Part shown: one piece after another, positions 1 through 64,000 of the stretch
Layout: every line of letters begins with the position of its first letter
Position numbering within the stretch: the first letter of the stretch is position 1
Assembly (NCBI RefSeq): GCF_054482595.1
Contig: NZ_JBTHVH010000001.1
Source: a plasmid
Direction: 5' to 3' (one strand)
DNA: 64,000 nucleotides
Notes under the pieces: generated by a model
Told to the model about the DNA's origin: nothing
The model's input: only the letters and a program-made list of their open reading frames with translations
Databases searched by the model: none
Made by a program: the position numbers and the translations under genes

Positions 1-538
<538 letters not shown>

Positions 539-577
539 TTGTCATTTGTGACAGTATGCTCGCAATCGTAGTGATTA

Positions 578-1117
578 CTACCACCAACTGCTAGCTTTCT
601 TCTCTCTAGCTTTTCCTTCGCTTTGCAGTAAATCTTTACTTCCTGTAGAAATATTTCTATTTGCATCAGCCTCAGACTGAATTACATCTGTCTTAGCTGC
701 TCTCTCCTTCAACTCCTGCTCTATAAAATCGTTTTCTCGCTGGACACGAGCCGCTTTTGCTTGCAGTTCGAGTTTCATGCTTTCGAGTTGCAGCTTGCGA
801 AGCTCATCCTCATAAGCTTGATCTCGCTTCTTGTCATTTGCTAGCTCGGCTTCTCGTTTCGCTCTACGTTCATTTTCTGCAGCAACACGCTGTTTTTCGC
901 GTGCAGCAGCGGCAGATGCTGCTTTTTCTCTTCTAATACGTTCAGCTTGTGCTTGTTGGCGAATAAGTTCTTTTCTGGCATCCTCAGCTTGCTGCTCTTT
1001 AGCTCGCCCTTCATTTTCCGCTTGAGCAATAGCAGCAATTTGACTTTGCAACGAGTTAGCCAAGGCAGTGCCTACACTAAACGTAGAAAAGATTAGAAAT
1101 AAAATAATTTTATTCAT
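578..1117 (-). CDS. secreted coiled-coil protein (N-terminal signal peptide, Ala/Glu/Arg/Lys/Gln-rich helical repeats)
   Basis: Hydrophobic N-terminus ending ALA-NS; heptad-like charged repeats. Confidence 0.5.
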   Translation of the reverse strand: MNKIILFLIFSTFSVGTALANSLQSQIAAIAQAENEGRAKEQQAEDARKELIRQQAQAERIRREKAASAAAAREKQRVAAENERRAKREAELANDKKRDQAYEDELRKLQLESMKLELQAKAARVQRENDFIEQELKERAAKTDVIQSEADANRNISTGSKDLLQSEGKAREKKASSWW

Positions 1118-1120
1118 AAA

Positions 1121-1642
1121 TTATTTCTTTTCTGGACAAGTAGCATTTGGCTGAATTCGAGTTTCATTATCTTTAGTTGAAATAAGCACAGCAAGCCCCG
1201 TTGTAAACTGGCATGCTTTACCAACTTGAGTTGAAGTGAACACCTTAGTTCCTTCTTTATAAGTCAGTGAAACACCTTCAACAATTGTTTTATCACTAAC
1301 CAAAGAACCAGCCGCTGCACCAAGAGCCGCACCACCAGTACCGCCAGCTACAGCACCCAGTGTCGATGTGCCTTTAACATTATAACCGGCAACGCCCCCA
1401 GCAACAGCTCCCAGTACCGCACCAAATGTCTGTGCCGCTTCTTTATTAGCTTTATTATCAACTTTCACTTTAGCTGGAAGCACAGAGATAATATTGACTG
1501 TCTTTGTTTCCTGCTTCGAATTCAATTGAGCGGTATCATAAACATCGGCAGCATAATCAGCACCGCTAGATTGACACCCAGAAAGAAGAATTGCAGATAC
1601 AACAAGAGCGCATAAAGTATACTTTTTAGACATAAGAATCAT
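1121..1642 (-). CDS. lipoprotein with glycine-zipper (GxxxG repeat) region
   Basis: Lipobox LSGC after signal peptide; GAVLGAVAGGVAG and GAVAGGTGGAALGAAAG repeats. Confidence 0.55.
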   Translation of the reverse strand: MILMSKKYTLCALVVSAILLSGCQSSGADYAADVYDTAQLNSKQETKTVNIISVLPAKVKVDNKANKEAAQTFGAVLGAVAGGVAGYNVKGTSTLGAVAGGTGGAALGAAAGSLVSDKTIVEGVSLTYKEGTKVFTSTQVGKACQFTTGLAVLISTKDNETRIQPNATCPEKK

Positions 1643-1924
1643 CCCAGAAAAACAAAAACCGGCGAGAAGTTACCACGAGAACGGAAAGTAAACAAGAATA
1701 CTCCCATTGACTTATATCAATTAATCAACTTTTTATAAGCTATCCCTAACTTATTGTGTATAGCTGAAAAGTCAGAGACAAGTTCACCATCTGCATTATT
1801 TCTTAAGTTAATAGTTTATTGCTAACTTAATTTATGTATCGACTATTGATATCCATCTTAAAGTTACAATATCCCTCTGCATTATTTTTCATCACAAATA
1901 ATATATCTATTGCACGACACTAAT

Positions 1925-1941
1925 CTGCTCTAATAAATTTG
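1925..1941 (+). promoter_or_regulatory. C1 repressor operator-like site upstream of immI module A (Op51 analogue)
   Basis: CTGCTCTAATAAATTTG matches the asymmetric P1 C1 operator consensus ATTGCTCTAATAAATTT. Confidence 0.6.
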
Positions 1942-2124
1942 TATTTTTAAGTCGCGAATGCTATCTTTTTGCATCATATTGACCTTTTAATCGTTCAGGC
2001 TTATAGTTTCGCCGTCGTAGCAAATTCTGCGACCGGGTTTAGCAGCCTGAATGATTGTGCGGACAGCCGCAGATATCCGATATTGCGGTATTTTTGTGTC
2101 CGTAAAACTGCGTTACGCCCAAAT

Positions 2125-2205
2125 TATGGTGGGGCGTGATGGGGAGGCTTCGGCCTGCTGGTTTCACAATCGCCAGTCTGCTAACCCCGTCACGTCCTGC
2201 CACCT
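2125..2205 (+). ncRNA. c4: c4-like antisense RNA of immI module A (approximate boundaries)
   Basis: Lies between target-like site a1 (GATTGTG, 2053-2059) and a2 (GATTGTGA, 2237-2244, overlapping the icd Shine-Dalgarno); contains the complementary element TCACAATC (2164-2171). Confidence 0.45.
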
Positions 2206-2254
2206 GTTTAGCAGCGGGTAGCAGGTTGTTAAACCTGATTGTGAGGCCGTAACT

Positions 2255-2476
2255 ATGGTTAATGCCAATCCTTGCGCACGCCAAGAATTCATCTGGCGTT
2301 TCTATTCCTGCAAAAAACACCACTATCACTTCGTCATCGCAGCAACAGAAGACGAAGCACGCTCTCAATTGCCTGATGGCCCCTGCATTTTTACTGCCCG
2401 TTTTTCAACTAACTCGCGCAATTCACTTAGTTACTGGAACCTCCCCTTCTCTTCCGACGTTCAGGGGGTTTTATGA
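2255..2476 (+). CDS. icd: Icd-like small protein (73 aa), translationally coupled to ant
   Basis: 73-aa ORF whose stop overlaps the ant start (ATGA); position and size match P1 icd. Confidence 0.65.
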   Translation: MVNANPCARQEFIWRFYSCKKHHYHFVIAATEDEARSQLPDGPCIFTARFSTNSRNSLSYWNLPFSSDVQGVL

Positions 2477-3516
2477 AAAAACCTCTCGTCACCCGTAATG
2501 ACATAGCCGAAGCGATCGCACTGCATACTGCCTGTATGCCGACACGGGAGATCCCCGGCGCAATTGCCAACTATTTCATGATAACCAGACGTTTTTATAC
2601 CCGAACAGATAAGGCTGTGATCAACAGGCTACTGATAGCCGAGATCAGGGATTATTTGATTGAACAAGGACGTCTACGTTACGCAACGGTGGCAGCAGAA
2701 ATGAGAAAGGAGGCACATAGAATGACCAGTAATAATTTGAATGTTAAAAAACCAGCATCTGTTGCTTCAGCTACGCCATCACCAGCTGTGAATGTTATCT
2801 CCAACACTGGAGACACAATCGACAGCCAGACGCTGTTAAAGATGGTCAATGAAGCGCGTAAGTTATGTGGGGAACCAGAGGTTCGGAACAACAAATTCAT
2901 CAAAAAAATACTCGACGAATTAGAAGGTGAGGACGGTTACACAAAAAGTGCAACCGTGCCGCCAGGTGGCGGTACGCCTATGGTTGTCATAACCATGACC
3001 TACAAACAAGCCCTGCGAGTCGCCGCGCGCGAGTCAAAAGCAGTCCGCCGTTCGCTGATCGACAAACTGGAAGAATTGCAGCAGGCAAACTCCCCTGCCC
3101 CATCGATCCCCCAAACATTACCAGACGCTCTACGCCTGGCTGCCGAGTTGGCAGAACAGAAAATGCAGTTGGAACAACAGCTGGTGGCCGCAGCCCCTAA
3201 AGTCGATTTTGCCGACCGGGTATCAGCGGCTAATGGAATCCTGATCGGGAACTTTGCAAAGGTCGTTGGACTTAAGCAAAACGCCCTTTTCTCATGGTTG
3301 CGCCAGAACGGCATTCTCATGGCTTTTGGTGCGCGCAAAAACGTACCGCGCCAGCAGTACATTAACGCCGGGTATTTCACGGTGAAAGAAGTGGTGCTGG
3401 ATGATGAAAATGGCTACCAGATACGGCTGACGCCCCAATTAACGGGTAAAGGCCAGCAGTGGTTAACTCGCAAGCTACTTGATGCTGGTTTGTTAAAACC
3501 AGTAGCAATAGGTTAA
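2473..3516 (+). CDS. ant: antirepressor Ant (C-terminal KilAC-type domain)
   Basis: 347 aa; C-terminal PKVDFADRVS...GNFAKVVGLKQN...YFTVKE motif block typical of phage antirepressors; sits downstream of c4/icd and upstream of kilA as in P1. Confidence 0.75.
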   Translation: MKKPLVTRNDIAEAIALHTACMPTREIPGAIANYFMITRRFYTRTDKAVINRLLIAEIRDYLIEQGRLRYATVAAEMRKEAHRMTSNNLNVKKPASVASATPSPAVNVISNTGDTIDSQTLLKMVNEARKLCGEPEVRNNKFIKKILDELEGEDGYTKSATVPPGGGTPMVVITMTYKQALRVAARESKAVRRSLIDKLEELQQANSPAPSIPQTLPDALRLAAELAEQKMQLEQQLVAAAPKVDFADRVSAANGILIGNFAKVVGLKQNALFSWLRQNGILMAFGARKNVPRQQYINAGYFTVKEVVLDDENGYQIRLTPQLTGKGQQWLTRKLLDAGLLKPVAIG

Positions 3517-3524
3517 CAAAAGAA

Positions 3525-3555
3525 AAAACCTGCCAGCAAACTGGCAGGTTTCTGA
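3525..3555 (+). terminator. rho-independent terminator after ant
   Basis: Hairpin CCTGCCAG-CAAA-CTGGCAGG followed by TTTCT. Confidence 0.6.
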
Positions 3556-3591
3556 GCAGATCGACCAACCCGATCTGGATCGAGTCAGAAA

Positions 3592-3610
3592 AATTTGCTC
3601 TAATAAATTT
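3592..3610 (+). promoter_or_regulatory. C1 operator-like site upstream of kilA-repL (Op53 analogue)
   Basis: ATTTGCTCTAATAAATTTC. Confidence 0.6.
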
Positions 3611-3679
3611 CGTTTTCTAAGTGCAAAGAATCACCATTTCGAGCTGGTGATTGAAGGTTGATGCAAATTTGGAGAAAAA

Positions 3680-4480
3680 ATGCAACAAACATTCAATGCG
3701 GATATGAATATATCAAACCTTCATCAAAATGTCGATCCTTCAACCACTCTGCCCGTTATTTGTGGTGTTGAAATTACGACCGACCGCGCTGGCCGTTACA
3801 ACCTTAATGCTCTACACAGAGCGAGCGGACTCGGTGCCCATAAAGCGCCAGCTCAATGGCTAAGAACGCTGTCAGCTAAACAGCTCATCGAAGAGCTTGA
3901 AAAAGAAACTATGCAGAATTGCATAGTTTCGTTCGAAGGCCGTGGCGGCGGCACTTTTGCCCATGAATTGCTCGCAGTGGAGTACGCTGGTTGGATTTCT
4001 CCCGCGTTTCGGCTGAAGGTAAACCAGACATTTATCGACTATCGAGCCGGAAGATTACAACCTGCTATTCCGCAGAGTCTCCCTGAAGCTCTCCGTTTGG
4101 CTGCCGACCTGGCAGAGCAAAAGCAACGGCTGGAACAAAAAATGCTTATGGATGCACCTAAAGTCGAATTCGCCGAACGCGTTGCTACCGCCAGCGGGGT
4201 TCTAATCGGCAACTATGCCAAAGTGCTCGGTCTGGGCCAAAACTATCTCTTCACCTGGTTGCGTGATAACGGAATTCTGATCGCAACCGGTGAACGCAGG
4301 AACGTCCCCAAACAAGAATACATATCCCGTGGGTATTTCACCCTTAAAGAAACCGTGATCGATACAAGCAATGGAAGCAGGATTTCTTTCACGACTCGTA
4401 TAACCGGCAAAGGTCAGCAGTGGCTGATGAAGCGATTGCTTGATACTGGTGTGCTGGTACCTGTCGCGGCAACGCGCTAA
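3680..4480 (+). CDS. kilA: KilA (KilA-N plus KilAC domains)
   Basis: 266 aa; C-terminus paralogous to the Ant C-terminal domain; position upstream of repL. Confidence 0.7.
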   Translation: MQQTFNADMNISNLHQNVDPSTTLPVICGVEITTDRAGRYNLNALHRASGLGAHKAPAQWLRTLSAKQLIEELEKETMQNCIVSFEGRGGGTFAHELLAVEYAGWISPAFRLKVNQTFIDYRAGRLQPAIPQSLPEALRLAADLAEQKQRLEQKMLMDAPKVEFAERVATASGVLIGNYAKVLGLGQNYLFTWLRDNGILIATGERRNVPKQEYISRGYFTLKETVIDTSNGSRISFTTRITGKGQQWLMKRLLDTGVLVPVAATR

Positions 4481-4509
4481 CAGACGTAGTAAGAACCACC
4501 AGCATTGTA

Positions 4510-5355
4510 ATGCTGGCTAAAGTCACTTTCCTGAGCTGTATAACGATGAGCGATTTTACTTTTTCTGGCTATGAATTGGCCTGCTTTGTAACACACTCCG
4601 GTCTATCCCGTAGCGCCGGGCATATCCTGTCGCAATGTGCAAATCTAGCGGCAACAACCAGTGAATACTTCATTCACAAGCCTCACCGCCTGATCGCGGC
4701 AGAAACTGGTTATAGCCAATCAACCGTCGTTCGTGCATTCCGTGAAGCTGTAAACAAAGGAATTCTGTCTGTAGAGATTGTTATCGGCGATCACCGTGAA
4801 CGTCGCGCTAACCTGTACCGGTTTACACCATCCTTTTTGGCCTTCGCACAACAAGCCAAAAATGCGCTGATTGAAAGCAAATTAAAGATCTCTTCAGCGG
4901 CAACCAAGGTTAAAGCTGTTCTCGCTAAGACATTGGCTTTATTTAATTTTTTATCCACACCCCCATGTCAAAATGATACCCCCTCCCCCTGTCAGGATGA
5001 CGTGGCAATAAAGAATAAGAAGTCACAAGTTAAAAAAACAAAAAGATCAGTTTCCGGCGGTGCCGGAACGACCAGACTCAAAAAATTGACTTCATGGATC
5101 GCTGAGGCAAAAGCAAAGGCTGACAATCTGCGGTTATCCAAAAAACGCGCTCAAAAACATGAGTTCAAGCAGAAAGTAGAGGCGGCAGCGCGGAAATATG
5201 CTTACCTGAAGAACAAGCGTTCTCCTGATATTGACGGGGTATCAAACTTCGATAATTTGCCGCATTGCATGACGGTAAACGAAGCTCTTAATGCGGTTTT
5301 AGCCAAAAATAAAGATAACGAACAATGGGGTATACCGGCAGGATTCAGAGGGTAA
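4510..5355 (+). CDS. repL: lytic replication initiator RepL-like protein (oriL expected inside)
   Basis: 281 aa, follows kilA downstream of a C1 operator as in the P1 lytic replicon. Confidence 0.6.
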   Translation: MLAKVTFLSCITMSDFTFSGYELACFVTHSGLSRSAGHILSQCANLAATTSEYFIHKPHRLIAAETGYSQSTVVRAFREAVNKGILSVEIVIGDHRERRANLYRFTPSFLAFAQQAKNALIESKLKISSAATKVKAVLAKTLALFNFLSTPPCQNDTPSPCQDDVAIKNKKSQVKKTKRSVSGGAGTTRLKKLTSWIAEAKAKADNLRLSKKRAQKHEFKQKVEAAARKYAYLKNKRSPDIDGVSNFDNLPHCMTVNEALNAVLAKNKDNEQWGIPAGFRG

Positions 5356-5523
5356 TGAATTGTTCTAATTATAACCATGCATACTTTCAACGCCTCTAGT
5401 TTGCCATGAGGCAAACTCATAGGCGTCCTGGTAAGAGGGCACTGTTGCCAAAACTGGACGTCCCATTATTGCAATTAATAAACAACTAACGGACAATTCT
5501 ACCTAACAATAAGTGGAGTTAAC

Positions 5524-6228
5524 ATGTTGAACCGAAGAACATTTAATGTATTCTGCGATGAATCCTGTCACCTACTAAATGATCATAATAAAGTCATGGT
5601 ATTGGGTGCGCTTTGGTGCCCTGGCACTATCACAAAAAAAATTGCTAGAGACATCAAGGAATTAAAATTAAAACACAATCTAAAACCTGATTTCGAAATC
5701 AAGTGGACTAAAGTATCTGCGTCCAAGGTTGAATTTTACTTAGATGTCGTAGATTACTTCTTCAGCAACCCAGCATTGCGCTTTAGAGGTGTTGTTGTTC
5801 CTGATAAAGAGCAACTGGACCATGCTCGATTCCATCAAGATCATAATACTTTCTATTATAAGATGTTTTTTTATGTCTTAAAAAACATAATAGAAAGTAA
5901 CAACACATACAATATCTACCTAGATATAAAAGATACTTTAGGTATTGAAAAAATTGAGAAATTAAGAGGAGTTCTTCACAATGATCGCTATGATTACAAT
6001 CATGAGTCGATAAACAGAATTCAACATATACGATCTCATGAAGTGCAACAATTGCAGCTAACGGATCTTTTCATTGGTGCGTTAGGCTACGTTCATCGAG
6101 GAATGAATAGCAACGCGGGAAAAATCCAAGTCATAAACAGGATAAAATCACATACAAACAGGGATTTACTAAAAAGCACTCTTCCAACAGAAAGTAAATT
6201 TAATATTTTCGTGTGGGAGGCTCGCTGA
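5524..6228 (+). CDS. hypothetical protein with N-terminal F-C-D-E-S motif reminiscent of DUF3800-type proteins; AT-rich accessory gene
   Basis: ATG with GGAG Shine-Dalgarno; markedly AT-rich versus flanks; motif NVFCDESCH near N-terminus. Confidence 0.55.
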   Translation: MLNRRTFNVFCDESCHLLNDHNKVMVLGALWCPGTITKKIARDIKELKLKHNLKPDFEIKWTKVSASKVEFYLDVVDYFFSNPALRFRGVVVPDKEQLDHARFHQDHNTFYYKMFFYVLKNIIESNNTYNIYLDIKDTLGIEKIEKLRGVLHNDRYDYNHESINRIQHIRSHEVQQLQLTDLFIGALGYVHRGMNSNAGKIQVINRIKSHTNRDLLKSTLPTESKFNIFVWEAR

Positions 6229-6692
6229 TGCTTCAAATGCCAGATTTATTGTACTTCAATGGAAGTTGGCAAGAGTATATAGACGATGTATATTATGTTG
6301 TCAGAGAAGACATTTTAATCTCTAATATAACGTTTAAGGGTCTCCCTGTTCGGTTACGTTATTCACCGGAATATGATGGGAAAGAGTTCGGATTTTGGCA
6401 TTTAGTATCAGAGGGAAAAATAGAAGAAGAACGAATACCTGATCTTGAACGGTGTAAGCGGATCCGCTGGATCGCGCATATGATAAGGAATTATAACCAT
6501 TCCGATATATCATGTTGGTCTGAAAGACGAGGACCAACTGAAGAATGGGTAATCTGGAACGAGTGTGAAAACTACGTTGTTGTGCTATCCGCACGTAGAG
6601 ACTATTGGCTTCTTAAAACAGCCTATGTTGTAACCTATAACAGTAAAATCAGAACACTCAAACAAAGCAGAAAAAGAGCGCTTGGGACATAA
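6228..6692 (+). CDS. hypothetical protein, translationally coupled partner of the 5524 gene
   Basis: ATG overlaps upstream stop (TGATG); same AT-rich composition; track start at 6213 is a GTG, ATG at 6228 preferred. Confidence 0.5.
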   Translation: MLQMPDLLYFNGSWQEYIDDVYYVVREDILISNITFKGLPVRLRYSPEYDGKEFGFWHLVSEGKIEEERIPDLERCKRIRWIAHMIRNYNHSDISCWSERRGPTEEWVIWNECENYVVVLSARRDYWLLKTAYVVTYNSKIRTLKQSRKRALGT

Positions 6693-6858
6693 AAAAGCTG
6701 AACCCGACACATATTGCTATGTATCGGGTTCGATCGCTCTTTCTACACATGGTAGATGAGTAAGGCAAATCTAACCGATCTACTTTAGCTTTTCAATAGC
6801 TAGCTATAACTTTCCGCACATATTCTTCTGATAATTCCAGTATGGCTGTTGGGTTTTC

Positions 6859-7155
6859 TTATGCTTTTCTGCGCAGAGGTGCACATTTATTCAGCAACAA
6901 TAAATGTAATTCTTTGTTATTCCTAAGTATTTCGACACACCAATATCGTAACGTGTTCACTTCAAGTGTAGCCAGCACCTTATGTCGAAGTCCTCCCTCC
7001 CCTGCACATAACGATGACTGACATTCTGCTAAGGCACATAACCATGTATTGGCATCATAGAGAATCCAATAATGCTCCTCTGAAATAGTTTTGCATCCAA
7101 TTATTTCGAATCTTCGTTCTATCGTTTCAGGAGAGTATGAAAAATCAATTTCCAT
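6859..7155 (-). CDS. hypothetical small protein (98 aa)
   Basis: ORF on minus strand between the AT-rich module and the late block. Confidence 0.4.
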   Translation of the reverse strand: MEIDFSYSPETIERRFEIIGCKTISEEHYWILYDANTWLCALAECQSSLCAGEGGLRHKVLATLEVNTLRYWCVEILRNNKELHLLLLNKCAPLRRKA

Positions 7156-7193
7156 AATATGCTCAAAATTTCGCTATACCAGCATAATTTAAG

Positions 7194-7223
7194 CACAAAA
7201 AAAGCTCCCGCAGGAGCTTTAAA
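7194..7223 (-). terminator. rho-independent terminator ending the minus-strand late operon
   Basis: Hairpin AAGCTCC-TGCG-GGAGCTT followed by T-run on the minus strand. Confidence 0.6.
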
Positions 7224-7239
7224 ATACAAGGGATGACTC

Positions 7240-7749
7240 TTAATCCCACTCAATCCAGTTGTAAACGATACGAAGTGACGGGCGCACAGCGGCAGTCACA
7301 TCTTCGGTACTAAAGTCGATTGCATCACTGTAGATTTTGCAGTCCAACATTTCAATTGTTGTAGCAGCTTTTGTCACAGCGTTAACCCCGGAAGATTTGG
7401 ATTCAGGGGTCGCAGCCATCGTGATATCAACATAGTCCTTCGCCGCAATGCGATCCTTGATGAACTGAAGAATATCGCCTTCGATAGTCTCCACGCACTG
7501 GACCTGGATTTCCCCAGAGTTTCGAATTGGTCCGTGCTGGTTGAACTTCACACCATTCGGACCATAGTCCTCCACATCCTCGCGGGTCATTTCAGGAATT
7601 TGCGACGTGCGAACCAGTACGCTGATATCTTCATGGCCTGCAAAAGTGAGCTGGAATTCAGAAGATACCAGTCGTTCGCCTTTGGCCGCGTTGGCAGTAT
7701 AGCGGCCCTTAATAAATTTACGGTTTCCCTTAGTGTTATTGTGCCCCAT
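7240..7749 (-). CDS. late virion/tail morphogenesis protein (169 aa)
   Basis: Last gene of the minus-strand late block downstream of the sheath-like gene. Confidence 0.45.
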   Translation of the reverse strand: MGHNNTKGNRKFIKGRYTANAAKGERLVSSEFQLTFAGHEDISVLVRTSQIPEMTREDVEDYGPNGVKFNQHGPIRNSGEIQVQCVETIEGDILQFIKDRIAAKDYVDITMAATPESKSSGVNAVTKAATTIEMLDCKIYSDAIDFSTEDVTAAVRPSLRIVYNWIEWD

Positions 7750-7760
7750 ATAAAATCCTT

Positions 7761-8342
7761 TTACTGGAACGCCCGAACAATATCGGAGCTGTTATATATC
7801 GAAGAACCGGTCAACTGGAGGTTGACGGTGTTTTTCAGGAAATGCCCATTGCTGTCCCTGGGCGCATCGAGATCGAAACTTATGTCCTGGATAGCGACAT
7901 CAATGATGTTGATCCGGCGACCAATGTTTAGCGTCACACGCTCCGGGATTCGACCACCAATACTGGCATCTTTAAGTTCCGGGCTAATCATCGCTGACAA
8001 TGCGGCGATAGCTCCTGAAACCTCCGTGAATGGGTCAAACAAAGCGATGAAAGTTACTGGCAGCGTGAAAGTCGGCGGTGTTCCCCCTTCCCAAACCATT
8101 AAGCTGTTCCAACGGGCAACCGACGTTGTTTCAGTACCAACCTGCGCAAAACCACTGAAGGCACCAGCAACAGATCCCATGGACATACCGGTAAACGGCG
8201 CTTCCCAATTCTGGGCCATGTTCATTGCCGCTCCCTGGCTGATATATCCGGTAACCTGGTACTGAGAGTTCGTTAAAGTAACTTTCAGATATGGCGATAC
8301 ACCGTCAGCCTGGCTGTAAACCCCATAAGGTATAGGTGCCAT
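7761..8342 (-). CDS. late virion/tail morphogenesis protein (193 aa)
   Basis: Tightly packed in the late operon. Confidence 0.45.
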   Translation of the reverse strand: MAPIPYGVYSQADGVSPYLKVTLTNSQYQVTGYISQGAAMNMAQNWEAPFTGMSMGSVAGAFSGFAQVGTETTSVARWNSLMVWEGGTPPTFTLPVTFIALFDPFTEVSGAIAALSAMISPELKDASIGGRIPERVTLNIGRRINIIDVAIQDISFDLDAPRDSNGHFLKNTVNLQLTGSSIYNSSDIVRAFQ

Positions 8343-8377
8343 TCAAGTTAAAGGCCGGAGTTCTCCGGCCTCCTCCT

Positions 8378-9193
8378 TTAGCCAAGGCGCTTACGGCGCA
8401 GTTTCATTGACTTTTTGCGGGCAAGTTTTGCCGCGCCGGTCTGGGCTTTTCGACGCGCTTTTTTCAGCGCCGATTTTTGAGCCGCAGTCAGACGTTTTTT
8501 ACGCAGGCGTTTACGGATGAGTTTGATCTCACCGTTACGAACAACCTTCTTAAATGCTTCAGTCAGCATTTCATCAGAAGTGCCAGCAACAACAAACGCC
8601 GCTTCCAGTTCGTCGCGGTCGTCGCTATCTAAACCAGCGATAGAGGCACCAACATCAGCAGCAGCGTCGTCGTCTTCATCGTCAGCCAGTGCTTCGATCA
8701 GGTCATCATCTACACCGCATGCTGCGAGGAAGTCAGCAACATTTGCCCATGCTTCGTTATAGGCATCGTCCTGTTCTTCTGTAACTTCGGAGTCGTCGTC
8801 ATCAGAGATACCAGCGATAGCCTGAACGAAACCATCAAGGGAGTCGAAAGTCAGATCACCGCTATCAGCCCAGGCGAAAACGGCGTCGGCCGCATCACTC
8901 AACGCATTCTGCATAGCACTTCGATTTGCAGCTTCCAGAATCATCTGGTGCGCCTGTTCGACGGTCCATTCTTTACCGTCTTTCCCTTCCAGGATTTGCT
9001 CAGGAGCCGGGGCAGATGGAACGTTATCGTTAGTCTGTGCCGCCGGTTCCGGATTATTATTAATAACCGGATCTGTTGGCGGTTCGGCGCTTGCTCGGGC
9101 AGACTCCATCAGCTGCACAGGATCAGAGTTCAAAGCGAAACGGGACAGTCCATTCCCCAAAAATGCCCCGGATTGAAAAAAGTTTTTGCTCAT
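8378..9193 (-). CDS. late protein with strongly acidic body and lysine/arginine-rich C-terminal tail (271 aa)
   Basis: Asp/Glu-rich runs followed by a basic C-terminal tail; directly downstream of the sheath-like gene. Confidence 0.45.
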   Translation of the reverse strand: MSKNFFQSGAFLGNGLSRFALNSDPVQLMESARASAEPPTDPVINNNPEPAAQTNDNVPSAPAPEQILEGKDGKEWTVEQAHQMILEAANRSAMQNALSDAADAVFAWADSGDLTFDSLDGFVQAIAGISDDDDSEVTEEQDDAYNEAWANVADFLAACGVDDDLIEALADDEDDDAAADVGASIAGLDSDDRDELEAAFVVAGTSDEMLTEAFKKVVRNGEIKLIRKRLRKKRLTAAQKSALKKARRKAQTGAAKLARKKSMKLRRKRLG

Positions 9194-9202
9194 TGTATTC
9201 CC

Positions 9203-10792
9203 TTACTTAATAAGCAGCGGTACGCCCTGGATACGACGGGCTACGCCAGTCGGGCAGCAGGCCCAGACTACTTCCCATTTATCGAATTCCGCCTGCGTAA
9301 CTTTCAGCACATACGGTTCTGTACCGTCAGCATCAGGATCACGAGGAGCCACCAGAGCGCCGGAGGCGACAAAGCGATCCAAAAGTTTGGTCATCCCTTT
9401 AGTCAGACCAGCGGCAGTAATACCGTCAGGGCTATGCTTCATCTGGCGGGCTAACTGGACAAAGAAACGGCTGATTGCATTCATCAGGGATGGGACGTGC
9501 TGGAAGTGCAGATAGTTATCCTGCGTGCAGCAAGTTAAAGCATCGTCGATGATCATCTGGCCAGAGGTGCCAACAGATACTTTATTGAGGCGGCCCTTAA
9601 CCATTGCTTCTTCGTCCGGGGTATCTTCCGGATACAGCGGTTGAATTGACGCACGAGCAATGACGGCACGTTCTTCACCAGCCGGTGAGTAATGCCAACC
9701 GCCGACATCAGAGTTTTTCTTGACGCCACGAGCTTTCGCCGCATACGCCGCGCCAGACAGACCGAAGACCACACGGGATTGGGTCCATTTGTCTTTGCAG
9801 GAGAACGGGAAGTGATAGACAGAACAGCTTACATAATCGGTACCAAGTAAACCGGTGCCCTCAACAGCTGTTAGTGCTTCTGCGTACCTTAATGTCGGTT
9901 TGACATCAAAGAAGCCATCAATCAGGCGATCAGAACAGATATTACCTAACGCAGTGATCGCCGCATTGTCATAGCACCCCAGGCCGAGAACAGCGGTGTA
10001 CATGTACGGCGCATTGTTCAGCACTTTCACCGCACGCAGGTACGCAGCGGTTGAGATTTTCGACTGATCGCCGTTGGTACCGCCAGTGAACGCCAACGAT
10101 TTTTTGTTTGTTACTTTCGCTGTCGAAATCAGCTCTTCATTAACAACCGCGCGCAGATATTTAGAACGGGCTTCCAGAGCCGTAGGCAGATAACACAAGC
10201 GGCCCATGTCATCTTTCGCTTCTTCCGCCAAAGACACAGTGTGTGTCTCCAGGGTCGTTACCACGCCGAGCGAAGTCGTCTGGGTCAGTTTTAAGAGGAA
10301 GCGTTCATTACCCGCGCTGTCCGCTGTTGCCGTTTCGATGGTTAACTCACGGGTAGGTGAAATACACGGATCACCATCATCAACGTAGATAGCAAAGGCT
10401 TCGCCACTATCAAGTTCAATTTCAGAACCGTATGGCAACGCACTGTAAGCCGGTTCGCCTGATTCATCGAACATAATAATCGGGAACTTCGCATCATCCG
10501 GAACAGCGCGAACAACATAACCAGACGTTTGCTGAATAGCTTCGTATACATGGCGAATTGGTTCGAACTGTGAGCCGGAAGACGGCTTCAGCGGTTCGCC
10601 GAGAACATCTTCGTAATTGGACTCAGTAACCGCAAGAACAGTAAACGGCTTGCCACGCGCAAATACGCCAATACCAGCCCACAAGCTGCTATTTAATGCA
10701 ACACCGGTAGATAACGTCGCATCGGCATTGATCGGGCTAACAGCGACGCCGGATGCATTACCTAATGACTGTTGAATTGAATATTGAGACAT
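9203..10792 (-). CDS. tail sheath-like protein (P1 gp22-like position and size)
   Basis: 529 aa, adjacent to the major-head-like gene in the block next to parS, matching P1 organisation. Confidence 0.5.
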   Translation of the reverse strand: MSQYSIQQSLGNASGVAVSPINADATLSTGVALNSSLWAGIGVFARGKPFTVLAVTESNYEDVLGEPLKPSSGSQFEPIRHVYEAIQQTSGYVVRAVPDDAKFPIIMFDESGEPAYSALPYGSEIELDSGEAFAIYVDDGDPCISPTRELTIETATADSAGNERFLLKLTQTTSLGVVTTLETHTVSLAEEAKDDMGRLCYLPTALEARSKYLRAVVNEELISTAKVTNKKSLAFTGGTNGDQSKISTAAYLRAVKVLNNAPYMYTAVLGLGCYDNAAITALGNICSDRLIDGFFDVKPTLRYAEALTAVEGTGLLGTDYVSCSVYHFPFSCKDKWTQSRVVFGLSGAAYAAKARGVKKNSDVGGWHYSPAGEERAVIARASIQPLYPEDTPDEEAMVKGRLNKVSVGTSGQMIIDDALTCCTQDNYLHFQHVPSLMNAISRFFVQLARQMKHSPDGITAAGLTKGMTKLLDRFVASGALVAPRDPDADGTEPYVLKVTQAEFDKWEVVWACCPTGVARRIQGVPLLIK

Positions 10793-10852
10793 AACTTTCC
10801 CTGTTATGCGCCCCGCACGGGGGCGCTATGTTAAACGGAGAACTTCCCCTGA

Positions 10853-12580
10853 TTACTCAGAGTCACCGGCATCAATCGTGTCGCCGCTTATGAAGTTAAG
10901 CCCGCCTTTTTTGGCCATTGTCAGCGTTACACGAGTGAAGTAATCAGCGCCGTTGCGTGGGTGCATATCATTGATAGCCGAACCCCACAGCGTGGTACGA
11001 TTGACCAGCGCCGGAGTGGTCGGATGCTGGAACGGGATGGCCGGGACAGCATCACCAGTCACGAAGCCTGCTTTACCCGGATTTTCATCACGGACGTAGC
11101 ACAGCACATCCATCGAGCTGAACTGAATGTTCTCTGTCGTTAAGTTCTTACAAATACCAGCAGGTACTTCGTACACTTTCACGTTACCGAACAGGGTACC
11201 GATGTAGTGAACATACGGAGTCTGGATATAGTCTTCGGCTGGCTGGAAGAAATCCTTCGGCAACTGTTTGAAGAAAGATGCTGCATCAGCACCAGCAAAC
11301 ATCCCCATCGCACCAGAAGATTTAACGCGCTCAATAATGTCGCGATATACAGTCTGGAATTTGCCACGAATGATGGTTGCCCATACATCAAAGGACTGGT
11401 TAACCGGCAGAGCGATGTCAAAGGTGTCGGTCGCAAGAGTGCGCCAGATCATGATGCGAAGACGCAGCATATCCTGTTCATGAGACAGGTATTCCTTCAG
11501 GGTGCGGAACTGTAGGGAACCCAGGTCCAGACCAAATTCACGCTGTGCTTCATACGCCGCCTGTACCGTGTGCTCAGCCGCGATAACGAACTGACTTGGG
11601 AACAGGGTGTATTTCTTCATTTCGTGGTTGATCAGCGGGATCAGCTCAGGAGCGGCTTCAATATTGATTTCCGTCTCAATTGCGATCTCAGTGCCTTTAT
11701 CCGGCGCTTTGGAGAACGACAGGGCAATCTGACCAATGTTGTAGTTCAGAGAGCAGGTAACAGTGATTTGCTCACCAGCAGCATTAGTAAACGAGTGAAG
11801 TAGGCTGCCGGAACCGTTATCAACAACAGACTTAATACGGTTAACGTAGATGTTAGTGCGACCTTTTCGGATTGGTACATTCCGGCCTTCGAAGTCTTCC
11901 ATCTTGAAGGTTGCGGTTTTGCTGGTGCCATCGGAGCTTGCCACCAGCACATAGCGGCGGCGTAACTGGCTGTACACACCGACGGATTGCATGTCCAGAA
12001 CATCACCAGCAGCATAAGAACCAAAAGAGGAACCTGCCACGTTAAAGACTTCATAGATGTCGGACTGGTCACGCGTAACCGGAATGAAGGTACACGCATC
12101 AGCGGTAGCTGCCCCCAACTGAACAGGCAGGATCATCGCGAGGAATAAAGGCAGACGCATAACACCGTCAGAAACGCTCATCATCTCTGCTGCGACGGAT
12201 TCCAGCATCGCTTTATTAGTGGCATCCATGCTGTTGCGGGTGGACTCAATCAGGCAGTTTTCCAGCGTCTGGTGGCAGGAGGCCAGAATTTCCGGACGCG
12301 GCATAGATTTATGTGCTGCGGCGTAGTCAGCCAGTGCACTTGCCCACGCTGTAGCGATTTGAGCGGTGGCATTATCAGAGATACCCGCAAAAATTGGGTC
12401 TTTACGTGCAGCTTCAAGGATAGATGCGGCACGCGCGGCATCATCTTTAATGAATTGGTTATCAGTACCGAACTGCGCAGTGCTTGCCCAGCCAAGCACA
12501 GCTTTAGAGCGTTTTGCGATATCTGCAATACGATTCTGGTATTCGCGTAAGTTACTCAATTTACTCTTCCTTAAACACAA
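10853..12580 (-). CDS. major head protein-like (P1 gp23-like position and size)
   Basis: 575 aa; track start is a TTG; an in-frame TTG at 12559 with an AAGGAAG Shine-Dalgarno is a better start. Confidence 0.5.
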   Translation of the reverse strand: MCLRKSKLSNLREYQNRIADIAKRSKAVLGWASTAQFGTDNQFIKDDAARAASILEAARKDPIFAGISDNATAQIATAWASALADYAAAHKSMPRPEILASCHQTLENCLIESTRNSMDATNKAMLESVAAEMMSVSDGVMRLPLFLAMILPVQLGAATADACTFIPVTRDQSDIYEVFNVAGSSFGSYAAGDVLDMQSVGVYSQLRRRYVLVASSDGTSKTATFKMEDFEGRNVPIRKGRTNIYVNRIKSVVDNGSGSLLHSFTNAAGEQITVTCSLNYNIGQIALSFSKAPDKGTEIAIETEINIEAAPELIPLINHEMKKYTLFPSQFVIAAEHTVQAAYEAQREFGLDLGSLQFRTLKEYLSHEQDMLRLRIMIWRTLATDTFDIALPVNQSFDVWATIIRGKFQTVYRDIIERVKSSGAMGMFAGADAASFFKQLPKDFFQPAEDYIQTPYVHYIGTLFGNVKVYEVPAGICKNLTTENIQFSSMDVLCYVRDENPGKAGFVTGDAVPAIPFQHPTTPALVNRTTLWGSAINDMHPRNGADYFTRVTLTMAKKGGLNFISGDTIDAGDSE

Positions 12581-12691
12581 GGCACTTGTGTGAATCCCTT
12601 TTCGGAAGAGATTTTATTGAAAGTCACTTGTTGACTTTCTCGTGACAAGCAATTTTTTTATTTTTTTCGGGAGTAGGGGAGGAAGGTAAAA

Positions 12692-12779
12692 TCCAAGGTG
12701 AAATCGTGGCGATTTCACCTTGAAATTTTAGAGGGATTTACTTTAAAAACAGTAGGTTAATAGTGAAATTTAAATGGCG
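12692..12779 (-). other. parS: parS partition site (IHF site flanked by heptamer ATTTCAC and hexamer TCGCCA boxes)
   Basis: Reverse complement reads TCGCCATTTAAATTTCAC...AAATTTCAAGGTGAAATCGCCACGATTTCACCTTGG, matching the P1 parS layout. Confidence 0.8.
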
Positions 12780-12784
12780 AAAGT

Positions 12785-13786
12785 TTAAGGCTTCGGCTTT
12801 TTATCGAGGCTCTTTCTAAGGATATGCCCAATCATCCTGTCGAGTTCTTCCTGTAGCTCTTTTGAAAGTCGATTAAACTCATAAGAAAATGCACGGCCTT
12901 TCACGCGCTTCCTTGCAAAGCGATCCTTGTCCTCAAATTTCCATAATTCAGTAACTACGGACTTATCTTTAGAACCTTTATCCGTGAGTAGTGAGGCTTC
13001 CTTTGTTATCAAGCGCAGGATTTTATTTTTAACTTCATCTTCGGCCATTTCTTCAATGGATAAGATGTCGTTTATTTCCGGGGATATGTTTTGAATAAGC
13101 TGATCAAACTCTAAATTCTTGTTCCCCATTTCGTCGCCAACAGCACAAAGCGTTTTGTAGTCCGAAAAGGTTAATTCCGACTGCACAGGGAAAAGGGCGA
13201 CTAATTCTTCCGGAGCACTCGCTGCCTGGAGAGCACGCGTGACCTTCGCCTGAGACAGCCCTTCTTTGGCTGCAATATCCTTCTGACTCATCCCATCATT
13301 TTTCATTCGCATCAAACGCAGACCTATTTCTCGAATGCTGTGCTGCAATGCTGTCTGAACGTCTTTCGCTAAATTTTGCGCTTCCTGAACGCTGATCTCC
13401 TGGTCCGTGACTAAAACCCGCAACCCTACGTTCTCTAAGATGGCAGAAGCTCGACGCCGGGAACCATCCAAAATTTCAATTTTCCCTGTAGCCCGTCTGA
13501 CACCTATTGCAGGGTAAAATTGCTGATGCTTAATAGTGCTTCGGATACTTTTTAATGATTTTGGCGTAAGAGATGCCTGGTCACGCCCGTTGTTATGCTG
13601 ATCAACAAAGGTATCGCTTTCTACCTGGTTCGGAGGTATTACCTCTTCAATAAATGTGGCCTGGCGACCAGTTGATAACTTGAATACCTGCTCGACTCGA
13701 TCGCCAGAGGCTGAAGAACTATCAAATCCGCTTAATATTGAAGGATTAAGGGTTCGCCCAATTGTTGGTCTGTTTTTCTTTGACAT
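12785..13786 (-). CDS. parB: partition protein ParB
   Basis: 333 aa, directly upstream of parS and downstream of parA. Confidence 0.8.
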   Translation of the reverse strand: MSKKNRPTIGRTLNPSILSGFDSSSASGDRVEQVFKLSTGRQATFIEEVIPPNQVESDTFVDQHNNGRDQASLTPKSLKSIRSTIKHQQFYPAIGVRRATGKIEILDGSRRRASAILENVGLRVLVTDQEISVQEAQNLAKDVQTALQHSIREIGLRLMRMKNDGMSQKDIAAKEGLSQAKVTRALQAASAPEELVALFPVQSELTFSDYKTLCAVGDEMGNKNLEFDQLIQNISPEINDILSIEEMAEDEVKNKILRLITKEASLLTDKGSKDKSVVTELWKFEDKDRFARKRVKGRAFSYEFNRLSKELQEELDRMIGHILRKSLDKKPKP

Positions 13787-13802
13787 GGGGGTTTCTTACT
13801 CC

Positions 13803-14999
13803 TCAGTTAGATCTGATAAATTCAATACGGTCAAAAACTGCTTTAGCAAAATCTTCCGCAGCAATTCGCGCGTTCTTCAATGCATCAGCACTACCAACAT
13901 ACGTTGCCGGGTTAGCTGAAATAACAGTGTCAAAAGACTCGCCGCAGCGTTCAAAACCGTCAAGGCGAGGGAGGACAACATCAAGCATATCCCCACCGAA
14001 CACTTCTTTAGCCAGGCTATGGCAATACTTATGGTCTGCCTTGTTACTCAACTTGGACATAAAACCAATGTTAGTTGCAAGCTGACACTCGCAGCCTTCA
14101 TCCGAAATGAGTTTCACCAACTCAGGAAGGCGGGCAACGTATTTAAGCGATGAGTGGAAATCAACCGTTGCAGGCGGCAGAGGTGTAAACAGTATATTGG
14201 CCGAGGCCAAAGCATTTTTCAGGAAGGCGTCAAGGTGAGGACCACTATCAACGAGGATAAAGTCATAATCGCTCTTCAGCTTATCAATCACATTCTCTTT
14301 CAGGACAGCATGGATGTTCTGACCCGGTAGATGCTCATTGCACAGCTCTCTCCAATCGGATGCAATAAAGGCATCGTCAATCGACGCAGGCATAACGTCA
14401 ACCCCAGGTACAACAGAAGGAACAATAAACTCCTCTAACAGCTCTTCACGGCTTACATTCTGCAACATAGCCTGTGCAGATGTTGCGTTTACGATACCAA
14501 TAGAGTGTTTATGGCTTAAAAACATCGTTGCTGAAGATTGCGGATCAAGGTCAATAACCAGAATCCTTAAATCTTCCATCAGAAGATGAGGGTGGGCACG
14601 CATTGCATGCGCCAGAGAAACCGTCGATACAGTTTTTGACACACCGCCTTTAAGATTGGAGATGAAAATCACATACGCTTCGCTGTAGCGATCCCGGTAT
14701 TTTGGCACTCCGCGATGTTCATATATGTCAATGATGTTCTGAATTGACATCGCATATTTCATTGAAGAGCCAGCAGGGCGTTTATCGAAAACATAACCCT
14801 TTTCTTCCATTTCACTTACGGCATAGTCAACGTTCGCACGAGTCAGTAGAGGCAATTTTGCCAGTGCCGCTTTCGCATAGACCTGGTAAAACTCGTTCGC
14901 GTGTAGCTCATCCTTTTGCAACTGTACTTGTTCAGTCAGAACATTGAGCATTCTATTTGCTCTTTGAGCAACCTTGTGAAGCTGGCTGGAATCACTCAT
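13803..14999 (-). CDS. parA: partition ATPase ParA
   Basis: 398 aa; deviant Walker A KGGVSKT; begins MSDSSQLHKVAQRANRMLNV as P1 ParA. Confidence 0.85.
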   Translation of the reverse strand: MSDSSQLHKVAQRANRMLNVLTEQVQLQKDELHANEFYQVYAKAALAKLPLLTRANVDYAVSEMEEKGYVFDKRPAGSSMKYAMSIQNIIDIYEHRGVPKYRDRYSEAYVIFISNLKGGVSKTVSTVSLAHAMRAHPHLLMEDLRILVIDLDPQSSATMFLSHKHSIGIVNATSAQAMLQNVSREELLEEFIVPSVVPGVDVMPASIDDAFIASDWRELCNEHLPGQNIHAVLKENVIDKLKSDYDFILVDSGPHLDAFLKNALASANILFTPLPPATVDFHSSLKYVARLPELVKLISDEGCECQLATNIGFMSKLSNKADHKYCHSLAKEVFGGDMLDVVLPRLDGFERCGESFDTVISANPATYVGSADALKNARIAAEDFAKAVFDRIEFIRSN

Positions 15000-15138
15000 C
15001 GAAAGTCATCCTTTATGCTGTATTTTTGAATTTAATTAAAAATGCTGCATAAAATAATAATGTATGCGTAGATGCTTGTACATAGCATTCTCTGCATGTT
15101 TGGTTCATTTTGCACGATTGAGAGTTACAAGGAGGGCA

Positions 15139-15161
15139 CAAAAAAGCCCCGTTCAGGGGCA
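15139..15161 (-). terminator. rho-independent terminator after the 15168 gene
   Basis: Hairpin GCCCCTGAACGGGGC followed by T-run on the minus strand. Confidence 0.55.
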
Positions 15162-15167
15162 TCAGTG

Positions 15168-15572
15168 TTATTTGCTAAGAGCAGCGAATAATCGTTCGAA
15201 ATCGATAGTATCTATAGCACGCGTAAGCGCCGGAAGTTCAGCCTCAAAGTACCCGTGTCGATCGTAAAAGAAGGGACCGAAGAGCGAGGCATGTTGGATT
15301 CTACTTCGCCCCAGCCCGGACACACAGTTAAGCCCATTACCGGCTAAAAGGCTAAAAAACTTCTCTGGATTATCGTGGTAAAGCTGGGAATCAATGGTGG
15401 CGGTTAACTCTTCCATAGGGAAGCACACCCGCCCTGTATCCCAGGGATATTTAGTCCGAAGCATAAACATTGCTTTCAGCAATTCACATTGAGCGCGGAT
15501 CGCGTCCGGTTCATAGCCAGATATGGAGACATAAGCCACGTCCCTCATTCCTGCGTCATCTTTGAAAGTCAC
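15168..15572 (-). CDS. hypothetical protein (134 aa)
   Basis: ORF with its own terminator; no recognisable motif. Confidence 0.45.
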   Translation of the reverse strand: MTFKDDAGMRDVAYVSISGYEPDAIRAQCELLKAMFMLRTKYPWDTGRVCFPMEELTATIDSQLYHDNPEKFFSLLAGNGLNCVSGLGRSRIQHASLFGPFFYDRHGYFEAELPALTRAIDTIDFERLFAALSK

Positions 15573-15698
15573 GATAGAAGTAACATCCAGCTCTTTTTCG
15601 AAAGAGCAAGCAGCATCTACTGGACGCTGAAGTAAATCATTCGACTTAATGCGCTCGAGAATCCCTCCCTACATATCATTTAGATATTCGATATGAGC

Positions 15699-15977
15699 CT
15701 AAACCTTATCAAGACACTCTCGTGTAAACCATTCAGTATGCCCGCCACCGGCGCTTTTCTCCCACGGCGCATTCCAGGGGAAAAAGGTTGCGTGTAAAGC
15801 CCGCTCAAGATTAACTATTGCCAAACGCGTACCACGATAGACCCGTGAAAGCGCAAAATCGGGACTCACTTGTAGCCCTTTAAACCGTGCCAATGGACCA
15901 CATGAAATGCCGATTTTAAAAGTATCTCCATTCTCCGGCACCAGAACGTAGAGGTAGTGTTGTTTCTCTTCTTGCAT
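15699..15977 (-). CDS. small standalone T5orf172/GIY-YIG-like domain protein (92 aa)
   Basis: YLYVL...KIGIS...GGHTEWF motif arrangement. Confidence 0.5.
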   Translation of the reverse strand: MQEEKQHYLYVLVPENGDTFKIGISCGPLARFKGLQVSPDFALSRVYRGTRLAIVNLERALHATFFPWNAPWEKSAGGGHTEWFTRECLDKV

Positions 15978-15984
15978 ATCAATA

Positions 15985-16240
15985 CCACTGCTTGATGAGA
16001 ACCGCGCAAATGTTGACTATGCGCGATGTGACTACAGTCAAAAGTTGACTGTAGTCGATTTAACTCCACCAAAGATCGACTATGTAAGATATTGTCGGGA
16101 GAAACGTTGACTATACGCGATGAAATGCCCCTAAAAGCCATCTCAATAGCGACTTGCAGAATATTGACGCCAGCAAAAATCCACCAGCGTCAACGAATGT
16201 CGCCTATAGTCAACTTCTCGCTATCGCATATAGTCAATAT
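15985..16240. repeat. incA: incA-like iteron array downstream of repA
   Basis: Multiple copies of the core (C/T)(A/G)TAGTCAA(C/T) in both orientations. Confidence 0.65.
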
Positions 16241-17124
16241 TATGGATTGCGCTTATGGATCTGGAAGCCGATTTTCCTGCCGTTTTTTATCTCTGAAAAT
16301 TTAAGATATTCAATAGCTTCCAAATCTTTCATGGCTTTTCTGATAACGCTATTTTGCACGCTAACGGATGATTTGAGATTAAGCCTCGCTCTAAGGCGCT
16401 CAATGCTGACAGGTGCCGGGTTGGCGGGTAGAGCCTCAAAGAATGTATACAGTACCTTGGCCGTCTCTTTGCGCCCTAGTTTATCCAGCATCTTCAGCTT
16501 CAGGATTCGCTTATAGTCAACATAGTAAAGTTCAGATAGCTGTTTCTGCGGCTGGATCTCGATAACATCAAGCTCGGTATTCAGGCTGCTATATGCCAAC
16601 AAGTTGACGTTAATGTTATTGAGATGACCTTTTGCCGCCGGGAAGCGGAATTTGACAACTGTCTGCTGAATGCGTGTCAGAGAGTCATCAATACTTTTAC
16701 GGAACGCCTTTGAAAGGCGCTTACGTGGATAGCCGCATCGATCGGCAAACTCGGAGAATGGCAGGGTGATTATGCCGTCATCATCAGGTGCGTAGTCAAA
16801 CAACGCGGAGGTTATGCCCACCCACACCTTAAAATCAGTATCCATATCCAGGCGTGGACCATGAATTTCAATTCCCTCATAGCCTTCCTGCTCAACAATT
16901 TTGAGGCTTGATAGTTCTTCAGTTGCGTTCGTTGTGTTTGTTGTAACTGACGATCCGCGACGTAGCGCCACATTGGTAGATTTTAAGGTTGGCACAAACA
17001 CACCTAAGCGCAACAAAGCGATGGGTTGTATAGTGCTGTTGTTATTGGGCTTCAGGCTGTGGATTTCTCCTGTATTTCCTGCAACTTCTTCAACGCTAAG
17101 GAAGCCTTTACTTTCTTCCGGCAT
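16240..17124 (-). CDS. repA: plasmid replication initiator RepA (iteron-binding), divergent from P1 RepA
   Basis: Flanked by iteron arrays; preferred ATG at 17124 with GGAG Shine-Dalgarno (track start 17160); blocks such as GPRLDMDTDFK and PLALLRLGVFVP resemble P1 RepA. Confidence 0.75.
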   Translation of the reverse strand: MPEESKGFLSVEEVAGNTGEIHSLKPNNNSTIQPIALLRLGVFVPTLKSTNVALRRGSSVTTNTTNATEELSSLKIVEQEGYEGIEIHGPRLDMDTDFKVWVGITSALFDYAPDDDGIITLPFSEFADRCGYPRKRLSKAFRKSIDDSLTRIQQTVVKFRFPAAKGHLNNINVNLLAYSSLNTELDVIEIQPQKQLSELYYVDYKRILKLKMLDKLGRKETAKVLYTFFEALPANPAPVSIERLRARLNLKSSVSVQNSVIRKAMKDLEAIEYLKFSEIKNGRKIGFQIHKRNP

Positions 17125-17164
17125 CACGGTTTCTCCATGTGTGGCGCGGCCTGACGTCAATTTG

Positions 17165-17440
17165 GATGGCTGTTATCAACAGCTGTGAATATTCAGACTC
17201 TAAAATCGCTTACAGTCAATGTTTCTGTCGCGTATAGTCAACAATAAATCGCGTGCAGTCAACAATAAATCGTGCACAGTCAACATAAAATCGCGTATAG
17301 TCAATGTTGATCCCATTTCAGGCCAGTAATGACGCGGCTTACAGCGATCCGGGATCTTCTTTGGATCTTCCTAGGTTCTCTTTAGGATCTGTTTATTGGA
17401 TCTATGCTGTGGATAAGTTGAATAAACCGGCCAACAAAGC
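17165..17440. other. oriR-like plasmid origin: five direct iterons, five GATC-containing heptamers, DnaA box
   Basis: Five repeats of AAATCG(C/T)G(T/C)A(T/C)AGTCAA 17195-17310; GATC sites 17345-17395; TGTGGATAA at 17411-17419. Confidence 0.7.
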
Positions 17441-17459
17441 CGGTTGGAAGGAAGTCATA

Positions 17460-17852
17460 TTATTCTACGCTTTCGATAAGAAGACCATGTTCATAACATT
17501 TAAGCTCATCGCCTTCGTACAGGAATTGGTATCCAATACCACCATTTTCATGGACATTAGGGAATAACTCATAACTCACTGAAGAGCAAATCACACCAAT
17601 GCAACGATCAACGCCTTCTCGTTCTTCAGTGCTGAAAAAATCCTCTTCGGTAAGAACATGAGTACATTGCTCATCAGCATAGGTCGGAAATACATGCTCG
17701 ATGCAATCCGGGTGTTTTAAACCAAGCTGATCGGCAAGCTCGAAAGCATGACGGTATTGTTCAGATCCTGGCTTGCCAACAGTGATGTGCTCAATTTTGT
17801 AGATTGAAGTCGCTTTGTTGATAGTTTGCTTTACTGTTACTTTATCAGACAT
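17460..17852 (-). CDS. hypothetical protein (130 aa)
   Basis: ORF immediately after oriR. Confidence 0.45.
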   Translation of the reverse strand: MSDKVTVKQTINKATSIYKIEHITVGKPGSEQYRHAFELADQLGLKHPDCIEHVFPTYADEQCTHVLTEEDFFSTEEREGVDRCIGVICSSVSYELFPNVHENGGIGYQFLYEGDELKCYEHGLLIESVE

Positions 17853-17863
17853 AAAAATCCCTT

Positions 17864-18115
17864 TTAGTTACCGCTGATAGCGCGGTTGTAATCATTAACG
17901 TTGCGATTCTTCCTGTTAATCCCCATCAGCATCGTTTCTGTATCGAGGATATACGCTGGCAGATCATCAAAATATTCACTGCTAAACTCTGGCATCCTGC
18001 ACATAAATGCACTTTTTGGGGCAGGGTGGTTAACCTTTGTCGGCGTCGGCGTTAAATTCGCTGATCGACTCCCGGAGCAACCGCTGAGTGTCAGCAGGAA
18101 TACGCTGGCGAACAT
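17864..18115 (-). CDS. outer-membrane lipoprotein, o-spanin-like (proline-rich after lipobox); start overlaps the upstream gene
   Basis: MFASVFLLTLSGC lipobox then Pro-rich segment; start lies inside the 3' end of the 18030-18452 gene in another frame. Confidence 0.5.
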   Translation of the reverse strand: MFASVFLLTLSGCSGSRSANLTPTPTKVNHPAPKSAFMCRMPEFSSEYFDDLPAYILDTETMLMGINRKNRNVNDYNRAISGN

Positions 18116-18452
18116 TACCCGCCGCAACCAGTTGTTTCTGAACTTCAGCTTTTCGTTCCATTTGCCTGTCAGCATATTTGGCTTGTTCTGATTCATTTTT
18201 CACTTCCTGGCTGTGAAAATGTTGCTCTGCTTTGTTCATCGTCTCAATGGTCTGGTTAAGATCCATTATTGACTTATCACGTTCCTTAACAGCCTGATCA
18301 AGACTGCCAATTTTCTCGATGGCTTGCTTTAGCTGATGACGTTCCCATGCAAACCCAGCACCAACAAGTGCGCAAATCAGAACAAGAACACCAGTAGCAG
18401 CAAGTTTCTCCTTCAAAGACAAAGCTGTTTTTAACGTAGAAAAGAATGACAT
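18030..18452 (-). CDS. i-spanin-like protein (N-terminal transmembrane helix plus periplasmic coiled coil)
   Basis: ATG at 18452 with AGGAGG Shine-Dalgarno; TM segment LAATGVLVLICALVGAGFAW. Confidence 0.5.
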   Translation of the reverse strand: MSFFSTLKTALSLKEKLAATGVLVLICALVGAGFAWERHQLKQAIEKIGSLDQAVKERDKSIMDLNQTIETMNKAEQHFHSQEVKNESEQAKYADRQMERKAEVQKQLVAAGNVRQRIPADTQRLLRESISEFNADADKG

Positions 18453-18491
18453 GTCTTCCTCCTGAAGAAAAATTATCAATGAAGTCCTTTG

Positions 18492-19280
18492 TTACTGTGC
18501 CGCTTTGTTTAATTCATCAAGAACAGAATCAGGAACCAAAGCAGCAACTGCGCTGGCTGTGCTGGCCTTATTTGCTGATGCTTCCGCAAGCGCAGTACCG
18601 ATAGCATGGTTATAAGCAGTTATGGCTACATTGGCGCTTTCATTCGCTCGTTCATACTGCTGTTGTAACGCAGTTGTGGGTGCTGTTGTCTGGTTGAAAA
18701 CAACCCCAAACTGTTCAGTTGCTACTTTCAGAGATTCAATTTGCTCTTCTGTTAGTGCTGGTGGGGGAGTGGCAGTGCCGCCGCCTGAACCAGAGCCTGA
18801 CGAGCTTCCTGAGCCAGTGTTAAGGGTCTGGTTAATCTCCCCCATAGCAGCGACTAAACTTGATGTATTAAGCGCGTTTACAGCGTCCTCAAGCGATTTA
18901 GTAATAGTCACATCACCAATGGCAATAGAGATCGGCAGTTCTGAAACTTCTCGCTCATTAGCACGACAGTAAACATCCCAACCAATATCGAGTTGAAGGA
19001 GCATTGACAGATCAGCATAACCAGCCAACAGGTCCGCGTGCTTAGTTGCCAGTTCTCCAATGTTCGTTAAGCCGGTTGTGGTTGTTCTGATCGTTGAAAC
19101 ATAGCTGGTAATAGTGTCGGGATAGACAATTGTATCCAGAATTAATCCGGTCAATTCTTCTGCAAGCAGTTTTGCTGTGTTAGCACTGTTTCGTGCCGAT
19201 GTTATGGCACCAGGTGTTTTCATCCCACCGGCGGCGGCCAATTTTTTATATGCGGATAACTGGTAGTCTTTTTCCAGCAT
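18492..19280 (-). CDS. hypothetical protein with Gly/Ser-rich linker
   Basis: ATG at 19280 with AGGAG Shine-Dalgarno (track start 19337 would overlap the upstream gene). Confidence 0.45.
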   Translation of the reverse strand: MLEKDYQLSAYKKLAAAGGMKTPGAITSARNSANTAKLLAEELTGLILDTIVYPDTITSYVSTIRTTTTGLTNIGELATKHADLLAGYADLSMLLQLDIGWDVYCRANEREVSELPISIAIGDVTITKSLEDAVNALNTSSLVAAMGEINQTLNTGSGSSSGSGSGGGTATPPPALTEEQIESLKVATEQFGVVFNQTTAPTTALQQQYERANESANVAITAYNHAIGTALAEASANKASTASAVAALVPDSVLDELNKAAQ

Positions 19281-19288
19281 GATATCTC

Positions 19289-19573
19289 CTAACTTACCTG
19301 AACCAGGCCGTCTCCGGACGCTACGGTAGATCCGCATGAAACAGGGTCACCAACGCATACGATCCCTTTACCATTGACGGTAAACCATGCCCTGGTTGAT
19401 ATAGCTTGCCCACCGTGCGTACTGTTTCCATCGGTATGCTGTGCATATTGCTTACCATCAACTAACACTTCGACTCCGTTGACTTTAAGTAGTGCTTCAC
19501 TCTCTACAGGAGGCCTGGATGGGAATCCTCCGTGCCCCGAACAAATGCTGTCTTTTGTTGCAATACTTGCCAC
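19289..19573 (-). CDS. small PAAR-like protein (candidate spike-tip)
   Basis: 94 aa with repeated Gly-His-Gly-Gly and Cys-containing motifs. Confidence 0.35.
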   Translation of the reverse strand: MASIATKDSICSGHGGFPSRPPVESEALLKVNGVEVLVDGKQYAQHTDGNSTHGGQAISTRAWFTVNGKGIVCVGDPVSCGSTVASGDGLVQVS

Positions 19574-19654
19574 GTTATCACCAATTATTTGCTCTGATTT
19601 TCGTTATTTTAACTCAGGTTGTTTGTGGTCTACATGGAGTTCAACTATTGCAAA

Positions 19655-19672
19655 ATTGCTCTAATAAATATT
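19655..19672 (+). promoter_or_regulatory. C1 operator-like site
   Basis: ATTGCTCTAATAAATATT. Confidence 0.6.
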
Positions 19673-19742
19673 GTTTTTTATGTCGTATTTTCGGTACCAT
19701 TCAGCCATCGCCCTTCAATGGGCATTTGTTTGGAGTCGTCAG

Positions 19743-20027
19743 ATGCAGATGGAGCTAATAAGCCGCAAAGAGTTCGATAGCCGTGTAACCAGCGGTGAAC
19801 TCGACAACTTGCAGGCTATCAAGGTGAAAGAAGGCTTTTGCCTCATTGGGAATCAGAGCGGAACAAATCGCGTTTTTATGCTTCGCCGTACGGATTTGAA
19901 GCCATTTGTCTGGAAGAACGAAATTGGTCCCAGCTCATACGCTCAAACGAGGGGGTGCCACAACCTGGCCTTTTTCTACAAAGACGAGCTTTCTGTGGTT
20001 GATATTCAAGGGTTACAACATGTTTAA
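19743..20027 (+). CDS. small protein upstream of hrdC
   Basis: ATG at 19743 with GGAG Shine-Dalgarno; stop overlaps the hrdC start. Confidence 0.4.
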
Positions 20028-20925
20028 GCACTGGAAAAACATTACTATTTATAAACTTTCTCGTGAGGCGGATCTGACCGACTTAGAAGATAAAAAGAAA
20101 ATGATCCTTTTCACACCATGCGGTAGTCAGGATATGGCCAAGTTCGGTTTTGTATCTCCATTTGGTGATAATTCCGAAGTTATCGCTATGCATGGAAATG
20201 GTTTTATCCTTGTTGAAGCAAAGCGCGAAACAAAAATTCTTCCCCCGCCGGTTATCCAGCGAGCTATTCAAGAAAAAATTGAAAAACTTGAGCAAGAACA
20301 AGCGCGTAAACTGAAGAAAACAGAGAAGGACTCCCTGAAAGACGAAGTTCTGCATTCTCTTCTGCCACGGGCTTTTTCAAAGTTTTCTGTTATCCAGGCG
20401 ATCTACGACGGTTCAACTAAACGTATCTATATCAATGCCAGCGCGCGGCAGGCAGAGGATATGCTCGCGCTTATGCGTAAGTCTCTGGGTTCTCTTCCTG
20501 TTGTTCCCCTGAGTGTTGAAAATCCCATTGAATTAACGCTGACCGACTGGGTACGTGATGGTAGTGCTCCACAGGGATTTCAAATGGGGGATGCGGCAGA
20601 ACTTAAGGCAGTGCTTGAGGATGGCGGTATTGCCCGAGTGAAAAAGCAGGATTTGGGAAGCGATGAAATTTCCACACACCTGGAAGCTGGCAAGCTCGTT
20701 ACTAAGTTGGCACTCGACTGGCAGAACCGCATTAAATTTACACTGGACCATAACTTCAGCCTTACCAGCGTCAAATTTGCGGATGAATTGCTTGAGCAGA
20801 ACTCTGATATTGATAGTGAAGATGTTGCGCAGCGACTGGACGCAGATTTCTTCCTGTTGACCAGTGAAATTTCGTGCCTGGTTGATGCTCTGGTAAATGC
20901 CCTTGGTGGAGAGGCTAAGCAGTGA
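20020..20925 (+). CDS. hrdC: RdgC-like recombination-associated protein
   Basis: 302 aa starting [16 protein letters not shown], resembling the RdgC N-terminus. Confidence 0.7.
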
Positions 20926-23186
20926 AAGAGCTGTGCTATGGATCTGTTTGCAGTGGAATTGAAGCCGCGAGTATTGCCTGGGAACCGTTGGGTATGCGTC
21001 CGGCGTGGTTTGCTGAAATCGAGCCTTTTCCATCTGCCGTTCTTGCGCACCGCTGGCCCCATGTCGCCAACCTTGGCGACATGACAAAACTTGCCAAAAA
21101 AGTCCTGGCTGAGGAAATCGAATCCCCTGATGTGCTCGTCGGGGGTACGCCTTGTCAGGCATTCAGTATCGCGGGCTTACGTGGTGGGCTTGATGATGAA
21201 CGCGGCGCGCTAACTTTGAAGTATGTGGAGCTTGCAAATGCAATTGACGACAAACGGTCTGAGTCCTTCCTCAAACCGACAGTTATCGTCTGGGAAAATG
21301 TCCCAGGAGTCCTGTCATCGGCAGATAACGCCTTCGGATGTTTCCTTGCCGGATTGGCTGGAGAAGATGCGCCATTCGAACCAGGTGATCGACCTGAATC
21401 AGGAAAAAGTAACTCGTTCTGGCGGTGGGATGTCAAAACCGGTTGCCATGCTCCAAAGTGGCCGCAGTGTGGTTGTATTTATGGACCGCAGCGAAAGGTG
21501 GCCTGGAGAATCCTTGATGCCCAATACTTCGGAGTGGCACAACGACGCCGACGCGTGTTTGTTGTCGCAAGTGCTCGAACAGACCTCGATCCCGCAACGG
21601 TACTTTTTGAGTTCGAAGGCGTGCGCCGGAATATTGCGCCGAGCCGAAAAAAGAAGGAAATCGCTTCCGCCATTATTGCAAATGGCGCTGCAATCAGTGG
21701 CGAAAGCCTAAATCCATGCCTACACGCTGACATGCCACCCGGTATGAAATCGACGAAAGCCGTAAACGCTTTCAGGATGGCAGCATTTGGGGAATATATT
21801 GACGATGAAACCGCATCGACAGTAAAGGCAAGAGATTTTAAAGATGCCACTGACCTTGCCGTTTTTAGCAGCACAGGAGCAGGTTTTTGGTCAGAAGGGC
21901 ATGGTACATTGCGGGCACGTGAGCAAGAAAGCCATGAGCATCTTGTTACATTGGCTTTTCCTGAGCGTATGAGCGGTACACAACATGCTGCAACTAAGAA
22001 TACTTCACCATCTCTAATGGCTAAAAATCCAACAGCTGTTTGCTATGAAGTAAGAAACGCAGAAGTAGCTGTCCGCCGTCTTACCCCTGTCGAATGTGAA
22101 AGGCTGCAAGGTTTTCCTGATGGGCATACGTTGATCCCGACGGAAAAGCGTAAAAAAGTTAATTCAGATGAACTGGCATATCTTCGCAATCACTATCCAG
22201 ATTTAAGCGAAGAAGAGGCCGCGATGCTTGCAGCTGACGGACCGCGTTACAAAGCGATCGGCAATAGTATGGCAATACCAGTAATGCGCTGGATTGGCGA
22301 TCGGATTACTAAGGCCGTATGTCGGCAGAAAGAAGGAAGTGAAACAAAAGAGCGAAAAGTTAAACCAGCGGCAGAATTCGAACGGTCCATATTCAAATGG
22401 GCTGGTGGAAAATTTGGTGTTCTGGAACAAATCTTTCGCTATTTGCCAGAAGGGAAGCGCCTGATTGAACCTTTCGTTGGTGGCGGAGCTGTCTTCATGA
22501 ATGCCGGATACCAGGAAAATCTGCTAAATGATGTGAATGCTGACCTGATTAACTTTTACAAGACTCTGCAACGCGAGGCGAATTCACTTATCACTCTGGC
22601 ACATCGTTTCTTCCAGGACTACAACACACAGGAAGGATACCTGGCAGTACGGAATGCGTTTAACAAACAAGTCTATGATGATTTACATCGCGCAGCGGCG
22701 TTTTTGTTCCTGAACCGACATTGTTTTAACGGATTGACGCGTTACAACCAGGCCGGTGAGTTCAATGTCGGTTATGGGAAGTATAAAACTCCGTATTTCC
22801 CATTACAGGAGATGGAAGCCTTCCTCGGTGCGGAAGGGCGGTCTGAGTTTGTATGCGGTGATTTTGCAGCGGTGATTGAAGCTGCCGGAGAAGGAGATGT
22901 TATCTTTTGCGATCCGCCGTATGAACCGCTTCCAAATACAGAGGGATTCACGAACTATTCCGGTCATGACTTTAAGTTTGAAGAGCAAAAACGCCTGGTG
23001 TCTCTGTTGACGGATGCTCATCGTCGAGGTGCAAAGGTTCTCATTACTAACAGTGGCGCGCCAAACATCAGAGAGCTTTATCATGACAGTGGCTTCAGAG
23101 TGGAACCTCTTTTTGCCAGACGTTCTGTGTCTTGTAAGGGGGACACTCGAGGTGTAGCTCATGACGTTTTGGGCATATTGCTCTAA
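20922..23186 (+). CDS. dmt: fused DNA methyltransferase: N-terminal C5-cytosine MTase-like, C-terminal Dam-like N6-adenine MTase
   Basis: 754 aa; [11 protein letters not shown] and ENVPG motifs, then KWAGGK and DPPY motifs. Confidence 0.8.
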
Positions 23187-23204
23187 TAAATTTATTAGTG
23201 TAAT
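23177..23204. promoter_or_regulatory. overlapping pair of C1 operator-like sites in opposite orientation
   Basis: ATTGCTCTAATAAATTT overlapping AAATTTATTAGTGTAAT. Confidence 0.6.
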
Positions 23205-23366
23205 ATCGCCCCAATGAATCGTGATTTATAGAGCGATTTAGCTGTTAGCCGCGACAGGCGCGGCGGTAAGCATGGCTGGGCCTAGTCCTCCCAGACAAAC
23301 CACCGAGTTGCCAGGTTGACCATGCGCCTAAGTGGCAACGCCGAAGTGCGTTACGAGCTTCCAGTT

Positions 23367-23392
23367 TGCCCATCTTCGGGTGGGCGTTTTTT
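23367..23392 (+). terminator. rho-independent terminator
   Basis: GCCCATC-TTCG-GGTGGGC followed by GTTTTTT. Confidence 0.6.
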
Positions 23393-23858
23393 CAGGGTTT
23401 TCGTCATGGTTAGCGACTTTGCGGCGGTTTAGAAACTGACCATTAAAGTAAATGCAAACGATGATCTGATGATGGTAGCGGCCTAAGAAACCAGATGCCA
23501 CGGGGTATGAGTCGTCCCCCGTCAAAAAAATCGACCGCAGAGTGTCCCCGTCTGTGTATTAGGGAACGGGGAGGCACAACAGGTAAGGGCGCTGGTGTGA
23601 TTAACCAGATGAACGAGAAGGGGCCATCTGTTGGTCAGCGTCCTTTCCTGTTGCGTTTTCTTTTCAGCGTAACAGCGGTGCTTAACAGCACTTTGGGTAC
23701 AGTTCCACGAATTTACGGGTATATCCCGTCATGCTGAAGGCGCTAATCACGCTGGAAGCCAGGGTTGTGCATCCCCTGTTACCGAATTGCAGCCAGGGCG
23801 CGGTGCGCCGAAAAGCATACGGAGGTGGAAGCCCTCGCCGGAGACGTACCCGGCAAGT

Positions 23859-23934
23859 GATGGTGTAGCTCAGCGGTTAGAGCGGTTGACTGTTAATCAA
23901 CGGGTCGATGGTTCAAATCCATCCACCATCGCCA
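23859..23934 (+). tRNA. tRNA-Asn (anticodon GTT)
   Basis: Manual cloverleaf: acceptor GATGGTG/CACCATC, D arm GCTC-AGCGGTTA-GAGC, anticodon loop CTGTTAA, T arm GATGG-TTCAAAT-CCATC, CCA encoded. Confidence 0.85.
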
Positions 23935-23936
23935 AT

Positions 23937-24012
23937 GCCGGTTTAGCTCAGTTGGTAGAGCGCCTGCCTTGTAAGCAGGATGTCAGCGGTTCGAGTCCGT
24001 TAATCGGCACCA
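23937..24012 (+). tRNA. tRNA-Thr (anticodon TGT)
   Basis: Acceptor GCCGGTT/AATCGGC (one G-U), anticodon loop CTTGTAA, T loop TTCGAGT, CCA encoded. Confidence 0.8.
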
Positions 24013-24014
24013 GC

Positions 24015-24100
24015 ACAACAGGTAAGGGTATTTTGCGACGTCGGAGATCGCCGAGCTTGGCAGAGGGTTCGAATCCCTACGAAGTACCCTTACCGTTGTG
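24015..24100 (+). other. structured tRNA-like element: about 16-bp stem enclosing a T-loop-like GGTTCGAATCC core; not a canonical tRNA
   Basis: CACAACAGGTAAGGGTA pairs with TACCCTTACCGTTGTG; starts immediately after tRNA-Thr. Confidence 0.4.
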
Positions 24101-24744
24101 ATGAAGTGCAGCTCTTTGAAGCAACCAGAAGATAAGCATCTGGCTTCACAACATAAACCGCAGGAACGACCAATAAACGGTAGTCCGTATGGAGAACACC
24201 CCGTTGAGGAAGAGGCCTGGCCGGAACCGTAACCGGCACTACAACGTTGAGAACACTGGCGTAACGGGGTCATATCCCAATCTACGAATAAATGTTGCGT
24301 TGCAGCGTGACAACCAGTGTTCTCAACATTGTGGTGAATGCACAGGCTGATGTGCCGCAACTACAGTAGTGCGCGCTTTGCGGGGCTTGCTACAACCCTG
24401 TGTCGGAGTTCAGCACCGACCATCACAGTTTGATTCTCTGGCATGAGCATAACGCTGAAATAAGTCCAGCCTGGTGCGGCCCGATCACCCGCCGTTAGCT
24501 CCACGAAACGGAGCACGTAACAGGTAAGAGCATTCTCCTGTAACGGGTTCATATCCCAATCTACAGGTCCACCAAGAATGCTCTTTCCGTTGCGGTGAAT
24601 GCGGCTAAGCACACGCGGGGAAATGGTTATATCAGTCCATTCATTTCTCCTTGTTTCCCCGTCCACGGTGGATAACCAGCCAAAGGACACCGGGAGGCAC
24701 CCGGCACCGCAGCTTTTTTATTCGTTAAATAATGGAGTGAGAGG

Positions 24745-24981
24745 ATGCAGAACAATCCGAACAAATGTCGAACGCTATGGGTGCGGTTATATATTTATGC
24801 CGTCCTCTGTTTGATTGTGTCACTGGTTCTGTATGTTTGGCTTTTGCCAAATATGATCTCATCTAACAGCACAATACTTGTATTGTTGGGAGTCCTTCTC
24901 GCGCTCATTTACCCGGCTTTCGCAGTAGTCTTTTTTCGTGAAAAAACCAGGAAATTAATTAATGAAAAAAACGTTGATTAG
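24745..24981 (+). CDS. small membrane protein (two predicted TM helices)
   Basis: 78-aa ORF overlapping the start of the SPFH lipoprotein gene. Confidence 0.4.
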   Translation: MQNNPNKCRTLWVRLYIYAVLCLIVSLVLYVWLLPNMISSNSTILVLLGVLLALIYPAFAVVFFREKTRKLINEKNVD

Positions 24982-25789
24982 TGCAGCGATTATTTTGGGT
25001 TCTTTATGTCTGACCGGATGCGATCGGGTAGAGCCAGGTAACGTAGGGATCAAAGTAAATAAGCTGGGGGATGATAAAGGTATCGGTGAAGTAGTTGGCG
25101 TTGGTCGCTACTGGACAGGCTTGAATACTGAAGTTTATATCTTCCCGACCTTTAAGCAAATGAAGACATACGATGAGCCGTTCAGCTTCCAGATGAGCGA
25201 CGGAACAACCATTGGTTACCACATCGGCGTAGCCTACAAGGTTGATCCAGCAAAAGTCACAACGGTATTTCAGACCTATCGCAAAGGTGTAGATGATATT
25301 ACTGATACCGATCTACGCCAGAAGGTTGCAGATGCTCTGAACCGGTTAGCCAGCAAAATGACCACCGACAAATTTATCGACGGTGGCAAATCTGAATTGC
25401 TTGATGCAGCCCTTAAAGACATTCAGGAAGAAATGACGCCAATCGGCATTCAGGTGATGAGCCTCTCTTATGTAGGTAAGCCAGAATACCCGCCAACAGT
25501 TATTGACAGTATTAACGCCAAAGTCACGGCAAACCAAAAAACCCTGCAACGCGAGCAAGAGGTCAAACAACGTGAAGCAGAGGCCAACATGCTGCGCGCG
25601 GAAGCTGCCGGACAGGCTGATGCTATTCGCACAAAAGCCCAGGCCGAAGCTGATGCCATTCGTTTACGTGGTGAAGCTCTGCGCCAGAACCCCGGTGTTA
25701 TGGAGTTGGAAGCGATCAACAAATGGAACGGTACATTACCGCAGTATATGACCAGTAATACCGCTGTTCCGTTTGTTCCGGTGAAATAA
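24962..25789 (+). CDS. SPFH/band-7-like lipoprotein
   Basis: Lipobox LTGC; Ala/Glu/Gln-rich coiled coil near C-terminus. Confidence 0.55.
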   Translation: MKKTLISAAIILGSLCLTGCDRVEPGNVGIKVNKLGDDKGIGEVVGVGRYWTGLNTEVYIFPTFKQMKTYDEPFSFQMSDGTTIGYHIGVAYKVDPAKVTTVFQTYRKGVDDITDTDLRQKVADALNRLASKMTTDKFIDGGKSELLDAALKDIQEEMTPIGIQVMSLSYVGKPEYPPTVIDSINAKVTANQKTLQREQEVKQREAEANMLRAEAAGQADAIRTKAQAEADAIRLRGEALRQNPGVMELEAINKWNGTLPQYMTSNTAVPFVPVK

Positions 25790-25816
25790 AAGCGTAAGCA
25801 AAATTGGCAGTAATCC

Positions 25817-25892
25817 GGCCCTTTAGCTCAGTGGTTAGAGCTGGCGACTCATAATCGCACGGTCACCGGTTCAAGTCCGGTAGGGGCCACCA
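25817..25892 (+). tRNA. tRNA-Ile2 (anticodon CAT, lysidine type; Met not excluded)
   Basis: Sequence closely resembles E. coli ileX as recalled; acceptor GGCCCTT/AGGGGCC, anticodon loop CTCATAA, T loop TTCAAGT. Confidence 0.75.
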
Positions 25893-26172
25893 TATTTGGT
25901 TGTAACACGGCGTCTGGCACATGCGTCGTTAGCGGTCTGGTGACGTTAAAAGGGGGGAACCTTGCCCCTAGCTCAGGCAACGAACCAGGTAGCCGGAATG
26001 TGCAAGCCACCGTTTGTTGTTTCTCGGGTAAAGGGATTCACCATCCTGGCGATTCGGTGTGACAGCCGGGAAAAGTCCGGCGCATTAATCCTGATTTTCT
26101 GGTGATGACTCATATCGTTAGGAGTGATTTGAGTATGCCGATTATATCTGACATTCAGCACGCCTGGGTGGA

Positions 26173-27543
26173 GTGCTAATGTCTGCATCCCCTCTTGAAT
26201 CCATGCCAAATTCCCTTAGTGCAGAACAAGCTGTACTTGGTGGCTTAATGCTTGATAACTGCCGCTGGGATGAAGTTGCAGATCGTATAGTTGCTGATGA
26301 TTTTTATACCAGTGCTCATCGTGAAATTTTCAGTGAGATGGAGAGGTTATTAAGTCATGGCAAACCGATTGATTTGATAACACTTGCTGAAGCACTTGAA
26401 CAGAACGGTAAATTAGAACGCGCCGGTGGTTTTGCGTACCTTGCGGAGATGTCAAAGAACACGCCCAGCGCGGCAAATATTTGTGCTTATGCGGATATCG
26501 TTCGTGAACGCGCGGTTGTTCGTGAAATGATTTCCGTCGCAAATGAAATAGCCGAAGCTGGATATGCGCAGGATGGCAGGGGCAGCAATGAATTGCTGGA
26601 TATGGCCGAGCGTCGCGTTTTTGAAATAGCTGAAAAACGACAAAAGAGCGGTAGTGGTCCAAAAGATATCGCCAGCATTCTCGATGCGACGGTATCTCGC
26701 ATAGAAGAGTTGTTTCAGCGACCACATGATGGTGTAACGGGGCTTGATACGGGATTTACCGATCTCAATAAGAAGACGGCAGGGCTTCAGCCGTCCGATC
26801 TCATCATTGTCGCCGCCCGCCCATCTATGGGGAAGACCACGTTTGCGATGAATCTCGTCGAAAATGCCGCAGTTCGTAACGATAAGCCCGTATTGGTTTT
26901 TAGCCTTGAGATGCCGAGCCACCAGCTGATGATGCGCTCACTGGCTTCTCTTGCACGCGTTGATCAGACTCGTATTCGGACAGGGCAACTTAACGACGAG
27001 GATTGGGCGCGGGTTTCTGGCGCAATGGGTATTCTGTTGGACAAGCAGAATATTTTTATTGATGACTCAAGCGCCCTGACGCCGACAGAGCTACGTTCCC
27101 GCGCTCGTCGTGTTTATAAAGAAAATGGTGGTTTGAGCATGATTATGATCGACTACCTGCAACTTATGCGCGTCCCCGAGCTGCAAGATAACCGAACGCT
27201 GGAAATTGCCGAGATTTCTCGCTCACTGAAGGCGTTGGCGAAGGAATTACAAGTACCGGTGGTGGCATTGTCACAACTTAATCGATCGCTTGAACAGCGT
27301 GCGGACAAACGACCGGTAAATTCAGATTTACGTGAATCAGGAGCAATTGAGCAGGACGCAGACCTGATTATGTTTCTGTATCGCGACGAAGTTTATCACC
27401 CGGATAGCGAAATGAAGGGCATTGCCGAGGTAATTATCGGAAAGCAACGAAATGGCCCAATTGGCACGGTGAGATTGGCTTTTAACGGCCAATACTCACG
27501 GTTTGATAACTATGCCGGTGCTGACTGGCAAGAGGATTATTAA
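26173..27543 (+). CDS. ban: DnaB-like replicative helicase
   Basis: 456 aa; Walker A GKTTFA; DnaB-family C-terminal block. Confidence 0.85.
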   Translation: MLMSASPLESMPNSLSAEQAVLGGLMLDNCRWDEVADRIVADDFYTSAHREIFSEMERLLSHGKPIDLITLAEALEQNGKLERAGGFAYLAEMSKNTPSAANICAYADIVRERAVVREMISVANEIAEAGYAQDGRGSNELLDMAERRVFEIAEKRQKSGSGPKDIASILDATVSRIEELFQRPHDGVTGLDTGFTDLNKKTAGLQPSDLIIVAARPSMGKTTFAMNLVENAAVRNDKPVLVFSLEMPSHQLMMRSLASLARVDQTRIRTGQLNDEDWARVSGAMGILLDKQNIFIDDSSALTPTELRSRARRVYKENGGLSMIMIDYLQLMRVPELQDNRTLEIAEISRSLKALAKELQVPVVALSQLNRSLEQRADKRPVNSDLRESGAIEQDADLIMFLYRDEVYHPDSEMKGIAEVIIGKQRNGPIGTVRLAFNGQYSRFDNYAGADWQEDY

Positions 27544-28541
27544 TGCAATGGAATGAGGAAAAGCCGATGAACATCCTGATCATTGGGCGAAAATTTGCAG
27601 CCATCAGTGATGTGAAAACATATACGGAAATGTGGTCTTATAACCTGGCCTGCGCCTTTAGTGAGGCAGGGGTAACATTGCAATACCATCGTCCATATTC
27701 CCCTGGCGTCGAAAGCCCCGAGGATTATGTTGAAGCTGTGTTGACTGCTGCGACAGCATGTTCTGCGAAGGCCATTTTGGCACCAGGATTGAGGTATTTT
27801 ACTACGGTACCCAGGGAAATAGGCATGCAACTGTGTCGCCGATTCTCTGGATGGGTAGCCCAGGTATATGACGGTTCTATGCTGGATTCGGCACCAGTCG
27901 ATATTACTTTTACTGTCCGCGATGATACCTGGCGGTACCTGGATAATCCAGGCAGGTTAGAGCGTCATAATCGTTTTAACAAACATGTTGGATGGGCAGC
28001 GAATCAGGATCTGTTCCATCTGGAAACCAAAACAGACGATGTTCTGCGTATTTTTGTAGACCACGCTGCATTTGATGTTAGTGGTTTTGATCACTCCTTA
28101 AGTATCCTTATGAACCTTCAGCGTCTGACCGTTCCGTATGAGGCCAGAACGTTGACTGATGACGGATTGGTTACCATTGATCCGGGGAATATTTCGGTAA
28201 CTCCATACAGGCGGACGCCGGTGCCAGCAACCGAATTTGCAGCTGAATTGCGTAAGAGTGACGTTTTTATCGTTACGCATCCCGAAAGCCTTGGATTAAC
28301 TGTTCTTGAGGCGGCAATGTGCGGGGCGTTGGTATTAACGCCTCCCGATTGCCTTCCGCCAGATCGCCTGGCTTTGGTGAACCATATGGTTATCAAGTCG
28401 CGGATTGATTGGGATGAGGTTATTGCTCGCGTTGATCGCGTGAAAAATGCTGAAAAGGTCCAGTGTCACACCTGGTCGGCAATTGCGGAAAAGATGCTTG
28501 AGACGTTTATCACGCAGAAACCGTCGTGCGGTAACGGATAA
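27543..28541 (+). CDS. glycosyltransferase-like protein (GT-B type C-terminal motif)
   Basis: ESLGLTVLEAAMCGALVL resembles the E-x7-E region of family-1-type glycosyltransferases. Confidence 0.4.
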   Translation: MQWNEEKPMNILIIGRKFAAISDVKTYTEMWSYNLACAFSEAGVTLQYHRPYSPGVESPEDYVEAVLTAATACSAKAILAPGLRYFTTVPREIGMQLCRRFSGWVAQVYDGSMLDSAPVDITFTVRDDTWRYLDNPGRLERHNRFNKHVGWAANQDLFHLETKTDDVLRIFVDHAAFDVSGFDHSLSILMNLQRLTVPYEARTLTDDGLVTIDPGNISVTPYRRTPVPATEFAAELRKSDVFIVTHPESLGLTVLEAAMCGALVLTPPDCLPPDRLALVNHMVIKSRIDWDEVIARVDRVKNAEKVQCHTWSAIAEKMLETFITQKPSCGNG

Positions 28542-28562
28542 AAAATTGAACCCGTCATAACA

Positions 28563-28587
28563 GAAAAGCCCGAACGCCGGGCTTTTC

Positions 28588-28590
<3 letters not shown>
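28563..28590. terminator. bidirectional rho-independent terminator between convergent genes
   Basis: AAAGCCCG-AACG-CCGGGCTTT with flanking T/A runs. Confidence 0.6.
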
Positions 28591-31734
<3,144 letters not shown>

Positions 31735-42420: not shown

Positions 42421-42936
42421 ATGGCGTTAACACACCGCGAACTCTGTCAGATTGCGTACAAGTTCCTTAAGCGCAACGGGTTCAAGGTTTGTTTTCATGA
42501 CCGCTTTATAGCTGTAACCAGTACCGGAGAACAGCCAGATGCTATGGGATTCAGAAATTCAGCATCATGCCTGATAGAGGCGAAATGTTCTCGTGCTGAC
42601 TTGTTGGCAGATAGAAAAAAGCGTTTTCGTAAAAATCCGTCTCTTGGAATGGGCGACTGGCGATTCTTTATTAGTGAGCCGGGAATTATTTCAATTGAGG
42701 ATTTACCACCTGGCTGGGGATTACTTCACGTTGTTAACGGAAGAGTACGGAAAGTACATGGGTGGCCCAAGGGTAATTGCTGTTGGGGTAATCCTGACGA
42801 TAAGCCATTTACTGGAAATAAGCAGGTTGAATGCGATTACATGTTATCTGCATTAAGGCGCATGGAGTTAAGAGGGCACCTTAATGAAATATATGACGGT
42901 GTAATTGTTAATAAGAAAGAAGGAAACGCGGCATGA
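42421..42936 (+). CDS. putative PD-(D/E)xK-type nuclease-like protein
   Basis: ATG at 42421 with GGAG Shine-Dalgarno; EQPDAMGF...CLIEAKCSRADL spacing. Confidence 0.35.
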   Translation: MALTHRELCQIAYKFLKRNGFKVCFHDRFIAVTSTGEQPDAMGFRNSASCLIEAKCSRADLLADRKKRFRKNPSLGMGDWRFFISEPGIISIEDLPPGWGLLHVVNGRVRKVHGWPKGNCCWGNPDDKPFTGNKQVECDYMLSALRRMELRGHLNEIYDGVIVNKKEGNAA

Positions 42937-43841
42937 TCACTATTACCAAAGAGCGACTACTGACAATCAAGCAGTGGCGCGAAACATACGGACCTGGTAG
43001 CAACGTTGTACTGCCAGCAGAAGAAGCGGAAGAACTGGCACGAATTGCTCTGGCATCGCTGGAGCAGAATGTACTATCGGGCAACTCTCCGCTTATTCCT
43101 GGTGAAGTGTTGTCCGCAATCCGGGAGGTTGCCAGGATTCGTGCCGATTTCGATGATTTTGACGGTGACAGGCGAGGTATCGGTGATTGTCTGGATGAGG
43201 CCGAGCAAGAGCTTATCGTTACCATTAACAAATATGCCAGTCAGTTGGCAGCAGAACCGATAGCGACTAATGACGTTCGAGAGCAAACAGCCGTTCCGCC
43301 AATACAGGCTGATGTCGCGCAAGCAATTGAAAATCTCAAGCAGAAGTTAGTGGAATGCAATCGCTATAACTACTGCGCAGATGCAGTGAAGAACGTAGAG
43401 GATGCCTGCCGTGCTGTTAGCTATAGCCAAGCCGACAATCAGCCAGCATCTGGCAACCAGGCTGCCGAATCCAATCGCGGTAATGAGTGGACTGGCAATC
43501 CTGATATTGATAACGCCATCATCATGCTCGACCGCATAGATACGCTGGAAAATTGCGATGATGACCGTATTGAGGCTGTTAAGGCTGTTTTGCGTAGACT
43601 GGCTGGCAACTCTCCGGTAACTCCGGATGGTTGGATAAGCTGTAGTGAGCGAATGCCGGATACCAAAACAGCCGTTCTTGTTGCCAGGGAGTTTGACAGG
43701 AAAGGTGACTGGCGAATGAAATGGGCGACTTACATCCCGGGGCATCCTGACGCTAATGATGGGTGGGTAATACCTGGTGCGTCGTGGATTCCATCACACT
43801 GGATGCCGCTACCAGAACCGCCGCAGGAGGTGAATCAATGA
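42933..43841 (+). CDS. hypothetical protein with DUF551-like C-terminus
   Basis: WISCSERMP...VLVA...WMPLPEPP block. Confidence 0.4.
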   Translation: MITITKERLLTIKQWRETYGPGSNVVLPAEEAEELARIALASLEQNVLSGNSPLIPGEVLSAIREVARIRADFDDFDGDRRGIGDCLDEAEQELIVTINKYASQLAAEPIATNDVREQTAVPPIQADVAQAIENLKQKLVECNRYNYCADAVKNVEDACRAVSYSQADNQPASGNQAAESNRGNEWTGNPDIDNAIIMLDRIDTLENCDDDRIEAVKAVLRRLAGNSPVTPDGWISCSERMPDTKTAVLVAREFDRKGDWRMKWATYIPGHPDANDGWVIPGASWIPSHWMPLPEPPQEVNQ

Positions 43842-43905
43842 GCTGGCCTGAAGCATTCACCACGGTAGGAATTGTGATGGCGGCAGCACTGGGTTTGTAT
43901 TCAAT

Positions 43906-44157
43906 TTGTCGCTGGTGGTAACGATGGGAAAAATAACTTTTGTAGTCGAATTTGAGGATGGCAAAGAGCCACCTGTTAGCGCCAATCTTGATGTTGCTGG
44001 TGGCAGGCTTGTTTCGGTTCTATTTGGTGACTACCGAGATGACTTCTTCCAACCAGAAGAAGTTGATGTAGTGCGAGAGGCATTAAACGAGTTAAGTGTT
44101 GATAACGATGATGCTCATGCGGAAATCATCCAAAAAATGGAACTGCTAACTCACTAA
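43906..44157 (+). CDS. hypothetical small protein
   Basis: TTG start in track; ATG at 43924 possible. Confidence 0.3.
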   Translation: MSLVVTMGKITFVVEFEDGKEPPVSANLDVAGGRLVSVLFGDYRDDFFQPEEVDVVREALNELSVDNDDAHAEIIQKMELLTH

Positions 44158-44335
44158 ATTATCAATTATGGTGCTATCACCTACGACACCGAGAGAAAAT
44201 TTATAATGTCAAAAGTAAATGTTTTGATTTTTTCAGCAATTGTTGGCTTTGGTTTTACTGCCGGAGTGCAGATTTATATTACGTGGGAAAAAATCATCAA
44301 CTACGCATGGAGTTGTTTTATTAAGTGAGGTAAGT

Positions 44336-44629
44336 ATGTGGAGAGGTAATAGTCATGGCAAAAGCCAGATGATACTTACCGAATATCAGTTTGACCATAA
44401 AACCAATAAATCACGTTCAGTATATTTGCTTCGGCACAATAGCCGCGTAAGGAATACCGTGCTGGAGCAAAATCTGACTGTTGAAATAGATAGTTACGGG
44501 GGCTTCAAGCCAACAATTTCGCTTGATGATTTTCCTCGTGGTTTAAGCGAAAGAGAAGCAATGCTGAAATTAGCAGAATGGCTACAAAGATTAAGCATTG
44601 CTATTGAAGATAACTGGTCTGAACCTTAA
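44336..44629 (+). CDS. hypothetical protein
   Basis: ATG at 44336 preferred over track TTG start at 44240. Confidence 0.35.
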   Translation: MWRGNSHGKSQMILTEYQFDHKTNKSRSVYLLRHNSRVRNTVLEQNLTVEIDSYGGFKPTISLDDFPRGLSEREAMLKLAEWLQRLSIAIEDNWSEP

Positions 44630-44635
44630 ATTTAT

Positions 44636-45010
44636 ATGATGACACTAAAACATTTTCTTGACCGCCCATTATGGGCGGCAGCCGCAGGCTATGACTTTAA
44701 TTATATGGATTGCATGTCTTATACCGCCAATGCATACGACTATTCCTTCAGTCTGCTGCTTAATTCTTTAAGAATATTGCCGCAAACAGAAGTTGGAGAG
44801 CTTCATTTATGGCTATTGGGCTTTATCGCGGCTGTCGTTGGTATTGCTGTATGGCCTTTTATTTTCTGGCTGGTGGCTGTTGTAGTGTGGTTTAAGTGCA
44901 AGACATACCGGAAAAAGTATTTCTTAGGTGATGGAATGACTGATATTGCCAAAATGAACATTGAAGAATGGACTAAGGAATGTGAAAAGAAATGGCGCAA
45001 AAAGAAATGA
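44636..45010 (+). CDS. membrane protein (two TM helices)
   Basis: Hydrophobic segments. Confidence 0.4.
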   Translation: MMTLKHFLDRPLWAAAAGYDFNYMDCMSYTANAYDYSFSLLLNSLRILPQTEVGELHLWLLGFIAAVVGIAVWPFIFWLVAVVVWFKCKTYRKKYFLGDGMTDIAKMNIEEWTKECEKKWRKKK

Positions 45011-45849
45011 CCAGAATAACTGAAGAGCGCATATCAGAGATTATTTCCCGTATCGAAATGTATGGTCACGGTGCTGGATATACGGCAGATGAAGGATTGG
45101 AAATAGCCCAGCAGATGCTGGCCTTGAGACAAAAAGAGCAACATGAAAGTAATACGTGTAGATTGAATTTTGAGCATTGGCTGGAACAGCAACGCGGAAA
45201 AATCGATGTGGACTGTGGTTGTGTGTCCACTGAAACATTCATGCACTGGCTGTGGGTAGCTTACGAGGCTGGCAACTATCCGGATATTCCGGATAGTTCG
45301 GTGCCAGCGCCAGGAAAGGGCGTCACCGGTGAACGTATCCGCATTAAGCCGCATGTTTATCGCGAACTGGTTAACCGTCTCCACGATACAGCGATCAAGT
45401 GTGCTGGCACCCAGCAATTACGAGAAAGAATTAGCCGTGTTTTGGGCGACGTTATTACACCAGATCATCATAAACAAGCCGAGAAAAGTGACCTGGAAAG
45501 GTGTCACCTTGAGGCGGCATTAAACATTAAGCCGGGGCATACGCTTGGCATTATTGATGCACTATTGGTTCATAAGATGGCCAGGGCTTTATTGCCGCTG
45601 GTGGCTGAAAAAGAGAACGCGAGCCTCAAAAAAATGCTGTCGCGGGCGGAAAGGGAATTATCAGGCAAATTATTGCCAGAAGAACTGCCACCAGCAGATA
45701 TACCAGATCGAGTGTCCCAGTGGATGAAGTCTTTTGGTTTGCCGTGGGAGGCTTTTTGGTGCTACGACCATCGCAGATGGTGTGATGAACTTGATAGCAA
45801 TTTTCCCTACTTTGCGGAAGGGAACACCTGCCCTCAATGCAGGGGATAG
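44992..45849 (+). CDS. hypothetical protein (285 aa)
   Basis: ORF in the plus-strand early/accessory block. Confidence 0.4.
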   Translation: MAQKEMTRITEERISEIISRIEMYGHGAGYTADEGLEIAQQMLALRQKEQHESNTCRLNFEHWLEQQRGKIDVDCGCVSTETFMHWLWVAYEAGNYPDIPDSSVPAPGKGVTGERIRIKPHVYRELVNRLHDTAIKCAGTQQLRERISRVLGDVITPDHHKQAEKSDLERCHLEAALNIKPGHTLGIIDALLVHKMARALLPLVAEKENASLKKMLSRAERELSGKLLPEELPPADIPDRVSQWMKSFGLPWEAFWCYDHRRWCDELDSNFPYFAEGNTCPQCRG

Positions 45850-46216
45850 CATTTGACGAAATCGATCACCCTATCCTGAACTTCAGAAAGAAGGTCTTTT
45901 TCACGCGCCAGGACGTCAGGATATTGACGTTCTGGCCTTACCAGATGCCGGAGCTTCCCATTAAGCAGAATGGCCTCAGAAAACACTTTTACGCTGTGCT
46001 TTATCCCCTCTGTTTCACTTTTCAGCGTCAAAATAAAGCGCAATTGCTTATTAGCCTGATTCGGATTCAATACACGAATTTGCAGTTCGTCTATGCTGTT
46101 TCGCAATGGGATTGATGCCACCACACTGGTGCAGTCTCTGATTGTCTGAATTGAACGGCTAACATTGAGAACGTTATTGTGCATGTGCCTGATCCACTAA
46201 CTCCTGGAGGTTTCTT

Positions 46217-46468
46217 GTGTCAGATCGAAATATAGCAGCTAAAAGCCAGGAAGAGCGAGACAAGGTGAACGTAGACCTTGCCGCCAGCGGCGTTGCTTAC
46301 AAAGAACGGCTGAATATACCTGTGATTGCAGAGCAGGTGGCCCGTGAGCAACCGGAAAACCTGCGCGCCTATTTCATGGAACGGCTACGGCACTACCGGC
46401 AGTTAAGCCTCCAGTTGCCAAAAGGGAGCGATCCGGTGTATCAGAACGAGGATGCACCAAAAAAATAA
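46217..46468 (+). CDS. hot: DNA polymerase III theta subunit homologue
   Basis: 83 aa; [33 protein letters not shown] resembles HolE. Confidence 0.7.
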
Positions 46469-46553
46469 CGGCAAGATGGGGGAGAAATGTGATTAGCCCC
46501 CAGCGTGGCGCGCCTACAAACCCCGCTTTCACAAACTATGCCTTTTCAATGTA

Positions 46554-46573
46554 TACTGTATGAATAAACAGTA
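46554..46573 (+). promoter_or_regulatory. LexA box (SOS operator) upstream of humD
   Basis: TACTGTATGAATAAACAGTA fits CTGT-N8-ACAG. Confidence 0.75.
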
Positions 46574-46591
46574 TCATTGAGGTAAAACGCT

Positions 46592-46981
46592 ATGGGCTTC
46601 CCTTCTCCTGCGGCGGATTATGTTGAAAGCCGAATTTCTCTTGATCAGCAGATAATTAGACATCCTTCAGCGACCTACTTCATGCGGGCAGCTGATAGCC
46701 ATCACCGTGAGGGAATATTGCAGGGTGCTTTGCTGGTGGTTGATTCCTCGCTTACTCCGGTTGATGGTTCTCTGCTTGTGTGCGCTATGGAGGGTGAATA
46801 TCGCATAAAGAGATACAGGAAGTATCCGCGCCAGCACCTGGAGGACTTAAGCACCGGGAAGAAAGAGGCGTTACCAGTAGATGACGATGGATACACGGGC
46901 AGTAATGCTGTTTTTGGTGTGATCACTCATGTCATCAATGATGCCCGAAGTGGGGAATTTGATGATTGTCCGGTTATTTAA
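46592..46981 (+). CDS. humD: UmuD-like protein
   Basis: 129 aa; UmuD'-like core; preceded by LexA box. Confidence 0.75.
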   Translation: MGFPSPAADYVESRISLDQQIIRHPSATYFMRAADSHHREGILQGALLVVDSSLTPVDGSLLVCAMEGEYRIKRYRKYPRQHLEDLSTGKKEALPVDDDGYTGSNAVFGVITHVINDARSGEFDDCPVI

Positions 46982-47047
46982 GCTGCAAAGTGCTGGTGCT
47001 TTATGCCTGTGAAGTTTATAATTGTGTACACATAACGAGTACACGAG

Positions 47048-47275
47048 GTGTTTATGCAATCCATTAACTTCCGTACCGCGCGTGGCAACCTTTCTGAAGT
47101 GCTCAACAATGTTGAAGCCGGGGAAGAGGTTGAAATCACCCGCAGAGGCCGTGAGCCAGCAGTAATTGTCAGCAAGGCTACTTTCGAAGCCTACAAAAAA
47201 GCGGCGCTGGATGCTGAATTTGCATCCCTGTTTGACACCCTGGACTCCACCAACAAGGAACTGGTTAACCGATAA
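47048..47275 (+). CDS. phd: Phd antitoxin
   Basis: 73 aa [39 protein letters not shown]... matches P1 Phd. Confidence 0.9.
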
Positions 47276-47655
47276 TGAGGCATATATCACCGGAAGAACT
47301 TATTGCGCTTCATGATGCGAATATAAACCGCTACGGCGGCCTGCCGGGAATGTCAGATCCGGGTAGGGCAGAGGCCATTATCGGGAGAGTTCAGGCCAGA
47401 GTTGCCTACGAAGAGATCACCGACCTTTTCGAAGTCTCCGCCACCTACCTGGTGGCTACAGCGAGAGGGCATATATTCAATGATGCCAATAAGCGTACCG
47501 CGCTAAACAGCGCGCTGCTATTTCTACGCCGTAACGGGGTGCAGGTATTTGATTCACCTGAACTGGCAGACCTTACTGTAGGCGCTGCGACTGGCGAGAT
47601 ATCTGTATCTTCTGTCGCCGACACGTTACGTAGATTGTATGGTTCTGCGGAGTAG
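47275..47655 (+). CDS. doc: Doc toxin (Fic-fold kinase)
   Basis: 126 aa, start overlaps the phd stop; [11 protein letters not shown]ic-like motif. Confidence 0.9.
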
Positions 47656-47659
47656 ATTA

Positions 47660-47839
47660 ATGGCACGCAAATACAACAAATTGTCCCGTGAAGCGTTAAA
47701 GATGCTTCTTGATGGCGTGAGTCGCCGCAAGGTAAAGCAATACCTGGTTGGTAAGCAAATTGGAGTCAGGACCGCTATTGCTGTGTTATGCCGTCAGGAA
47801 ATGGTTGTGCTTAAACAGAGAATGCCGGGCAGCAGATAA
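47660..47839 (+). CDS. small protein downstream of doc
   Basis: ATG at 47660 preferred. Confidence 0.35.
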   Translation: MARKYNKLSREALKMLLDGVSRRKVKQYLVGKQIGVRTAIAVLCRQEMVVLKQRMPGSR

Positions 47840-47866
47840 AGCCCAATCAGTGATTAAAGGTGTGAT

Positions 47867-48910
47867 GTGAAAGCCGTAATTACTCCCTTTGTACAGAAAG
47901 AGCTTGGCCTCGCCACGTTCAAAGTGGATCAGGAGGTCAGAAAGCTGGTGGAGGCTGGCCGTAAATTTATTATGGAGCCGGTGCCGCGTGAGTTAATCGA
48001 GCACATGGAAGACGGCCTCGTTGTTACCGAGCAAACCATGGCAACAAATGAGGCGTTGCAGCCGTTTTTTAACAGCGATGAACTGTTTCGCCGTATTGGT
48101 GGAATTGACGCGCTGGTGGCGTGGTTGCGTAGGAAAGAGAGTCAATGCCAGGCCGCAGATCGTAGTTGGTGTGACAACCATATTGTCCACGCTGAACGAG
48201 ACAATAGCGCGGTGTTGTTGTGCTGGCATCACGATAACCATTACCGGATGCGTGGTTTTAATGAGCTGAAAGAAACGCTGCACAATAATCGCGTTAACTG
48301 GATACTGGATGTCGCCCGTCAGGAAATGGGCCTTTCAAATAGCCATGATTTAAGTATTCAGGAGTTGTGCTGGTGGGCTTTCATGCGCAACATGATGCAC
48401 CTGATGCCGGAAGAAGTCTGCCGCATATCAATAAATAAGATGAAGGCTACTCCGCAGGATAGCGGACCTCTGAAAGAGGCGGATATTCGCCCGTATGACG
48501 ATCGCGCTACAGCATATGTTCAGATGATGGAAGAACGCGCCGCGCCGATGCGTGCAAAAGTATGCCCTGTGGATGTTGACTCCGACCCTGGCATGGCGCA
48601 TTTCAAAATACCAAAACTGCAATCGCTAAAATTACCTGAGTACATGGACTTTGTTGCTTCCCGTCCATGCTGTGGGTGTGGAGCGGCGGGAGCTGGCGCT
48701 CACATTACGCCTTATATCGTTCGTCATAGTCGATTATGCGCGCATGACATTTACGCAATTCCTCTGTGCCAGTCATGCCAGCGTGATATTGAGCGTGACC
48801 GCGATAATTGGGAGAAGACGCACGGTAGGCTGGCGATGCATCAACGATTGTTCTTTGATTACGCGCTTGGAGTCGGCGCTATCACAAGTTACTCGTCGAG
48901 TGTTAGATAA
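47867..48910 (+). CDS. hypothetical Cys-rich protein (347 aa)
   Basis: [12 protein letters not shown] and C-x2-C clusters. Confidence 0.45.
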
Positions 48911-48998
48911 AATTACTCTAATATATTGCTATTTCTTTAATCGATGGTATTATATTCCACGTTGATTAGTTGACATGAGCTAATCAGTAGGTGACAGG

Positions 48999-49451
48999 AT
49001 GTTACTTAACTGGCAGGGACGCCACTTCATGGAAATAAATCACTCACGAATAACATCGTACGAGATTGCGGATTACATGATCCGCACTAAATCTCTTCTA
49101 TCAGCGAAAGAACTCGCAGCAATTCTTGAAAAGGAATACCCGCATCTGGATGTCGATAAGCGCGATGTTTATCTGCGCTTAAAGGCTATCGCTGTGTCTA
49201 AGTATTCGTCTGTTTTGATTGATGACAGTACACGCCCACGTAGATTTCAGATCCACTCTCTGAATCCTGAATTCTTTCGCCGTAGCCGCGCTCCGCGCCG
49301 GTTTGATGAAAAACTCCAGAACGAACTCTATATGACGCAGGACGAAAAGGAACGCCGGGAGCACCAGCCTTGGGTAATGGCGCGTCAACTTTTCAATAAG
49401 GTGGCCCGTCAGCACCGTCATTACGGTAATGCCACATCCGCACGTATCTGA
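48999..49451 (+). CDS. lpa: late promoter activator Lpa-like protein
   Basis: About 150 aa immediately upstream of pacA as in P1. Confidence 0.55.
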   Translation: MLLNWQGRHFMEINHSRITSYEIADYMIRTKSLLSAKELAAILEKEYPHLDVDKRDVYLRLKAIAVSKYSSVLIDDSTRPRRFQIHSLNPEFFRRSRAPRRFDEKLQNELYMTQDEKERREHQPWVMARQLFNKVARQHRHYGNATSARI

Positions 49452-49536
49452 TTGATTGCTTGCCCGTTCCGGGCCTTTTGACATGTGACTTTCGTTACCC
49501 TCGCGTCAAAAAGAGTTTTTACGAAAGGAAGCATAA

Positions 49537-50730
49537 GTGACCTGGGACGATCACAAGAAGAATTTTGCTCGCCTGGCGCGAGATGGTGGTTACACCATCG
49601 CACAGTATGCCGCCGAGTTTAATCTTAACCCTAATACTGCACGTCGTTATCTCCGTGCCTTCAAAGAAGACACCAGGACAGCGGACAGCCGCAAGCCAAA
49701 TAAGCCAGTCAGGAAGCCACTAAAAAGCATGATCATTGATCACTCTAATGATCAACATGCAGGTGATCACATTGCGGCTGAAATAGCGGAAAAACAAAGG
49801 GTTAATGCCGTTGTCAGTGCCGCAGTCGAGAATGCGAAGCGCCAAAATAAGCGCATAAATGATCGTTCTGATGATCATGACGTGATCACCCGCGCCCACC
49901 GGACCTTACGTGATCGCCTGGAACGCGACACCCTGGATGATGATGGTGAACGCTTTGAATTCGAAGCTGGCGATTACCTGATAGATAACGTTGAAGCGCG
50001 GAAGGCCGCTCGCGCTATGTTGCGTCGGTCCGGGGCCGATGTTCTGGAAACCACTCTTCTGGAAAAGTCTCTTTCTCATCTCCTTATGCTGGAGAACGCC
50101 AGGGATACGTGTATTCGTCTGGTGCAGGAAATGCGCGATCAGCAAAAAGACGATGATGAAGGGACTCCGCCTGAATATCGTATCGCGAGCATGCTAAACA
50201 GCTGTTCCGCGCAGATAAGCAGCCTGATCAACACCATTTACAGCATCCGGAATAACTATCGAAAAGAAAGCCGGGAGGCGGAAAAGCACGCTTTATCTAT
50301 GGGGCAAGCTGGCATTGTTAAGCTGGCATACGAACGAAAGCGTGAAAATAACTGGTCAGTGCTGGAAGCAGCTGAATTCATCGAGGCGCATGGCGGAAAA
50401 GTGCCGCCCCTGATGCTGGAGCAAATCAAAGCCGATCTGCGTGCTCCTAAGACCAATACCGATGATGAGGAAAGGCAAACAGCCGTCGGTGGCCCTTCTC
50501 TTGAAGATCTGGACAAAGTTGCGCGAGAACGGGCCGCCAACCGCCGCGCCGATGCCGCATTGTGGATTGAGCAGCGTAGGGAAGAAATCGCCGATATCGT
50601 TGATACAGGCGGTTATGGAGATGTTGATACTGAAGGTGCATCAAACGACCCATGGCTGGAACAAGACCTGGACGAAGACGAGGAGGAAGACGAAGAAGTT
50701 ACCCGCAAGCTATACGGGGATGATGATTAA
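49537..50730 (+). CDS. pacA: terminase small subunit PacA (pac site embedded)
   Basis: 397 aa, GTG start; contains the hexamer cluster; acidic C-terminus. Confidence 0.8.
49725..49900 (+). other. pac: pac packaging site: two clusters of TGATCA/G hexamers carrying Dam GATC sites
   Basis: ATGATCATTGATCACTCTAATGATCAACATGCAGGTGATCAC and TGATCGTTCTGATGATCATGACGTGATCACC. Confidence 0.8.
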
Positions 50731-52214
50731 TGGCCAGAAGTTGCGTAACGGATCCACGTTGGCGCGAGCTGGTGGCGCTATATCGTTATGACTGGATTGC
50801 TGCCGCTGATGTTTTGTTCGGCAAAACACCTACCTGGCAGCAGGATCTGATTATTGAGTCTGTGCAGGAACAGGGTAGCAAGACATCTGTTTCGTCTGGT
50901 CACGGTACCGGGAAATCAGACATGACTTCTATCATGATCATGTTGTTCATAATCATGTATCCCGGTGCCCGCGCCATTATCGTTGCGAACAAAATTCAGC
51001 AGGTAATGACCGGTATATTCAAGTACATCAAGATAAACTGGGCTACTGCCACCAGCCGTTTTCCATGGCTTGCTGATTATTTTGTTCTGACAGAAACCGC
51101 TTTCTATGAGGTTACTGGTAAAGGTGTATGGACTGTAGTACCGAAGGGCTTTCGTCTGGGAAGTGAAGAAGCTCTCGCCGGTGAACACGCAGATCATCTT
51201 CTGTATATTATCGATGAAGCCTCCGGTGTCAGTGATAGAGCTTTCGGTATCATCACCGGTGCTCTTACCGGACAGGATAACCGCATCTTATTACTGTCAC
51301 AGCCTACACGCCCAAGCGGCTATTTCTACGATACTCATCATAAACTGGCCAAGCGTCCTGGTAACCCTGATGGCGTTTATACGGCGATCACGCTTAACAG
51401 TGAGGAATCACCGCTGGTAACGCCAGCATTTATCAAAATGAAGCTGGCGGAGTACGGCGGGCGCGATAACCCTATGTACATGATTAAGGTACGCGGCCTA
51501 TTCCCTAAATCACAGGATGGCTTCCTTCTTGGACGTGATGAGGTTGAACGTGCAACGCGGCGGAAAGTCAAGATTGCCAAAGGATGGGGCTGGCTTGCAT
51601 GTGTGGACGTTGCTGGTGGTACGGGAAGGGATAAGTCCGTTATCAATATCATGATGGTGTCCGGCCAGAGAAATAAACGCCGTGTAATCAACTATCGAAT
51701 GCTGGAATACACAGACGTTACAGAAACGCAGCTTGCCGCCAAAATTTTCGCAGAATGTAATCCTGAGCGATTCCCAAATATCACCATAGCGATAGACGGC
51801 GATGGGCTGGGTAAAGCAACAGCGGATCTGATGTACGAGTATTATGGTATTACCGTACAGCGTATACGCTGGGGTAAAAAGATGCATAGCCGTGAAGATA
51901 AGAGCCTGTACTTTGATAAACGTGCTTATGCCAACGTTCAAGCCGCAGAGGCCGTAAAATCTGGTCGTATGAGACTGGATAAGGGTAATGAAACTATTGA
52001 GGAAGCGTCGAAAATCCCTGTAGGGATTAACTCCGCAGGTCAATGGAAGGTGATGAGTAAGGAGGATATGAAGAAAAAACTCAACCTGCACTCACCAGAC
52101 CATTGGGATACATATTGTTTCGCTATGCTGGCGGATTATGTTCCCCAGGACGAAGTGCTTAGCGTCGAAGACGAAGCGCAGGTTGATGAAGCTCTGGCAT
52201 GGCTTAATGAATGA
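50730..52214 (+). CDS. pacB: terminase large subunit PacB
   Basis: 494 aa; Walker [16 protein letters not shown] Walker B-like. Confidence 0.8.
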
Positions 52215-52216
52215 AC

Positions 52217-52234
52217 ATTTGCTCTAATAAATTG
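52217..52234 (+). promoter_or_regulatory. C1 operator-like site upstream of immI-like module B
   Basis: ATTTGCTCTAATAAATTG. Confidence 0.6.
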
Positions 52235-52424
52235 TGTTTTTTAACTACCGATGTTACATTGAACCTGACCTCTTGCGCCTTGAGGCATTTTCGGTTTATG
52301 CTTATCAGGCACCTCAGTAAAACGGGTGCCGGGATTGGCCTCCCGCTTAAGTCTAAGGCGATACAGACGCCGCTCGCGTCTTTTTTTTGTATCGGCGTAC
52401 ACGCACACCTCTACAATGGTGGGC

Positions 52425-52497
52425 TGTATGGGGCTACCTTCGGGTAGGCTGGTTACCTTGGACGCCAGTAAGGCCAACTCCGTACAGTCCACCGCCA
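52425..52497 (+). ncRNA. c4-like antisense RNA of module B (approximate)
   Basis: Alignable with module A c4 region; specificity element ACCTTGGAC (52455-52463) complementary, with one G-U, to GTCTAAGG at 52351-52358 and 52535-52542. Confidence 0.4.
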
Positions 52498-52553
52498 GCA
52501 AGATTGGTCTCTTCTGCGGTGGTTACATACCAACGTCTAAGGAGGCTGCCAAT

Positions 52554-52775
52554 ATGGCTACTATCCCTACCCCAACTCATCCTGAATTTATCTGGCGCTT
52601 TTACTCCTGCCAAAAACGTCACTATCACTTCGTTATTGCACCGACAGAAGATGAGGCACGTTCTCAGCTTCCTGACGCCCCATGTATTTTCTCTGCCCGT
52701 TTTTCCACTGATTCACGCAATTCTCTCAGTTACTGGTGCCTCCCTGTTAACGCTTCTGCTCAGGAGGGACTATGA
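52554..52775 (+). CDS. Icd-like protein, module B
   Basis: 73 aa; paralogue of icd; stop overlaps ant-B start. Confidence 0.6.
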   Translation: MATIPTPTHPEFIWRFYSCQKRHYHFVIAPTEDEARSQLPDAPCIFSARFSTDSRNSLSYWCLPVNASAQEGL

Positions 52776-61814: not shown

Positions 61815-64000
61815 TTATGCGTATTGTTGGATGACGGCCAGAACGTCCGCCACGTTGTGTTTTGTCTCGATAATCCACCAGTTACCCGGGAAATCGCTGT
61901 TCTTTGCCTTCGCTGGCAGCCAGCGAGCGCCGAATTTCGCCTTGATTGCGTCTTTCGCACGGAAAAGAATGCCTTTCATGCCGGACGCCTCCTGAAGCCC
62001 AAATACCTCGCCAGCGGCGAATTTTGGTGCGTACATCATCTTCAGGTCGGCGGTGGATACGCGATAATTCAGACCAAGAGACTGAGCTATGCTGGTGGCA
62101 TCACCCTGTATTGATGATAACTCTTCTTGTTTCTCGTTTCTGGCGGCAATTTCTTCCTCCGTGATGTTGCCAAGGGCCAGGTTTATCCGATCAGCGTCGG
62201 CCTGTTTCTCTTCATCGGTGCGCCCGGCAAGAACCGTGTTAATTCTCTGCAATATCTCCACATGATTCTTGCGCATGCTGAGCAATTCCGGCGTAACCTC
62301 GTTAAGATCCACCAGCCCAAGGATGGCAAGGTCGGAAAACATTGATACCAGGTTGTAGGTCATGCGATAGCTGAGTTGGCCATAGGCTGATGGCAACTGC
62401 ACCGCATCCATTTTATAGGCATCCATAAATTTAGAGCCGTCGTTTACGACATCCGCAATTGCCGGTGTGATTTTCCCTGTGGTGGCGGCCTCCCTGATTG
62501 CTGTTACCCACGATTGAGTCAGTGCGGCGACTGCATGATTCAGATTGGCTTCCCGTTCTGCTGCGATGCGCGCGCTTGCTGCGTCCATTGCCTGCTTGAT
62601 CTCGGCTTTATTGCTGTAAATGCCAATGGTGCCAAACTGTGCTGTGGTGATCTCATAATCTGACGCCCGGAACTCATGGGTACCGAAAATGGCATTGGTG
62701 ACCTCAAGTTCAGAATCCCCGTTACGAGTAGCCCCCTGGCTTGTTTTCTCCGGCATTCTGGCGATCGCATCCGCTATTTTCTCCTGAATTGCTTCAGGGG
62801 ATAGCGTATCTCCATATGACGCGATTACATCGCCATAATTGGAGCCAAACAGTTCAGTCAGGAATACTTCTGCCAAACGGACCTGGCGGTTATTCCCTTC
62901 AGACATCATACCAAGCACCCATTTTGCAATTGACGACTTCAGCGCGCCGTCACGGCGATCCGGGTAAACCGCATGCTTCAGTGGGTCCGTATAGGTACCA
63001 ACAAAATCAATGCTATAGCCTGACTCTGTAGTCTGAACGCCGTATGAGTCAGTGATTTTGATCATGCCGCGCTGCTGGAAACGGTAGAAATCGTCACAGG
63101 AAATGATGTCGTTAATCCCGGCGATGGAGACGCCACCACTGATTTTCTGCATAACAGCATCTTCATCGGGAGTTACATCCACCTGTTTATCCAGCGTCTT
63201 CACATCCCAGTTACCCGATTTGGTGCCTCTTAAGGTAAAGATGATCTCCACGTCTGCGCGCTGGCTGTCGAAGTCCAGCGACTTAATGCGAACGATATCA
63301 CCGGCACAATCGTAGTATTGGCCTACACGCCATGAGCGATCGCCGATAACAAGGAACTCATTCGCATGGTTAACCAGATCAGGATCAACATCCAGAATGC
63401 CTTTATTTATTGCATCCTCCACCAGCGGGCGCAGGCGTTTGATATCCGTCGCGGCCTTCTGAGTACGGTTCAATAATTTCTCATAGCGGGAGATGGCCTG
63501 AGAGATATTAGCCTTGCGCTGAATGGCGCTTTTCAACGACGCGCGATACTGTGCTAACAACATACGGTCTGTGTGATGGACACTCCCCCAGCGGGCCTTC
63601 CAGTCTGCGTTATCCGCTGCCTTGGCCATTGCCGCCTGTTTGAATTTAGCTACCTCGGCGGTGGTCTTTTCAAGTTCCGCTTTGCTTCGCTCTAATTCAG
63701 CGGTAAGTACCTCCACATCCTCGCCAGCTGCGTGCTGCGCCTTGATGTAGTTCTGAAGGTCGATAGTAGCCTGTTCTTTCTGGCGAGCGCGTTTCGCAGC
63801 TTTCGCCTTATCCATTTGAACCTGCATCATTGCCAGACGTTCGCCGTCATCCTTCGCGGTATACATCTGCATTTCGATCATGTCATTGGCGTCGGCGTTC
63901 TCCATTTCTGACTTATCTGAACGGAGGATATCGGAGATCCAGCCTGCTTTACGCTTCAGCGTCTTCAGTCGGTATTCATCGAAAGACCCCTTGCCGCAGT
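61815..64000 (-). CDS. large hypothetical protein, N-terminally truncated by the window edge (at least 728 aa)
   Basis: Reading frame remains open from 63905 to 64000; coiled-coil-rich; no Walker A or methyltransferase motifs in the visible part. Confidence 0.45.
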   Translation of the reverse strand, partial: CGKGSFDEYRLKTLKRKAGWISDILRSDKSEMENADANDMIEMQMYTAKDDGERLAMMQVQMDKAKAAKRARQKEQATIDLQNYIKAQHAAGEDVEVLTAELERSKAELEKTTAEVAKFKQAAMAKAADNADWKARWGSVHHTDRMLLAQYRASLKSAIQRKANISQAISRYEKLLNRTQKAATDIKRLRPLVEDAINKGILDVDPDLVNHANEFLVIGDRSWRVGQYYDCAGDIVRIKSLDFDSQRADVEIIFTLRGTKSGNWDVKTLDKQVDVTPDEDAVMQKISGGVSIAGINDIISCDDFYRFQQRGMIKITDSYGVQTTESGYSIDFVGTYTDPLKHAVYPDRRDGALKSSIAKWVLGMMSEGNNRQVRLAEVFLTELFGSNYGDVIASYGDTLSPEAIQEKIADAIARMPEKTSQGATRNGDSELEVTNAIFGTHEFRASDYEITTAQFGTIGIYSNKAEIKQAMDAASARIAAEREANLNHAVAALTQSWVTAIREAATTGKITPAIADVVNDGSKFMDAYKMDAVQLPSAYGQLSYRMTYNLVSMFSDLAILGLVDLNEVTPELLSMRKNHVEILQRINTVLAGRTDEEKQADADRINLALGNITEEEIAARNEKQEELSSIQGDATSIAQSLGLNYRVSTADLKMMYAPKFAAGEVFGLQEASGMKGILFRAKDAIKAKFGARWLPAKAKNSDFPGNWWIIETKHNVADVLAVIQQYA

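What the first reader, a model, noticed from the sequence alone, without database searches (positions are those of the whole stretch)
24015..24620. Cluster of three long-stem structured elements with T-loop-like cores beside the tRNA genes
Between tRNA-Thr and the SPFH gene there are three elements, each a 10-16 bp perfect stem enclosing 45-55 nt: 24015-24100 (core GGTTCGAATCC), about 24243-24345 and about 24519-24612 (both with GGGTCATATCCCAATCTAC or GGGTTCATATCCCAATCTAC). A related AACAGGTAAGG motif recurs at 23577, 24016 and 24519. They are not canonical tRNAs, and the ORFs called here overlap them on both strands and look spurious. They could be tRNA-derived regulatory RNAs, processing signals or an uncharacterised RNA family.
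Basis: seen in the sequence. Interest (0 to 1): 0.55.

Follow-up and report, generated by a model that had tools for sequence, protein, structure and literature searches.

The report
Modular long-stem phage RNA cassettes
The three hairpins beside the P1 tRNA genes are real, strand-specific RNA structures that belong to a large, unannotated family of phage non-coding RNA modules, in which a conserved ~20-bp stem carries a highly variable tip that often mimics pieces of tRNA.

Summary
The window is a P1-like phage. The finding lies in the untranslated, tRNA-bearing leader of the C1-repressed ban operon. The three stems are real (z -4.3 to -5.3), and a fourth sits upstream at 23575-23655.

They are RNA structures on the + strand. 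Relatives keep the pairing through compensatory changes: 13 of 19 pairs change on both sides, and 0 of 500 shuffles reach the observed values. G.U outnumbers A.C 146 to 18.

The same module occurs in at least 120 viral contigs. These include lambdoid early and late leaders and an rV5-like tRNA cluster. I counted 39 arm classes and about 70 unrelated tips.

- **E1 tip:** an anticodon-arm-like hairpin plus a T-arm.
- **E2/E3 tips:** copies of the initiator-tRNA anticodon arm, not T-loops.

Each stem is followed by a closed two-hairpin domain. The last domain is a sub-threshold STnc100/PasD-type sRNA. The annotated plp and upl ORFs do not keep their frame, so they are probably spurious.

My inferred mechanism is that the stems act as RNase III-type processing and display stems. 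This is untested.

In passing: a tmRNA-tag-like 10-codon frame (ANDDLMMVAA) sits upstream and is conserved across many phages.

The parts
23575..23655 (+). E0: a fourth long-stem element upstream of tRNA-Asn (arms CACAACAGGTAAGGGCGCTG / CAGCGTCCTTTCCTGTTGCG; tip begins GTGTGATTAAC)
   Evidence: (z -4.25). Equivalent elements with other arm sequences sit at the same place in D6, CMS-2020a and Klebsiella plasmids.
23859..24012 (+). tRNA-Asn (23859-23934) and tRNA-Thr (23937-24012). E1 starts 1-2 nt after the CCA of tRNA-Thr.
   Evidence: The same tRNA-Thr plus long-stem junction occurs in rV5-like phage ESCO13.
24014..24100 (+). E1: long stem of about 19 bp (CACAACAGGTAAGGGTATTTTG / CGAAGTACCCTTACCGTTGTG). 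The tip holds an anticodon-arm-like hairpin GCGACGTCGGAGATCGC (24035-24051) and a T-arm GAGGGTTCGAATCCCTA (24063-24079).
   Evidence: (z -5.26). The arms change compensatorily in Ro157c2YLVW, E. albertii and Klebsiella plasmids. The same tip sits inside other arms in contigs L102, L057 and L171.
24095..24152 (+). Reduced closed domain after E1: GTTGTGATGAAG ... hairpin CCAGAAGATAAGCATCTGG (24125-24143) ... CTTCACAAC
   Evidence: It is 95.5% identical to Klebsiella plasmid-prophages (H33-H35).
24220..24336 (+). Small hairpin GCCGGAACCGTAACCGGC (24220-24237) followed by E2: long stem of 22-23 bp (CACTACAACGTTGAGAACACTGG / CCAGTGTTCTCAACATTGTGGTG). The tip holds the initiator-anticodon-arm-like hairpin (24260-24286) and a second hairpin (24294-24314).
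   Evidence: (z -5.13)
24328..24429 (+). Type I closed domain after E2: ATTGTGGTG - AAT - hairpin GCACA GGCTGA TGTGC (24340-24355) - variable stretch - hairpin GTCGG AGTTCAGCA CCGAC (24402-24420) - CATCACAGT
   Evidence: Loop 1 GCUGA is complementary to loop 2 UCAGC.
24499..24594 (+). Hairpin CTCCACGAAACGGAG (24499-24513) followed by E3: long stem (CGTAACAGGTAAGAGCATTCT / AGAATGCTCTTTCCGTTGCG). The tip is the initiator-anticodon-arm-like hairpin CCTGTA-ACGGGTTCATATCCCAATC-TACAGG (24537-24567).
   Evidence: (z -4.34)
24589..24719 (+). Type II closed domain after E3: GTTGCGGTG ... CCGGGAGGCACCCGG (24690-24704) CACCGCAGC, then a T-run. This is an STnc100-like sRNA domain ending the non-coding array.
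   Evidence: Rfam STnc100 35.9 bits against a gathering score of 47, E 8e-6. The minimum-free-energy fold closes the domain with GUUGCGGUG/CACCGCAGC before the U-run, z -6.3.

Best explanation
Shown: E1, E2 and E3, plus E0, are RNA-level structures on the + strand. They lie in the untranslated, tRNA-bearing part of the C1-controlled ban operon transcript of a P1-like phage. They belong to a widespread modular family. A member consists of a closing CA(C)AAC...GTTG(Y)G base and a stem of about 17-22 bp whose sequence varies but always pairs. It also has a conserved inner end (GCAUUG/CAGUGC, with a U.G wobble) and a hypervariable tip. Each is normally followed by GGUGAAU and a closed two-hairpin domain of the STnc100/PasD type.

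Inferred: the stems work as double-strand-specific (RNase III-type) processing and display stems.

1. Cutting them separates the upstream tRNAs from the downstream RNA.
2. Cutting also frees the GUUGYGGUG strand to close the following sRNA-like domain, and so sets that domain's 5' end.
3. The cut releases the tip on a short stem as a small stable RNA.

The tips are exchangeable cargo. In this window the cargo mimics parts of tRNA: a T-arm plus an anticodon-arm-like hairpin in E1, and the initiator-tRNA anticodon arm in E2 and E3.
For: **RNA on the + strand.**
- Folding z-scores are -4.3 to -5.3.
- G.U-type pairs outnumber A.C-type 146 to 18 over 68 arm pairs, p 4e-26.
- All 24 neighbouring tRNA genes are co-oriented with the elements.
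- The Pban promoters and operators lie upstream in the P1 annotation.

**Covariation.**
- On alignment A1 (30 arm classes), 90.7% of cells pair, against 77.2% in shuffles and 31-56% with slid partners.
- 13 of 19 long-stem pairs change on both sides, and 0 of 500 shuffles reach any measure.
- Cognate arms give a median of 18 bp; non-cognate arms give 13 bp.
- P1-like relatives keep a stem at the same position with other sequence, for example E1 GGGTA/TACCC becomes GAGCA/TGCTC.

**Fit to a double-strand-specific ruler.** Stem length clusters at 16-22 bp (78 distinct elements) and 15-27 bp in the first sample, despite 39 arm classes and about 70 tips.

**5'-end logic.**
- Copies of the following domain that sit directly behind sigma-70-like promoters lack the stem. 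Their predicted start falls at about GUUGUGGUG (L010/L052/L126 and L125; sequences).
- Internal copies behind terminators, tRNAs or hairpins have the stem.
- In the full E3 unit, the minimum-free-energy fold pairs GUUGCGGUG with the downstream CACCGCAGC, z -6.3.

**Position.**
- E1 abuts the CCA end of tRNA-Thr both here and in rV5-like phage ESCO13.
- Elsewhere the units lie in leaders of long operons: after cI/pL, or after Q/pR' and before the holin.

**Related domains are real RNAs.** STnc100, EcOnc27 and PasD are Hfq-dependent sRNAs of 80-240 nt (PMC8550237, PMC12711010, PMC4104026). PasA is reported to be cut from a longer transcript (bioRxiv 10.64898/2026.05.13.724894).
Against: - No cleavage, 5'-end or small-RNA data were available for P1 or any relative, so RNase III involvement is pure inference from helix length and position.
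- The conserved sequence parts (bulged A after CAAC, GCAUUG/CAGUGC, GGUGAAU) suggest a sequence-specific partner. Generic RNase III recognition does not explain this.
- In the E2 unit the minimum-free-energy fold keeps the extended long stem instead of closing the domain.
- Cargo is not indispensable: Ro157c2YLVW has lost the anticodon-arm core of E3.
- The family sample was gathered with one fixed 3' motif, so tail conservation and counts are biased. The sequences are also related to one another, which inflates shuffle statistics.
Confidence: 0.42

Rival explanations
1. The tips are the functional part. The stems are inert scaffolds that display tRNA-fragment mimics: the initiator anticodon arm, a T-arm and an elbow. 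These would act as decoys or competitors for tRNA-directed host factors such as anticodon nucleases, initiator-tRNA-cleaving PIN toxins or tRNA-binding enzymes. This is not exclusive of the best explanation.
For: - The lambdoid consensus loop CGGGCUCAUAACCC matches 14 of 14 bases of E. coli initiator tRNA.
- The motif occurs 109 times in 17 contexts, closed by covarying stems such as CCUGUA/UACAGG, GCGUG/CACGC and CCUGAUG/CAUCAGG.
- The E1 tip is conserved inside three different arm sets.
- 8 of 67 distinct tips carry T-loop motifs and 11 carry the initiator-like motif.
- Some stem-plus-tip units are called tRNA-like at relaxed ARAGORN thresholds.
- Phage tRNAs are known counter-defences against tRNA nucleases (PMC11464382).
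Against: - 48 of 67 distinct tips have no recognisable tRNA-like motif.
- The P1 copies differ from initiator tRNA at loop positions 32 and 38.
- One relative has deleted the core.
- No target nuclease or binding partner has been identified.
Confidence: 0.2
2. The stems are passive structural insulators. Stable helices keep a leader of about 1.4 kb that is never translated from being loaded by Rho or attacked by RNase E and exonucleases. They also act as 3'-trailer hairpins for the tRNAs. Only pairing matters, so the tips drift freely.
For: - Pairing is conserved while sequence is not.
- The region has no conserved ORF and lies in long untranslated leaders.
- The tips are hypervariable.
Against: - This does not explain the narrow stem length, the conserved base and inner-end sequences, or the invariant GGUGAAU tail.
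- It does not explain why promoter-proximal copies lack the stem.
- It does not explain why particular tips are conserved between distant phages: 83% identity between Klebsiella lambdoid and rV5-like phages.
Confidence: 0.15
3. The elements are cis-acting transcription antitermination or processivity signals, nut/boxA-like or put-like. They would act on RNA polymerase in long early and late operons.
For: - Units lie just downstream of pL-like and pR' promoters.
Against: - The boxA-like bases are buried in the stem and are absent from E0, E1, E2 and many arm classes.
- None of five marker motifs of the module family occurs in its module context in the HK022 immunity region searched (27600-33600). 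putL and putR are not annotated in that record and were not compared directly.
- Units also occur inside a tRNA cluster of a virulent phage.
- Late operons already rely on Q.
Confidence: 0.05
4. The elements are decayed tRNA genes or other non-functional debris, or they act at the DNA level as MITE-like or attC-like recombination sites.
For: - The tips contain tRNA-like fragments.
- The locus is mosaic: tRNA-Tyr or tRNA-Ser genes and insertions are present in some relatives.
- Boundaries between conserved arms and unrelated tips are sharp.
Against: - Strong compensatory covariation and the 146:18 G.U asymmetry point to selection on a + strand RNA.
- Arm sequences differ between copies, unlike MITE terminal repeats.
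- The ends CACAAC/GTTGTG do not fit the attC core GTTRRRY, and no integrase is linked.
- The elements are conserved from P1 to lambdoid and rV5-like phages.
Confidence: 0.05
5. The region encodes the proteins Plp and Upl on the minus strand, as annotated in P1, and the hairpins are incidental.
For: P1 records annotate plp (putative lipoprotein) and upl here. ORFs of 125 and 109 codons exist in the window.
Against: - tblastn shows that the homologous DNA of relatives is split over two or three frames: plp in L002, L132, L133 and L006, and upl even between this window and P1.
- The plp 3' end is antisense to tRNA-Thr.
- RefSeq annotation of P1-like plasmids and of E. coli prophage copies lists no gene here.
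- Selection acts on + strand pairing.
Confidence: 0.03

Closest known systems
STnc100 (Rfam RF02076), also known as EcOnc27 or sRNA103, and the related PasD prophage sRNAs
   Same: The domain after each stem has the same plan: a closing helix (G)UGGUG...CACCA, a AAU linker, a first hairpin, a variable stretch, then a CCGGNAG..CCGG hairpin. It lies in phage leader or 'moron' regions, often next to tRNAs. The window's last domain matches the model at 35.9 bits. True STnc100 copies alternate with tRNAs and a long-stem unit in contig L060. These RNAs are Hfq-dependent sRNAs (PMC8550237, PMC4104026).
   Different: The three elements of the finding are not part of the STnc100 model, which starts about 30 nt upstream of UGGUGAAU in AU-rich sequence. 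The window match is below the gathering score. Type I domains (GGCUGA/AUCAGC loops) are not detected by the model at all.
RNase III processing stems: rRNA operon stems around 16S and 23S, phage T7 early-mRNA sites, the lambda N-leader site (my own knowledge)
   Same: These are helices of about 20 bp with small irregularities. They are formed by sequences that flank a functional RNA inside a polycistronic phage or rRNA/tRNA transcript, and pairing is conserved more than sequence.
   Different: Cleavage has not been shown here. These stems carry conserved sequence blocks and an exchangeable tip, and they recur as a family across unrelated operons.
Bacterial Y RNA-like RNAs (YrlA, RF02553)
   Same: A long stem formed by the two ends, combined with a tRNA-like module containing a T-arm. 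They also occur in phages and next to tRNA-related functions.
   Different: No match to the model: the only hit, 25.6 bits, spans the two true tRNAs. The tRNA-like part has a different order, there is no Ro/Rsr context, and most tips are not tRNA-like.
ROOL and GOLLD large ornate RNAs of phages (my own knowledge)
   Same: They are phage-borne, often adjacent to tRNA genes, highly structured, and of unknown function.
   Different: They have different hosts and no sequence or model similarity; no Rfam hit was found. The present units are short, repeated modules rather than one large fold.

Membership tests
tRNA (RF00005 / ARAGORN) | Cloverleaf with acceptor, D, anticodon and T arms that scores above the detection threshold | tested here: not met
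   ARAGORN and Rfam call only the three true tRNAs. The one default ARAGORN call among 160 family elements is a flanking true tRNA. Some units are called only at an 80% threshold.
STnc100 (RF02076) | Covariance-model score at or above the gathering score of 47 bits | tested here: not met
   Window 24591-24711 scores 35.9 bits, E 8e-6, over model positions 31-147 only. P1-like relatives score 38-43 bits. E1-E3 themselves are not covered.
STnc100 (RF02076) | Closing helix UGGUG/CACCA around a first hairpin and a CCGGGAGGCACCCGG hairpin, then a U-rich 3' end | tested here: met
   GTTGCGGTG at 24589-24597, CCGGGAGGCACCCGG at 24690-24704, CACCGCAGC plus T6 at 24705-24719.
Y RNA-like (YrlA, RF02553) | Model match, with a Ro-binding stem plus a permuted T-arm/D-arm module | tested here: not met
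   The only hit, 25.6 bits against a gathering score of 69, lies on tRNA-Asn and tRNA-Thr and not on the elements.
RNase III processing stems | A helix of about 20 bp flanking an RNA inside a longer transcript | tested here: met
   Stems of 17-23 bp here. Across the family, 16-22 bp in most of 78 distinct elements and 15-27 bp in the first sample. They lie in the ban leader between tRNAs and sRNA-like domains.
RNase III processing stems | Staggered cleavage by RNase III in vivo or in vitro | not testable with these tools
   No cleavage or end-mapping data were available.
Integron attC sites / MITEs (DNA-level elements) | Conserved core sites (GTTRRRY) or identical terminal repeats between copies, with no strand-specific RNA signature | tested here: not met
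   The ends are CACAAC/GTTGTG. Arms differ between copies: 39 classes. G.U versus A.C is 146:18.
HK022 put antiterminator RNA | Sequence or structure similarity to putL or putR | tested here: inconclusive
   Five marker motifs of the module family were searched in HK022 27600-33600, the immunity region. The few hits are isolated and not in a module context. The put sites are not annotated in that record and no direct comparison with put RNA was made.
tmRNA (for the upstream tag-like module, not E1-E3) | A tRNA-like domain (acceptor stem with 3' CCA, T-arm) together with a tag reading frame | tested here: not met
   The tag-like frame is present and conserved. ARAGORN -m finds no tmRNA within 1.5 kb in 128 instances. 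Rfam tmRNA_permuted scores only 24 bits, with the 113-nt tRNA-like part missing.

The most novel reading that the evidence does not exclude
The non-coding leaders of P1, lambdoid and some large virulent enterobacterial phages may be arrays of exchangeable mimics of the translation apparatus. The mimics would be the initiator-tRNA anticodon arm, T-arm/elbow modules and a tmRNA-like tag frame without a tRNA-like domain. They would be mounted on, or separated by, processable long stems and co-expressed with phage tRNAs. Their role would be to counter or exploit host systems that target tRNAs, ribosomes or trans-translation.
Probability: 0.15. Interest if true: 0.85.

Novelty: new variant of a known kind. 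Interest (0 to 1): 0.68.

Why it matters
P1 and the lambdoid phages are among the best-studied viruses. Even so, this roughly 0.7-kb stretch has been annotated as two minus-strand genes (plp, upl) or left blank.

The evidence instead shows a strongly covarying, strand-specific RNA module shared by hundreds of temperate phages and some virulent ones. The module combines a conserved 'socket' with an exchangeable tip.

- **Annotation and known sRNAs.** It corrects the P1 annotation and extends the STnc100/PasD sRNA family with an upstream processing or display module.
- **Phage tRNA clusters.** It gives a concrete, testable handle on how these clusters and leader sRNAs are matured.
- **Possible counter-defence.** Phages may display tRNA-fragment mimics as cargo, which connects to the current work on tRNA-targeting defence systems.

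Tried and rejected
- **Rfam at permissive thresholds.** On the elements it gave only chance microRNA-hairpin hits.
- **Y RNA-like.** Rejected: the hit lies on the true tRNAs.
- **HK022 put.** Checked only by searching five marker motifs in the immunity region. No module was found, but no direct comparison with put RNA was made.
- **Tips as real tRNAs.** ARAGORN at default settings finds none.
- **Kissing loop inside the closed domain.** Loop 1 GCUGAU and loop 2 AUCAGC are complementary in all type I domains. The search motif fixed loop 1, and type II domains show no clear complementarity, so covariation could not be tested.
- **Association with tRNA genes.** Only 24 of 121 motif instances have a tRNA within 1.5 kb, so the family is not tRNA-dependent, although all 24 are co-oriented.
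- **Comparison of stem-less and stem-bearing copies.** My stem finder missed many stems in that run, so only the clear promoter-proximal cases are used.
- **Literature.** The P1 genome paper (PMC523184) is not held. Searches found no P1 small-RNA or transcript map of this region and no description of phage tmRNA-like tags.
- **tmRNA homology.** Alignment of the tag module with E. coli ssrA matches only the tag and a few bases upstream.
Full report
**Context.** The window is a P1-like phage or plasmid. Positions 23300-24800 are 99.9% identical to Punavirus P1 MH422554 and about 99% identical to the P1 reference. In the P1 record the region follows dmt and the C1-controlled Pban promoters and operators. 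The annotated order there is a 'dicF-like region', tRNA-Asn, tRNA-Thr, then plp and upl on the opposite strand, then tciABC, tRNA-Ile and ban. In this window tciABC is replaced by a membrane-protein gene and an SPFH gene. The finding therefore lies in an untranslated, co-directionally transcribed stretch of an operon that is switched on in lytic growth.

**Observation.** The three elements exist as described.
- Inverted-repeat arms: E1 24021-24033/24082-24094, E2 24237-24259/24314-24336, E3 24523-24536/24575-24588. A fourth element, E0, has arms 23577-23594/23636-23653.
- With their CACAAC/GTTGYG bases the elements span 24014-24100, 24237-24336, 24516-24594 and 23575-23655.
- Each folds far better than shuffles: z -4.25 to -5.26, with 0-1 of 200 shuffles as good.
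- The + strand folds better than the minus strand because of G.U pairs.
- A scan of the whole window for stems of this type finds only this cluster, the known c4-a1b1 structure and one other site.
- ARAGORN and Rfam call only the true tRNAs. At permissive thresholds the stems attract only chance microRNA-hairpin hits.

**The stems are selected RNA structures.**
- P1-like relatives keep a stem at each position while changing its sequence.
  - At the E1 position, Ro157c2YLVW has arms GGTAAGAGCATTC/GAGTGCTCTTACC and a different tip.
  - An E. albertii plasmid and a Klebsiella plasmid have further arm and tip combinations.
  - At the E0 position, CMS-2020a-like plasmids have the unrelated arms AGAATGGGCGGTCGGT/ACTGACCGCCCATTCT.
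- The 3' flank TTGYGGTGAATGCRYAGGCTGAT, seen after E2, hits at least 120 IMG/VR contigs, where the scan stopped at its cap. Most are 35-60 kb temperate-phage contigs.
- In almost all of these contigs the flank is preceded by a long stem.
- I found 39 arm classes and about 70 unrelated tips.
- On an alignment of 30 arm classes, 90.7% of cells pair, against 77.2% in shuffles and 31-56% with slid partners.
- In that alignment 13 of 19 long-stem pairs change on both sides, and 0 of 500 shuffles reach any measure.
- Cognate arms form a median of 18 bp and non-cognate arms 13 bp.
- Non-Watson-Crick positions are G.U-type 146 times and A.C-type 18 times, which points to RNA on the strand of the tRNAs. 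All 24 neighbouring tRNA genes are co-oriented.

**Anatomy of the unit.**
- Upstream there is often a small hairpin or a tRNA 3' end.
- The stem base is CA(C)AAC, followed by a bulged A or a mismatch.
- The stem has 16-22 bp in most of 78 distinct elements and 15-27 bp in the first sample.
- Its inner end is usually GCAUUG/CAGUGC, with a conserved U.G wobble.
- The tip is 20-110 nt.
- Downstream come GUUGYG, then GUGAAU, then a domain closed by GUUGUGGUG pairing with CACCACAAC. That domain holds two hairpins.
- **Type I domains** have GCRYA-GGCUGA-URYGC and GCCGG-AGAUCAGCA-CCGGC, and their two loops are complementary.
- **Type II domains** match the Rfam STnc100 plan.

In the window:
- E2 is followed by a type I domain (24328-24429).
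- E3 is followed by a type II domain (24589-24713) and a U-run. It scores 35.9 bits on STnc100 against a gathering score of 47.
- E1 is followed by a reduced domain (24095-24152).
- The full E3 unit folds with z -6.3 into a hairpin, the long stem and the closed domain before the U-run.
- The E2 unit keeps the extended stem in its minimum-free-energy fold. The GUUGYG strand can therefore pair either upstream or downstream.

**The tips.**
- **E1.** It carries GCGACGUCGGAGAUCGC, a hairpin with 4 standard pairs and a C.A mismatch here (5 bp, GCGAU/AUCGC, in L102). Its 7-nt loop has U at the second position and A at the sixth. It also carries a T-arm, GAGGGUUCGAAUCCCUA. The same tip occurs in lambdoid contigs inside other arms (L102, L057, L171).
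- **E2 and E3.** They carry a 19-nt loop, ACGGGKUCAUAUCCCAAUC, closed by CGUA/UACG or CCUGUA/UACAGG. In lambdoid phages the loop is ACGGGCUCAUAACCCAAUC, closed by other covarying stems (109 instances, 17 contexts). Its CGGGCUCAUAACCC is identical to the anticodon arm of E. coli initiator tRNA, with three G-C pairs and the loop CUCAUAA. These cores are therefore anticodon-arm mimics, not T-loops.
- **Family-wide.** Of 67 distinct tips, 11 have this motif, 8 have T-loop motifs and 48 have neither. None is a bona fide tRNA.

**Where the family lives.**
- In lambdoid contigs the commonest upstream genes are cI-type repressors and Q antiterminators. The commonest downstream genes are an early-left gene and holins.
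- In HK620 the unit lies between pR' and the annotated late terminator tQ, and so belongs to the short late-leader transcript.
- In Klebsiella lambdoid phages it follows a tRNA cluster downstream of Q.
- In the virulent rV5-like phage ESCO13 a stem with the tip seen in Klebsiella phages (83% identity) directly follows tRNA-Thr inside a 10-tRNA cluster.
- RefSeq leaves these regions unannotated.
- The neighbourhood 3' of pR' is a known hotspot of Hfq-bound prophage sRNAs, including the STnc100 equivalent EcOnc27 (PMC4104026, PMC12711010). PasD is a recognised STnc100 relative (bioRxiv 10.64898/2026.05.13.724894; PMC8550237).

**The plp and upl ORFs.** The minus-strand ORFs exist in the window, but their frames are not conserved. 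In relatives the homologous DNA is spread over two or three frames. The plp end is antisense to tRNA-Thr, and upl differs in frame even between this window and P1. They are most likely annotation artefacts.

**Mechanism (inferred).** My best reading is that the stems are RNase III-type processing and display stems. The arguments are:
1. The pairing is constant and the length is near two helical turns.
2. The stems sit between tRNAs and sRNA-like domains in one long transcript.
3. E1 abuts the CCA end of tRNA-Thr.
4. Copies of the domain placed directly behind promoters lack the stem, and their predicted start falls at about GUUGUGGUG.
5. The shared GUUGYG strand can switch partner after a cut.

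This is not shown. No end-mapping data exist, and the conserved sequence blocks hint at a more specific partner. I put it at about 0.4.

The rivals are:
- Cargo-centred decoys of tRNA-directed factors (0.2, and compatible with the best explanation).
- Passive anti-Rho or anti-nuclease structure (0.15).
- Antitermination (0.05).
- Debris or DNA-level elements (0.05).
- Protein coding (0.03).

**Novelty.** The 3' domains are distant relatives of a known sRNA family. I found no Rfam family or paper describing the long stem with its exchangeable tip. I file it as a new variant of a known kind (structured phage leader RNA or processing hairpins), with moderately high interest.

**Side observation.** Upstream at 23454-23486, the same leader carries GCA AAC GAT GAT CTG ATG ATG GTA GCG GCC TAA, which reads ANDDLMMVAA. 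The E. coli tmRNA tag is ANDENYALAA.
- The flanking motif GCGACTTTGCGGNNNTTTAGAAAC hits at least 120 viral contigs.
- In 74 of 75 distinct copies the frame is exactly 10 codons long. Variants include ANEEMYLAVA, ANDDVVLMAA and ANDEQFLAVA. Within the tag types that have more than one nucleotide version, the versions differ only at synonymous sites in this frame.
- No tRNA-like domain is detectable nearby.
- Only the tag aligns with ssrA.
- This orphan tag module deserves its own study.

Noticed in passing
window 23413-23486 (tag frame 23454-23486); also L130 1760-1835 and at least 120 IMG/VR contigs: A tmRNA-tag-like frame with no start codon: AAAU|GCA AAC GAU ... = ANDDLMMVAA*, against ANDENYALAA for E. 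coli tmRNA. In 74 of 75 distinct copies from P1-like, lambdoid and 155-kb phages it is exactly 10 codons long (ANEEMYLAVA, ANDDVVLMAA, ANDEQFLAVA and others). Where a tag type has more than one nucleotide version, the versions differ only at synonymous sites. No tRNA-like domain is found within 1.5 kb. Rfam tmRNA_permuted scores only 24 bits. Some copies start right behind a promoter.
   Followed up: partly
window 23983-24360 and 24361-24690, minus strand: The P1 genes plp and upl, annotated over E1-E3, do not keep their reading frames in relatives. The plp end is antisense to tRNA-Thr. They are probably not genes.
   Followed up: yes
window 24340-24355 and 24402-24420; family-wide: In type I domains the first hairpin loop (GGCUGAU) is complementary to the second (AUCAGC or UCAGC), which suggests an intramolecular kissing loop. 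Covariation could not be tested because the search motif fixed loop 1.
   Followed up: partly
L005 2858-2932, L017, L024, L116; L129 2490-2575: One tip class ends in a 7-nt loop holding a 6-nt palindrome: GGGCCC in Klebsiella lambdoid phages and GUGCAC in rV5-like phage ESCO13. Self-complementarity is kept by a double change, which hints at loop-loop dimerisation.
   Followed up: no
window 23301-23402 and 23368-23392: The 'dicF-like region' of the P1 annotation ends in a canonical terminator directly downstream of Pban. A short DicF-like RNA may therefore be the first product of the operon, and read-through would be needed to reach the tRNAs and E1-E3.
   Followed up: no
window 2122-2207 (+), 52412-52499 (+), 58868-58953 (-); 2001-2053, 59022-59074; 52309-52386: There are three C4 antisense RNA matches, two c4-a1b1 target matches and one isrK match in one 64-kb window. 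This suggests more than one immunity-I-type region.
   Followed up: no
window 23546-23573 and E0 tip 23595-23605; lambdoid loci: A hairpin whose loop reads GGUGUGAUUAAUAAU follows the tag module in lambdoid and 155-kb phages. Its closing stems covary (GCCC/GGGC against GGCGGGAG/CUCCCGCC). In P1 the related GUGUGAUUAAC sits at the start of the E0 tip.
   Followed up: no
L002 1640-1726; L003 2414-2498; L006 3241-3325: The locus is mosaic. Relatives carry an extra tRNA-Tyr between Asn and Thr, or a long-arm tRNA-Ser/Sec-like gene between the E2 and E3 positions, and a 160-nt insertion before E2.
   Followed up: partly

Follow-up and report, generated by a model that had tools for sequence, protein, structure and literature searches.

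A P1/P7-type phd-doc toxin-antitoxin operon, very probably an addiction module, on a P1-like phage-plasmid

The phd-doc operon and its control region

In the 64-kb stretch of plasmid DNA analysed here (the window), a mechanical list of open reading frames places two frames on one strand, at 47048-47275 and 47275-47655. The first corresponds to the antitoxin gene phd and the second to the toxin gene doc. The features of the locus, in order along the DNA, are:

46994-46999, plus strand: -35 hexamer TGGTGC of the phd promoter (Pphd), transferred from the P1 annotation, the region being 100% identical
47017-47022, plus strand: -10 hexamer TATAAT of Pphd, transferred from the P1 annotation, identical sequence
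47023-47032, no strand assigned: putative left operator site, an inverted repeat forming the perfect palindrome TGTGTACACA, identical to P1
47037-47044, no strand assigned: putative right operator site, the imperfect palindrome GAGTACAC, identical to P1
47045-47050, plus strand: Shine-Dalgarno sequence GAGGTG for phd, read from the sequence, ending 3 bases before the ATG at 47054
47054-47275, plus strand: phd, antitoxin gene, 73 amino acids plus stop, with ATG at 47054 and TAA at 47273-47275
47275-47655, plus strand: doc, toxin gene, 126 amino acids plus stop, with ATG at 47275-47277 and TAG at 47653-47655
47326-47328, plus strand: codon 18 of doc, AAC for Asn, where P1 has AGC for Ser
47470-47496, plus strand: codons of the Doc catalytic motif, H66-I-F-N-D-A-N-K-R74, which fits HXFX(D/N)(A/G)NKR

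The original prediction assigned a phd-doc addiction module to 47048-47655, and both frames are indeed present there, but the start of phd requires a correction of six bases: the GTG at 47048, the first in the mechanical reading frame, lies inside the Shine-Dalgarno sequence, and the ATG at 47054 is taken as the start because the P1 annotation and residue 1 of the crystallised protein agree on it. Both frames are open over their full length. The antitoxin gene comes first and the toxin gene directly after it on the same strand, and the overlap of stop and start that had been predicted takes the form of a TAATG junction, in which the TAA of phd and the ATG of doc share one base.

The predicted match to the Phd and Doc proteins of P1 was borne out along the whole of both sequences. 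Phd is identical at 73 of 73 residues to P1 Phd in PDB entries 3HRY (E 1.6e-42), 3K33, 4ZM0 and 4ZM2, and is the same sequence as the UniProt entry PHD_BPP1; its residues 51-73, the C-terminal Doc-binding segment, match the co-crystallised peptide 3DD7_B. It scores 49.8 bits against PF02604 of the Phd/YefM family (cut-off 29.8) and is above the cut-off for the NCBIfam model TIGR01552. Doc is identical at 125 of 126 residues to P1 Doc in PDB entry 3K33 (E 8.4e-78), the sole change being S18N, and it scores 38.6 bits against the Fic/Doc family PF02661 (cut-off 24) and 133.1 bits against TIGR01550 DOC_P1 (cut-off 38.65).

Disruption of the catalytic residues of Doc had been named as grounds for rejecting the assignment; residues 66-74 still read HIFNDANKR, an intact motif with His66 in place, and S18N falls outside it. 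The motif conforms to the Doc-type consensus, HXFX(D/N)(A/G)NKR (PMC13034048). An H66Y substitution makes Doc non-toxic, and this mutant was used for crystallography (PMC2686095); the 3DD7 sequence has Tyr at position 66 of Doc.

The 72 bases upstream of phd (46982-47053) are identical to P1 in an alignment with P1 and SJ46, so that promoter, operator and ribosome-binding site are all shared. A simple scan of 46900-47950 found no sigma-70 promoter, and Pphd was missed because its weak -35 hexamer (TGGTGC) falls below the rule of the scan, despite the perfect -10 hexamer TATAAT; the miss is therefore not read as absence of the promoter, which is assigned from the P1 annotation by way of the 100% identity. 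Directly downstream of the -10 hexamer come the two palindromes, between which an inverted repeat is formed by GTGTAC (47024-47029) and GTACAC (47039-47044). The Phd-Doc proteins of P1 engage two adjacent palindromic sites (PMC13034048; PMC4803016), to which the palindromes at 47023-47032 and 47037-47044 appear to correspond, their roles being taken from the literature. A terminator-like site inside doc (47499-47514) was rejected as a candidate, since one such site was found in 46900-47950 and 0.9 would be expected there by chance.

Related systems, carrier element and distribution

The closest characterised relative is the phd-doc operon of phage P1 (NC_005856, P1_gp104 and P1_gp105; structures 3HRY, 3K33, 3KH2 and 3DD7), which has the same TAATG overlap, the same gene lengths and the same neighbours, with humD upstream and pdcA, pdcB and lpa downstream. 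The two genes together differ from those of P1 by five nucleotides, four of them synonymous: in a codon-by-codon comparison, phd has a single difference, at 47083, and doc has three synonymous differences, at 47355, 47511 and 47583, besides the non-synonymous one at 47327 that gives Asn18 here in place of Ser18 in P1. Asn18 is the allele of phage P7. In a translated search of phage records, Doc proved identical at all 126 residues, including Asn18, to Doc of P7 (AF503408 / NC_050152), RCS47, phi456 and SJ1, the modules of which differ from the copy described here by a few silent nucleotide changes. The P7 DNA is 99.2% identical to 46900-47800, and its annotation names the gene after doc fdc rather than pdcA. 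The Asn18 allele is very common, the exact Doc protein being recorded from at least 1000 contigs.

Other members of the family are distant relatives only. The chromosomal Phd-Doc modules of Salmonella Typhimurium, Enterococcus faecalis and Streptococcus pneumoniae and the canonical Fic AMP-transferases share the Fic/Doc fold family with Doc, and the Doc branch also shares the HxFx(D/N)(A/G)NKR motif and the antitoxin-first operon, but the best match among phage records that is not of the P1 type is 47% identical. The Phd protein of E. faecalis acts at one operator only, through a DNA-binding fold of a different type (PMC13034048), and canonical Fic enzymes have the motif HxFx(D/E)GNGRxxR and transfer AMP, not phosphate (PMC7758455).

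The gene order around the operon, humD-phd-doc-pdcA-pdcB-lpa-pacA-pacB, is that of P1 and SJ46, and the window as a whole runs collinear with CP099053.1, an E. coli plasmid of 98,362 bp, at about 98%. Besides pdcA and pdcB, which are treated below, the neighbouring genes and the replication and partition genes aligned with CP099053.1 are:

46592-46981: humD, Peptidase_S24, upstream of phd
48999-49451: lpa, BPP1_LPA, after pdcB and followed by pacA and pacB
16240-17160, minus strand: replication initiator gene (repA)
13803-14999: ParA
12785-13786: ParB

Three tRNA genes were predicted by ARAGORN within 23859-25892 (at 23859-24012 and 25817-25892): an Asn tRNA (GTT), a Thr tRNA (TGT) and one with anticodon CAT that the program calls Met. 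The three tRNA genes of P1 sit in the corresponding region, and the CAT tRNA there probably reads Ile after modification. Neither end of the window contains a stretch resembling a bacterial chromosome, and the sequence is P1-like from end to end; the module therefore lies on a P1-type plasmid prophage, within the genus Punavirus. An addiction module acts while its carrier is in the plasmid state, to which repA, parA and parB belong.

Copies of the module are common. The 686 bases of 46975-47660 are identical at every position in the E. coli P1-like plasmids CP099053.1, CP099043.1 and NZ_CP184157.1. This segment matches 1,246 plasmid records, and those with the module include 316 classed as conjugative and 221 as mobilizable. 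Within complete E. coli genomes it occurs in 1,316 records from 1,232 of 5,426 genomes; plasmids account for 1,244 of the 1,330 places involved, and chromosomes for 86. In two chromosome-labelled E. coli records, NZ_CP178203.1 (3576561-3577246) and NZ_CM148631.1 (4509861-4510546), the segment is present at 100% identity. Such places reflect either occasional integration of P1-like elements or of the humD-phd-doc block, or some assemblies in which plasmid and chromosome were joined; not every copy of the module need sit on a free plasmid. In a survey of P1-like phage-plasmids, phd, doc and pdcB belong to the 21 genes that are most conserved (PMC9603915). The 90%-identity protein cluster that holds Doc also lists proteins of 59-65 amino acids named PdcA, probably a clustering artefact of overlapping or adjacent gene calls and not a real similarity.

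Predicted function and alternative readings

Wherever sequence can test the original prediction of a phd-doc addiction module, namely in the family cut-offs, the catalytic motif, the control region and the plasmid setting, it is supported, and the sequence offers no counter-evidence. The Phd-Doc family was founded on this system, which is already known and is present here in its usual place, and the locus can be predicted with high confidence to be an intact type II toxin-antitoxin operon of the P1/P7 kind that acts as an addiction module on a P1-like phage-plasmid. Its value is for annotation, since it identifies the window as a plasmid prophage of the P1/P7 type whose stabilisation system is intact. 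P1-like elements are described as able to carry resistance genes and as hard to cure in accounts of such phage-plasmids (PMC9603915; PMC9600943).

The mechanism proposed here is carried over from the near-identical proteins of P1. Repression of the operon would come from Phd dimers bound to the two adjacent palindromes just downstream of the -10 hexamer. Doc is a co-repressor when scarce and a de-repressor when in excess (PMC4803016), and this conditional cooperativity would operate here as well, scarce Doc bridging Phd dimers to strengthen repression and excess Doc breaking up the repressing complex. The C-terminus of P1 Phd, which is disordered, folds onto Doc and prevents its activity (PMC4803016), and that of the identical Phd encoded here would be expected to block Doc in the same way. 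Doc of P1 phosphorylates EF-Tu at Thr382 (PMC4803016; PMC7758455); given identity at 125 of 126 residues, free Doc is likewise predicted to be a Fic-fold kinase that phosphorylates EF-Tu Thr382 and so stops translation. Phd is a substrate of ClpXP according to Lehnherr and Yarmolinsky 1995, as cited in PMC4803016, so that Phd would be degraded by the host protease while Doc is stable, and a plasmid-free daughter cell would run out of Phd first and undergo arrest or death. Alongside repA for replication and parA-parB for partition, phd-doc may thus keep the prophage in the cell lineage.

An alternative is that the module is active but confers its main benefit otherwise than by killing segregants, whether by abortive-infection defence against other phages, by competing with rival plasmids or by making the host more tolerant of stress. 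Doc has weak matches among the PADLOC models (PDC-M59B, E 3.2e-07; PDC-S23, E 1.4e-04), plasmid maintenance, persistence and phage defence all figure among the roles that reviews assign to type II toxin-antitoxin systems, as summarised in PMC10532202, and the module has spread widely outside P1-like plasmids, being found also in the conjugative and mobilizable plasmid records and at the chromosomal places enumerated above. The PADLOC matches, however, involve uncharacterised candidate families that have the Fic fold in common, and neither Phd nor PdcB has a PADLOC match; a defence-system label was accordingly rejected, the weak matches of Doc being insufficient for it. Moreover, the module was defined by the death of cells cured of their P1 prophage (Lehnherr et al. 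1993, as cited in PMC4803016), and here it occupies the same place on a P1-type plasmid prophage. A main benefit other than addiction is therefore quite unlikely, although addiction and other roles need not be exclusive.

A second alternative extends the operon to the two genes that follow doc:

47660-47839, plus strand: pdcA, neighbour gene, 59 amino acids; the P1 annotation starts pdcA at 47639
47867-48910, plus strand: pdcB, gene of a DUF968 protein, 347 amino acids (PF06147, E 4.5e-50), named pdcB in the P1 annotation

The name pdcA (PdcA) is used in P1 and related plasmids, and the protein has no match in Pfam or NCBIfam; PdcB is labelled an HNH endonuclease in RefSeq. The start of pdcA is 4 bases after the stop of doc, and a gap of 27 bases separates pdcA from pdcB. 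The P1 annotation has no promoter between doc and lpa, and a scan of 46900-47950 found no convincing terminator after doc, up to pdcB, so that pdcA and pdcB may be co-transcribed with phd-doc. This arrangement, along with the conservation of pdcB, which is as tight as that of phd and doc, would also accommodate a four-gene operon, phd-doc-pdcA-pdcB, in which PdcA and PdcB act with Doc-induced arrest or downstream of it, a reading that is distinctly improbable. In a smaller variant of it, the Ser18/Asn18 polymorphism could separate P1-type from P7-type Doc functionally.

There is still less reason to suppose that the module survives in a dead or weakened form, for instance because S18N impairs the toxicity or folding of Doc, and is carried as a passenger rather than a stabiliser of the plasmid. 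One non-synonymous difference from the P1 reference speaks for this, but the frames are full-length, and the catalytic motif and the control region are intact; the Asn18 form of Doc is identical in P7, RCS47, phi456 and SJ1 and on the many contigs noted above, and the differences from P1 are synonymous in four cases out of five, which is what purifying selection would produce. A decayed copy was rejected on the open frames, the intact motif and the mostly synonymous differences. Finally, that the two reading frames arose by chance, or belong to some other toxin-antitoxin family and are mislabelled, can be dismissed, since the E-values of 1.6e-42 for Phd and 8.4e-78 for Doc against the solved P1 proteins exclude a chance match, and both proteins show full-length identity and pass curated cut-offs. 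The preferred reading thus remains that of a P1/P7-type addiction module.

Variable regions of the carrier

The accessory regions of the three plasmids that carry the identical module (CP099053.1, CP099043.1 and NZ_CP184157.1) differ from those of the window, for example around 41.4-43.9 kb and 57.5-61.1 kb. At 57548-61056, between c8 and lxc, the gene set differs from the ref, mat and EcoPI res-mod genes of P1: it comprises an icd/antirepressor-like pair with a KilAC domain (57550-58602, minus strand), an open reading frame of 266 amino acids for an MBL-fold metallo-hydrolase (59297-60097, PF00753) and a mat-like open reading frame (60361-61056). The MBL-fold protein is far below every beta-lactamase cut-off and is without a PADLOC match. 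Plasmid pYZMc17-1_100k has the same layout, except that mat is followed there by a SIR2 gene, which is absent from the window.

The icd/antirepressor pair is one of several paralogous modules with KilAC domains in the window (52326-53890, 57550-58602 and 2473-3516), which cross-match at 77-95% identity, giving rise to secondary alignments, and which may favour rearrangements between modules. The other variable region, 41430-43912, aligns with CP099053.1 in patches only; genes there encode a protein resembling Ead/Ea22 (41411-42058) and one that contains DUF551 (42933-43841), and lambdoid-type accessory genes of this kind account for the many matches to Stx-converting phages.

Follow-up and report, generated by a model that had tools for sequence, protein, structure and literature searches.

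Gene Organization Around the Packaging Locus

Judging by its sequence, the 64,000-nt stretch of plasmid DNA analyzed here (hereafter, the window) is a P1-like (Punavirus) phage-plasmid that is mosaic relative to the P1 reference. Over 24 kb, its closest plasmid is E. coli NZ_CP123256 (98.7% identity, 97% coverage), and 601 plasmid records ranging in length from 39 to 267 kb, most of them from E. coli or Salmonella, encode a homolog of its PacA. The gene set neighboring pac is that of P1: doc (47275-47655) and pdcB; lpa (48999-49451, + strand); pacA (49537-50730, + strand) and pacB (50730-52214, + strand); c1 (53923-54774, - strand); an exact 34-bp loxP (55476-55509); and cre (55928-56959).

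The packaging genes proper, together with their activator and promoter, are intact and colinear with P1. lpa encodes the late promoter activator (Pfam BPP1_LPA, E = 3e-57, in line with the P1 annotation) that is needed for LPpac, the late promoter that drives pacAB; LPpac, composed of a -22 box and a -10 element, lies at 49483-49501 (+ strand; P1 feature 90475-90493) and is identical to its P1 counterpart. pacA begins with a GTG codon and encodes the pacase subunit that recognizes pac, a 397-aa protein with 96.7% amino acid identity to P1 PacA. Directly downstream, pacB encodes a large terminase-type subunit of 494 aa; both proteins have their P1 lengths, and pacB also has its P1 position. Between the end of lpa at 49451 and the start of LPpac at 49483, a GC-rich hairpin is followed by a T run (GCCCGTTCCGGGCCTTTT; 49462-49479); this element looks like an intrinsic terminator, a putative one, which would insulate pacAB from lpa transcription.

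The family matches of the two pacase subunits differ in kind. PacB matches PHROG 2 (phrog_2), "terminase large subunit," with E = 3.3e-40, and PacA matches PHROG 1711, "terminase," with E = 2.8e-204. The initial annotation called pacA the gene for the terminase small subunit: this name fits PacA by function, but the generic small-subunit family, PHROG 370, is matched only weakly (E = 7e-4). A Pfam search of PacA and PacB matched no terminase family, and the only Pfam hit to PacA was a sub-threshold HTH_23 (E = 4.4e-4); because PHROGs did match, the Pfam blank reflects the coverage of the library and is not evidence against the assignment.

Another component of the packaging system may be encoded at 20922-23186 (+ strand), where a dmt-like gene specifies a 754-aa protein that combines a D12-class (Dam-type) N6-adenine methylase domain (Pfam MethyltransfD12, E = 1.6e-56) with a C5-cytosine methylase domain (Pfam DNA_methylase, E = 2.5e-36). 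This domain combination is that of P1 Dmt, which would supply GATC methylation from the phage itself, and the gene is a phage-borne candidate source of this modification in the present element.

The element departs from P1 in its RepA iterons and in an ant-like gene that lies between pacB and c1. The latter is a 372-aa ORF (52772-53890, + strand) with ORF6N and KilAC/ANT antirepressor domains. In the P1 record, pacB ends at 93206, ~1.6 kb from the end of the record at 94800, and there is thus no room for an ant-sized gene beside c1; an "ant" gene is annotated in the same area in RCS47 and SJ46-type relatives. The ant-like ORF is a mosaic immunity-region variant.

A Cluster of Dam-Site Hexamers Inside pacA

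The pac site lies within the 5' third of pacA. The segment from 49725 to 49900 holds exactly seven TGATCA/G hexamers, which a pattern scan places on the + strand in two groups: a left group of four (HEX4; 49730-49769), with TGATCA at 49730, 49737, 49749, and 49764, and a right group of three (HEX3; 49860-49888), with TGATCG at 49860 and TGATCA at 49872 and 49883. The groups are 90 bp apart, the left one ending at 49769 and the right one starting at 49860, and the seven hexamers together span 159 bp, occupying positions 194-352 of the 1194-bp gene; a segment of ~162 bp (49729-49890) that just contains them is the approximate minimal pac. Hexamer number eight, TGATCG at 49911-49916 (+ strand), follows just beyond the seven-hexamer segment, is likewise enclosed by the pacA ORF, and is also present in P1. 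The initial annotation had counted at least seven TGATCA/G hexamers in two groups about 90 bp apart; its count, position, and spacing are correct (4 + 3), and the eighth hexamer, which lies past 49900, accounts for its wording "seven or more."

Could such an array arise by chance? The 56 TGATCR hexamers on the + strand of the 64,000-nt window correspond to an expectation of 0.17 in any 190 bp, for which the Poisson probability of at least eight is 1.2e-11, or ~8e-7 after multiplication by the 64,000 positions. Sequences simulated from the window with a first-order Markov model (n = 100) contained at most three hexamers in their densest 200 bp; elsewhere in the real window, no 200 bp on either strand has more than three TGATCR hexamers. 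Every hexamer contains a Dam site (GATC), and the context of these sites is skewed: 8/8 GATC sequences in the pac stretch are part of TGATCR, as compared to 56/256 (22%) window-wide. The hexamer cluster is not a product of chance.

On a separate note, the whole window contains 110 TGATCR matches on both strands, against 79.9 +/- 11.6 in shuffles. The pac region contributes 14 of these, and the count without them, 96, is only ~1.4 sd over expectation.

Correspondence With P1 pac

P1 pac has been the textbook methylation-controlled packaging signal since the late 1980s and is the basis of P1/PAC cloning vectors and P1 phagemids. The feature itself is therefore already known, having been characterized in P1 genetically, biochemically, and by sequencing. 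It is a 161-bp part of pacA that contains an IHF site, a central cleavage site, and, in the groups HEX4 and HEX3, seven TGATCA/G repeats that carry Dam sites (PMC10028697); the seven hexanucleotide repeats are cited elsewhere as well (PMC11260489), and both sources have cleavage governed by the methylation of these repeats. PMC9024508, PMC7667829, and PMC6799933 contribute nothing further on the anatomy of pac. The P1 record (AF234172) likewise has the stretch inside pacA, with the IHF site and the primary cleavage points between the hexamer groups.

A gap-free alignment of 241 bp (49700-49940 vs. AF234172; window coordinate = P1 coordinate - 40992) allows the P1 features to be transferred directly. 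The IHF site (AAACAAAGGGTTA) is predicted at 49792-49804 (+ strand; from P1 protein_bind 90784-90796) and the pac cleavage zone at 49812-49821 (from P1 misc_features 90804/05, 90806/07, 90810/11, and 90812/13); by homology, the counterparts of the primary P1 cuts are, on the upper strand, 49814/15 and 49820/21 and, on the lower strand, 49812/13 and 49818/19. Mapping of virion read ends, the check suggested in the initial annotation, already places the P1 termini at the classical pac cuts: PhageTerm analysis of P1 reads yielded two main termini separated by 6 bp, the same ones that Sternberg and Coulby had identified, with higher coverage past pac and ~4 genomes per concatemer (PMC5557969). The 6-bp spacing of these termini is that of the two annotated upper-strand cuts.

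How closely does the present site follow that of P1? Identity to the P1 reference around the site is 98.8% over 601 bp, and other Punavirus phages (P7, RCS47, SJ46, phiW39, and others) are 95.7-99.2% identical over the same 601 bp. The 241-bp alignment contains two differences from P1, 49800 (A to G) and 49869 (A to T), both synonymous and neither in a hexamer. The former is the only difference in the IHF site and falls within the N4 spacer, the unspecified part of the IHF consensus; the cleavage-zone sequence is identical. Across seven P1-group sequences, 13 columns of the 162-bp pac vary, none of them among the 42 hexamer bases. The site is thus like P1 pac in its location inside pacA, in all seven hexamers and the eighth, in their spacing, in the cleavage-zone sequence, in LPpac, and in the adjoining pacB; it is unlike P1 pac in the A-to-G change in the IHF spacer and in that its host element is a mosaic P1-like phage-plasmid, not P1.

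This stretch is almost certainly a P1-type pac, the start site of headful packaging of replicated phage DNA. The proposal that a P1 pac architecture is embedded in pacA, made at the outset from the window alone, is supported by the near-identity to P1, by the P1 annotation, and by the literature.

The Hexamers in Diverged Relatives

What is kept of pac when PacA diverges? The comparison set consists of Cronobacter phage JK004, in which PacA is 70% identical, and three Salmonella D6-like plasmid prophages (CP053320, NZ_CP146848, and NZ_CP077703), which are 83-85% identical to JK004, so that comparisons with the two lineages are not mutually independent. In JK004 and the D6-like plasmids, PacA shares 95% of residues 1-43 with the window, but only 38-40% of the pac-encoded residues 44-124. 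Within the DNA that encodes this variable segment, six hexamers occupy the same gene positions in JK004 and the D6-like plasmids: 201, 213, and 228 in the left group and 324, 336, and 347 in the right. Relative to the window, 37/42 (88%) of the hexamer bases are identical in these sequences, as against 98-106 of the 201 bases around them (~50%; Fisher p = 1e-6 to 8e-6).

JK004 and the D6-like plasmids thus share with the window two groups of GATC hexamers in register, along with the pacA-pacB arrangement and the core of the late promoter (kept in JK004 and a D6-like plasmid). They differ from it in lacking the first hexamer of P1 (gene position 194) and in that the eighth is displaced: their TGATCG lies 15 bp beyond its P1 position, and gene position 365 has a GATC. 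In the D6-like plasmids, position 213 reads CGATCA, with the GATC core kept, whereas JK004 keeps the hexamer; these plasmids also have an extra TGATCA at gene positions 275-280, on the P1 cleavage center, where P1 has TTGTCA. These lineage differences are small variations on one design.

Taken one step further, the comparison allows a tentative model, which we consider possible but would not favor: the core of pac would consist of 3 + 3 hexamers in the above fixed register, with groups 96 bp apart start to start, and the first and eighth hexamers would be lineage-specific extras. In this scheme, the central hexamer of the D6-like plasmids could gate the cut itself by methylation, not only pacase binding, and the pac-encoded part of PacA might be a linker under little constraint as protein, with its sequence set by the DNA signal.

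Two more distant PacA homologs adjoin a terminase gene and have small TGATCA clusters just after the part that encodes the N-terminal HTH. The one from a Xenorhabdus bovienii megaplasmid (L006, 2501-3667) is 32% identical over the aligned part and has hexamers at gene positions 144, 156, and 174 on the left and 332 on the right; the one from Citrobacter freundii pCfr13-1 (L007, 1892-3121) is 29% identical in the C-terminal half only and has hexamers at 174 and 326. These clusters suggest that the GATC-hexamer type of pac extends well beyond Punavirus. A pac inside the gene for the recognition subunit, with one initiation cut followed by headful cuts, is also the arrangement in P22 (gene 3) and SPP1 (gene 1). 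To our knowledge, however, the P22 and SPP1 pac sites are not made of Dam-site repeats and are not gated by adenine methylation, and we know of no detectable membership of PacA in the P22/SPP1 small-terminase families.

A DNA Signal or Something Else?

If the hexamers are part of a coding sequence, could they be a mere by-product of a peptide repeat in PacA (Asp-His, Asp-Gln, Asp-Arg), with no signal at the level of DNA? Five of the seven do share one frame, xxT-GAT-Cxx, and encode Asp followed by His, Gln, or Arg, but the other two are in a different frame and encode Met-Ile and Val-Ile. The T that precedes GATC is kept while the residue varies, through seven different codons: ATT, AAT, CGT, GGT, TGT, AGT, and GAT (for I, N, R, G, C, S, and D, respectively). 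Where Asp precedes a C-initial codon in the pac segment, the codon is GAT in 6/6 cases and never GAC, in each of five sequences from the P1 group, JK004, and the D6-like plasmids; this is so even in JK004, where Asp usage across the gene is 20 GAT to 20 GAC. A repeat maintained for the sake of the protein is also at odds with the surrounding protein segment being only ~39% conserved and with the effect of synonymous recoding of the hexamers, which lowers the titre of wild-type P1 ~9-fold (PMC10028697). The codon evidence excludes the by-product reading, to which we assign practically no probability. Read together with the conserved register of the hexamers in diverged PacA sequences, it argues that selection acts on the DNA motif itself and that the protein segment follows.

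A signal in DNA need not be a packaging signal: GATC clusters could serve mainly in SeqA/Dam-sensitive control of transcription or replication, roles that two dense GATC clusters of this very element would have, one of them oriR-like (17346-17403) and the other a pair upstream of cra/cre. The P1 record, however, annotates no promoter or origin within pac, and the P1 cuts, mapped both biochemically and by sequencing, fall between the two hexamer groups; furthermore, if SeqA-type sequestration did act on hemimethylated pac, it would belong to the methylation gating and would not compete with it as an explanation. A role confined mainly to such control therefore has a vanishingly small chance of being correct. 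A different concern is that the site is a genuine P1-type pac stranded in a defective, plasmid-only relic that no longer packages, and that it is currently unused. Many P1-like plasmids in the databases, among those with a pacA homolog, are mosaic or truncated; 64 kb of a ~95-100 kb genome is in view, so that the rest may carry defects; and the immunity region differs from that of P1. Yet pacA, pacB, lpa, LPpac, dmt, c1, loxP, and cre are all intact, the changes in pac are synonymous and confined to non-hexamer bases, a pattern that neutral decay would not give, and the close relatives SJ46, RCS47, and vB_EcoM-813R1 were deposited as phages. A relic is accordingly improbable, and the sequence points to an element that still has the signals as well as the genes required for initiating packaging at a P1-type pac.

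How Packaging Would Start

In P1, pac is cut only when fully methylated: the unmethylated site is left intact, and the hemimethylated one is bound without being cleaved. After the cut, packaging proceeds toward pacB, c1, and loxP, which is the + direction here. The hexamers are bound by PacA and PacB, and the DNA is bent by IHF and HU; the pacase binds hemimethylated pac, and further methylation allows cleavage (PMC10028697). Given the near-identity of every component to P1, we infer that this element uses pac as P1 does. The PacA/PacB pacase would bind both hexamer groups, with IHF (and HU) bending the ~90-bp core between them, and would introduce staggered cuts over about one helical turn in the middle of the core. 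One-way packaging would start from the cut end and run in the + direction, with later cuts made by headful measurement. Cleavage would depend both on how far pac has been methylated since replication and on the phage Dam-type methylase, which is expressed late; this coupling would limit cutting to roughly one pac per concatemer. The location of loxP, 5.7 kb downstream of pac, is consistent with packaging toward lox: loxP would fall within the terminal redundancy of the first headful.

As a discovery, the site carries little weight, since P1 pac has long been known and is here essentially unchanged; the evidence added here is the comparison with diverged relatives. For annotation, the assignment fixes the origin and direction of packaging in this P1-like phage-plasmid, and phage-plasmids of this kind are vehicles for the spread of resistance genes in E. 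coli and Salmonella. The footprint across lineages provides a clear example in which the demands of a DNA signal on a coding sequence outweigh those of the protein; it also points to the hexamers that are likely indispensable when pac-based delivery vectors are engineered.

Other GATC Clusters and Split pacA Records

The second densest GATC cluster in the window has sites at 17309, 17346, 17353, 17364, 17386, and 17399, followed by a DnaA box (TGTGGATAA) at 17409-17417. It lies upstream of a Rep3-type repA (16240-17160, - strand), and its counterpart in P1 is the oriR segment with five annotated Dam sites and a DnaA box. The part at 17346-17403 was considered as a second pac-like site and rejected because it represents the oriR Dam sites beside a DnaA box. 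The adjacent RepA iterons differ strongly from the incC iterons of P1, and the replicon thus looks like a different incompatibility variant.

Downstream of loxP and upstream of cra/cre, TGATCA is present at 55528 and a close pair (TTGATCATTTGATCAA) at 55589-55602; in P1, one cre promoter is Dam-sensitive. The pair at 55589-55602 was also tried as a second pac-like site and was rejected, given its position between loxP and cra/cre.

In the P1-like phage entries ON470615.2 and ON470617.2, the PacA alignment breaks into three pieces and the annotation splits the gene, either into Pac1 and Pac2 or into PacA and a hypothetical protein. This pattern suggests frameshifts or sequencing errors rather than real disruption of the gene.
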